A stretch of DNA of 48,956 bases from Verrucomicrobiota bacterium (lineage in GTDB: Bacteria > Verrucomicrobiota > Verrucomicrobiia > Methylacidiphilales > JBCCWR01), in the NCBI GenBank assembly GCA_039193385.1, contig JBCCWR010000004.1:1-48956 (forward strand). The letters run 5' to 3'. The notes beneath the pieces are model-generated. The model searched no databases and was not told the DNA's origin. It saw only the letters and a program-made list of their open reading frames with translations. Shown here in pieces: positions 1 to 48,956 of the stretch. A program made the position numbers and the translations under genes. Every line of letters begins with the position of its first letter. Position 1 is the stretch's first letter.

Positions 1-1
1 G

Positions 2-538
2 TTTTTCTGGATTTGTGCTATCGGATTGCTAGGCGCGGCTATAGCCGTCACAGTAAATAGAAATCCATTTGGTTCAGCAATAGCTTTGGTATGCGTGTTC
101 TTTTTTCAAGCCTTACTTTTTCTTTCTTTAGAATCGGTGGTTCTATTTGTGGTGCAGATGATCATCTATGTAGGTGTGGTCATGGTTCTGTTTCTTTTTA
201 TTATCAGGCTTTTGGATATTAAAGGAGAGTCAAAGCGAGTAGTGCCTTGGTTTAAGATTGGAGCTGTAACATTCTTATCTTTAGTCCTGGGTAATTTTTT
301 CATTCAAGCAATACATAGTTTAGATAGAGGAAGTGAAAGGCTTACCTGGGCTAATGAAGCGAATAAACAAGTTGCCATGCCAGGCACTATAGAGATGGGC
401 AAAGAACTCTTTTCTAATTATCTACTACCTTTCGAGGCGACTCTAGTGCTGTTATTAATGGTAATAGTAGGAGTGCTTTTACTGATCCGCAGATATGATC
501 TTTCCCCGAGTGACTCTGAAAGTTCAGACAAGAAATAG
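2..538 (+). CDS. nuoJ: NADH-quinone oxidoreductase subunit J (5'-truncated by window edge)
   Basis: Frame is open from nt 2 (FFWICAIGLLG...). Motifs RNPFGSAIAL, IYVGVVMVLFLF (YAGAIMVLF family) and LFSNYLLPFE; directly upstream of nuoK. Confidence 0.93.
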   Translation, partial: FFWICAIGLLGAAIAVTVNRNPFGSAIALVCVFFFQALLFLSLESVVLFVVQMIIYVGVVMVLFLFIIRLLDIKGESKRVVPWFKIGAVTFLSLVLGNFFIQAIHSLDRGSERLTWANEANKQVAMPGTIEMGKELFSNYLLPFEATLVLLLMVIVGVLLLIRRYDLSPSDSESSDKK

Positions 539-544
539 TGTTAC

Positions 545-868
545 ATGGCATATTTTACAGATATTACACTAAATCATTACGTCGCGTTGAGTGGTATGCT
601 ATTTATGCTAGGCCTGGTAGCAGTCATTACGCGAAAAAATAGCATTATTATTCTTATGGGACTCGCAATGATGTTGAATGCAGCGAATCTTGCTCTGGTA
701 GCATTTGCTAGATTTCATCCTGAAGGCGCATTGAATGCTCATATGATGGTGTTCTTTATTATCACTGTAGCTGCGGCTGAGGTAGCTGTAGGGTTAGCCT
801 TGATTGTTGCTCTATTTCGCAAACGTCAAACTGTTGATGTAACGCAACTAACCGAATTAAAATTTTAA
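545..868 (+). CDS. nuoK: NADH-quinone oxidoreductase subunit K
   Basis: 107 aa, three hydrophobic segments, RKN..MLNAANL and TVAAAEVAVGLAL motifs; position in the nuo operon. Confidence 0.96.
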   Translation: MAYFTDITLNHYVALSGMLFMLGLVAVITRKNSIIILMGLAMMLNAANLALVAFARFHPEGALNAHMMVFFIITVAAAEVAVGLALIVALFRKRQTVDVTQLTELKF

Positions 869-874
869 GGCACT

Positions 875-2692
875 ATGAATTGGTTGATATTAGGTGCTCC
901 TTTAGTTTCTGCAGTTTTAATAACCATAGGGTTATACAAAAACAAAATTGCCTCAGTAAGTGTATCAATCGCTGCCTGTGCTGTAAGTTTTACATCTGCA
1001 CTGATTGTTTTCTTTTCCGGTGAATATTGGGGCTATAGTGAATATCTCTGGTTTCAAGTCGGTGACTTGAAAGTGGAAATAGGCGCTATGCATGATGATC
1101 TGGCGCGTCTGATGTTATTGATGGCAACAGGAGTAGCACTACTCATTCATATTTTTGCCTATGGTTATATGAAAGAAGATGAAGCTCTCTCTCGTTTCTT
1201 CGCCAAGCTTTCCTTATTCACGTTTTCCGTGCTGGGAATTGTCATGGCTAATAATCTAGTCATGATGTTTATTTTTTGGGTGCTTGTGGGCTTAAGTTCT
1301 TATTTGCTCATTGGCTTCTGGTTTCAGCGTCCAGCCGCAGCAGAAGCTTCTAAGAAAGTCTTTATCATTAACCGTCTGGGTGATTTTGGTTTCTTGCTAG
1401 GTATTTTAGGGGTCTGGATGCTTTGGGATTCAATTGATTTTCTAACGCTTAAATCTGCCATAAAAACTAACCCGAATTCTACGGACACTTTTGGACTGAC
1501 GTTAGTGGCCATTGGTCTTTTTTGTGGATGTGTCAGTAAGTCTGCCCAGTTTCCTCTCCATATTTGGCTTCCTGACGCAACGGAAGGCCCGACTCCAGTT
1601 TCTGCGCTTATCCATGCCGCTACAATGGTAGTTGCTGGCGTGTATATGTTATGCCGCGTGTTCTTTATTCTAGAGCTGAGTGAAAATGCACTCCTAGTCA
1701 TTGCCATCGTCGGCACAGTTACTGCATTAGGCGCTGCTTTAATCGCTCTGCAACAAAATGACATCAAACGTATTCTTGCCTATTCGACTTTATCCCAGCT
1801 TGGTTACATGGTTGCGGCTGTTGGAATGGCAGCTAGTGCGGAAGCTATGTTTCATCTGACAACACATGCTTTCTATATGGCTCTTTTATTTCTCGGAGCA
1901 GGTTCTGTGATCTATGGTATTCATCATGAGCAGGACATTTGGAAAATGGGGGGGCTATGCAAAAAAATGCCTATAACCTTCTGGACATTTGTTGTGGCGA
2001 CGCTCGCGTTAACTGGGTTTCCAGGATTAGCTGGATTCTATAGTAAAGAAGCGATACTTAGTTCAGCTTATCATGACCATCCCATTATATTTGGGGTGCT
2101 TCTTTTCACAGCAGGTCTGACAGCTTTTTACATGACACGTTTAGTTGTTGTCGCCTTTTTGGGTAAGGAGAAAAGTGGTGTTGTTTCTCATGCTCGTGAA
2201 TCTTCTTGGTATATGACGATCCCCTTAATCATTTTAAGCATTTTTTCTGTTATTGGAGGATGGAGTATCAACCATTTGGGTCTGGAAGATTTTCTTCATG
2301 TTCACCAGCATGAAGAAGGTACAATAAGCGTAATAGCGATGTTGATTGGAGTATTTGTTATCGGAACGGTGCTCGCCTTTGTTCTTTATAATAACCGTGA
2401 GTCTGAACCTTTTGACATTCCAATGGTTAGTCCATTATTCAAAAATAAATTTTATAGTGATGAAATTTATAAACTGACTTTTGTCAAAGGTCATCAGATG
2501 TTGGCTACAGGGTTAAGCTGGTTTGATCGTTGGATTATTGATGGGTTGATTGTTCGTGGTTTGTCAGTCATTAGCAATATAAGCGGAGAAGCGTTACGTC
2601 TTATTCAAGGCGGTAATCTTCAGGCTTACATTATTTTCTTTGTTTTCGGAGTGGCTTTTATCGGATTTTTCTTATTTAGATACGCGCTGTAA
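875..2692 (+). CDS. nuoL: NADH-quinone oxidoreductase subunit L
   Basis: KSAQFPLHIWLPD..EGPTPVSALIHAATMV, DIKRILAYSTLSQLGYM, GFYSKE, and C-terminal amphipathic helix ending LRLIQGGNLQAY. Confidence 0.97.
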   Translation: MNWLILGAPLVSAVLITIGLYKNKIASVSVSIAACAVSFTSALIVFFSGEYWGYSEYLWFQVGDLKVEIGAMHDDLARLMLLMATGVALLIHIFAYGYMKEDEALSRFFAKLSLFTFSVLGIVMANNLVMMFIFWVLVGLSSYLLIGFWFQRPAAAEASKKVFIINRLGDFGFLLGILGVWMLWDSIDFLTLKSAIKTNPNSTDTFGLTLVAIGLFCGCVSKSAQFPLHIWLPDATEGPTPVSALIHAATMVVAGVYMLCRVFFILELSENALLVIAIVGTVTALGAALIALQQNDIKRILAYSTLSQLGYMVAAVGMAASAEAMFHLTTHAFYMALLFLGAGSVIYGIHHEQDIWKMGGLCKKMPITFWTFVVATLALTGFPGLAGFYSKEAILSSAYHDHPIIFGVLLFTAGLTAFYMTRLVVVAFLGKEKSGVVSHARESSWYMTIPLIILSIFSVIGGWSINHLGLEDFLHVHQHEEGTISVIAMLIGVFVIGTVLAFVLYNNRESEPFDIPMVSPLFKNKFYSDEIYKLTFVKGHQMLATGLSWFDRWIIDGLIVRGLSVISNISGEALRLIQGGNLQAYIIFFVFGVAFIGFFLFRYAL

Positions 2693-2694
2693 CC

Positions 2695-4173
2695 ATGAAT
2701 TTTATGCTGCAATTTTTATTGATCACACCAGTTTTGGCCTGTCTGGCTATTATTATAGGAGCGCCTGCGAAGCGAACGGCTCTGTTTTCTTCACTGATTG
2801 GATTAATAAGCACGGTTGCACTAGCCTGGGGCTTTGATGCGGAAGCTGAGGCGTTTCAATTTATCACTAAGATACCTGTTGCGGAACACCAAGATCTATT
2901 CACTCTTCATTTTCACTTAGGAATTGATGGTATGAGCTTGGCAATGTTGTTGCTCACATCTGTAGTCACCTTGTCAGCTGTTTGTATTTCTCCAGAAGAT
3001 ATAAAACGCGGAAAATTATTTTATATATGTTTGCTGTTGGTCAGTCTGGGAGCTGTTGGAGCATTTGTTTCACTTGATTTGTTTTTTCTATATGCTTTTC
3101 ATGCAGTTGCTCTTATTCCTACATTTTTGCTTATTGGAATCTGGGGAACGCATGATCGTAAATTTGCCGCGACGCAAATGACCATTTATCTGATGGCAGG
3201 GAGTTTGGTGCTGTTGGCGGGCTTATTGGCCTTTTACTTTTATTTGCCTGAGCCGACTTTTGATTTGGTAGAAATTCAAGAGATGCTTCAAGGAGATTCC
3301 TTCACGGCAGAGCAACAAAGTGTAATTTATCCATTGCTGCTAATTGGTTTTGGTATTCTAATAGCACTTTTTCCATTTCATAGCTGGGCTCCAAGAGGAT
3401 ATGCTACTTCTCCAGCAGCATGCGTTATGCTTCATGCTGGTGTGTTAAAACAATTTGGTTTTTATGGGTTAATTCGACTTGCCGTGCCGTACTTGCCGGA
3501 CGGGATTGCACAATATCTACCACTGTTGCTTGTGCTTTTGTTATGTAACTTGATTTATATTGGGTTTCTTACATTGACACAGAAAGATCTCAATCTGATG
3601 CTTGCTTTTTCTAGTGTCATGCATATGGGCTACCTCTTCTTGGGATTAGCAGGAATGAATGCCGTTAGTATTAACGGCATGGTTTTATTAATGGTCGCTC
3701 ATGGTTTAAGCACAGCACTACTTTTTGGACTAGCTGCAGAAATTCGCGAGCGTGCCGGCACCTTACATTTTGCAGAGCTAGGCGGCATGGCAAGTAAGGC
3801 TCCATGGTTAGCCTTTTTGTTTATTGCAGGTGGCATGGCATCAATGGGCTTGCCTGGATTAGGAAACTTTGCCGGTGAGGTAATGATTTATTTTGGAGCA
3901 TGGAAAGGTGCTGAACACCACCCCATACTTTATATTGTTATAATACTAGCAGCTTGGGGATTGGTGATCTCAGCAATTTATATGCTGCGTGCAATAAAGA
4001 CAGTTTGTTATGGTTCGCTATCGGATTCATTGAGAGAGACAGAAGATTTCAAAGATTTTGCACAAGCGTTTCCATTTTTATTGTTACTAGCTGGTTTATT
4101 GCTGACTGGTTTATGTCCATGGATTCTTTCGAACTGGATGAAACCGGTTTTAGTAGGTCTAGGTTTAGAATAA
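2695..4173 (+). CDS. nuoM: NADH-quinone oxidoreductase subunit M
   Basis: LGIDGMS, LIPTFLLIGIWG, PFHSWAP, SSVMHMGY, AHGLS, GLPGLGNFAGE; lies between nuoL and nuoN. Confidence 0.96.
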   Translation: MNFMLQFLLITPVLACLAIIIGAPAKRTALFSSLIGLISTVALAWGFDAEAEAFQFITKIPVAEHQDLFTLHFHLGIDGMSLAMLLLTSVVTLSAVCISPEDIKRGKLFYICLLLVSLGAVGAFVSLDLFFLYAFHAVALIPTFLLIGIWGTHDRKFAATQMTIYLMAGSLVLLAGLLAFYFYLPEPTFDLVEIQEMLQGDSFTAEQQSVIYPLLLIGFGILIALFPFHSWAPRGYATSPAACVMLHAGVLKQFGFYGLIRLAVPYLPDGIAQYLPLLLVLLLCNLIYIGFLTLTQKDLNLMLAFSSVMHMGYLFLGLAGMNAVSINGMVLLMVAHGLSTALLFGLAAEIRERAGTLHFAELGGMASKAPWLAFLFIAGGMASMGLPGLGNFAGEVMIYFGAWKGAEHHPILYIVIILAAWGLVISAIYMLRAIKTVCYGSLSDSLRETEDFKDFAQAFPFLLLLAGLLLTGLCPWILSNWMKPVLVGLGLE

Positions 4174-4211
4174 GGATAGTTTGATAGAATAACGTTTTCA
4201 GGAGCCTTCAC

Positions 4212-5666
4212 ATGGAGTTCTTAAAAGAATTATTAAATCTACTCCGGTATCCGGAGTTTGGCATACTTTTGCTAGCGCTATTGCTGCTGGGCTATGAGTC
4301 TTTGCGTAATAAAACAAAATCTTCATGGATGGCCCCTTTTTCTATGGTTGGCGTTGCTGTGATTTTTGCCCTGACATTCTTTTATCCTCTTCAATATGGC
4401 ATGCACTGGGATGGTCTTTATAATTTGGATGCCTTAGCGCTTTTTTTTAAACGCTTTTTCCTTGCTGTAACTTTTGGGGTGTTATGGATGGGGATGGTGT
4501 TTGAAAAAAAGTTGAAATACGGTCGAGATGAATTTTTTGTTATACCTCTTTTTACAACTGTAGGCATGTTGTTGTTATCTTCCGCAGTTGATTTCATACT
4601 CATTTTTGTAGGCTTAGAGCTTGTAACTATTTCATTCTATATTTTAGTTGCTTACCAGAGAGAGAAACAAACTTCACTTGAAGTAGGGGTAAAGTATTTA
4701 ATTATAGGTGCACTTTCAACCGGCTTTATGGTTTATGGCATAGCTTTGTTATTTGGTCTGGTGGGAAGCACAAAACTGGCCGACGTTAATACTTACATAG
4801 CTTACAATGAAGTATCGGCAATGTTACTCTTTTCGTTGTTGTTTCTCATTGTTGGGTTAGGTTTTAAGGTGGCGGCTGTCCCATTTCATGTCTGGTCACC
4901 TGATGTTTATGAGGGAGCTCCAACACCTGTTACCGCTTTCTTGGCCACCGCCTCAAAAGCTGCTGGGTTCCTTGTTCTACTTAGGTTGTTCAAATTTGAT
5001 GCGTTTGGAGTGGATAAAGTGCAAGAGTCTGTCAGCTTGGTATTTGCTATGGTAGGTTGTTTTACCGTTTTGTTGGGTAATTTTGTTGCAACACCGCAAC
5101 GTAATTTCAAACGTTTGCTAGCTTATTCTAGTATTGGGCATGCAGGGTTTCTTTTGTTGGGACTTAGTACTTTAAGCAATCGAGGTGTTAGCTCAGTTAT
5201 TATCTATTTAGTTGTTTATGCCATTGCCGCTTTGCTGGCATTTTTCATCATCACGCACCTTGCATCTAAAATAGGTGGATATGAAATTTCAAAATTTTCC
5301 GGTCTTTCACAGCGTGAACCTCTTTGTGCAGCCGGTTTGATAATAGCGCTTATTTCTATGGCTGGTATTCCACCATTAGCAGGATTTGTAGGTAAATTCA
5401 GTGTTATGGCCGCATTGTGGGAAAATGGTAATATATTATGTTTAGCGGTTGCGATTATTGGGGCCGTGATTGGGTTAGGCTATTACTTAAGAGTGATATC
5501 TGTTCTCTTTTGGAATGATCCTTTACCTGAAACAGAGAAGCTGGAAATACCTTTAGCCTCACAAGCAGTTGTGGTTGTCTTACTTGTGAGCTTGGTAGTT
5601 CTCGGAATTTGGCAAACACCTTTAAGTCAATTATTGGCCTGGATCACCGGTCCCACGCCGAGTTGA
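4212..5666 (+). CDS. nuoN: NADH-quinone oxidoreductase subunit N
   Basis: GLELVT, GFKVAAVPFHVWSPDVYEGAPTP, ASKAAG, KRLLAYSSIGHAG, AGIPPLAGFVGKF, YYLRVI. Confidence 0.97.
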   Translation: MEFLKELLNLLRYPEFGILLLALLLLGYESLRNKTKSSWMAPFSMVGVAVIFALTFFYPLQYGMHWDGLYNLDALALFFKRFFLAVTFGVLWMGMVFEKKLKYGRDEFFVIPLFTTVGMLLLSSAVDFILIFVGLELVTISFYILVAYQREKQTSLEVGVKYLIIGALSTGFMVYGIALLFGLVGSTKLADVNTYIAYNEVSAMLLFSLLFLIVGLGFKVAAVPFHVWSPDVYEGAPTPVTAFLATASKAAGFLVLLRLFKFDAFGVDKVQESVSLVFAMVGCFTVLLGNFVATPQRNFKRLLAYSSIGHAGFLLLGLSTLSNRGVSSVIIYLVVYAIAALLAFFIITHLASKIGGYEISKFSGLSQREPLCAAGLIIALISMAGIPPLAGFVGKFSVMAALWENGNILCLAVAIIGAVIGLGYYLRVISVLFWNDPLPETEKLEIPLASQAVVVVLLVSLVVLGIWQTPLSQLLAWITGPTPS

Positions 5667-5683
5667 TCTTCACAGAAGTCCTT

Positions 5684-5711
5684 TTGCCATAAATTAATAT
5701 AGCTGCATAAT
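5684..5711 (+). promoter_or_regulatory. Putative sigma70 promoter for iscA (probably leaderless transcript)
   Basis: TTGCCA (5684-5689), 16 nt spacer, CATAAT (5706-5711), then 6 nt to the ATG at 5718; no Shine-Dalgarno. Confidence 0.45.
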
Positions 5712-5717
5712 AGTGTT

Positions 5718-6086
5718 ATGTCTTCGATGCATGAGGTGAAATACAAAGTAGGTAATGAAAAGCTGGTCAAACTTACAGAACCGGCAGCGGATCAGTTGGC
5801 ATCTTTGCTAAAGAGGCAAAATCGTGATCATGGCGCTTTGCGTGTGGCTGTTGTTGGAGGCGGATGCTCTGGGTTACAGTATAAAATGGATCTGGTAGAT
5901 GGGCCGCGCGATAAAGATATTATGGTAGAATCCCGTGCTGTACGAATTGTTGTTGACCCCAAGAGTGCTTTGTTTGTAAGTGGTTCTCAGGTGGACTTTA
6001 GCAAAGATCTCCAAAAAGGTGGTTTCAAGGTGACGAACCCGAATGCGGTAGCACATTGTTCCTGTGGTGAGAGTTTTAGCGCGTAG
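5718..6086 (+). CDS. iscA: A-type Fe-S carrier, IscA/HesB family
   Basis: LRVAVVGGGCSGLQY and NPNA..CSCGESF motifs with all three Cys. Confidence 0.95.
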   Translation: MSSMHEVKYKVGNEKLVKLTEPAADQLASLLKRQNRDHGALRVAVVGGGCSGLQYKMDLVDGPRDKDIMVESRAVRIVVDPKSALFVSGSQVDFSKDLQKGGFKVTNPNAVAHCSCGESFSA

Positions 6087-6094
6087 TTTGTCAG

Positions 6095-6670
6095 GTGAAC
6101 GTAATGAATGCTTTTAAGATTCTTGAAGTGACTCCTTCACCTATTGTTGATTTTGAAGAATTAAAAACATCCTTCCATAGACTCAGCGAGAAATTGCGAA
6201 GTAATCATACGGATGGGGATGTGGCGGAACTCAATCAAGCTTATGAGTTATTACAGAACAGGCCGAATCGTTTGAAAGCGCTCTTAGCAATAAATGGGGT
6301 ATCAGAAAATCAATTAACGGGGGCTAAAAAAGTTCCAGAACCAATGGCGGATTTATGTATGTTGATCGGTGGTATATGGCATGATGTGGATCTGTTTCTT
6401 AAAGATGCTGAAAATTATACTAATTTAGAGAGAGCGCTTGCTGCAACAAAGGCCTTGGATTTGCTTGATAAGTTACAAGACCTGCAACAGAAGTTAATGA
6501 TAAAGTCGACAGAGATGCATAAACAACTGGAAACTCTCAATGTAAAATGGAAAGAAGTTGATGCTGTCCTACTTAATGAGCTGAAAAATTTTTATCTTGA
6601 AGATGTTTATTTGAGCAAGTGGATGGAGCAGCTTGATGAACGTATGTTTCGTTTATCACAGATGGTTTAG
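6095..6670 (+). CDS. HscB-like J-domain co-chaperone (HPD motif absent); alternative start ATG 6104
   Basis: N-terminal NAFKILEV..ELKTSFHRLS..ELNQAYELL..RLKALL J-domain pattern, helical C-terminus, located between iscA and an Hsp70. Confidence 0.75.
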   Translation: MNVMNAFKILEVTPSPIVDFEELKTSFHRLSEKLRSNHTDGDVAELNQAYELLQNRPNRLKALLAINGVSENQLTGAKKVPEPMADLCMLIGGIWHDVDLFLKDAENYTNLERALAATKALDLLDKLQDLQQKLMIKSTEMHKQLETLNVKWKEVDAVLLNELKNFYLEDVYLSKWMEQLDERMFRLSQMV

Positions 6671-6682
6671 AAGTTCTTGATT

Positions 6683-8512
6683 ATGAGTGATGTCATTATC
6701 GGTATAGATTTAGGAACAACGAATTCAGCAGTAGGGGTAGTAGACTGCGGATTTCCAGTTTTAATTCCAGATCATGAAGGACACCGTCTTTTTCCATCCT
6801 TTTATTTCAATCGAAGTCGAGAACAGATCGAAGTGGGCCATGTTGCCAAACGTGCAAGAGGTGCCAGACCAGAGCGTGTCGTTTACTCAGCCAAACGCTT
6901 CATGGGGCGTGTATTTGGAGATTTGAGAACGGAAGACGTAGAGCTTAGCTACCCAGTGGAATGCGGAGATAAGGGTGAAATTATTTTTGACTTGGGTGAA
7001 GCACGTATTGGGGCAGAAGATGTTTCTGCCGCTATTTTATCTAAACTTAAGAAACAAGCTGAGGCGTATTTAAACTTAGTAGTAGATAGGGCTGTGATTA
7101 CAGTGCCCGCCTATTTTAATGATGGTCAGCGCAAGGCGACCAAACGTGCTGCAGAGATGGCTGGTTTAAAAGTAGAGCGTATTATCAATGAGCCCACAGC
7201 AGCAGCTTTAGCTTATGGTTTAGGTAGAAATGAGAGTGATGAAAAATTGAAGATAGCTGTTTATGATTTGGGGGGCGGTACATTCGATATTTCTATTCTT
7301 GAATTAAGTGGTTCTGTTTTTGAGGTATTAGCAACAAATGGTAATACCAAACTTGGTGGAGATGATATTGATTTGGCTTTAAGAGATTATCTCTGTCTCA
7401 AGATTGAAGAAAGTCTGGGAGATAAGTTAACAGATTCTGAAAAGGCCCTTGTTCTAGAAAATGCGGAACGTCTTAAATGTCTCTTATCAAATGAACATGA
7501 AGTAGAACTATCTCTGCCATTTTTACGAGATTCTTACAGCTATCAATATACTTTGCGTCGTAGTGAGCTTGATAAGCTGTCAGCAGAAATTTTAGAGAAG
7601 ACGCGTGAACATTGTTATCGAGCTATGCGTGATGCCAAGTTGCGTGTCGATGAAATTGATAAGGTTCTTTTAGTTGGCGGTCAGACACGTATGCCTTTTG
7701 TTCGTGAACTCATTAAAGAAATTTTTGATCAGGAGCCGGATACGTCAATTAATCCTGATGAGGCCGTAGCTGTTGGAGCAACTGTGCAAGCCGGAATTTT
7801 GAGTGGTCAGTTGCAAAATATGGTTTTACTAGATGTAACGCCTCTCTCGCTAGGCATAGAGACGTTCGGTGGTTTAATGAATGTTCTTATTCCTCGTAAC
7901 TCGACAATTCCGACCAAGCAAGGAGAACTATTTACCAATGCAGTGGATGGTCAAAAGCTCATGAAGATTTCTGTGCTTCAGGGGGAACGTGAGTTAGCTA
8001 AGGATAATTGGCGCCTTGGAGAATTAGAGATTCCTTTTAGTGCGGGATCACGCGGTTCTGCTCGAGTTGGAGTACAGTTCGAAATTGATCAAGATGGTAT
8101 TTTACATGTCCTGGCGCGTGACACCACAACTGGTCAGGATGTTAAACTCGAGCTTAAATCAGCTGTCGATGTTAGTGATGATGAAGTTGAAAAGATGGTC
8201 GCGGAGTCTGTGGAACATGCGCTTGATGATATGAAAGCACGGCAATCAGTTGAAGTAACTATGAAGGCGCAAAGGCAAATAGAGGCGGCAATGAAGGCCT
8301 TGGCATTACTTGGGGATGGTTTGACAGAAAATGAGAAAGAGCAAATTCTTCAATTAGTACATAGGCTTCAAGAAGAATTAAAAAAGGATGAACAGACTGT
8401 TTCTGTGATCAAACAGTTACTACTGGAGTTAGAAGAAAGAGCCAAACCAATGGCAGAAAAATTGATGGAACAAGCCCTAGATTTAGCGTTAGAGAAAAAA
8501 GGTGTTCTTTGA
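6683..8512 (+). CDS. hscA: Hsp70 chaperone, HscA-like (DnaK paralog)
   Basis: [60 protein letters not shown]. HscA is inferred from the iscA / J-protein context. Confidence 0.8.
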
Positions 8513-8632
8513 TTCAAATTAGCAATCGAATGAAGTTATATCTATTTTTGTTATGGGGTTTTATTGCTGATCTAGATTTAAAGACAAATTAAGATGATTT
8601 GCCTCCACTGGCTTTGCCAGTAAAGAGCTATG

Positions 8633-8690
8633 TGTTTATAGACTTAACGAATCAAAGAGCTTAGAGAAAAATGGCGTAAGTCTAGAAACA
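8633..8690. repeat. 14-bp inverted repeat (13/14 match) enclosing 30 nt
   Basis: TGTTTATAGACTTA (8633-8646) versus TAAGTCTAGAAACA (8677-8690). Confidence 0.7.
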
Positions 8691-8794
8691 ATACTTACAC
8701 CAAACCTAAGAGAGTGACGTTATTAGGCTCATAGTTATCAACGATGAAATGAAAATGCTAAAAATAGAATCTACTCAAAGAACAGTAAAAAAGT

Positions 8795-8824
8795 TTGACG
8801 CTAAATAACTAGTTGCACTACTGT
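8795..8824 (+). promoter_or_regulatory. Putative sigma70 promoter for the pilus cluster
   Basis: TTGACG (8795-8800), 18 nt spacer, TACTGT (8819-8824), 8 nt before the ATG at 8833. Confidence 0.4.
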
Positions 8825-8832
8825 AAATAATC

Positions 8833-9462
8833 ATGATAGCTACTTTTTCTAGAGCATTAATATTAGCTGCCATATTCTCTTGTCTGACCGCGGGGCAGAT
8901 TCTGGCCAAAGATGTGATCGTTGATTTCAAGCCCGAGGCTATTGACTTAGTTGATAAGGCTGGTCGAGGGAGCAGTCTCAATGTTCTGAAAGAAGATTGG
9001 CTGGAAATTAAAGTAGAATTTGATCTAGATAGTGGTGCAGAACAGAAAATGGTCGAAGAGCTGACCTTTAAATTTTACATATGGGCTTATGATTTTCTTG
9101 GTGATGGTGGTGAGGAGCCAGTCACTCTTGTTGGAGAAACAACTTTTATTAATGTTCCAGATGAAAAAGATCATATTGTTTCAATGTATTTATCTCCATC
9201 TGCCCAGCATCGTTATGGCGGGCCAGATCACAAAAACTTGTTCAAAAAAGCAGGAGCTAAGAATAAGGAATTTAATATACATGTCGAAGCACTAGTAAGT
9301 GGCAATGTTGTTGGGGAAACTGATTTGATTAAAAAAGGTTTTGAAAAAGGTTGGTTTACAGGGGGCAAAAAGGTGGAAAATGTTTTGATTGAAGTTCAAG
9401 ATTCCCCTTTCTGGTCAGCAGATGCCATCAAATACAATCAAATCAAAAAATCTAGAAGATAA
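8833..9462 (+). CDS. Amuc_1102-family pilus-associated exported protein
   Basis: Signal peptide; WLEIKVEF..EELTFKFYI..GETTFINVP..SMYLSP..SPFW pattern; first gene before a PilM-like gene, as in the Akkermansia cluster. Confidence 0.7.
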   Translation: MIATFSRALILAAIFSCLTAGQILAKDVIVDFKPEAIDLVDKAGRGSSLNVLKEDWLEIKVEFDLDSGAEQKMVEELTFKFYIWAYDFLGDGGEEPVTLVGETTFINVPDEKDHIVSMYLSPSAQHRYGGPDHKNLFKKAGAKNKEFNIHVEALVSGNVVGETDLIKKGFEKGWFTGGKKVENVLIEVQDSPFWSADAIKYNQIKKSRR

Positions 9463-9490
9463 ATTAGGTTCTAAAATTAGGTGAGTTAAA

Positions 9491-11275
9491 GTGCCTGCAG
9501 GTAGAGTTTTAACAGCAGATTTAGGGTCAAGCTCACTCAAGCTGGCGGAGTTTCAGGTTGATAAATCTGGAAGCCTAAAATTATTGAACTACATCATTGA
9601 AGATCTAGGACTAGATCCCAATAAGGAGCAGGATAGAACTCCTTTTTTGTCAGCGGCTTTACAGAAGGGGATACAGAAAATAGGGGCCGGATCGGCCAAC
9701 ATAAATAGTTGTGTATCAGGCCATCTTGTATTTACGCGGTTCGTTAAACTGCCCCCGGTTCCTCAAGAACAACTGAATCAAATGATTGTTTTTGAAGCTC
9801 AGCAGAATGTTCCTTTTCCTATTGATGAAGTAGTTTGGGATTATCAGTTGCTTGGAGGTGCGGCCGGATTAGACACAGAAGCTCTCATTGTCGCTATGAA
9901 AGGAGATCTTGTTGAAGATCTTGGTAGTCTATTTGGAGCAATACGGCTTAAAAGTGGAGTCATTGATGTTGCTCCATTAACATTGATCAATGCCTTTAAG
10001 TATAATTATGCAGAGCATAGTGATTGCTCTTTAATCATCGATATTGGAGCTAAAAGTTCTAATTTGATTTTTGTTGATGAAGGACAGGTTTTTTGCCGAA
10101 CGGTTCCAATTGCCGGGCATCTCATCTCTCAAAATATATCAAATGAATTCCAAGAGCCATTCGCTGGTGCAGAAGTTCTTAAGAGAGGAAAAGGTTTTGT
10201 AGGTCTTGGTGGAGCTTACCAAGATCCGGATGATGCTATTGCAGCCAGGATATCTAAAATAGCCCGAAGTATATTTTCCAGGCTGCATGCTGAAGTGACA
10301 CGTTCAGTCACTTTTTATCGCAATCAACAGAATGGTAAACAACCTGCCCGCGTTTATTTAACAGGTGGTACGGCCATGATGCCTTATGCTGATTTATTTT
10401 TTAAAGATAAATTAAACCTGCCCATTGAATTTTTTAATCCTTTTAAAAATGTTGTAGTAGCGCCATCAGTTAATCAAAATTCTCTTAAAGCGGAGGGCAT
10501 GGCACTAGGAAGCATGGTGGGACTTGCACTGCGAGAAGTAGAAAATTGTCCTATAGAGGTCAAACTTGTTCCTCCTTCTGTGACTCTTAAAAAACAACAG
10601 TCCCAAAAAACACCTTACTTAGTAATGGCAAGTTTTATCTGGATTGCTTTTTTCGTATATGTTTGTGGGACTACTTATTTCAAGGCGGATAAAATTTCAT
10701 CAGAAGCACAACAGCTTCGAAGAGAATCTCAGGAAAAAAATCAATATCGTGCTGAAATAGATAAAGTTAAAACGGCTTATGATCTTGCTAAATTAAAAGC
10801 AGATTCCGTTTTAAAAATGACCCAACAACGAAATTTCTGGGTTGATACCATTGATTCTATTCATCAGTCAGTATCACCTGGTTTATGGATAACAAAAATC
10901 GATTTGATGTATGATGCAGAACACGTTGAAATCGTGCCCAAAGAAGATGAAGCAAAGAACGAAGAAAAAAATCCTCGAGACAGGTTCTCTGCGAGAAAGT
11001 CTGCTAACCGCAAGTCAGCTCAAGTTGAAGAGACTAAACAAACTTTGAATCTTGCACCTGAAGGAAAGTGGCTCAGTATTCGTGGTCTTTACGAACAAAG
11101 TCAAAGTCCAGAAATTGTAAATAATTTTGCAGACCGTTTGGGTAGTACGGAATTATTTGATCAGGAGAATGTAGAAATTTTACAACGGGAAAATCCTGAC
11201 AAAGACAAGATCGCACTCGAATTTTATATCAAAGCGCCTTTTGCAGAATTAACCAGGGTAAATCTTAAACCATGA
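9491..11275 (+). CDS. pilM: PilM-like actin-fold pilus assembly protein with C-terminal TM / PilN-like extension (Amuc_1101 family)
   Basis: DLGSSSLK, FTRFVKLP, FEAQQNVPFPIDEVVWDY, IDIGAKSS, YLTGG, FFNPF; TM at about aa 377-397 followed by a coiled coil and W..I..LWIT. Confidence 0.88.
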   Translation: MPAGRVLTADLGSSSLKLAEFQVDKSGSLKLLNYIIEDLGLDPNKEQDRTPFLSAALQKGIQKIGAGSANINSCVSGHLVFTRFVKLPPVPQEQLNQMIVFEAQQNVPFPIDEVVWDYQLLGGAAGLDTEALIVAMKGDLVEDLGSLFGAIRLKSGVIDVAPLTLINAFKYNYAEHSDCSLIIDIGAKSSNLIFVDEGQVFCRTVPIAGHLISQNISNEFQEPFAGAEVLKRGKGFVGLGGAYQDPDDAIAARISKIARSIFSRLHAEVTRSVTFYRNQQNGKQPARVYLTGGTAMMPYADLFFKDKLNLPIEFFNPFKNVVVAPSVNQNSLKAEGMALGSMVGLALREVENCPIEVKLVPPSVTLKKQQSQKTPYLVMASFIWIAFFVYVCGTTYFKADKISSEAQQLRRESQEKNQYRAEIDKVKTAYDLAKLKADSVLKMTQQRNFWVDTIDSIHQSVSPGLWITKIDLMYDAEHVEIVPKEDEAKNEEKNPRDRFSARKSANRKSAQVEETKQTLNLAPEGKWLSIRGLYEQSQSPEIVNNFADRLGSTELFDQENVEILQRENPDKDKIALEFYIKAPFAELTRVNLKP

Positions 11276-12243
11276 ATGACTTGCCCAAAAACATACAGAT
11301 TTTCCTGGTTTTTATGGTTGTGTTTACGCTTGCAGGTGGAGCGGGAATATTTTTTTCTCGGAAAAAACTTTCTGATGCTAATGCCGCCAAAGCAAAAATG
11401 TTGAGTCAGATACGACGTGTAGAGCTACAGGGTTTATATCCGAATCAAAAAAATCTGGAAGATTTACAAGCCAATCTAAAAGAGGCTGATGAATTAAACA
11501 GTATATTGATACCGGAAGTTAATCAGACCACCCAACCATTCGAAAAAATTGGCCATCAAGCAGATAAGGGAATGCATCCCGATGCATGGAAAAAATTTCT
11601 ATTTGAAGAAAGAGATCGATTAGATTCTCTAGCTAAAGAAAATAAAGTCACACTCGGAGATGAATACTTCTATGGTTTTGGTCGTTATAAACTGGTAAGT
11701 CCGAATCCTAAATATACGCTGCAACTTGGGTATCAGTTAGTTGGAGCATTAACCCTTTCAGAAATCCTGTTCAAAGCACAAATTAATGAAATAGTTTCTC
11801 TAAAAAGAACTATGGTGGAAGACGAGAAGAAAGGTGATAAGAAAAAGAAATTCGCCGTCGGAGGCTCAGAAGCTCTCAATGCAGATATTTTAGAAGGTGG
11901 AAAGGGACTCTATAAAATCTATCCCTTTGAAGTGGAGTTCTTTTCAACGCCTGAATCATTAAGAATGGCTTTAAATGATATTGTAAAATCCAATCCGCTT
12001 TTTGTCATACGCTTTATTAGCCTTGAGAATGAGAAGTTAAATTTACCGCTCAGAACTGAAGTAACGAATACTTCCATAGAAGAGCAAATGGCCAAGCTCT
12101 ACGTTATTATTTCTGGAAAAGAGCGTCTTAAAGTACGCATGCGTCTGGATATGGTTCTGTGGTTAGGTGAGAAAGGTATTGCCGAGAAAGAGCAACAACT
12201 CGAAGCCGCCTCCCAAAATAGTGACAGGAGGGTGCGTAGATGA
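11272..12243 (+). CDS. Amuc_1100-family (PilO-like) pilus-associated protein
   Basis: N-terminal TM, coiled coil, FYGFGRY, YPFEVEF..PESLR..LN..LFVIRFISLEN; ATGA overlaps with both neighbours. Confidence 0.72.
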   Translation: MNDLPKNIQIFLVFMVVFTLAGGAGIFFSRKKLSDANAAKAKMLSQIRRVELQGLYPNQKNLEDLQANLKEADELNSILIPEVNQTTQPFEKIGHQADKGMHPDAWKKFLFEERDRLDSLAKENKVTLGDEYFYGFGRYKLVSPNPKYTLQLGYQLVGALTLSEILFKAQINEIVSLKRTMVEDEKKGDKKKKFAVGGSEALNADILEGGKGLYKIYPFEVEFFSTPESLRMALNDIVKSNPLFVIRFISLENEKLNLPLRTEVTNTSIEEQMAKLYVIISGKERLKVRMRLDMVLWLGEKGIAEKEQQLEAASQNSDRRVRR

Positions 12244-13214
12244 GTAAGAAGAAAGCCATGCCTGAGCAATGGGCACTTACAATAGTAGGTTTTATAATAG
12301 CCCTGGTTCTTGTTGTTATATCTTTTCTTCCATACGAACAAAAGACAGGCAATAGCTTTGCTGGACCTGAGCCTGTTGACCCATGGCCTGAAGAGCAATA
12401 CGCATCCCTTGTAAATGATTGGGCAACTTACCCGCAAATGGAAGAACTGAAACATGAAGTTTTTCGATCTCGATACATTGGCTGGGCTCCTGCTAATAAC
12501 AAGATTGAGCCGATTCTTCCGGAAACAATTGGTCCAGATAAAATTCAAATTGAGTGGAAAATTGCTTATAATCTTTCTCTTGAAGATTCCGAAGTAAAGA
12601 ATCAGGATGCGGATAATGACGGTTTCACAAATGGTGAGGAGTATGCTAACAAAACAAACCCACGTGATCCCGTGGATAGGCCTTCGCCTCTTTACAAAGT
12701 GGAAATTACAAATTATGAATATGTCCGGTTTAGAATGATTTTTAAGGATTATTCACAAGATCAATCAGGTAAATATACATTTCAGATCAACCTGCTTGAT
12801 GCTCAAAAGAATAAATCACGTCTTTTGAAACTGGGGGATAAAATCGAAGATTATGTGATTCAAGATTTTAGGAAGAAAGTTGTGGAAAAACTTAATCCTG
12901 CGACAGGTATAGTCGACAAATATGACAGTTCTGAGTTGGATTTACTTGATGAGAGAATCGATGAAATTCTTACCCTTGTCAAAGGCACAGAAAGAGAGTC
13001 GAACGAAAGTTGGGTTGAATTAAAAGTGAATGTACCAAATATGGAAATTATCCCGTCAAGGCTCAATCGAGGTAAACTATTTACTTTAGATGGGGAGGAA
13101 TATAAGCTTGTTTCTCCGGGTAGTAATGAAGCATCACAGCGTAAAGTAATGATTTTGCCTGTTTCTGGCGGCGATAAAATTGAGCTGCCAATGACTTTAC
13201 CTGATATTCAATAA
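12240..13214 (+). CDS. Amuc_1099-family pilus-associated protein
   Basis: N-terminal TM; DADNDGFTNGEEY..TNPRDP (TSP3-like Ca-binding motif); FQIN; located just before the secretin. Confidence 0.7.
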   Translation: MSKKKAMPEQWALTIVGFIIALVLVVISFLPYEQKTGNSFAGPEPVDPWPEEQYASLVNDWATYPQMEELKHEVFRSRYIGWAPANNKIEPILPETIGPDKIQIEWKIAYNLSLEDSEVKNQDADNDGFTNGEEYANKTNPRDPVDRPSPLYKVEITNYEYVRFRMIFKDYSQDQSGKYTFQINLLDAQKNKSRLLKLGDKIEDYVIQDFRKKVVEKLNPATGIVDKYDSSELDLLDERIDEILTLVKGTERESNESWVELKVNVPNMEIIPSRLNRGKLFTLDGEEYKLVSPGSNEASQRKVMILPVSGGDKIELPMTLPDIQ

Positions 13215-13309
13215 CATGAACTAAGAGAGTGAGTGAAATTATCTTGACCCTAAAACGTTTTTACCTAAAACTAAATAAAAATCCTTATAAGCCTAATAGG
13301 ACAATTGTG

Positions 13310-15772
13310 ATGAAATGGAGCATATTAAAAAAAACCCTGATATTTGGCCTTAGCATCTACTTGTCTGTTTCCACGGTTTGGAGTCAAGACAACCTTACAG
13401 CAGCTGTTGAGATGGAGGCAGTGAACCGAATGGAGCGCATGCTGCTTCTACAACAGACTGTTGATGAAGGACAGAAATTACTTGCTGCGGGTGATGTCAG
13501 TGGAGCAGAGCGTAGATTTGATAGTGCTCTAGAAAATTCTATGCCTACTGGGCCTACGGCAGAGATTCATGCACAAGCCAAAAAGCTCAAGGGACAAGTT
13601 TTGGCTTCTGAAGCTAAAGAAGCTCAAGTTAATGAAAATATAGACCAAGCCATTCAAAAGTGGGAGGAAGCATTAAAGCTTGATCCCAACAATGCTGAAT
13701 ATGTCGTTGAGTTGAAGAAAGTTAGACAATCTTCAAGCTATCTTGAAAAAAGATACCCAGGAAATAAAGCTGTCTCACAAGATCTGGTGGATAGGATTAA
13801 TGGGATAAGACAGCTGCTCTATGAAGGAGATCGTTTTGTGGAAACAGGTCAATATGACCGTGCCAGAGGTAGGTACAATTCGGTCCTTGATATTGATCCT
13901 TATAATAGGGCTGCTTTAAAGAAAATGGGGAGACTAGAGGATATTATCTCAGAATCTGCCAGAAAAAGATTCGAGGCTAGAAGAGCTAAGGCTTTACAGG
14001 AAGTAACAGCTGGCTGGTCAGACAAAGTAAAACCTTCGAGTGAGCAGCAAGGTGAAGTTAACGTAATCTCTTTTGAGCCCGTCATTGGTTTCGATATTAT
14101 GGAGAAACTGGAGAGTATCCGTATTCCAGAGTTAAATTTTACAGATGTTGATGTAGCTGATGCTATTAATTTCCTAATTGACCAGAGTAGGCAGCTTGAT
14201 CCGGATGGTGAAGGTGTGAATATAGTTTTATTGGCTCAAGATGTTGTATCTTCTCTATCACCAGATGCCGAAACGGCTGTAAATCAAAACCCTCTGGAGA
14301 CAGTAACACTTAGTCTAAGAGATGTTCCACTTATTCAGGTAATTGAATACGTTACGTCGCTTACTAATTTGCAATTTAAAATTGAGGACTATGCGGTCTT
14401 TATTTTACCAACGACGATGTCGAGTGAAGTTATGCAAGTTAGAAGCTTTGCTGTGCCTCCTACTTTCTTTCCATCAGGTTTACAGACAAACTCAGACACC
14501 AGTAGTGCTGTTTTAACTCGAACAGTATCAGTCGCTTCTATTGATGTTAAGAAGCAGTTAGAAGATAGAGGCATTAAATTCGATGGAGACGCTACTGCAT
14601 CTTATCTTCCGAAGTCAGCAAAACTTGTTGTTCGTAATACGCTAGAGCAGCTCAATTTGGTCGATCAATTAATTTCTAGAGAAATTGAAATACCAACACA
14701 GATTGATATAGGCGCAAAATTTATAGAATTTGATGAAGATAAATTAAAAGATTTCTCATTTACCTATCAGTTGGCTGGAGACACAAACTTGCCGGACCCT
14801 GCAACGTTATTTTTTAGTGATACGACTACCAATGATCCTTTGTCTTATATCCCGACAAGCACAGGAACGGCCCCAAATTTAACTATTAATAAACCAGCAG
14901 ATGCGAACTTCTATGTTGGCACTGGGGGAAGTCGGGGTGTACAAGGGTTGGAGGATGGAAATGATCTTGAAGCATTACTAGGCAAGACAATTGCCACAAG
15001 ATCTACCAACAGAATCTCTTTCGATGCTGTGGTTGATGGAACAGGAGTGAGAGCACTTATTAGTGCTATTGAAAGTAAATTGGGAGGTGATGTTATGGCA
15101 GCTCCCAGATTAACGCTCATTAGTGGCCAAAATTCGAAAATTCGTATTTCTCGAGAGCTGATTTATCCAGAAGAATATGAGGCTCCACAGCCCGTTGAGG
15201 ATGGTGGCGGCAACATCGGAGGAATTAGAAGTCAGCCTAGGATACCCGAACCAGGAGGTCCGCTTTCTTTTACTATGAGGGATGTTGGCGTTATACTTGA
15301 CGTAAAAGCCACAGCCACTCCAGACAGGCGTATTGACTTGGAATTAAAACCGGAAATCGTTGATTTTCAAGGTTTCATAAATTATGGCCAGGACTCTTCA
15401 TCAGCAAATTTTACAGCAGCTGATGGTGTTTTTCCGGATGAAGATGATGTTAATCCTAACAATCCGGATATTTTACTCGAGGGAGTAGCTCTGCAGCCGG
15501 TCTTTTCTAGGCGGTCTATTGACACGAAAGTTCAGGTTGTTGATGGCCAGACAGTCGTTATGGGAGGATTGATATCTGATAAAACTGAGGAAATTGAAGA
15601 TAGAGTCCCATTTCTGGGTGATCTTCCTTTCGTGGGTCGTTTATTCAGGTCAGAAGTTAAACGAAGTGTAAAAACAAACTTAATCATCATGGTTACAGCT
15701 CGTCTGGTAAAACCAGATGGAACACCGGAATATCTCACAGAGGCAGAAAAAAACTATTATGATATTAGATAA
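13310..15772 (+). CDS. Outer-membrane secretin with N-terminal TPRs (PilQ/GspD-like, Amuc_1098 family), copy 1
   Basis: Signal peptide from ATG 13310 (ORF track starts at GTG 13229); TPR segments; secretin motif DGQTVVMGGLI..VPFLGDLPFVGRLFRS. Confidence 0.9.
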   Translation: MKWSILKKTLIFGLSIYLSVSTVWSQDNLTAAVEMEAVNRMERMLLLQQTVDEGQKLLAAGDVSGAERRFDSALENSMPTGPTAEIHAQAKKLKGQVLASEAKEAQVNENIDQAIQKWEEALKLDPNNAEYVVELKKVRQSSSYLEKRYPGNKAVSQDLVDRINGIRQLLYEGDRFVETGQYDRARGRYNSVLDIDPYNRAALKKMGRLEDIISESARKRFEARRAKALQEVTAGWSDKVKPSSEQQGEVNVISFEPVIGFDIMEKLESIRIPELNFTDVDVADAINFLIDQSRQLDPDGEGVNIVLLAQDVVSSLSPDAETAVNQNPLETVTLSLRDVPLIQVIEYVTSLTNLQFKIEDYAVFILPTTMSSEVMQVRSFAVPPTFFPSGLQTNSDTSSAVLTRTVSVASIDVKKQLEDRGIKFDGDATASYLPKSAKLVVRNTLEQLNLVDQLISREIEIPTQIDIGAKFIEFDEDKLKDFSFTYQLAGDTNLPDPATLFFSDTTTNDPLSYIPTSTGTAPNLTINKPADANFYVGTGGSRGVQGLEDGNDLEALLGKTIATRSTNRISFDAVVDGTGVRALISAIESKLGGDVMAAPRLTLISGQNSKIRISRELIYPEEYEAPQPVEDGGGNIGGIRSQPRIPEPGGPLSFTMRDVGVILDVKATATPDRRIDLELKPEIVDFQGFINYGQDSSSANFTAADGVFPDEDDVNPNNPDILLEGVALQPVFSRRSIDTKVQVVDGQTVVMGGLISDKTEEIEDRVPFLGDLPFVGRLFRSEVKRSVKTNLIIMVTARLVKPDGTPEYLTEAEKNYYDIR

Positions 15773-15793
15773 TAAGACAATAGGTTTATTATT

Positions 15794-18202
15794 ATGAAAA
15801 TCTTACAATTTAGTGTTATTTCAGCGCTGCTGTCTGTCAGTAGTAGCCTGAGTTGTTATTCTCAGGATCAAGCATCCTCGATCTTGCAAAAAGAAACTAT
15901 CAGACGTCAAGAGCTCGTCCTGCGAGCAAATCAAACTCTAGCGGAAGCAGAAAAATTATTGTTGGCGAGTAAAGAGACGGAAGCCTCAAAGTTAATTGAA
16001 GGCGTGCTTAAATCTGTCCCAGATGCAGGAGAAGGAAAAGCAGTAGCGTCAAAAGCACGTAGGTTACTCTCTGCAATACAATTACAAGACGCATATGATA
16101 TGATGGAAAGTAAAGAATGGTATGCTGCTAAACGTTCTGTAGACAAAGCTTTAGAAATCGATCCCACTAATCCGGAAGCCTTACGCCTTAATGATAAACT
16201 GGTTGCACAATTAGGTTTGGATCAACAAGGAAGGCCTGCAAATCCAGCCTTAGATGAGCAATTCTACAAAAATTTCAATACAGTCAAAGATCTCTTGGCT
16301 AAGGCAAAAGATTTTTATGATACAGGTCAATTAGATGAGGCTGAGAAAATTTATCAGAGGATTTTAGCTATTGACCCTTATAACAAGGTAGCCAGTGAAA
16401 AATTAAAGCTGATAGCAAAAAATATTGATTTCACAAAAGAAATCCACCGTAAGAATAATCAAAAGGAAAGAATCAATCAGGTCAAAATGGCCTGGAGTGA
16501 AAGATTTGAAGTAGATGTACTGGATGAACTAGTTACAGAACAAAATACAACTACTAGTCTAACGCAAAATACGAGATTTGACATTAATCAAAAACTTAAT
16601 GGTATTATCATACCGGAATTAAATTTTCAGGGCGCATCTATAGAAGATGCAGTAGCTTTCTTAAATAAACAGACAAGAATCTTAGACAAAGAGGGTGAAG
16701 GTATTAGCTTCCTTTTGAAAAAAGGTGAGTCATCCGTTTCAGCACCCATCACCTTAAGACTTAAGAATACTCCAGTGATAGAAGCTCTTAGGTATATTAC
16801 AACACTTGCAGGTATGAAATCCAGAGTGGAACAGTTTGCTGTTTTCATTGTGCCGCTTACGGAGAGAGTGGACGTGCTTGTTACGAGAGATTTTGTGGTT
16901 AGGCCCTCATTCTTTGAAACTGCATCAGAGCTTGGTGAAGGTGATGACTCTAGTAGCAGTAGTAGAAGGCGTCGGACATCTATAAGTGCAAATACGACTG
17001 TAGCACTATCTGATGCAGATCGTGTTAAAGAGGTTCTTGAAGCTAAGGGCGTGGCATTTCCTGAAGGAGCTGCAGCTATCTATAATAAATCCAAGGGGGT
17101 TTTAAATGTAAAGAATACTCAAGACCAGATTGATCTCATTGAAGAATTAGTTATTGATGAGCAAGGCGATAATTTACTTGTTAAAGTAGATGCAAAATTT
17201 ATTGAAATCAATCAGACTGATCTGGAAGAGTTAACCTCGAATTTAAGTTTTTCAGGAGGAAACTATAGTGGTGTCTATTCAGGTACCACGTTTGGAACTG
17301 CTCAAGTAAGTTCCAACATGCTGGGCTCTGCTAATTTTAACGCTAATTCTATTGATTCCCAAATTAATGCTAGATCAGCTACTGATACTGTTGGAAATAA
17401 TGCGGAAAATGTACCAACGAATAGATTGGCTATCTACGGCGAAGTGGGAGGTAATAACTTCGAATGGCTTGTGGATTCCTTAGATCAAAAGGGGAGTGTA
17501 GATCTTATGACAGCTCCCTCTGTTGTTGTTAATGATGGGGCACAGGGTGAAGTAGCTATTGTTAGAGAATTTATTTATCCCACGGAATTTGAAACACCTC
17601 AGATTCAAAGATCGGGGACCTTAGCCGAACCTTTTGATTCTACTGGAGATGGTAATGAAGACTCTGCAAGGGTTTTCAGTTTGCCATCTACAGTTATACC
17701 ATCTTGGCCGATTGCTTTTGAGACGAGAGAATTGGGCGTTAAAATGACTGTTTACCCACGAGTTTCTCCTGATAGAAAAAGAGTGCTTTTAGATATTAAG
17801 CCAGATGTTGTGGAATTTGACGGTTTTATTAATTACGGAGCAAGAATTAGTGATGTAAATGTTATTGTAGCAGCGAATGAATATTCGGGAGCTTTAGCTA
17901 ACGAGAATATAGTCAACCAGCCGGTTTTTTCAGTAAGAGCAGTGGAAGAGGCAAGATTAGTTATAGAGGATGGTCAGACAATGGTCCTTGGCGGTTTAAT
18001 CAACGAGAACATAGACATCGTCGAAGAAAAAGTTCCTATTCTTGGAGATCTTCCATTGATAGGTAGAGCCTTTAGAAGTGAAGCTGAAAGATCAGTCAAA
18101 ATGAATCTCATGATTTTGATTACGGTTAATATTCTTCGTCCAGATGGACAACCTTATAACTTTGCTTCACAGCAGGCAGCTCCGAGTACTGCGGGACTGT
18201 AA
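15794..18202 (+). CDS. Outer-membrane secretin with N-terminal TPRs (PilQ/GspD-like, Amuc_1098 family), copy 2
   Basis: Signal peptide, TPRs, DGQTMVLGGLI..VPILGDLPLIGRAFRS. Confidence 0.9.
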   Translation: MKILQFSVISALLSVSSSLSCYSQDQASSILQKETIRRQELVLRANQTLAEAEKLLLASKETEASKLIEGVLKSVPDAGEGKAVASKARRLLSAIQLQDAYDMMESKEWYAAKRSVDKALEIDPTNPEALRLNDKLVAQLGLDQQGRPANPALDEQFYKNFNTVKDLLAKAKDFYDTGQLDEAEKIYQRILAIDPYNKVASEKLKLIAKNIDFTKEIHRKNNQKERINQVKMAWSERFEVDVLDELVTEQNTTTSLTQNTRFDINQKLNGIIIPELNFQGASIEDAVAFLNKQTRILDKEGEGISFLLKKGESSVSAPITLRLKNTPVIEALRYITTLAGMKSRVEQFAVFIVPLTERVDVLVTRDFVVRPSFFETASELGEGDDSSSSSRRRRTSISANTTVALSDADRVKEVLEAKGVAFPEGAAAIYNKSKGVLNVKNTQDQIDLIEELVIDEQGDNLLVKVDAKFIEINQTDLEELTSNLSFSGGNYSGVYSGTTFGTAQVSSNMLGSANFNANSIDSQINARSATDTVGNNAENVPTNRLAIYGEVGGNNFEWLVDSLDQKGSVDLMTAPSVVVNDGAQGEVAIVREFIYPTEFETPQIQRSGTLAEPFDSTGDGNEDSARVFSLPSTVIPSWPIAFETRELGVKMTVYPRVSPDRKRVLLDIKPDVVEFDGFINYGARISDVNVIVAANEYSGALANENIVNQPVFSVRAVEEARLVIEDGQTMVLGGLINENIDIVEEKVPILGDLPLIGRAFRSEAERSVKMNLMILITVNILRPDGQPYNFASQQAAPSTAGL

Positions 18203-18302
18203 AAACCGTTATTAGACCGCTGCCTGACTCATATTAAGAGGAATAGATAAACTGTATCCTTGCTTCTTTACAAATATGCTCCTGCATTTAGCTTAAATTT
18301 TC

Positions 18303-19454
18303 ATGTCTGGATTTCTAGCTCTTGAGGATGGTTCAATATTTAGAGGAGAGTCGTTTGGCTTTGACTCGACGGTTGCTGCAGAAATCTGCTTTAACACATC
18401 ACTTACAGGTTATCAGGAAATGCTAACCGATCCCTCTTACAAGGGACAAATTCTCACATTAACCTATCCTGAGATTGGTAATTATGGAGTTAACGAACAA
18501 GATGTGGAGTCTTACTGTCCTCATGTAAATGGCCTGATTATTCGTGAATTATCTCCTGTAGCAAGTAATTGGAGATGTCAAGAAACGTTGCAGTCCTATC
18601 TATTGCGCTATAAAATTCCCGCATTAAAGGGTGTTGATACACGTGCGTTAACCAAGAAACTTCGTCAGCATGGAGCTATGAAAGGCGTATTAAGCAGTCA
18701 GGATCTAAGTGAAGATGAAGCCGTTTGTATGGCCAAAGATTGGCATGGGCTTGAGGGTATTGATTATGTCAAGGAAGTTACTTCACAGAAAATTTATAAC
18801 TGGCATGAGAAAGAAATTTGCAATGAAGAGTGGCTAGATGACTACCGCCTTAAAACTTTAAAGATTGATAATGCACTGCCTCCGATAAAGTACAAGATCG
18901 TGGCTTATGATTTTGGGATTAAATATAATATTTTACGCTGTCTGCGTCAGAATGGTTTTGACGTAACCGTTGTCCCTGCATCGACAACAGCTGAGGAAGT
19001 GTTGGCAATCAACCCCGATGGCATTTTTCTGTCAAATGGCCCCGGTGATCCTGCTGCTGTAACCTATGCGCATGAAGCTGTAAGAAGTTTAATTGGTAAA
19101 AAACCGATTTTTGGTATTTGTATGGGTAATCAGATTTTGGCGCATGCGCTTGGGGGCAAAACAACTAAGCTTAAGTTTGGGCACCGTGGAGGAAATCAAC
19201 CAGTAAAAGATTTAGCCACAAATCGTGTGGTTATTACGTCGCAAAATCATGGATTTGCTGTAGACGGAGACTCCTTTGATGAAGTTGGAGTTGAAGTTAG
19301 CCATATCAATTTAAATGATGGAACGTGTGAGGGGCTTCAGCATAAGGAATTGCCGGTCTTTTCTGTTCAGTATCATCCTGAGGCTTCTCCAGGACCGCAT
19401 GACGCCAACTACCTTTTTAAGAAATTCTCCAAAGTCATTGAAGATTTTACGTAA
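18303..19454 (+). CDS. carA: Carbamoyl-phosphate synthase small subunit
   Basis: [30 protein letters not shown] (catalytic Cys), [12 protein letters not shown]. Confidence 0.98.
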
Positions 19455-19474
19455 TTAGTGTAATTATTAGTTAT

Positions 19475-19969
19475 ATGCCACGTTTGATTCTGCAAACACA
19501 TGAATTTGCCGGCCAAACTTTCGAGTTAAATGATCCTAAAATTTCCATAGGACGTACGCCGGATAATCAAATTGATATTGCTGATGCCAGTATATCAAGT
19601 TATCACGGAGAGCTGAGATTGGAGGGTGGCGACTACAAATTAGTAGATTTTAACTCTACCAATGGAACTCGTATCAACGATGAACGTATTTCGGAAGCGA
19701 TATTAAGAAATAATGATATTGTCATGCTGGGAAATGTCATGATTCGTTATGAATCTGAAAATGTGCTTTCTGCGCCTCCTGCCCCTGAGCAACAAACAGC
19801 ATCCCCTCCTGTAGGAGTAGCTTCAACTCGCCCAGTCAGTTTTCGTAATTTGGCACCTTTCCCTAAAAAAACTGATGATAAAACAGGTGTGCCGCCTGCG
19901 TTGGTTTTTTCGATTATTCTGATGCTTGGAGCACTCGGTTGGTGTTCTTATAAGTTATTTATTGCATAG
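19475..19969 (+). CDS. FHA-domain protein with Pro-rich linker and C-terminal TM
   Basis: IGR..D.SISSYH..NSTNGT FHA motifs; hydrophobic C-terminus. Confidence 0.9.
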   Translation: MPRLILQTHEFAGQTFELNDPKISIGRTPDNQIDIADASISSYHGELRLEGGDYKLVDFNSTNGTRINDERISEAILRNNDIVMLGNVMIRYESENVLSAPPAPEQQTASPPVGVASTRPVSFRNLAPFPKKTDDKTGVPPALVFSIILMLGALGWCSYKLFIA

Positions 19970-20016
19970 TAAATTAAAGATAAATCGAGCGACTGCTATT
20001 TTTATTAATAATACAA

Positions 20017-20045
20017 TTGACAGCTTTAAGGTGTTAACCTAAAAG
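20017..20045 (+). promoter_or_regulatory. Putative sigma70 promoter for the tRNA-Thr / tuf operon
   Basis: Perfect TTGACA (20017-20022), 17 nt spacer, TAAAAG (20040-20045). Confidence 0.5.
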
Positions 20046-20159
20046 TTTCCTTCCCCTAATTTGTATCCCTGAAGTATATCTAGATGATTTAGGTTAACTT
20101 TAGGTTAAAATTTGGGGTTTAATAAGCTTTGTCCGTAGGTGCGGATTTATGAGTAAACT

Positions 20160-20231
20160 GCCCTTGTAGCTCAGTGGTAGAGCACGTCCTTGGTAAGGAC
20201 GGGGTCGGCGGTTCAAACCCGCTCGAGGGCT
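20160..20231 (+). tRNA. tRNA-Thr (GGT), CCA not encoded
   Basis: Acceptor stem GCCCTTG/CGAGGGC, D arm AGCTCAGTGGTAGAGC, anticodon arm CGTCC-TTGGTAA-GGACG, T loop GTTCAAA. Confidence 0.97.
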
Positions 20232-20325
20232 GTTATAAAAAGTTAACCGGTTGGAACCGGAAAACAAAAAATTAAAAATAATAGATATCATACATTTCTA
20301 GTTTGAGGTTTAAGGAGTAGCAAAA

Positions 20326-21519
20326 ATGGCTAAAGAATCGTTTCAAAGAGACAAGCCGCATGTAAATATTGGAACAATAGGTCACGTTGACCATGGTAAA
20401 ACCACGCTTACTGCTGCGATTACAACAATTTTGGCAAAAGCTGGTAACGCAGAAGCACATGCGTATGACCAAATTGATAACGCGCCTGAAGAAAAAGAGC
20501 GTGGTATTACTATTAATACATCACACGTTGAATACCAGACAGAAAAACGTCACTACGCTCATGTTGACTGTCCTGGTCATGCTGATTATGTAAAAAACAT
20601 GATAACAGGTGCCGCTCAGATGGATGGCGCTATTTTAGTTTGTAGTGCAGCTGATGGACCTATGCCTCAAACACGGGAGCATATTCTTCTTGCTCGTCAA
20701 GTTGGCGTTCCTGCTCTTGTTGTTTTCATGAACAAGACAGATATGGTAGATGATGAAGAACTACTTGAGCTGGTGGAACTTGAAGTTCGAGAACTTCTTA
20801 GCAAATATGAGTTTCCTGGTGACACTATTCCAGTTTGTAAAGGTTCTGCACTAAAAGCTTTAGATTCTGGTGATCCTTCAAGTGACGATGCTAAATGTAT
20901 CATGGAGTTGATGGATGCTGTTGATGAGTACATTCCTCTTCCAGAGCGTCCTAAAGATAAGCCCTTCCTGATGCCTATTGAGGATGTCTTTAATATCGCT
21001 GGTCGTGGAACAGTTGCTACAGGTCGAGTTGAGCGTGGTATTCTTAACCGTAACGATGAAATCGAAATCGTAGGTATTCGTGATACACAGAAGACTGTTG
21101 TAACTGATATTGAGATGTTCCGTAAGATTCTTGATTCCGCGGAAGCTGGAGACAATGTTGGTATTTTATTGCGTGGTGTGAAAAAAGAGGATATCGAGCG
21201 TGGTCAGGTAATGGCTAAGCCCGGAACTATTACCCCTCATACAAAGTTTGATGCTACAGTATATATTTTAAGCAAGGAAGAAGGAGGGCGTCACACGCCG
21301 TTTTTTGGAAACTATCGTCCTCAATTTTACTTCAGAACAACAGATGTAACAGGCGCTATTCAACTCAAAGAAGGTGTTGAGATGGTTATGCCTGGAGATA
21401 ATGTTGAATTTGAAGTAACTCTGATCACTCCAATTGCGATGGAAGAGCAAATGCGCTTTGCGATTCGTGAAGGTGGTCGTACAGTAGGTGCTGGACGTGT
21501 TTCCAAGATCCACGAATAA
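20326..21519 (+). CDS. tuf: Elongation factor Tu
   Basis: [26 protein letters not shown]; AAGGAG Shine-Dalgarno upstream. Confidence 0.99.
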
Positions 21520-21540
21520 AAGTATTTTGAACATTTTTAA

Positions 21541-21587
21541 ACGAGAGTTAATCTGGAGCTAATAAAAATTAGCTCCAGCTGCCTCGT
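21541..21587 (+). other. Strong stem-loop between tuf and tRNA-Trp
   Basis: CTGGAGCTAAT-AAAA-ATTAGCTCCAG (21553-21578), extended by ACGAG/CTCGT. Confidence 0.7.
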
Positions 21588-21591
21588 CTTT

Positions 21592-21664
21592 AGGGTAGTA
21601 GCTCAATTGGTAGAGCAGCGGTCTCCAAAACCGCAGGTTGAGAGTTCGAGTCTCTCCTGCCCTG
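21592..21664 (+). tRNA. tRNA-Trp (CCA), CCA end not encoded
   Basis: Acceptor stem AGGGTAG/CTGCCCT, anticodon arm GCGGT-CTCCAAA-ACCGC, T arm GAGAGTTCGAGTCTCTC. Confidence 0.97.
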
Positions 21665-21676
21665 TATAAATAACTT

Positions 21677-21979
21677 ATGGAGCAATTACTCATTAATAAT
21701 AGCTGGCCTCTGACAATTGCTATCTACCTTATAGGTGCAATTATTCTTGCTGCTGTTGTAGTCAAACGTCAGTCTATTTTGAAATTTTCAGGTGAAGTTC
21801 GCACAGAGCTTGCGAAATGCACTTGGCCCTGGGACAAAGATCAGACTGGGTTGCGTAAATATAAACCGCTGATTGAAACTACAGTGATGATTATTATTTG
21901 CACGATCATGTTGGCAGGGTACATAGCTTTCTTTGATTTATTAATTAACAAATTTGTTCGTTTGTTAGTCAGTTTTTAA
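21677..21979 (+). CDS. secE: Preprotein translocase subunit SecE
   Basis: F..EVRTELAKCTWP motif plus TM; between tRNA-Trp and nusG. Confidence 0.93.
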   Translation: MEQLLINNSWPLTIAIYLIGAIILAAVVVKRQSILKFSGEVRTELAKCTWPWDKDQTGLRKYKPLIETTVMIIICTIMLAGYIAFFDLLINKFVRLLVSF

Positions 21980-21982
21980 AAA

Positions 21983-22618
21983 ATGAATGAGGAAGATCAC
22001 AATGATAATGTCAGTTCTGAAATGACTGAGGAAGCAGTTACGGCTCAGACCGAGGAGAAAATACAGAAGTACCCATCTCAATGGTTTACAGTACATGTGC
22101 TATCCGGACAGGAAGGCACGGTGGAGCGTTACATGCGCAACCGTTTGCAGCAAGTTGAATTGGGTGACTACATTCATCAAATTGTAATCCCTACAGAACG
22201 TGTTTCTGAAGTGAAACGGGGTAAAAAGATAGAAACAGACCGTAAACTCTACCCAGGATATGTCTTCGTTGATATGTATTTGTATGATGAAGATGAGAAT
22301 ATGAATGAGGAGCCCTGGTATTTTGTAACTGAAACTCCAGGGGTTATAGGTTTTGCGGATGGGGATCGCCCTATTCCAATGAGAGCAAGCGAGGTGGAAG
22401 CAATGCTTGCTCAAGTAAAAGAAAAAGAAGACCGAGTCGTACCGAAGATTTCGTTCGCGGTTGGAGACAAGGTTCGAGTTGGAGATGGCCCGTTCCAATC
22501 GCAGGAGGGTGTCATTGAGGAAGTAGATCCAGAGAAAGGTCGAGTACGCGTTGCAGTGAGCATTTTCGGTAGGTCGACCCCGGTTGAGCTGGAATATTGG
22601 CAAGTTGAAAAATTATAG
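21983..22618 (+). CDS. nusG: Transcription elongation factor NusG
   Basis: [21 protein letters not shown] motif [22 protein letters not shown]. Confidence 0.98.
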
Positions 22619-22626
22619 AGGTTATC

Positions 22627-23052
22627 ATGGCTAAAGAAGTTGTAGGATCAATTAAATTACAGATACCTGCCGGACAAGCAAATCCGGCACCTCCTGTGGG
22701 ACCTGCTCTGGGGCAGGCTGGTATTAATATTATGGCTTTTTGCAAAGAGTTTAATGCAAAAACACAGAAAGAAAGTGGAACGATTCTGCCTGTAGTAATT
22801 ACGGTTTATAAAGACAAGAGCTTTACATTTGTCACAAAGTCGCCGCCAGCTTCTGTTTTATTAAAGAAAGCAGCAGGCATTGCATCAGGCTCAAAAGAAC
22901 CTAATCGTGAAAAGGTTGGGAAAGTGACTCGTGCACAGGTTATGGAAATTGTTAAAACGAAAATTAAAGATTTGAATGCTCGTGATGATGAAGCTGCTTT
23001 CCGCATAATAGCTGGAACGGCTCGTCAAGCCGGTATAGAGATTGTTGATTAG
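22627..23052 (+). CDS. rplK: 50S ribosomal protein L11
   Basis: [22 protein letters not shown]. Confidence 0.99.
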
Positions 23053-23079
23053 CCAGGTCGAGTGATCAGGTGAAATTGA

Positions 23080-23109
23080 GTAGGAGAGACTAACTCTCGC
23101 TTGAACTAC
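23080..23109 (+). promoter_or_regulatory. Putative L1-binding autoregulatory RNA site upstream of rplA
   Basis: GTAGGAGAG-ACTAA-CTCTCGCTTGAACTAC: outer stem GTAG/CTAC with GGAG...CGC..AA internal loop, resembling known L1 mRNA sites; a second hairpin follows at 23113-23133. Confidence 0.6.
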
Positions 23110-23145
23110 AAACCCGCATATAATATGTGCGGGAGAAAGAATAGA

Positions 23146-23847
23146 ATGCCTAAATTAAGAAGTAAAAGATACCGCAAAGCGGCTGAACTTGTCGTAGATG
23201 GCAAGTCCTATGAACTTATAGAAGCTGTAGAGCTTTTGAAAAAAATGCCTCATGGCAAGTCTGATCCTACGGTTGATCTGGCTTTTAGCTTAGGGGTTGA
23301 TCCACGTCAAAGCGACCAAATGGTCCGTGGCACTGTTGCATTACCACATGGTTCAGGTAAATCAGTACGTGTTCTTGTATTTGCCAAAGGCAAGGCAGCA
23401 GATTCTGCAAAAGAGGCTGGTGCAGAACATGTCGGTTTTGAAGAACTTATCAAAAAAGTTCAAGATGGGTTTCAGGACTTTGATGTGGCTGTGGCTACAC
23501 CTGAAGCCATGCAAGAAGTTCGTAAGCTCGGTAGGGTGCTTGGCCCTCGTGGTTTAATGCCAAATCCGAAAACTGGTACGGTGACAGATGATACTGCTGC
23601 TGCGGTTACTGCATGCAAAGCAGGGCGCGTTGAGTTTAAAGTAGACAAGACATCTAATCTACATGTTGTGTGTGGTAAGGTTTCATTTGATGATAGCAAA
23701 CTTCAGGAGAATGCATTGGCTGTGATTGATGCAATTAAAAAGGCTAAACCTGCAAGTTCTAAGGGACGATATGTAAAAACTTGTTTTCTGAGTGCTACTT
23801 TTTCACCCAGCATCGAAGTAGATATTAACAAGATTCTGAAAAATTAA
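23146..23847 (+). CDS. rplA: 50S ribosomal protein L1
   Basis: [30 protein letters not shown]; start set at ATG 23146 (MPKLRSKRY). Confidence 0.98.
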
Positions 23848-23862
23848 GAGGGGAGAAAGACT

Positions 23863-24375
23863 ATGGTACCTGAAAAACAGACAATACTTGATGATTTAAG
23901 ACAAAATCTAAACGACTCCCCTTATTTATTGGTAGCAGATTATGGAGGTATGAAAGTTGATCAGCTTTCAGAGTTGCGCAATCGCCTCGCGGAAGTTGAT
24001 GCAGAATTTCATGTGGTTAAGAATACATTGTTAGCTAAGTCACTGGAAGCCGAAGAATTTCCTGAGCTTAACGGACATCTTGCAGGACAAACTGCGGTTT
24101 GTTATGGAAAAGCTGATGTTTCGTCGGCTGCAAAAGTGTTGAAGAATTTTGCTTCTGAATTTGAAAAACCTAATGTGCGTGCAGGTATTGTAGACCGAGC
24201 CGTTATTGATGCAGACCAAGTGAAAGCTATTGCAGATCTTCCATCACGAGAAGTTCTTCTAGCTAAGATTCTTGGTTTGCTTAATACGCCTGCTGGCCAG
24301 TTGGCACGTATTATAAACACACCTGCTGGACAACTTGCTCAGGTGTTGAAGGCGAAAGCTGAAAAGGGAGAATAA
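23863..24375 (+). CDS. rplJ: 50S ribosomal protein L10
   Basis: DYGGM.V..LR, VVKNTL, LPSREVLLA. Confidence 0.97.
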   Translation: MVPEKQTILDDLRQNLNDSPYLLVADYGGMKVDQLSELRNRLAEVDAEFHVVKNTLLAKSLEAEEFPELNGHLAGQTAVCYGKADVSSAAKVLKNFASEFEKPNVRAGIVDRAVIDADQVKAIADLPSREVLLAKILGLLNTPAGQLARIINTPAGQLAQVLKAKAEKGE

Positions 24376-24381
24376 AATTTA

Positions 24382-24532
24382 AGAGTTCATCGCAATAGCA
24401 ATGAACTCTATTTGATAAAGGTAAATAAGCTCGTTCTAGCTCGGGAGCCTTTCCGAGATAATTCAACAGCGGGTGCTGTTGGCTAGGCTGGCAATAACTG
24501 AGGAGAAGCAAATCTGGTTCTAATGAACTCAG
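24382..24532 (+). ncRNA. Candidate structured cis-regulatory RNA in the rplJ-rplL spacer
   Basis: Hairpin AGAGTTCAT/ATGAACTCT; hairpins CTCGGGA/TTCCGAG and CAACAGC/GCTGTTG closed by CTAG/CTAG; CTGAG/CTCAG. Confidence 0.45.
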
Positions 24533-24547
24533 AAAGCTAATAAAAAT

Positions 24548-24937
24548 ATGGCAGCAGATCTAGATACAATTGTAGATCAACTTAGCGACCTAAGCGTTCT
24601 GCAAGCAGCAGACTTAGTCAAGAAGTTAGAAGATAAATGGGGTGTCAGCGCAGCAGCGCCTGTCGCAGCAGTGGCAGCAGCTCCTGCAGGTGGCGGAGGT
24701 GATGCAGCCCCTGCTGAAGAAAAAACATCCTTTGACGTTGTGCTTGCAGAGGTCGGCGGAAACAAAATCGCCGTTATTAAAGAAGTTCGTGGCGCAGTGG
24801 ATGGACTTGGACTTGCCGATGCCAAGAAAATGGTTGAAGGCGCTCCTACACCTATTAAAGAAGGTGCCTCCAAGGAAGAAGCTGAAGAGATTAAAAAGAA
24901 ACTCGAAGCTGCAGGTGCTAAAGTTGAGATTAAATAA
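24548..24937 (+). CDS. rplL: 50S ribosomal protein L7/L12
   Basis: [11 protein letters not shown] hinge, [30 protein letters not shown]. Confidence 0.99.
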
Positions 24938-24955
24938 AATTATTAAGTATTTTAT

Positions 24956-25007
24956 AACCGGGGTGTCTGAGTGGGCATTCCCGGTTTTCTCACCCGCCGG
25001 AGGGTGA
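24956..25007 (+). promoter_or_regulatory. Tandem GC-rich hairpins in the rplL-rpoB spacer (attenuator or processing site candidate)
   Basis: AACCGGG..TGTCT-GAGT-GGGCA..CCCGGTT followed by a T run, then TCACCC-GCCGGA-GGGTGA. Confidence 0.55.
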
Positions 25008-25062
25008 AAGCAAAGTAAGCGGATTAATACAGATATAGAAAAGAGAGCGAGGCGCAAACTAA

Positions 25063-28000
25063 ATGGCTACATCTTATACAGTAGGAGTTAGAAATAATTT
25101 CGGCAAAATTGGTGATGCGGTAGAAATGCCGAACCTGATTGAAGTTCAGTTAAAATCCTATGAGGATTTTTTGCAGGCTCATGTTGAACTCAAGAAAAGA
25201 AAAAATGAGGGGTTACAGGCAGTTTTTAAAGAAGTTTTTCCAATTGAAAGTTACGACGAAAAAATAACTTTAGATTTTGTTTCGTATGAAATAGCAGAAC
25301 CTAAAATGAGTCCTCTCGAATCCCAAAGGGAAGGTAACACATTTGCCGCGCCTCTCTATGTTACTTTTCGCTTAAAAAACGAAGACAATGTTCTAGAAGA
25401 AAAAGTTTATATGGGAGAGCTCCCGTTGATGACTCCCCAGGGCACTTTTATTGTCAACGGTGCTGAGCGTTCCGTAGTTAGCCAATTACATCGTTCTCCG
25501 GGAATCTGCTTTGAATCTTCTATTCATACAAATGGTAAGACACTTTATTCTTTTCGTATTATACCAGACCGCGGTTCATGGTTAGAAGTCGTCTTTGATA
25601 CAAGTGATATGCTTTACGTGCATTTGGACCGCCGTAAACGTCGCCGTAAATTTCTCGTCACTACGTTCCTGCGCGCATTGGGTTATAGCTCAGATGAGGA
25701 CATTATTTCACTATTTTATCAGATAGAAGATCTCACGCTTGTTCCGGATATGGATGAAAACGAAATCAGTCGTTTCGTTTTGATCGAAGAAATCCGTGAT
25801 ACAGCTAACCAGGATTTGATTGTTGCACGTGCTTTTGAACCTCTAACGAAATCAGTGGTTCGCCAACTGTTAGACTTGGGTCTGAATGACGTGCCTGTCG
25901 TCGACATTAGTAATGATGACACCATCATTCGTTGTTTGAAAAAAGATCCTACAAGAGACACAGAAGAAGCTTTAAAGGACATTTACAAGAGATTGCGCCC
26001 TGGCGATCCTCCGACCGTTACTAATGCCAAGGCGTTGCTAAAGAGACTCTTTTTTGACCCGAAGCGTTACGATATCGGCCGTGTCGGTCGTTATAAGATT
26101 AACCAGAAACTGAATATCGACGTGGATATTTCCACACGTACCCTGGTTAATGAAGATATTGTCGCTGCGACTAGTTATGTCATTAACCTTCGTCAAGGCG
26201 AAGGAACTACGGATGATATTGACCACTTAGGTAGCCGCCGTGTTAGAGCCGTTGGTGAACTGCTAGCTAATCAATGTCGCACAGGTTTGGCTAGAACAGA
26301 ACGTTTGGTTAAAGAACGTATGACACTCTTTGATGTGAATACGGAGGGTATGACGCCTCAAAAACTCATTAATCCGAAAGCGCTTTCTGCTGTCATTCGT
26401 GACTTCTTTGGCCGCAGTCAATTATCACAATTGATGGATCAGACGAATCCTCTTTCCGAGCTGACACATAAGCGTCGACTCTCTGCGTTGGGTCCTGGTG
26501 GTTTAAGCCGTGACCGTGCGGGCTTCGAAGTTCGAGATGTTCATCCTTCTCACTATGGGCGTATCTGTCCGATTGAAACACCAGAAGGTCCCAATATTGG
26601 ATTAATTTCATCCATGTCCACTTTCTCACAAATGAATGAGTTTGGCTTTATTGAAACTCCCTACCGGCGTGTTGAAAAAGGGCGTGTTACAGGTGATGTT
26701 CACTATCTAACAGCCGATCAAGAAGAGGCGTTCATAGTGGCACAGGCAAATGCCCCTATTGATGAAAAAGGTAAGTTTGTTAACCCTAAAGTTTCCGTCC
26801 GTTATCGCGGTGAATTCATGGAAGTAGAACCAGACCGTGTTCACTACATGGATGTTTCTCCTAAGCAGCTTGTTTCTGTGGCCGCGAGTTTGATTCCATT
26901 TCTTGAGCATGATGATGCAAACCGTGCACTTATGGGCTCAAATATGCAACGTCAGGGAGTGCCTCTCGTGCGCACAGATGCTCCTTTAGTCGGCACGGGT
27001 ATGGAAGCTAAGGTTGCCCGTGATTCTCATGCAGTGATTGTTACGGAAATTTCCGGAAAAGTCGCTTCTGTCACGGCCAAATCTATCGTTATCACAAAAG
27101 ATGGAACACTTCCTGATAAGAAGAAGCTAAAGCACAATCCTGAAGAAGGCATAGTAGTGTACAAGCTTCGTAAATTTATGCGCTCTAATGCAGGAACTTG
27201 TATCAACCAGAAGCCGCTTGTAGTGAAAGGACAGAAACTTTCCAAAGGTACTGTTATTGCAGATGGAGCTTGTACAGACAATGGCGAGTTGGCCTTAGGA
27301 CGTAATGTGCTTGTAGCCTTTATGCCTTGGAATGGTTATAACTTTGAGGATGCTATTCTTATTAACGAGAAGATCGTTAAAGAAGATATTTACACAAGTA
27401 TTCATATCGACAGCTTTGAAATTTCAGCTCGTGATACGAAGCTTGGTCCTGAAGAAATTACTCGTGATATTCCTAATGTTGGAGATGAAGCACTGAAGAA
27501 TCTTGGTCCTGATGGTGTCGTTCGTATTGGAGCGGAAGTTCATCCTGGAGACATTCTAGTTGGTAAAATTACCCCAAAAAGTGAAACAGAGCTAGCACCT
27601 GAAGAGCGACTTCTGAGAGCTATATTTGGTGAAAAAGCCGCTGATGTTAAGGACTCCTCCTTGGTAGTTCCTTCCGGGACAAATGGGATTGTCATGGACG
27701 TTAAAGTGACCTCTGGTAGCACTAAAATTCAAACACAAAAACTTTCTCCATCTGAAGCAAAGCGACAGAGTAAAGCTATTGATGATAAGTATGAGAAAAA
27801 GGTTGCGGAATTAACGGAGGAGCTTACCCAAGCTCTCTCAAATATTCTGTTGAATGAAAAGATTCCTTTAGATGTTGTCAATGCAGAGACGGGCGAGATC
27901 ATTATTCCTGCAAACCGTAAGATTACTAAAACTCTGCTACGTAAAATGGCCGCAGTTTATGACCATATAGAAATCGATCCTTCTCCTATTCGTATCAAAA

Positions 28001-28899
28001 TTCGTGAAATCATCAGCAATTTCGAAGCGCGTTTTCAGCAGCTTGAAAATGAAAAAGAAGTTGAAATGGATCGTGTTCAGGCTGGAGATGAAGTTGATCC
28101 GGGAATAATCAAGCAAGTTAAAGTTTTTGTAGCATCTAAGCGTAAACTGCAAGTGGGTGATAAGATGGCAGGCCGTCATGGTAACAAGGGCGTTGTGGCT
28201 AAGATTGTTCCAGAAGAGGACATGCCTTTCATGCCGGATGGCACTCCGGTTGAGATTGTTTTGAATCCTCTAGGCGTACCTTCACGTATGAACGTAGGTC
28301 AAGTTTTGGAGACGCATTTGGGTATCGCAGCTAAGACGCTAGGTTTTAAAGTCGCAACTCCTGTTTTTGATGGGATTCCAGAATCTCAGATTCGTGCCTT
28401 TTTGCAGGAAGCTGGGAAAGACCCCGATGGTAAATCTTATCTCTTTGATGGACGTACAGGTGAAAGATTTGATCAGCGTGTGGTTGTTGGTCAGATTTAT
28501 ATGTTGAAGCTTGGCCACCTTGTAGCAGATAAAATTCATGCTCGTGCGGTTGGTCCTTACTCTCTTGTTACGCAGCAGCCTCTAGGTGGTAAAGCTCAGT
28601 ATGGCGGTCAGCGCTATGGAGAAATGGAAGTTTGGGCTATGGAAGCTTATGGTGCTGCTTACACATTGCAGGAGCTTTTAACGGTTAAGTCAGATGACGT
28701 TCCAGGAAGAACTAAGATTTATGAGAGCATAGTTAAAGGAGATAATTCTCTGGAGGCAGGAACGCCTGAGTCCTTTAACGTATTGATCAAAGAGATGCAG
28801 AGTCTGTGTCTCGATGTAAAAGTTGGTGAGCGAACGAAGCGCTGGAAAGAGAGCGTCAAGAAGCGCGACAACGAAGTGGAACAAATAGAAGCGGCATAA
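25063..28899 (+). CDS. rpoB: RNA polymerase beta subunit
   Basis: [46 protein letters not shown]. Confidence 0.99.
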
Positions 28900-28926
28900 C
28901 CCTGAAGCACAGGAAGATAAAATAGA

Positions 28927-31900
28927 ATGAGTATCGATATTCAATCAGCACGCGAAGTCCTTGGAGCGGAGAGATCCGTCGGGTTTGATGAAGTTAACAT
29001 AACTGTTGCAGCTCCAGACACTGTCATGTCTTGGAGCCGTGGTGAAGTTAAAAACCCTGAGACGATTAATTACCGAACCTTTAAACCTGAAAAGGGCGGT
29101 TTGTTTTGTGAGCGTATCTTCGGTCCTACTAAGGATTATGAGTGCGCTTGTGGTAAGTATAAAAGAATTAAGTATAAAGGGGTTATCTGTGATCGCTGTG
29201 GTGTTGAAGTAACACTGGCACGTGTGCGTCGTGAACGCATGGGCCACATTGAGTTAGCTGTTCCAGTCTCACACATCTGGTTTTACAAGTGCATGCCCAG
29301 CCGTATTGGTCTCATGATGGATATGACGGCAAGAGAGTTGGAACGTGTTATTTACTATGAGGACTATCTTGTAATTGATGAAGGTAATACACCTTTACAA
29401 CCTAAACAATTGCTCAGTGAAGTGGAATATCGTGAAGCCCAAGATCAGTATGGTGAAGGCTCCTTTACTGCTAAGATGGGGGCTGAAGCGATACGTGATG
29501 TGCTTAAGAAGCTTGACCTTGCAGCAACAATTGATGATTTACAGGAAACTCTTGATACAACTAAGAGTAAGCAACTTCGCAAAAAACTGGCTAAGCGTCT
29601 TAAATTAGTTCAGGGGTTCTTACAATCAGGCACTCGTCCCGAGTGGATGATCTTGGAAACGTGTCCGGTTATTCCACCTGATCTTCGTCCTCTGGTTCCA
29701 CTTGAGGGAGGACGTTTTGCTACTTCAGACTTAAACGACTTATACCGTCGGGTTATCAATCGTAACAACCGTCTTCGTACATTACTGCAGCTTAAAACAC
29801 CTGAGGTCATCATTCGTAATGAAAAACGTATGTTGCAAGAGGCTGTCGATGCATTGCTTGATAATGGACGTCATGGTCGTCCAGTTACAGGTGCGGGTAA
29901 TCGTCCGCTGAAATCCCTTTCTGATATGCTTAAAGGTAAAAGCGGTCGTTTCCGTATGAACCTTCTAGGTAAGCGTGTCGATTATTCAGGACGTTCGGTA
30001 ATTGTTATCGGTCCTGAGTTGAAGATCCATCAATGCGGTCTTCCTAAGAAGATGGCCTTAGTTCTATTTGAGCCATTCATCATTCGGAGGTTGAAGGAAA
30101 TGGGCTATGTGCACACCGTGCGCAGCGCTAAAAAGATGATCGAGCGAAAAGAAACGATTGTTTGGGATATTCTTGAGGAAGTGACACAAGAACACCCAGT
30201 TTTGTTGAACCGTGCTCCAACCCTTCACCGACTCTCTGTTCAGGCTTTTGAGCCGACGTTGATAGAAGGTTCAGCGATTCGCTTGCATCCTTTGACATGT
30301 ACTGCTTATAACGCAGATTTTGATGGAGATCAGATGGCTGTGCATATTCCTCTCTCTGTGGAAGCGCAGCTAGAGGCTCGCGTGTTTATGCTTGCCCCGA
30401 ATAATATCTTTGGTCCTTCAAACGGTAAGCCTATTACTACTCCTTCACAGGATATTACGTTGGGTTGTTACTACATCACTCAAAAGAAAAAGATGAAGAA
30501 GAGTAATGGGGACAAGCCACGTTTAAGCATTATGGAAGATGCAGATGAAGTTTTGTATGCTTATGATGAAAAGATCATAGGTATTCATGATGCTATTCTC
30601 ATGAAAAATCCTGATTACGGGCGTGACACTGTCTTTGGTGACAAAGAAAACAAGATGATCGAAACCACACCCGGTCGAGTGCTCTTTAACGGAATCTGGC
30701 CGGATGAACTTGGTTACTATAATGAAACTGCAGGTAAAAAGCAGCTAGGCGTAATCATCCATCGTTGTTACCAAGTTTGTGGGCATGAGATGACTGTTAA
30801 AGTTCTTGATAGGCTTAAGGATCTTGGATTCAAGCGTGCTACTGCCGCAGGTATTTCTATCGGTATTGATGACATGATCATTCCAGATGAAAAAGAGCAA
30901 ATTGTAAAAAATGCCCACAATGAGGTAAATACTGTTGAGAAACAATATCGCATGGGTGCTATCACAGATGGTGAGCGTTACAATAAGATTGTTGATATCT
31001 GGACTCAAGCGACAGAAGAAATTTCCAGTGTGATGCTACGTACACTTCAATTTAATAAAGGCTTGGAAGAATTTAACCCTGTTTATCTGATGGTGGATTC
31101 CGGTGCTCGTGGTAACCGTAACCAGGTTCGTCAGTTGGCAGGTATGCGTGGTCTGATGGCTAAGCCATCAGGTGAGATTATTGAGCGTCCTATTGTTGCT
31201 AGCTTCCGCGAAGGGCTTTCTGTATTAGAATACTTCATCAGTTCACACGGTGCACGTAAAGGTCTTGCAGATACAGCACTAAAGACGGCGGACTCAGGCT
31301 ATATGACTCGTAAGCTTGTTGATGTTGCTCATGACGTGATTGTGACAGAAGAAGATTGTGGGACGGTAAAAGGCATTTGGGTGAAAGCTATTTACGAAGG
31401 CGAAGATGAGATCGTCAGTCTAGCTGACCGTATTCTTGGTCGTGTTTCATGTGATGATATTCATGATTCGGATGGTAATACCGTAGTGGCAGCAAATGAT
31501 CTTATTGATGAAACCAAAGCAAATATGATTGATAAGCTCGGTCAAGAACGCGTGCGTATCCGTTCGGTTCTGACATGTGAGACCCGTCGTGGTGTTTGTT
31601 CTAAGTGTTATGGTCTGAACTTGGCCAGTGGTAAAGTTGCAAAACTTGGAGAAGCGATTGGTATCATTGCTGCGCAATCCATCGGTGAACCTGGAACGCA
31701 GTTGACTATGCGTACTTTCCACATTGGGGGTACGGCCTCACAGGTATTTAAGCAACCTCAGATCAAAGCACGTAACAAGGGTACGATTCAATATTCAGAG
31801 CTGCGTGTGGTTAAAGCATTAGATGGTAACTATATTGCCCTTAATAAAAATGGCTCGGTAAGTATTCATGCCGATGATGGACGTGAGCTTGAGCGCTATA

Positions 31901-33108
31901 CAGTCGTTATTGGTTCGGTAATTTCTGTGCCAGAGGGCGGTAAAGTGTCCAAGGGACAGGTTTTTGTTCAATGGGATCCTTATAATGTTTCTATTCTCAG
32001 TGAAAAGTCAGGTCATATTGAGTTCCGCGATATCATTGAAGGTGTCACCATGAAACGTCAGATTGATGAAGCGACTGGTAAGTCTGAAACTGTGATCATT
32101 GACCATAAAGAAGATCTTCATCCTCAAGTGCTGATCGTAGATTCAAGTGGAGAAACACAAGCTTCTTATAGTATTCCTGCAGGGGCTCACTTGGAGATTG
32201 ATGAGGCCCAGGAAATTCGTGCTGGAGAACGTCTGGCTAAGACACCTCGTAAAGTGGCAAAGACTAAAGACATTACAGGTGGTCTTCCTCGTGTTGCAGA
32301 GCTTTTTGAAGCGCGTCGTCCCAAAGATGCTGCCGAGATTGCAAAGATCGATGGTGAAGTTGTTATTGCCGGAACACAACGCGGTAAACGTCTGCTTATT
32401 ATTAAAGATAAAGAAACTGGTCTAGAAGAAGAGCATCTTATCCCGCTCTCTAAGCATTTGATTGTTTACCAAGGTGATATGGTTAAAAAAGGTCAGCAGC
32501 TTACGGAAGGCCCAGTCGTACCTCATGAAATTTTAGAAGTCTGCGGACCTCAAGAATTACAAGAATACCTCGTGAATGGTGTTCAGGAAGTTTACCGTCT
32601 ACAGGGTGTTGAAATTAACGATAAGCATATTGAGATCATCGTTCGTCAGATGCTGCGCAAAGTTAAAATCAATGAGCCTGGTGATACGCAATTCTTGTGG
32701 GGTGAACAGATTGATCGCCTTGCCTTTGAAGAAGAAAACCGAAAGATTGAAGAAAAAGGTGGTAAACCTGCCGAAGCTTCCCCTGTTCTTCTTGGTATTA
32801 CCAAAGCGTCTCTTGAAACAGAAAGCTTTATTTCTGCTGCCTCTTTCCAGGATACGACTCGTGTTCTGACTGAAGCTGCTACACTTGGTAAATCTGATAT
32901 GCTTAGAGGCTTCAAAGAAAATGTCATCATGGGGCATCTCATTCCTGCCGGAACGGGTTTCCATCTCTACAGCCACATCAAGTTGGTTGAATTGGGCGAG
33001 CCTGTAGGTGATCCTTTAGTGGGTGATGATGAGGAAGAAGAGGGCGCAGTAAAAGAAGGACCAACGGTCTCTACACCTGATCTTCCAGTAGCTGTTGCTG
33101 AAGCGTAA
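28927..33108 (+). CDS. rpoC: RNA polymerase beta' subunit
   Basis: N-terminal Zn finger, NADFDGDQM active site, [22 protein letters not shown]. Confidence 0.99.
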
Positions 33109-33141
33109 GCTACGGAATAAATCCTCAAATTCTAAAAATTT

Positions 33142-33178
33142 AAGTAAAGCCCTGCTCATAGCAGGGCTTTACTTTTTT
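33142..33178. terminator. Rho-independent terminator after rpoC (probably bidirectional)
   Basis: AAGTAAAGCCCTGCT-CAT-AGCAGGGCTTTACTT followed by a T tract, between convergent rpoC and lysR. Confidence 0.9.
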
Positions 33179-33183
33179 ATAGG

Positions 33184-34104
33184 CTAAGATGATTCGATAT
33201 GGTTGCGTAGATTTTTTGATTTAGCGACGCGTATGCACTCATGAAGGAGAGCTAAAACACTTTTACGTGACTCATCAGGCTGTGTCAGTGCCACAATTTC
33301 GAAATTTGTCTGAGGCGTTTTCAAATGAAGAAATTTAACTTGAGGTGGTGCGATATGCTGCATTTCAATCGGCATGAGTGTAAAGGTGTTGCTTGAAGAC
33401 ACGCTTGCCAGGGCACTAAATAAACTGTTGGCATCGCGCTCAATTTCAGGTGTAAATCCTGCCTCATTACAGGCGCTTATCATCAAAGCAGTTCGCTTGG
33501 GAAATTCCTCAACAGTAAGGCCTACCATGGAGTAGGCCTTTAGTTCTATCAATTCAATTGATTTAGAATCAGCAAGAGGGTGATGTGCAGCAACTACTGC
33601 AGCTAGGGGGATATGGGCTATGGTGAAATGAGCAAACTCTTTTTGAAGTTCTTCACACATATGACCAAGAAAGGCTATATCTAATTCTCTACGCCTGAGT
33701 AGGTCGATTACAGGGCCAGTGTTTAATGAATGAGGCTCAATTTTAACATTTGGTTTCGATTGGCAGAAAATGTTCAATGCGTCCCCGAGAAAGCTAGGAA
33801 ACATACAAGGTAAGCAGCCAATTCGTAACAGTGTGTTTCGTGTGGACTGTAGTTGTTTTGTTGTTAGCTGAGCTTCTTCGAGTAAGACAAGTATTTCATC
33901 AACTTTGTTGATCAAGAGGTCGCCGGCTTCAGTGAGCTGAATAGAGTTAGAACCGCGTAGAAAAAGTGTTGCTCCAAAATAATCTTCTACATCTTGAATA
34001 GCTCGGCTTAGTGTTGGCTGGCTTATGCCTATACGACGGGCAGCTTTACTGAAGCTTAACTCTTGGGCAACGGATTGGAAGTATCTTAGTTTCCGTAAAT
34101 CCAT
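33184..34104 (-). CDS. LysR-family transcriptional regulator
   Basis: MDLRKLRYF..SFSKAA..ISQPTLSRAI..LF.R..LTEAG HTH plus effector domain; divergent from the pirin gene. Confidence 0.95.
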   Translation of the reverse strand: MDLRKLRYFQSVAQELSFSKAARRIGISQPTLSRAIQDVEDYFGATLFLRGSNSIQLTEAGDLLINKVDEILVLLEEAQLTTKQLQSTRNTLLRIGCLPCMFPSFLGDALNIFCQSKPNVKIEPHSLNTGPVIDLLRRRELDIAFLGHMCEELQKEFAHFTIAHIPLAAVVAAHHPLADSKSIELIELKAYSMVGLTVEEFPKRTALMISACNEAGFTPEIERDANSLFSALASVSSSNTFTLMPIEMQHIAPPQVKFLHLKTPQTNFEIVALTQPDESRKSVLALLHECIRVAKSKNLRNHIESS

Positions 34105-34163
34105 AATAAGCGCAGAACGTATCCGAAATCATGAGTTAAATCAACGTTGCAGATTATGTGGAT

Positions 34164-34205
34164 TTTCTATGCCCGTATAGAAAGAACACATATGACAATC
34201 TCATA
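34164..34205. promoter_or_regulatory. Two dyads in the lysR-pirin divergent spacer, candidate LysR operators
   Basis: TTTCTAT-N6-ATAGAAA (34164-34183) and TATGA-N5-TCATA (34191-34205). Confidence 0.35.
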
Positions 34206-34270
34206 AATGCATCCACGCTATATATAAGTGTCGATTGCTTTCACATAAAAATTAAAACTAAAGACAGAAG

Positions 34271-34996
34271 ATGAATAAGGTTAGCAATATTAGAATGAAT
34301 ATAAGAAGAAGTGAGGAACGTGGAAAAACCAATATGGGATGGCTCGATAGCCGTCATTCATTTTCTTTTGGCGAATATTTTGATTCTGAGCAAATGGGGT
34401 TTCGTAGTTTACGTGTTATTAATGAAGATCGTGTCGCACCTGGAAAGGGGTTTCCTACCCATCCACACCGTTCCATGGAAATACTCTCTTTTGTGATTCA
34501 AGGTTCTCTAGCTCACAAAGATGATATGGGAAATGAGCGGTGCATTGATACAGGGCACTTTCAATATATGAGTGCTGGTGATGGTGTGCGCCACAGTGAG
34601 TACAACCCATCTGATGTAGAACCAGTCCACTTTCTGCAAATCTGGATTGAGCCAAGAGAAAAAGGCGGTGCCCCTCAGTATGCTGATTTTAAAACAGATA
34701 CAGCTACTGACGCTCAAAGTAGTCAACTATTACTTCTTGCTTCACCAGATGGGGTTGATGGCTCTGCTGAAATTCGCCAGGATGCTCAAGTTTATTATGG
34801 TGAAATCCTAGCTGGTGATGAGATGGAGTTACCGGAAGATAGTCGCTTTGGCTATATTTGGATTCAATTGATTTCGGGCCAAATTAGTTTGAATGGTCAG
34901 ATATTACACTCAGGTGATGGAGTCGCTATCGAATGTGACTCTTTGAATTTGAATTCAACTTTGAGATCTAAATTTCTTTTATTTAGACTATCTTAA
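34271..34996 (+). CDS. Pirin-family protein (YhhW-like)
   Basis: GWLDSRHSFSF, LRVINEDRV, HPHRSMEI, MSAG.GVRHSE, FLQIWI. Confidence 0.95.
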   Translation: MNKVSNIRMNIRRSEERGKTNMGWLDSRHSFSFGEYFDSEQMGFRSLRVINEDRVAPGKGFPTHPHRSMEILSFVIQGSLAHKDDMGNERCIDTGHFQYMSAGDGVRHSEYNPSDVEPVHFLQIWIEPREKGGAPQYADFKTDTATDAQSSQLLLLASPDGVDGSAEIRQDAQVYYGEILAGDEMELPEDSRFGYIWIQLISGQISLNGQILHSGDGVAIECDSLNLNSTLRSKFLLFRLS

Positions 34997-35124
34997 AGGA
35001 CAGTAGGGCTTAAGTATGTTTTATAGGCACAACAGAACTCGAAGCTCTTATAGTCTCGAGTAGATAAATTTTAGAGGTTATCGTCCTCTAACATGATAAT
35101 CAGAATAAATAGAAAGACATTGAT

Positions 35125-35730
35125 ATGAATGTAACAGAAGCAATTGAAACGCGCCGTTCAGTTAAACACTATGACTCAGCGCATGTGATGCCCGAAGGTG
35201 ATTTGACCGAATTGATTCGGCTAACTAAGCTGGCTCCTTCATCATTTAATATGCAGAACTATCGGTTCCTCGTGATTCGTGACTTGGAAGTTCGCAAAAA
35301 AATTCGTGCTGCAGCCTGGGATCAAGCCCAAGTAACAGATGCGAGTGTACTTTTCATTATATGTGCCAATATACAATCCCACGAAGCAGATCCTGCCAAA
35401 TATTGGAGCCATGCACCTAAAGAAGTACAGGACATCCTTGGTCCTATGATTAAGCCATTTTATGAAGGTAAAGATCAGTTAATCCGTGACGAAGCGAATC
35501 GTTCGGCTGCTCTTGCTGGCATGACTCTTATGCTGGCTGCACGTGAGTTAGGTTATGATTCTTGTCCTATGATTGGCTTTGATTCTGCACAGGTCGCAGA
35601 GATCGTTAATATTCCGCATGATCATATTATTAGTTTTATGATTCCAGTAGGTAAATCTACCAAACCAGCATGGGATCGTGGAGATCGTCTGCCTGATAGT
35701 GAAGTTGTGATCTATGATCGTTTTGCCTAA
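35125..35730 (+). CDS. Nitroreductase-family flavoprotein
   Basis: RRSVKHY, APSSFNMQ, LMLAARELGYDSCPMIGFD. Confidence 0.95.
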   Translation: MNVTEAIETRRSVKHYDSAHVMPEGDLTELIRLTKLAPSSFNMQNYRFLVIRDLEVRKKIRAAAWDQAQVTDASVLFIICANIQSHEADPAKYWSHAPKEVQDILGPMIKPFYEGKDQLIRDEANRSAALAGMTLMLAARELGYDSCPMIGFDSAQVAEIVNIPHDHIISFMIPVGKSTKPAWDRGDRLPDSEVVIYDRFA

Positions 35731-35860
35731 GTAATGATTTCTTAACATTTAATCGACTTCAAAGGTCAGATTAATTATTAAAGATTTATAATTTCATCTT
35801 AAAGTCCTATTGCGAAACGGGGCTTTAGGGTGAAAAATAATCAGTAACTTATGCAAATTT

Positions 35861-36412
35861 TTATGATTCAATACCTAGCTTTTTCTTTCCCTCCTCGGAG
35901 ATCATTGAGGGCTCCCACGTTGGTTCCCAAACGAGCTCAACTTCAGATTCAGAAATACCGTTAATTACATCAATTTTACTTTTTGCATCAGCTGCAATAG
36001 AAGGTCCCATTCCGCAACCTGGTGCAGTAAGCGTCATTTTGACATGTACACTTTTACTATCAGTCCCATCTACACCATTTAGTTCAAGACTATAAATCAA
36101 TCCAAGATCAACAATATTAACAGGAATTTCAGGGTCATAGCATGTTTTTAGAGCTGTCCAAACTTGGTCTTCTAAGCTGCCAACTTTCTTCTCTTCCTGT
36201 TTTTTTTCAATCTCTACCCCAAGTGCATCTGCATCTTCTGCATTGATGCGATACAAACCTCCTTGTAATTCGATGTGAACCGTAAAATTCCCTCCGAGTG
36301 ATTGGGTTACAACAATACTTGTTCCTTGATCAAGAGGGACTTTGTTGCCTTCTGGAATTTGAATAGCTACGACATCTTTCTTTAATTTGATAGTTTGACC
36401 TGTTAGTGACAT
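35861..36412 (-). CDS. sufT: Fe-S assembly protein SufT (long DUF59 type)
   Basis: TQSLGGNFTV N-terminal domain, CYDPEIPVNIVDLGLIY, MTLTAPGCGMG, ELVWEP.W. Confidence 0.9.
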   Translation of the reverse strand: MSLTGQTIKLKKDVVAIQIPEGNKVPLDQGTSIVVTQSLGGNFTVHIELQGGLYRINAEDADALGVEIEKKQEEKKVGSLEDQVWTALKTCYDPEIPVNIVDLGLIYSLELNGVDGTDSKSVHVKMTLTAPGCGMGPSIAADAKSKIDVINGISESEVELVWEPTWEPSMISEEGKKKLGIES

Positions 36413-36477
36413 AAATAGCTAAATTGCCTTAACTTCCACAATCCGTCAACGTCTGCATCCAGCAACTAAGATTGATT

Positions 36478-37422
36478 TTAGCTGGTATTTTTATCTACAG
36501 GTTCTTTTTTCCAGAAGTTTACTTTCTTAGAAATTTCATCAATTAAAATTTTGGTAGAAATTCCTTTTTCTGTTGCGGCGTTACTTTTGTTTGGCTGCAC
36601 AGGCTTAGTCTTGGAGGTATCTTCTGTAGCTTGGCGGCGTATTGTCTGCATGATAGACTGGTTAGGTAATTTCACCTCGCTCACATCTGTATAATCATTT
36701 TTTTGCATACGCTGTCGAATTTCTTTTCGATGCGTGGCACAAAAGACCATGGAGACATCTCCCAGCATAATGCGGTCTCCTTCATTAATATGCGTTGTTT
36801 TAATGCGCACATCATTAACAAAGCTTCCATTTGTGGAATCGAGATCTTCAAATTCGACAAGTCCATCATCCAAAAGTCTTATCTCAGCATGTTTCGAAGA
36901 TAAGGTGGGATGTGATATGACGAAGTCTGCATTTTTTTCCTTACGGCCTATGAAATTCTTTTTATCAAAGATGTAAAAATGTAAACCGGAGAATTCTGTA
37001 TCTAGAACATGAAGGCTCAGTGTGTAATCATGCAAATTGTTATAGTAAGGTTCGTAGGGCAGTGATTCACTATTGAGTTCATTTTGTAATTTCAATGGAT
37101 CATCAATTAATGCGGAGTGAAGACCAGCTATACGAAACAGAATCGCCTGAGTTTCTTTACGATAGGCTATGCGAGGAGCATCACGATCCTCCAACCAGTT
37201 CATCTCGGGACGAGTCCATTCTAAAGCATAAGCAATAAGGTGGAGACCGATTGCAATACGTAACAGGCTACGGTGTTCACAGTAAATGATATAACCGCCC
37301 TGAAGGAAAATATTTATGACTGAACCATCATCCAAATGGCGTGCTGAGACCTGTAGCAAGCCTGTTTTCTTGCGCTGCCCCAAATTTTGCAGTATTTCTG
37401 CCAAGTGTGATTCCATCATCAT
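36478..37422 (-). CDS. DUF4388/PATAN-like N-terminal domain plus FHA domain protein
   Basis: LAEILQ.L..KKTGLL.V..IFLQGGYII pattern; FHA motifs IGR..LSSKH..DLDSTNGSFVN. Confidence 0.8.
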   Translation of the reverse strand: MMMESHLAEILQNLGQRKKTGLLQVSARHLDDGSVINIFLQGGYIIYCEHRSLLRIAIGLHLIAYALEWTRPEMNWLEDRDAPRIAYRKETQAILFRIAGLHSALIDDPLKLQNELNSESLPYEPYYNNLHDYTLSLHVLDTEFSGLHFYIFDKKNFIGRKEKNADFVISHPTLSSKHAEIRLLDDGLVEFEDLDSTNGSFVNDVRIKTTHINEGDRIMLGDVSMVFCATHRKEIRQRMQKNDYTDVSEVKLPNQSIMQTIRRQATEDTSKTKPVQPNKSNAATEKGISTKILIDEISKKVNFWKKEPVDKNTS

Positions 37423-37573
37423 ATCAGTAACATATTAATAAACAGTGTGTTGTGCTAATTCTAGATATTTTTGCAGTTTGAAAGTTTTGTTGTGGTAAAA
37501 TACTTCTTACATATTTTTGTTTTAATAAATTTTTAACTCGCAAGCTGTCAATAGCTTTTGCAAACTATTGCAT

Positions 37574-39217
37574 ATGTTATTTAGCGTAGAAAAATTTGTG
37601 TTTAGACAAAAAAATTTTTTTTTATGCCCAATAATTATAGTTATAATTTTATCAGCAAATTTAGTTATAGCTAATGATAATGAGCTGGCTAAGACGGAGC
37701 AAATTGAGGCTCCTGAAAAGTTGGTAATTAACATCACGAAAGTGCGTCGTAAGGGACAAGGCTTTCTTTGGGGAGCTACAGGTGGAGAGGCTATTGAAAT
37801 TGAAGCACGTGTCATAGAAGTTGAAAGGTCTAAGGCTGCTACCTTGCCGGGTGCGAATATTAAGATTTATTATGATCGTCCTGCTATAGCCTCCACTTCG
37901 TCCATTACCCCCCCTCCTGTCCCTAAGCGTGGAGAAACTCTACCTGCTTTTCTAGTTAAGCGGGGAAATCGTTATTATCCAGTTGCACATCACTTATCAT
38001 TCACAGCTCTCACCGATGAGCAGCGGAAACGTCTTTCTGATCTAGAGCAGATGAAGGCTCTAAGGGTACAACGTGAAGAGCGTCTTATTGCTCAGGAATC
38101 TAATATTCTTAATGTATCTGCTGAAGAAAAGATTCCCCAAGTCACATACTCTCAGGAAATTACTCCCAAAATAGAAACAGACTTAGACATGGAAAATAAG
38201 GAGATCGAAGATATTGCCGTCGCATATCCGAGTGAGAACTCGAATATTAATGTTGATGAAATGATGGAATCTTCGCGCGTATTTGCTTCTCAATCTCTGT
38301 CCAAGGAAGAAGAGCAAAAGCTGGAAGAAAATAATTTTCTCAAACAAAAACTAGATGCTGAAATGATAGTCCGTAATGAAGCTCGACGTCGTCGAGAATT
38401 GAAGATGGAACAGGATGATTTAGCTAAGCGACTATCTCAGTATGAGGCGCAGAAACGTCGTTCAGGTAATTCCATTGGCCGCGAAGTTATTACGACGCCT
38501 GATTTGCAACCATTAGTGGAAATTCCTGAAACAAACCTGGATCAGCAGCAAAGTAAGGAAGTTACAGTTCAATCTGTAGCTGAAGTTAAATCTATTCCAC
38601 CAGCTACAACTGAGATGCCTGAGATTATCGTTGCGCCTGTTCAAGCAGCTGAAACTTTTGAAGAAATGCCAACAGCGGATTCTATTGTAAGTGCAGACAC
38701 ACAAGCTGGAGAGCCAGACGCTTCAGATCTTTATATTGCAAGTTCTAAGCCCGTCGAAGTTGAACCTATTCCTGAAATAGATATTGCATCTATTCCTATG
38801 GTATCAGTTCAAGAGTCCGCTCCTAAGGAGCCTGAAGCAGTTGAAGAAAATATGGAATTCATTCATGTGCCTAACGACGAACCTGCCGAGCCTACATCCG
38901 CTAAATCTATTGATGCAACACCGTCTACGGAAACCGCAAAGTCCTTCTACGAGCCTGACGATCGTAGAAATATTTATAAAAAGTATTTTAGTATGATTCA
39001 AGAAGGAGAAATGGAGCAGCTCAAAGGAAATTTAAATCAAGCTAAGAAACTCTATGAACAAGCTATTCAAGGATTGAATGATTTAAAAAAGAATCATCCA
39101 GAATTTTATCCTGAAGTTGTTAAGTTCCGTTTGCAGGATACGTTGATCCGTATGGAAAAAGTTTTAGTCGAAGAGCAAGTACGTAAAAACCTAGGCTTAG
39201 GAACTGTCAATAATTAA
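37574..39217 (+). CDS. Hypothetical exported protein: N-terminal beta-rich domain, coiled coil, acidic Pro-rich linker, C-terminal TPR-like hairpin
   Basis: Hydrophobic N-terminal segment; E/P/A-rich middle; C-terminal EGEME..GNLNQAKKLYEQA..HPEFYPEVVKFRL. Confidence 0.75.
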   Translation: MLFSVEKFVFRQKNFFLCPIIIVIILSANLVIANDNELAKTEQIEAPEKLVINITKVRRKGQGFLWGATGGEAIEIEARVIEVERSKAATLPGANIKIYYDRPAIASTSSITPPPVPKRGETLPAFLVKRGNRYYPVAHHLSFTALTDEQRKRLSDLEQMKALRVQREERLIAQESNILNVSAEEKIPQVTYSQEITPKIETDLDMENKEIEDIAVAYPSENSNINVDEMMESSRVFASQSLSKEEEQKLEENNFLKQKLDAEMIVRNEARRRRELKMEQDDLAKRLSQYEAQKRRSGNSIGREVITTPDLQPLVEIPETNLDQQQSKEVTVQSVAEVKSIPPATTEMPEIIVAPVQAAETFEEMPTADSIVSADTQAGEPDASDLYIASSKPVEVEPIPEIDIASIPMVSVQESAPKEPEAVEENMEFIHVPNDEPAEPTSAKSIDATPSTETAKSFYEPDDRRNIYKKYFSMIQEGEMEQLKGNLNQAKKLYEQAIQGLNDLKKNHPEFYPEVVKFRLQDTLIRMEKVLVEEQVRKNLGLGTVNN

Positions 39218-39237
39218 GCTAATGTCCCCATGTAACC

Positions 39238-39474
39238 ATGATACGTCTATTGCTATTTGTATTAATTCTCGGAGGTATCTTTTATCTCTTCATGAAATTA
39301 GCCGGGACAGTGGGCAGAAAATCGAGATCTAAGCACATGGGAAAAAAGCTTGTTCCATTCTATGATTCTAAAATAAATGAGATTGTAATGGTTCCTGAAG
39401 ATCAAGTAATTGGATGTAAGTGGGTTAAGATAAAATCTCTCAACCAGGAAGCTTATGTAGACCATCAAAATTAA
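39238..39474 (+). CDS. Small membrane-anchored hypothetical protein
   Basis: 78 aa ORF with N-terminal TM and basic patch; fills the gap co-directionally. Confidence 0.6.
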   Translation: MIRLLLFVLILGGIFYLFMKLAGTVGRKSRSKHMGKKLVPFYDSKINEIVMVPEDQVIGCKWVKIKSLNQEAYVDHQN

Positions 39475-39507
39475 TAAGTGCTGCTAAGGATATCTTGAGC
39501 TTGTATG

Positions 39508-39536
39508 TTGCAATTTAGCTAACTGAGGTTTATCTT
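39508..39536 (+). promoter_or_regulatory. Putative sigma70 promoter for mcsB-clpC
   Basis: TTGCAA (39508-39513), 17 nt spacer, TATCTT (39531-39536), 10 nt before the ATG. Confidence 0.45.
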
Positions 39537-39546
39537 TATATACTAA

Positions 39547-40629
39547 ATGTCAGAGAGTAAAAAGATGCAGCCGAATTTAAGCGACATCGTAATTCCCGGT
39601 GATGGAATTGTCATGAGCAGCCGTGTTCGTCTGGCAAGAAATGTGAGTGAACATGCTTTTCCAGGATGGCTCAAAAAGGGAGAGCGTGAAGTGCTTCTCA
39701 AGGAAATTAAGCATGAAGTTAGTAGCCTTAAAGAGATGTCAAATGCTGATCTCAATGAGCAGATGGATAAATTTACTCCTCTCGAAAAACAGCTTTTAGT
39801 CGAAGAGCATCTCATAAGTCGTGAACATGCGGCTAAAAATTCCGGTAGTGGTGTGGTTGTGAGTAAAGATCGCACCATTAGTGTGATGGTTAATGAGGAA
39901 GATCACCTCCGTCTTCAATCTATTATGCTAGGCCTCCAGCTTAAAGAAGCATGGAAAAAGGTGGATACTGCGGATTCTCATCTCGAAAAGAAGCTAAATT
40001 ATGCGTTTTCACCGACACTTGGCTATCTTACAGCATGTCCAACGAATGTTGGCACTGGTATGAGAGCGTCAGTCATGCTTCATCTTCCTGGGCTTGTTTT
40101 GAGTGAACAGATTAATCAAGTTATTAAATCGATCAACCAGATAGGATTGGCTGTTCGTGGTCTCTACGGTGAAGGTACAGAGGCTTTAGGAAACCTTTTT
40201 CAGGTTTCTAATCAAATGACTATGGGTGAAAGCGAGAATCAGATCGTGGATCGTATTCTTAAAGTAACAAATAATTTGATAGAACATGAGCTCAACGCAC
40301 GTCAAAAGCTATTACAGGAGAAAGGGCGCATGTTGGCAGATCAGATGGGGCGTGCCTATGGAATTATGAGCTATGCTTATTCAATAACATCAAAAGAGGC
40401 ATTAAATTTGCTATCAATGTTACGTTTAGGTGTGGATCTTGAAATCTTGCCTAACAAATTGCAAGGTAAGATCGATGATCTATTTATAACAACACAACCT
40501 GCACATTTGCAAAAAGCCGCGGATAAAAAGCTCAATGCAGAAGAAAGAGACGCTTTCCGTGCTGATTTGCTAAGAGAAAAACTGCGTTCAATTAGTGAGC
40601 CAGCCATGAAAACATTGAAACTTTCATAA
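39547..40629 (+). CDS. mcsB: Protein-arginine kinase McsB
   Basis: SSRVRLARN, NEEDHLR, YLTACPTNVGTG.RASVMLHLP, RGLYGEG, QVSNQ; directly upstream of clpC. Confidence 0.95.
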   Translation: MSESKKMQPNLSDIVIPGDGIVMSSRVRLARNVSEHAFPGWLKKGEREVLLKEIKHEVSSLKEMSNADLNEQMDKFTPLEKQLLVEEHLISREHAAKNSGSGVVVSKDRTISVMVNEEDHLRLQSIMLGLQLKEAWKKVDTADSHLEKKLNYAFSPTLGYLTACPTNVGTGMRASVMLHLPGLVLSEQINQVIKSINQIGLAVRGLYGEGTEALGNLFQVSNQMTMGESENQIVDRILKVTNNLIEHELNARQKLLQEKGRMLADQMGRAYGIMSYAYSITSKEALNLLSMLRLGVDLEILPNKLQGKIDDLFITTQPAHLQKAADKKLNAEERDAFRADLLREKLRSISEPAMKTLKLS

Positions 40630-40646
40630 ATACGAGGAGCAAGATA

Positions 40647-43172
40647 ATGAATAACTTCACACCAAGAGCCCAACAAGTGTTGGCTCTAGCCCGTAAAGAG
40701 GCAGATAGGTTCAATCATAATTACGTAGGCACCGAGCATCTTTTGCTCGGGTTGATCAAACTAGGTCAGGGCGTAGCCGTTAATGTTTTGCAAAAGATGG
40801 GACTGGATCTTGAAACAGTTCGCATGGAAGTTGAAAAACAAGTGGGCTCTGGGCCTGATACAAAAATGTCGGGAAATATTCCCTACACACCACGTGTGAA
40901 AAAAGTGCTGGCATTAGCTGGAAAAGAAGCCAAAGCATTAAGTCATAGCTACGTAGGAACAGAGCATATCTTACTGGGTTTATTGCGCGAGGGCGATGGA
41001 GTTGCTGCGCGTGTATTAAAAAGTCTCGATGTTGACATTGAACGGGCTCGTAATGAAGTTCTTAAAGAACTGGACCCAAACTTTGAAGGTGGAGAACTTG
41101 AAGATGATTTTACTGCATCATCCACAGGAGGCGAACCAGGCAGCGCTGGACAGAAGAAAGATGTAAAAACGCCTGCACTTAAAGCATTTGGCCGTGATCT
41201 TACGGAATATGCCGATAAAGGAGAGCTAGACCCTGTCATTGGGCGTAAGGATGAGATCGAACGAGTTATTCAAATTCTCTGCCGGCGCACAAAAAATAAT
41301 CCTGTGTTGATAGGCGAAGCTGGTGTAGGAAAGACGGCTATTGTCGAAGGACTTGCTCAGGAAATTTCTAGCGGTAATGTTCCTGAAATTTTACGTGACA
41401 AAAAAGTCATCACTCTTGATTTAGCACTCATGGTTGCTGGCACGAAATACCGTGGCCAATTCGAGGAACGAATAAAAGCAGTCATGGAGGAAATTCGTAA
41501 ATCTAAAAATGTGCTGCTTTTTATTGATGAGATGCACACCATTGTTGGAGCTGGTTCTGCAGAAGGTGCTATGGATGCTTCTAATATTGTAAAGCCTGCT
41601 CTTTCACGAGGTGAATTGCAGTGTATAGGTGCTACAACCATGAATGAGTACCGTAAGTACATTGAAAAGGACTCGGCTTTAGAGCGTAGATTCCAAACAG
41701 TTAAGGTAGAAGCGCCTAGCGTTGATGAAGCTATTGAGATTCTCAAAGGATTACGTCCGAAATATGAGCATCATCACAAAGCAAAAATTTCTGATGAGGC
41801 TGTATCAGCTGCCGTAAAACTCAGTGATCGTTATCTAACAGGCCGTTATCTTCCAGATAAAGCAATTGATGTTATGGATGAAGCCGGAGCGCGTGCCAGA
41901 ATAGGTGCCACCATGATGCCTACTGATTTGAAAAATCGCGAGGGTGAGATAGAGACTATCAAATTCAGCAAAGAAACTGCTATTAAAGAGCAGGATTTTG
42001 AAAAAGCTGCCTCTTTACGTGATGAAGAAAAAGACGCTAAAGAAGCACTTGAAAAAGCTCTAGCAGAATGGCGGAAGAAGCGTGATGAGCAAGAGGTCAA
42101 TGTCACAGACGATGATATTATGCATATTGTTTCCAAGTGGACTGGTGTGCCTCTAACCCGCATGGAAGATAAAGAAATGAGTCGACTGCTCAATATTGCC
42201 GAGCAACTCAGAAAGAATGTTATAGGCCAGGAGGAAGGTGTTGAAGCGCTTGCTAAGGCGTTGCGTCGCTCACGTGCTGATTTGAAAGATCCTAATCGAC
42301 CTATTGGCTCCTTTATCTTTCTGGGCCCAACTGGTGTGGGTAAGACTCACTTAGCAAAAAGTTTGGCAAAACATGTATTTGGCGAAGAAGAAGCACTCAT
42401 TCAAATGGATATGAGTGAATTTATGGAGAAATTCAATGTTTCACGCTTAATTGGATCTCCTCCAGGCTATGTTGGATATGAGGAAGGTGGACAATTAACG
42501 GAAAAAGTTCGCCGCAGACCCTACAGTGTAGTTCTTTTCGATGAGATAGAGAAAGCACATCCTGATGTATGGAATATATTGTTGCAGATCTTAGAGGATG
42601 GTCAGATTACAGATAGTTTGTCTCGTAAGATTGATTTCAGAAACACCATCATAATTATGACCTCAAATGTTGGTGCTGAGCTTATCAAAAAGCAGAATGT
42701 AATGGGCTTTGGTTCAAGTTCTGAGGAATCGGATTATGAAGCGACTAAAGACAAATTGCTGGCTGAGGCAAAAAAGGTTTTTAAACCTGAATTCCTTAAT
42801 CGCCTTACAGACATCATTGTCTTCCATTCTTTAAATAAAAAGCATCTTAGTAAGATTGTAAATATTGAGGTTCAATTGGTCGTAGATCGCTTAGAGAAAA
42901 AGGGAATGGGTCTTGAACTTTCTGAAGAAGCTACGAATTTTCTCATCGAGAAAGGGCATGATCCCTCCTATGGAGCACGGCCGTTACGTCGAGCTATCGA
43001 GAGGCATTTGGAAGATCCTATTGCTGAAGAAATCATACGAGCTAAAATTAAGGAGGGTGATAAAATTCGCGTCAATGTGAAGAATAAAGAACTAACCTTT
43101 GATAAGGCTGAGAATTCAAAGCAAAAAGATGATGAAGTTGCTTCTCCAACTTCTGGTTCGAGCAAGGAATAG
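40647..43172 (+). CDS. clpC: ATP-dependent Clp protease ATPase ClpC
   Basis: Two Clp-N repeats (YVGTEH), GEAGVGKT, UVR middle domain (FEKAASLRD), GPTGVGKT, MGF ClpP-docking loop. Confidence 0.97.
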   Translation: MNNFTPRAQQVLALARKEADRFNHNYVGTEHLLLGLIKLGQGVAVNVLQKMGLDLETVRMEVEKQVGSGPDTKMSGNIPYTPRVKKVLALAGKEAKALSHSYVGTEHILLGLLREGDGVAARVLKSLDVDIERARNEVLKELDPNFEGGELEDDFTASSTGGEPGSAGQKKDVKTPALKAFGRDLTEYADKGELDPVIGRKDEIERVIQILCRRTKNNPVLIGEAGVGKTAIVEGLAQEISSGNVPEILRDKKVITLDLALMVAGTKYRGQFEERIKAVMEEIRKSKNVLLFIDEMHTIVGAGSAEGAMDASNIVKPALSRGELQCIGATTMNEYRKYIEKDSALERRFQTVKVEAPSVDEAIEILKGLRPKYEHHHKAKISDEAVSAAVKLSDRYLTGRYLPDKAIDVMDEAGARARIGATMMPTDLKNREGEIETIKFSKETAIKEQDFEKAASLRDEEKDAKEALEKALAEWRKKRDEQEVNVTDDDIMHIVSKWTGVPLTRMEDKEMSRLLNIAEQLRKNVIGQEEGVEALAKALRRSRADLKDPNRPIGSFIFLGPTGVGKTHLAKSLAKHVFGEEEALIQMDMSEFMEKFNVSRLIGSPPGYVGYEEGGQLTEKVRRRPYSVVLFDEIEKAHPDVWNILLQILEDGQITDSLSRKIDFRNTIIIMTSNVGAELIKKQNVMGFGSSSEESDYEATKDKLLAEAKKVFKPEFLNRLTDIIVFHSLNKKHLSKIVNIEVQLVVDRLEKKGMGLELSEEATNFLIEKGHDPSYGARPLRRAIERHLEDPIAEEIIRAKIKEGDKIRVNVKNKELTFDKAENSKQKDDEVASPTSGSSKE

Positions 43173-43223
43173 TAACTCTCAAGATATAAATTATTTAAAG
43201 CTTTTTTGAATAATGAACGGCTT

Positions 43224-43838
43224 TTAATTTTCAGGAAATTCTTCTGGAGGTGTGATGCCTAGATCATCTTCCATTGATGATTCACCTGCATCTTGTAATT
43301 TTGCATTAGCAGCAGCTGGCTCTATAGGCTCATGCTGTTTGGCCTGATTAAGTTCATATACTAGCGTTTCTTTGTTGTCTCTGAAACGCTTAACTATAGT
43401 TGTCGTCAGCTGGAAGGTGAAATCTGCGGCAAGTTCAGGACGATTGGATATAAAAGAGCGGAATTTAGCATTAGTGATTTCCAGAGTTTTTACTGGGGTA
43501 AGTGCTTTAACGCTGGCAGTGGCAACACCGGGGTCGAAGAGATTCATTTCTCCAAAGAATTGTCCTGCTGAAAGTATAGCGAGTGATATGAATTTATTGT
43601 TGAGGGTATGATAAACTTCTACTTCACCTGCTATGATAATGAAGAACCGGTCTTGAACCTCACCAAGTGTTACGATTTCATCTTCAGGCGAATAATCATT
43701 TTCTAAAAAAAATAGGTCGAGCATGCGTACAAAGTTTGCATCGAATCCACGAAACAAAGTCATACGACTAATTTCACTAAAAGTAACCATATCGACGAAT
43801 AAACCATAAATTTCTTTCTTTGCCAACATTGATAACAA
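43224..43838 (-). CDS. Stand-alone cyclic-nucleotide-binding-fold protein (no HTH)
   Basis: LF.GF..EIV..G..FFIIIAGEVEV..GQFFGEM.LF..ASVKA; acidic tail. Confidence 0.85.
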   Translation of the reverse strand: MLSMLAKKEIYGLFVDMVTFSEISRMTLFRGFDANFVRMLDLFFLENDYSPEDEIVTLGEVQDRFFIIIAGEVEVYHTLNNKFISLAILSAGQFFGEMNLFDPGVATASVKALTPVKTLEITNAKFRSFISNRPELAADFTFQLTTTIVKRFRDNKETLVYELNQAKQHEPIEPAAANAKLQDAGESSMEDDLGITPPEEFPEN

Positions 43839-43886
43839 AGTGAAAAAAATGATTGAATGAATGGATGATAAAGGAGCCAGTTGAGT

Positions 43887-44609
43887 TTAAACAGCGTTTG
43901 CAAGCCGCTCAGCAAGGCGTTCTGGCAGGCCGGCACTCATTATTTTTTGTTGTGCTTTGGCAATATCATAGGGTACGCGGCGTAACTCTATGGTGTTTTC
44001 TTCTGTATCATACAGGGCATAAGCGGAGCGCCAGTCACCATCACGAGGTTGGCCAACAGACCCGACATTCACGAAATATCTTTTGTCGGGTTTAACATCG
44101 ATTTTACGATAGAAAAATTCATGTACTTTTGTGTCACGAATAAAAACATGCGGTACATGTGTGTGGCCAAAAAAGCAAACCTGTGTGCGCTGGTAGGTGA
44201 AACTGCTTTCTGCCTCAAGTGACGAAAAGACGTATCCCCAACGAGCAGGGCCATCTAATGTTGAATGAACAACTGTGAAGTTAAAAACCGGGCGTTGTAA
44301 AGGGATGGAGCGAAGAAATTGTTTTTGTTCATCAGTCAGATGATCTCGGCTGTACTTCATAGATTGATAGGCAAGCTCATTAAAATGCGAAATATCACGA
44401 TCTTCTGATGCTTCCTCGTCGTGATTTCCCTTAACCACTGGACATCCAAGAGTTCTAACGATTTCTAGGCATTCTGATGGATTTGCGTTGTAACCAACAA
44501 TGTCTCCAATGCATACAAACTGTGTGACCTCTCTTGATTGCATATCTTCAAGGACTGCCTCAAGGGCCTCTAAATTACTATGTATGTCTCCAAATATTCC
44601 AATCCGCAC
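43887..44609 (-). CDS. Calcineurin-like metallophosphoesterase
   Basis: DIHSN, GDIVGY, GNHD, VH, GHTH, NVGSVGQPRDGD motifs. Confidence 0.95.
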   Translation of the reverse strand: MRIGIFGDIHSNLEALEAVLEDMQSREVTQFVCIGDIVGYNANPSECLEIVRTLGCPVVKGNHDEEASEDRDISHFNELAYQSMKYSRDHLTDEQKQFLRSIPLQRPVFNFTVVHSTLDGPARWGYVFSSLEAESSFTYQRTQVCFFGHTHVPHVFIRDTKVHEFFYRKIDVKPDKRYFVNVGSVGQPRDGDWRSAYALYDTEENTIELRRVPYDIAKAQQKIMSAGLPERLAERLANAV

Positions 44610-44654
44610 AACGTCTTATTCCACTAAATCATTTTAAAAAGTAAAGTATCTATC

Positions 44655-45434
44655 CTATTCTTCGATAGAAAGTTCTTTCCTGAGTGTAAAGATTCTTCTT
44701 TTAACCCTTTCCCATTGAGGACTTTGTTTTTCTGCAGGACTGAGCTTAGGCCAAACTTCCATCCAATAAGCGTATTCAGCTTGTGTATCGCCAGCTTCAA
44801 AATACATGTAGCCAGGGAAACGTATGAGAAAATGTTTTGAATCGGGTAAATCAGATGCTTTTTTATAGAATTCTGCGGCTGTATAAAAATCATGAAGCCG
44901 TCTGGCATGTAGATCTGCCATTCTAGCATAAAGTTCTGAGCTTTCTGGATTAATACTTATACCGCGCTCCAAAAGCTTTCGGCCTTCCTCAATCCACATC
45001 TTTGATTCTTTGTTGCGACCAAATTCACTGGGATTATCACCATTACGAAGTGCTGAACTACTTGCATTCCAGGCAAGATGCCATGCTCCAAAGTCCCAGA
45101 AAAAATCTACTCTTGGTTGAGCTAGCACGGCCAGTTCAATATTCTTTTTAACGCGGCTCCATTGTTGGTTTTCCCAAGCTTTTGTTACATCGTGCCAGGC
45201 AAAGTTGGCTGCAACACCGCGGAAACCACTTAGTGCTGCCAGCATAAGTCCCTGACCCATAGCATCACGAAAGTCATAAGTTAATTTTGTGGAACTACCA
45301 TGTCGGAACTCTGCTTGTTCGTTGCCGATAGTATTTTCCCAGGTCCATTTCGCATATCCCCAACTCATAAGTAAGATAGCGATAAAGCACCAAAATAAAA
45401 GGTTGTGCCTAAGAAAATGTAAGTTAAGAACCAT
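44655..45434 (-). CDS. Membrane-anchored helical/TPR-like hypothetical protein
   Basis: N-terminal TM, LSGFRGVAANFAW, QPR..FW..GAWHLAWN, LERGISINP; start overlaps the permease stop (TAATG). Confidence 0.75.
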   Translation of the reverse strand: MVLNLHFLRHNLLFWCFIAILLMSWGYAKWTWENTIGNEQAEFRHGSSTKLTYDFRDAMGQGLMLAALSGFRGVAANFAWHDVTKAWENQQWSRVKKNIELAVLAQPRVDFFWDFGAWHLAWNASSSALRNGDNPSEFGRNKESKMWIEEGRKLLERGISINPESSELYARMADLHARRLHDFYTAAEFYKKASDLPDSKHFLIRFPGYMYFEAGDTQAEYAYWMEVWPKLSPAEKQSPQWERVKRRIFTLRKELSIEE

Positions 45435-46342
45435 TAAAATTCACGCCCTTCAAAGATAGCCGCAGCCAGAGCGAGAAGCACTGTTACATAAAGTGCAGAA
45501 TACTGGAGCATCTCTAGAGTCATGGACCAGGAGACGTTTTTGCCCGCTATGATTTCATCTATTAAATTGTATAGTTCAAAATCTGGCACGAGCCAGCCTA
45601 CTAATGTAATGAAAGTAATTTTCAAAAACGTGCTTTCAACAGAATGTTCACCCCACTCTAGTCGAACAATATGCAGTAAATTCCCCACAAGATAAACCAT
45701 TAAAGTTATGCTTACAATAAAAGAGGTTGAACTGGCTATTGTTGAGAGTAATACAGCTAACCCTCCTATGACACACAACTTTGCCCATACAAGTAAAACA
45801 GCTTGGATAAGTCGTGGGTCGCGTGATGCATTTTGAATTTCTTCGATGTGTGACTTAATTCCATCATTTAAGTGATCGGATGAACCTAAAAGCCACTGTA
45901 ACCAGTTTAAGGGTGTTTCTATTGTGATAACTCGCATTTCCTGGATAAGCAGAATGACACTAAAAAAAGTGGATAGCATAATAACGATAATGCTGAGAAG
46001 GGCTATAAGTCCTATATACTTGCCCAATATAAACTCAAAACGCCACACCGGCTTAGCTAAAGTAGTATAAAGCGTACGTCGTTCGATCTCGGCGGGTATG
46101 AGCTGTGCTGCACCAATGAGTGCTACAACCATGCCTGTAATGCTAATACCTGCATAACCTAGGTCCTTAAGAAATTTGAATTGTTCACGAAAAGCTAAAT
46201 CTGCCATGAACAATGAACCGGCTATAAACACAAGTCCGCAAAGTACAACGACAAGCATGACTTTTTGACGTAAGGCCTCTGTAAGTGTGTTTACAGCAAT
46301 AGCGCGAATACGAATAATACTCTCAATCATGCCATTGATCAT
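45434..46342 (-). CDS. ABC-2 type permease
   Basis: Multiple TMs; EIERRTLYTTLAKPVWRFEFILGKY motif. Confidence 0.9.
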   Translation of the reverse strand: MINGMIESIIRIRAIAVNTLTEALRQKVMLVVVLCGLVFIAGSLFMADLAFREQFKFLKDLGYAGISITGMVVALIGAAQLIPAEIERRTLYTTLAKPVWRFEFILGKYIGLIALLSIIVIMLSTFFSVILLIQEMRVITIETPLNWLQWLLGSSDHLNDGIKSHIEEIQNASRDPRLIQAVLLVWAKLCVIGGLAVLLSTIASSTSFIVSITLMVYLVGNLLHIVRLEWGEHSVESTFLKITFITLVGWLVPDFELYNLIDEIIAGKNVSWSMTLEMLQYSALYVTVLLALAAAIFEGREF

Positions 46343-47280
46343 TTACTTTTTGATTTACCTTTATGCTTCAGAGGTTTATCCAAATCTGATTTATCACGCC
46401 CTAGCAAATTGATGAAAAATGATTCAAGGCTTTCATGTGAGGGTTCACATGTAACAGAGCAATCTAGTTTCTGTTGTAAGAGATCTTTTACCTCTTGAAT
46501 TTTCGCTTCGCTTAACCCATGTAAACGCATGACATAATCTTGATGGTTTGTCAGCATATCATTAAGTCTGCCATATCGTAACTTTCGCCCACGCTCAAGA
46601 ATGACAACACGATCAACTATATCTTCTACTTGTTCCAATAAATGTGAGGAAAAGATAATGGTTTTCCCCTGTTCTTTGAGTTTGATCATTAGGTCGCGAA
46701 TACGTCTTGACCCTATCGGATCGACACCTGCAGTTGGCTCATCGAGTAGTAGAAGTTCAGGTTCATGTAATAATGCCTGTGCTAAGCCAATACGTTGTAG
46801 CATGCCTTTTGAATAGGTCCGTATCCTGCGTTGTGCTGCATGTTTAAGATCAACTAGCTCAAATAGATTTCTAATGCGCTCATGTAATTTCTTGCCATGT
46901 AGGCCACAGAGCTCTCCAAAATATCGAAGCATCTCCTCGCCGGTTAAAAACTGTGGAAAGTAAGGATTCTCGGGAAGAAAGCCGATAGATTTTTTAGCCT
47001 GCATGGTTCCTGCAGTATGACCGAAAATTTTAATCTGTCCTTTGGTCGGGTAAAGTAGGCCAAGCATGAGCTTCATGGTAGTGCTTTTGCCAGATCCATT
47101 CGGTCCTAATAGTCCAAAAATCTCTCCACGTTGAACTTCAAGATCCAGTTCTTCTAAGGCAATTAAAGATTTCTTTTGCCATCTTAAAGAAAACAATTTC
47201 TGTAAGCCTTGAATCTCAACAGCTGGAACAATTGCACGTTTCTGAACTCTATCAAAATGAGACAAAGTTTTCTTAATCAT
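46339..47280 (-). CDS. ABC transporter ATP-binding protein
   Basis: Walker A GPNGSGKST, signature YSKGM, Walker B LLLLDEP, SSH. Confidence 0.96.
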   Translation of the reverse strand: MIKKTLSHFDRVQKRAIVPAVEIQGLQKLFSLRWQKKSLIALEELDLEVQRGEIFGLLGPNGSGKSTTMKLMLGLLYPTKGQIKIFGHTAGTMQAKKSIGFLPENPYFPQFLTGEEMLRYFGELCGLHGKKLHERIRNLFELVDLKHAAQRRIRTYSKGMLQRIGLAQALLHEPELLLLDEPTAGVDPIGSRRIRDLMIKLKEQGKTIIFSSHLLEQVEDIVDRVVILERGRKLRYGRLNDMLTNHQDYVMRLHGLSEAKIQEVKDLLQQKLDCSVTCEPSHESLESFFINLLGRDKSDLDKPLKHKGKSKSK

Positions 47281-47395
47281 AAAACGTACAATTGTTTAAT
47301 GCTTAGTTTTATTTTAAAGCAAAAAATCTTTCCAGCATAATCAACACCCATGGTAATGATGTGAAAATGATATTAATATTTTTCGTGTTTGTAAC

Positions 47396-48475
47396 TTAAA
47401 ATAAGAGCTTATAGCCAACGGTAATCATATAATCATTTTCTAATCTGTAACCATTATGATCTCTGAATAAGGGTAGTTTAGCATCAATACCAAGTTGATG
47501 ATTATCGAAAGCTTCATGTGGAACTTGGATATTGAGACCAAAATTTACATCGAGCTCTTGAAAGCCGTAGTTCTCAGCATAAGCTGTTGTAACAGTCCTT
47601 CCCGCAGGAGAGGTGGTCGCAATATTACTCTGGTTGCCTTTTAAGTCATCCTGCCATTTATAGCCTAGGCCTACATTGAGACTAATCCAGTCTGCTACTT
47701 TCCAAGCGCTCCAAATGTCAGTAGCAAACTCATCCCCCCATCTGTAGTGATGATTGTTATCATGTGGACGAATAGCACCACGTATCTGTAGACCGTATGA
47801 CAGATATGAGAAGTCATGAACAAAAGTAATGGAAGGGTGGATATCCCATGTTCCCGTGCCAAGTTGCATACTTGCAGGTAGTTGCCTGTCTACGAGTGGT
47901 TGTCCAGCTGCGGGTGTTTTATCTTGTTCTGATATAGAACCTGTGGGCATGCTCAGTCCTAATCCAATATGAAGTTTTACATTATTATTATGCACAAGAT
48001 TATAGAGTGCAGTAAGTTTGGTGTCGCCAACTCCTTCTGTGTTTGTGGTAAAGCTAGATGATCCGTTGTTAAAATTAGCCAATGGAGCAAAAAGAATGGT
48101 ATGATCCATCTCTATGAAATTATAACTACTCATTAGCATTAACGTAAGATTATCAGTGGGTGCGTACATTAACCCCATCATATGCATTTCTTTAATCATT
48201 TTTGTTGGAGTTACAGCATAATTATCTGCCGATAATTGAGCGTTTGAAACAGAGGATGTTCCTTGTCTCATACCTTCCATATGCATGTTCATATAACGAT
48301 ACGAAAGCATCCACCCTCCTTTGCTATGGGTATGATCTCCCATAATAGAGATGGGTGCATATGAATCTGAGTGTGAGTGATGATGTGTGTGTGTTTCTTC
48401 TTCTGCTTCAGCAGATGATAATATGTTTGTGTATGTAAATACAGTTAAGGTAGTTATGTAAAAAAAATATTTCAT
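47396..48475 (-). CDS. His/Met-rich outer-membrane beta-barrel protein, possible metal-uptake porin
   Basis: Signal peptide, THTHHHSHS, APISIMGDHTH..WMLSYRYM.M, amphipathic strands, C-terminal Phe (VGYKLLF). Confidence 0.75.
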   Translation of the reverse strand: MKYFFYITTLTVFTYTNILSSAEAEEETHTHHHSHSDSYAPISIMGDHTHSKGGWMLSYRYMNMHMEGMRQGTSSVSNAQLSADNYAVTPTKMIKEMHMMGLMYAPTDNLTLMLMSSYNFIEMDHTILFAPLANFNNGSSSFTTNTEGVGDTKLTALYNLVHNNNVKLHIGLGLSMPTGSISEQDKTPAAGQPLVDRQLPASMQLGTGTWDIHPSITFVHDFSYLSYGLQIRGAIRPHDNNHHYRWGDEFATDIWSAWKVADWISLNVGLGYKWQDDLKGNQSNIATTSPAGRTVTTAYAENYGFQELDVNFGLNIQVPHEAFDNHQLGIDAKLPLFRDHNGYRLENDYMITVGYKLLF

Positions 48476-48956
48476 TTATGCATCTTTCTTATTATCCATC
48501 AGGGGCCTCAATCGGTTTTTAACTCTACAGCGTGTATATTTATCCCCATGGTTAAACCCAAAATATCGTAGTACGCCACGTTTTGTGCCGTAGCTCTAGC
48601 TAAAATTCCGCAATGCCGCAGCCCATGAAAATATTGTAGTGCAATCTCGTCGCGTCTCTAGGGTATCACAGGCCATCTCCAGCAGCCTCTCTGATGTCTC
48701 GAGCAGCCTACAGCAAAGTCGAGTACGTGATTTGGGAATGCACCTCTGGCGCTCTGATAAACTTGGATAAACTCTAGCTGCACTAAACTAGTCCTTTACA
48801 GTGCCACCACAACACGTTTTACTCAGTCTTCAATGTCATTGCCACATTGCTGGCGCCTGCGGAATGCATCACGTGAAGGACACGTGCTCGGCCACGTGTA
48901 TGCCCATTCTACGATAACGCCACTTGACACATGTTTCAAAATGTGAGAGGTTTTCA

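Follow-up and report, generated by a model that had tools for sequence, protein, structure and literature searches.

A probably orphaned complex I membrane arm with a partly stripped proton relay in a marine Verrucomicrobiota genome

Orphan sets of complex I membrane genes have been reported in Gilliamella and other Orbaceae bee-gut symbionts, where nuoJKLMN, five of the 14 nuo genes, occurs without the catalytic subunits in a genome with ndh (PMC11325843). The marine Verrucomicrobiota genome GCA_039193385.1 (hereafter G000; the other genomes of its order that were compared also carry G-numbers) has the same gene content, with nuoJ-N as the sole nuo genes out of 14 and an NDH-2 homologue, in an assembly that is 89% complete. 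It differs in belonging to another phylum and to an order in which the apparent loss is recent enough that sisters keep the whole enzyme. In Salinispora and marine Streptomyces a partial NDH-1 operon, nuoA-H-J-K-L-M-N, likewise holds membrane subunits without peripheral-arm genes and is discussed in a marine setting (PMC4018334). That set includes nuoA and nuoH, neither of which is found in G000, whose arm is its only nuo set. The actinomycete operon is reportedly an extra copy beside a complete one. Mrp (Mnh/Pha/Sha) antiporters also have homologous antiporter-like subunits that operate without a redox module. However, the best family matches of the G000 cluster are to Nuo, a separate true Mrp operon lies on contig C30, and the MrpA-G set (fused MrpA with its MrpB-like part; MrpE, MrpF and MrpG) is absent from the cluster, where scores for the Mrp models stay well short of the cut-offs. 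The complex I P-module itself (E. coli 3RKO/7NYH; T. thermophilus 4HE8) provides clear orthologues in identical gene order, and the arms of relatives with the full enzyme share 45-64% (NuoM) and 49-63% (NuoL) identity with the G000 arm; the closest NuoL among 5.8 billion proteins is 62% identical. The G000 arm departs from this model in having no NuoA-I partners in the assembly, in a NuoJ that fails the NuoJ equivalog models, and in the replacement of NuoK E36, NuoL E144 and K342, and NuoM E144 (together with K265).

The genome was recovered from a marine metagenome and is assembled in 227 contigs. The window, the whole stretch of 48,956 nucleotides that was analysed, starts inside nuoJ and contains the following genes and one candidate regulatory site:

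2-538, plus strand: nuoJ, 5' end open at the contig edge with about the first four codons missing, judged against the NuoJ of G001; strongly diverged
545-868, plus strand: nuoK, intact; NCBIfam NF004320 at 107.7 bits (cut-off 57), HMMER matches to solved NuoK/Nqo11 chains
875-2692, plus strand: nuoL, intact; NF005141 at 629.7 bits (cut-off 556), TIGR01974 at 600.9 (cut-off 407.5)
2695-4173, plus strand: nuoM, intact; TIGR01972 at 364.1 bits (cut-off 263.8), HMMER matches to solved NuoM/NdhD chains
4212-5666, plus strand: nuoN, intact, key residues all canonical; TIGR01770 at 388.2 bits (cut-off 332.6)
5684-5711, plus strand: promoter-like site in the nuoN-iscA gap, 10/12 match to consensus, a hint only
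5718-8512, plus strand: iscA-like gene, hscB and hscA, the context directly 3' of nuoN

None of the five nuo reading frames contains an internal stop. An earlier note on this DNA had described all five as full length, which is correct for four, nuoJ being cut by the window edge. Residues 3-601 of the nuoL product, including the C-terminal region to its end, align by HMMER with a solved NdhF chain. Promoter-like sites such as the one 5' of iscA turn up at least as often in shuffled sequence, and iscA-hscB-hscA follow nuoN in the same order in G001, G003, G005 and G024. Public contigs support the sequence, although contigs hide rare variants. Those of run X1, which may come from the same sample as the genome, are identical to the window over 35-1404, 1449-3033 and 3267-4347, and a further 314-base piece (2946-3259) has no difference listed at 3103. 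Run X2 represents a second sample holding a close variant of the locus with nearby SNPs; it spans 599-762 and 1729-1980 and lists no change at 665 or 1877.

The same note had drawn attention to six uncharged residues at buried, normally charged positions of the proton relay. Alignment by HMMER to complex I chains of known structure and by MAFFT to the E. coli K-12 Nuo proteins from NC_000913 confirms all six, in frame and at the codons named; that five of these codons lie one base away from the charged codon is directly visible in the sequence. They are given here together with one change in NuoJ:

206-208, plus strand: NuoJ Arg at the column of E. coli M72 (TM3), Met in 34/34 other sequences
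665-667, plus strand: NuoK E36 to A (GCA)
1280-1282, plus strand: NuoL E144 to V (GTG)
1877-1879, plus strand: NuoL K342 to M (ATG)
3103-3105, plus strand: NuoM E144 to A (GCA)
3358-3360, plus strand: NuoM K234 to L (CTA), a phylum-wide trait
3451-3453, plus strand: NuoM K265 to Q (CAA), with K264 beside it kept

Could such changes be ordinary across the phylum? This holds for NuoM K234L alone, the column being Leu in 29/29 order relatives and 80/80 Verrucomicrobiota loci. The other sites behave differently. NuoK E36 is Glu in 28/28 order relatives and 70/70 phylum loci; NuoL E144 is Glu in 28/29 order relatives (Gly in G024), 71/71 phylum loci and 119/119 other best database matches; NuoL K342 is Lys in 28/29 order relatives (Asn in G024); and NuoM E144 is Glu in 27/29 order relatives (Gly in G024, Asp in G036) and 80/80 phylum loci. 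NuoM K265 is Lys in 28/29 order relatives, and the exception, G012, a relative with a full nuo set (NuoD and NuoH included), has Gln as well. Wherever the gene is covered, Verrucomicrobiota loci are canonical (NuoM 80/80, NuoL 71/71, NuoK 70/70, NuoN 71/71), as are the 119/119 other best database matches to NuoL. On these alignments NuoK E36A, NuoL E144V, NuoL K342M and NuoM E144A appear essentially unique, only G024 being changed at both E144 sites and K342.

Around the replaced sites, four positions to either side hold no charged residue apart from K264, the neighbour of Q265, and a His that precedes NuoM A144. The relay is thus broken in NuoL (TM5 Glu and K342), NuoM (TM5 Glu) and NuoK (E36): 5/9 phylum-conserved axis residues of these three subunits are replaced, and a complete relay is found in NuoN only. 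NuoN retains E133, K217, K247 and K395, as the note had claimed, and also E154, H224 and H305. Elsewhere NuoK E72, NuoL D178, K229, H334, H338 and K399, and NuoM K264, H322, H348 and E407 are kept, and the majority of the conserved residues of the arm are retained in open frames. Overall, 5/13 axis residues are lost in G000 vs 31/423 other conserved columns (Fisher p = 0.0023), so that the losses seem aimed at the axis.

NuoJ normally packs against NuoH and NuoA. The G000 protein passes Pfam PF00499 (90.1 bits, cut-off 33.2) and misses all NCBIfam cut-offs for NuoJ equivalogs (best 75.4 vs 154), on a branch 9.1 times that of its sister G001. At the TM3 column where G000 has Arg, the NuoJ of G024 has independently acquired Lys. 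NuoJ is remodelled in G000.

The partners of the arm are missing from the assembly. Tblastn with E. coli NuoA-N matches K, L, M and N only, while the membrane subunits NuoJ-N are all recognisable by family models (NuoJ through PF00499 only); the quinone module (NuoB, NuoC/D and NuoI) as well as NuoH and NuoA are not found in the 89% complete assembly. NuoE, NuoF and NuoG are absent in tblastn searches with E. coli queries and G001 orthologues, an absence that carries less weight because some forms of complex I naturally lack this module. The Pfam families for NuoD, NuoH and NuoB (PF00346, PF00146 and PF01058) have no match in the assembly, and since the same three families also cover group-4 hydrogenases, a replacement of that type is absent too. 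Queries with the nuoB-H region ORFs of the congener G001, among which matches to E. coli identified B, D, E, F, G and H, and with G001 NuoI give no match. G000 does have an NDH-2 homologue with an NDH2_C domain, which would provide a substitute route for NADH, and two haem-copper oxidase genes. An assembly without NuoA-I that holds both of these therefore points to an orphan nuoJKLMN arm, and the half of complex I that handles electrons has apparently been lost from G000.

A second orphan arm is found in G024 (94% complete, 30 contigs), from a different family. Its nuoA-H flanks are syntenic with G005, enclosing a gap of about 860 bp vs 8.36 kb in G005, and the stretch between nuoJ and a conserved gene for 855 aa has lost nuoI, so its likeness to the Gilliamella-type set comes with deletions demonstrated by synteny. 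G024 has lost NuoL E144, K342, K399 and E400 and NuoM E144, K264 and H322, and its NuoK E72 is Lys, whereas every key NuoN residue is kept in both genomes. Among 30 order genomes with NuoL, both charge-stripped arms fall among the three without NuoD, and none of the 27 with NuoD is stripped. G024 is an independent replicate in which the same residue classes were lost separately, with one genome per lineage compared and a marginal key-site enrichment in G024 itself (p = 0.058).

These observations lead to a model whereby NuoJ-N are the orphaned arm of a complex I that lost NuoA-I, NADH oxidation having probably shifted to an NDH-2-type enzyme; we consider this somewhat more likely than not. The five proteins would still assemble as a membrane subcomplex incapable of redox-driven pumping, the buried charges would have been removed because they are unneeded or because an ungated relay would leak protons, and selection would now maintain either a residual NuoN-centred role or a structural one. 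The best reading of the arm may then be a selected, non-pumping remnant rather than a non-pumping whole enzyme. The scaffold or repurposing proposed earlier holds in a modified form, with an orphan arm that selection still keeps open. The idea of a repurposed second copy falls away, as the genome has no other nuoL/M/N set and its one further Proton_antipo_M match is the MrpD of the Mrp operon on C30.

Could the arm instead be a trapped remnant in slow decay? Here it would have no function of its own, charge loss would be the first visible sign of relaxation, and frames would stay open since stops and frameshifts are harmful in themselves, whether by truncating polytopic membrane proteins or by polar effects on iscA-hscB-hscA, which lie same-strand 3' of the nuoI/J-N genes in all five genomes looked at. 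The Gilliamella set is viewed by the authors of that study as a possible remnant of genome reduction (PMC11325843). Conserved columns have indeed changed more than in the sisters, about twofold in G000 (36/436 vs 17/443 in G001) and 76/436 vs 7/436 in G024, and to this extent the early relaxed selection suggested before is borne out; plain decay is contradicted by the open frames. Treating the surplus of changes in conserved columns (4.5% in G000, 15.8% in G024) as neutral predicts about 4.1 and 14 stop codons, and none is observed (P of no stop = 0.0075 for G000; 0/400 runs for G024). Branch ratios for G000/G001 are 9.1 (NuoJ), 1.4 (NuoK), 1.1 (NuoL), 1.5 (NuoM) and 1.4 (NuoN), the value for NuoL counting against decay, and for G024/G005 they are 9.7, 2.0, 4.0, 3.9 and 1.95, next to 0.89-1.40 for the RpoB and RpoC controls; dS has reached saturation in each of the two sister pairs (pS 0.66-0.83). 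Moreover, polarity or toxicity opposes stops, not missense changes, yet changed columns in G024 are spread unevenly over NuoJ (11/37), NuoL (38/164) and NuoN (5/84; chi-square p = 0.002; NuoN vs NuoL p = 0.0006). The convergent, non-random changes in two lineages, where one NuoJ column became Arg in the first and Lys in the second and NuoL and NuoM were hit at shared sites, and, weakly, the promoter-like site just 5' of iscA also speak against slow decay, which we regard as unlikely. Selection on the arm genes apparently persists.

Near-G001 rates in NuoK, NuoL, NuoM and NuoN would also be shown by a working complex I, as G001 has the whole enzyme. With a contig that begins in nuoJ and an assembly completeness of 89%, DNA that was not assembled or binned could still carry nuoA-I; nuoA-H occupy a second locus in relatives, so that eight genes could hide on one missing contig. 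G003, G331 and G391 have no NuoD match either, yet their arms, including nuoI, are canonical, and the absence of a NuoD match alone does not prove loss. In such a complete enzyme NuoL and NuoM would be electrostatically dead, with low-stoichiometry pumping via the fully canonical NuoN and the E-channel only. However, two separate loci, nuoA-H and nuoI, must both be missing, and the G001 gene abutting nuoH maps to C40:4265-5029 in G000, where it runs on into 12.8 kb of unrelated genes. G024, the only other genome with such substitutions, has proven deletions of both loci, and 27/27 examined order genomes with NuoD are canonical. The loss of the E-channel residue NuoK E36 and a ninefold accelerated NuoJ are hard to reconcile with a working coupling path. 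A complete enzyme is thus improbable, and the low- or non-pumping complex I first proposed gives way to an assembled genome without NuoA-I, in which there is no redox enzyme to serve.

Conversion of the arm to an Mrp-like secondary cation/proton antiporter driven by membrane potential, suggested by the homology of NuoL/M/N to MrpA and MrpD and of NuoK to MrpC (NCBIfam secondary matches; PMC13073174), the full Glu-Lys-Lys-Lys set in NuoN, the marine origin of G000 and the link to marine adaptation drawn for partial NDH-1 sets of marine actinomycetes (PMC4018334), is very improbable, because only one of the three antiporter-like subunits retains the residues Mrp needs, partners of the MrpB, MrpE, MrpF or MrpG type are missing from the cluster, and the canonical Mrp operon on C30 has its MrpD residues intact.

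The reading of NuoJ-N as an orphaned arm can be taken one step further, tentatively. NuoJ-K-L-M-N might be an autonomous module kept after the rest of complex I was discarded, in which the L/M relay and one NuoK Glu were stripped adaptively, plugging an ungated proton path and leaving a NuoN-centred complex with its own function; the order would then show early steps of such a route.

If the orphan-arm reading holds, close relatives form a series from the whole enzyme (G001, G005) through an arm with few relay residues gone (G000) to one with many gone (G024), which would separate residues needed for folding or assembly of the arm from those that serve proton transfer only. Selection would still guard the NuoN relay, and it would be NuoJ TM3 and the glutamates of NuoK that rely on NuoH and NuoA. 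The autonomy of the P-module, a question raised by the nuoJKLMN-only set of Gilliamella, would become testable, whether the module serves as a scaffold that does not leak, as a path for ions or in another way. For annotation, the labels 'NADH-quinone oxidoreductase subunit L/M/N' are no proof that complex I is present.

At the 5' end of the window lie five same-strand ORFs, nuoJ, nuoK, nuoL, nuoM and nuoN, with an iscA-like gene, hscB and hscA downstream of them. The five nuo genes are placed as follows:

2-538, + strand, nuoJ, open at the contig edge
545-868, + strand, nuoK
875-2692, + strand, nuoL
2695-4173, + strand, nuoM
4212-5666, + strand, nuoN

NuoK, NuoL, NuoM and NuoN exceed the curated NCBIfam cut-offs, and NuoJ passes the general Pfam model only. 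An earlier note had read six codons here as uncharged replacements of the buried relay residues NuoK E36, NuoL E144 and K342, and NuoM E144, K234 and K265 (E. coli numbering). All six are exact and in frame, and two kinds of alignment, HMMER against solved chains and MAFFT against the E. coli K-12 proteins from NC_000913, place them at those residues. NuoN is canonical at E133, E154, K217, H224, K247, H305 and K395. Charges new and unique to this genome (G000) are NuoJ R61, NuoL D185 and E323, and NuoM D454, and none of them puts a new Glu or Lys at or beside a lost site; NuoN D263 is common to G000 and its congener G001. The six codons are unchanged in public contigs of sequencing run X1, which may be the source sample of the window, and in a second sample, run X2, a close variant has the same codons at positions 665 and 1877. 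In X1, contigs from other organisms share short stretches of nuoJ and nuoL (loose ends at 178 and 1280) and continue beyond them; at 1280 the continuation is a canonical Glu codon, so the habitat also contains relatives whose NuoL is normal. Upstream of nuoJ, a scan of the window's first 40 bases against metagenome contigs gave no match, and a Logan contig ends at base 35.

Residue counts across the order, the phylum and the database separate the six changes. NuoM K234L is a phylum trait, with Leu in 29/29 genomes of the same order and a NuoM that always reads E-L-K-K-H-H-E in 80 Verrucomicrobiota loci (Methylacidiphilaceae, Akkermansia, Chthoniobacter, Terrimicrobiaceae and Puniceicoccaceae records included), where all covered genes are canonical. 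Four others, NuoK E36A, NuoL E144V, NuoL K342M and NuoM E144A, are essentially unique to G000: NuoK E36 is kept in 28/28 order genomes, NuoL E144, K342 and K399 in 28/29, and NuoM E144 is Glu in 27/29, with one Asp and one Gly. The remaining change, NuoM K265Q (Lys in 28 of the 29), is softened by the neighbouring K264 and recurs in G012, an order genome that has NuoD and NuoH. The observation in the earlier note is confirmed, with K234L set apart as ordinary for the phylum. Among the best database matches of NuoL, the other 119 are canonical and the nearest is 62% identical; the search found no relative of the stripped NuoL above that value.

The Verrucomicrobiota NuoM proteins examined share features of their own (29/29 and 80/80; loci L006-L034 and L083-L162). 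The TM7 lysine is absent (K234, window 3358-3360), a Lys-Lys pair stands at 264/265 (3448-3453), His takes the place of Trp before E144, and the motif after TM7 is altered, as if the lysine partner of NuoM E144 had been relocated throughout the phylum. In G012 (L024, L060), NuoM combines K265Q with H348Y and has 12/83 otherwise invariant columns changed; this is a fast-evolving NuoM within an apparently complete enzyme.

The rest of complex I was sought in the assembly of G000 (2.50 Mb, 227 contigs, 89% complete), which holds one nuoL/M/N set and one Mrp operon. Neither E. coli NuoA, B, CD, E, F, G, H and I, nor the Pfam NuoD, NuoH and NuoB models, nor the ORFs of the G001 nuoB-H region (B, D, E, F, G and H assigned through E. 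coli matches) and G001 NuoI found a match there. In relatives the genes are split between nuoA-H and a second locus, nuoI-N, which iscA-hscBA directly follows; this is the layout of L066 and L081 in G001 and of L068 and L082 in G005, a genome of another family, with a short NuoG of about 565-572 aa. Between nuoD and nuoE, G001 has a 94-aa ORF with no Pfam match (L081 12107-12388), and C76:561-755 of G000 is 62% identical to it over 65 residues, its nuo neighbours gone. The suggestion that the arm might be a repurposed second copy fails, as the sole other PF00361 match in G000 is MrpD on contig C30. A hydrogenase-type complex-I-like module was rejected because the NuoB, D and H families have no match. 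As for the alternative NADH entry that the earlier note had proposed seeking, G000 encodes an NDH-2 homologue with an NDH2_C domain but no Na+-NQR, NqrA being without a match in G000, G001, G003, G005 and G024. Two haem-copper oxidase genes and a cytochrome bd fragment are present.

An independent case lies in another family. G024, a congener of G005 (94% complete, 30 contigs), has no NuoB, NuoD or NuoH, and synteny with G005 proves a nuoJKLMN orphan arm, that is, a membrane arm without NuoA-I. Six flank genes on one side of the nuoA-H site and three on the other keep the same order, and the gap between them is ~860 bp in G024 vs 8.36 kb, with nuoA-H inside, in G005, which shows a clean deletion. 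Also absent is nuoI, from the interval that separates nuoJ from a conserved 855-aa gene; the place that nuoI takes in G005 is occupied in G024 by a DUF1287 gene on the opposite strand (L067 14607-15242). In G024, NuoL has G for E144, N for K342, Q for K399 and Q for E400, NuoM has G for E144, N for K264 and Q for H322, and NuoK has Lys for E72, while all seven key residues of NuoN are intact. At the NuoJ position equivalent to E. coli M72, G000 has Arg, G024 has Lys and 34/34 others have Met. Twice independently, then, the relay has been broken in NuoK, NuoL and NuoM, with NuoN untouched and NuoJ remodelled.

Branch lengths compare both arms with those of their sisters.

Branch-length ratios of each orphan-arm genome to its congener (FastTree LG+gamma, 36-43 sequences for each protein, without partial rows and a G005 duplicate); RpoB and RpoC are controls.
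NuoJ: G000/G001 9.1; G024/G005 9.7
NuoK: G000/G001 1.4; G024/G005 2.0
NuoL: G000/G001 1.1; G024/G005 4.0
NuoM: G000/G001 1.5; G024/G005 3.9
NuoN: G000/G001 1.4; G024/G005 1.95
RpoB: G000/G001 0.93; G024/G005 1.40
RpoC: G000/G001 0.97; G024/G005 0.89

Among conserved columns, defined as the same in at least 90% of other sequences, 36/436 are changed in G000, 17/443 in G001, 76/436 in G024 and 7/436 in G005. Losses are enriched among thirteen phylum-conserved axis positions, chosen from E. coli enzyme literature that includes PMC9271201 and PMC13073174: 5/13 in G000 against 31/423 other conserved columns (p = 0.0023) and, marginally, 5/13 in G024 against 71/423 (p = 0.058). Synonymous sites are saturated in both sister pairs by the Nei-Gojobori method. 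Were the excess change neutral drift, substitution simulation on the five genes, indels not counted, would give 4.1 stops in G000, with a probability of 0.0075 that none arises, and 14 stops in G024; neither stops nor frameshifts are present, and the frames have been kept open.

Surveys of the order (NuoD in 94/104 genomes) and the class (391/401) found no further stripped arm. Rejected as orphan cases were G043, G069 and G079, which are fragmentary; G057, with no NuoL match; G130 and G138, complete 0.9-Mb class genomes without NuoD that have no antiporter-like gene; and G440, whose only PF00361 genes encode putative Mrp-like proteins of 942 and 525 aa. Canonical arms with no NuoD match occur in G331 (nuoEF-G-H-I-N) and in G391 and G003 (nuoI-N), for which gaps in the assembly or losses of very recent date are the preferred explanation. 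In G331 a single 662-aa ORF (L175 1105-3093) matches E. coli NuoE and NuoF and is apparently a nuoEF fusion. In family f8, G008 has no NuoD, NuoH, NuoL or NuoM match, and G017 and G025 are without NuoD, NuoH and NuoL, G017 having weak NuoM-like matches.

Partial nuo sets are known elsewhere: PMC11325843 reports nuoJKLMN only, plus ndh, in all 95 Gilliamella genomes, as possible remnants, and PMC4018334 describes marine actinomycetes with sets of partial NDH-1 genes (nuoA, H, J-N). In the literature searched on nuoJKLMN, Gilliamella nuo and Verrucomicrobia complex I, we came across no account of an orphan arm losing its charges. Could the arm be a trapped remnant, its frames kept open because truncated membrane proteins would be costly, or on account of the Fe-S genes downstream? 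Open frames agree with this; change is uneven among the five genes, least in NuoN and most in NuoJ (chi-square p = 0.002, G024), a pattern predicted by neither neutral drift nor stop-only selection. The whole but crippled enzyme of the earlier note would need nuoA-I to hide in the unassembled 11% of G000. The G001 gene abutting nuoH corresponds to C40:4265-5029 in G000, and other genes follow it, which from their translations by eye we take to be sufE-like, rpoD-like and dnaG-like; the interpretation in the earlier note is partly supported, a whole enzyme being unlikely with NuoA-I not found in the assembly. An Mrp-like antiporter is the remaining alternative, and G000 has a separate Mrp-type operon by order and size (MrpA end/B, C, D, E, F, G; C30, L003 1-3809), its MrpD canonical in the Glu and Lys motifs.

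In G000 we favour a probable orphan arm, caught early and convergent with G024 in its relay loss. The five proteins would still assemble and, because there is no redox input, would be unable to pump. The buried charges may have gone because a constraint was no longer needed, or because selection acted against a proton path left ungated; under the model that all protons leave through NuoL, discussed in PMC9271201, the changes in NuoL and in the M-to-L link would plug such a path. We lean towards selection retaining a residual role that would need an intact NuoN.
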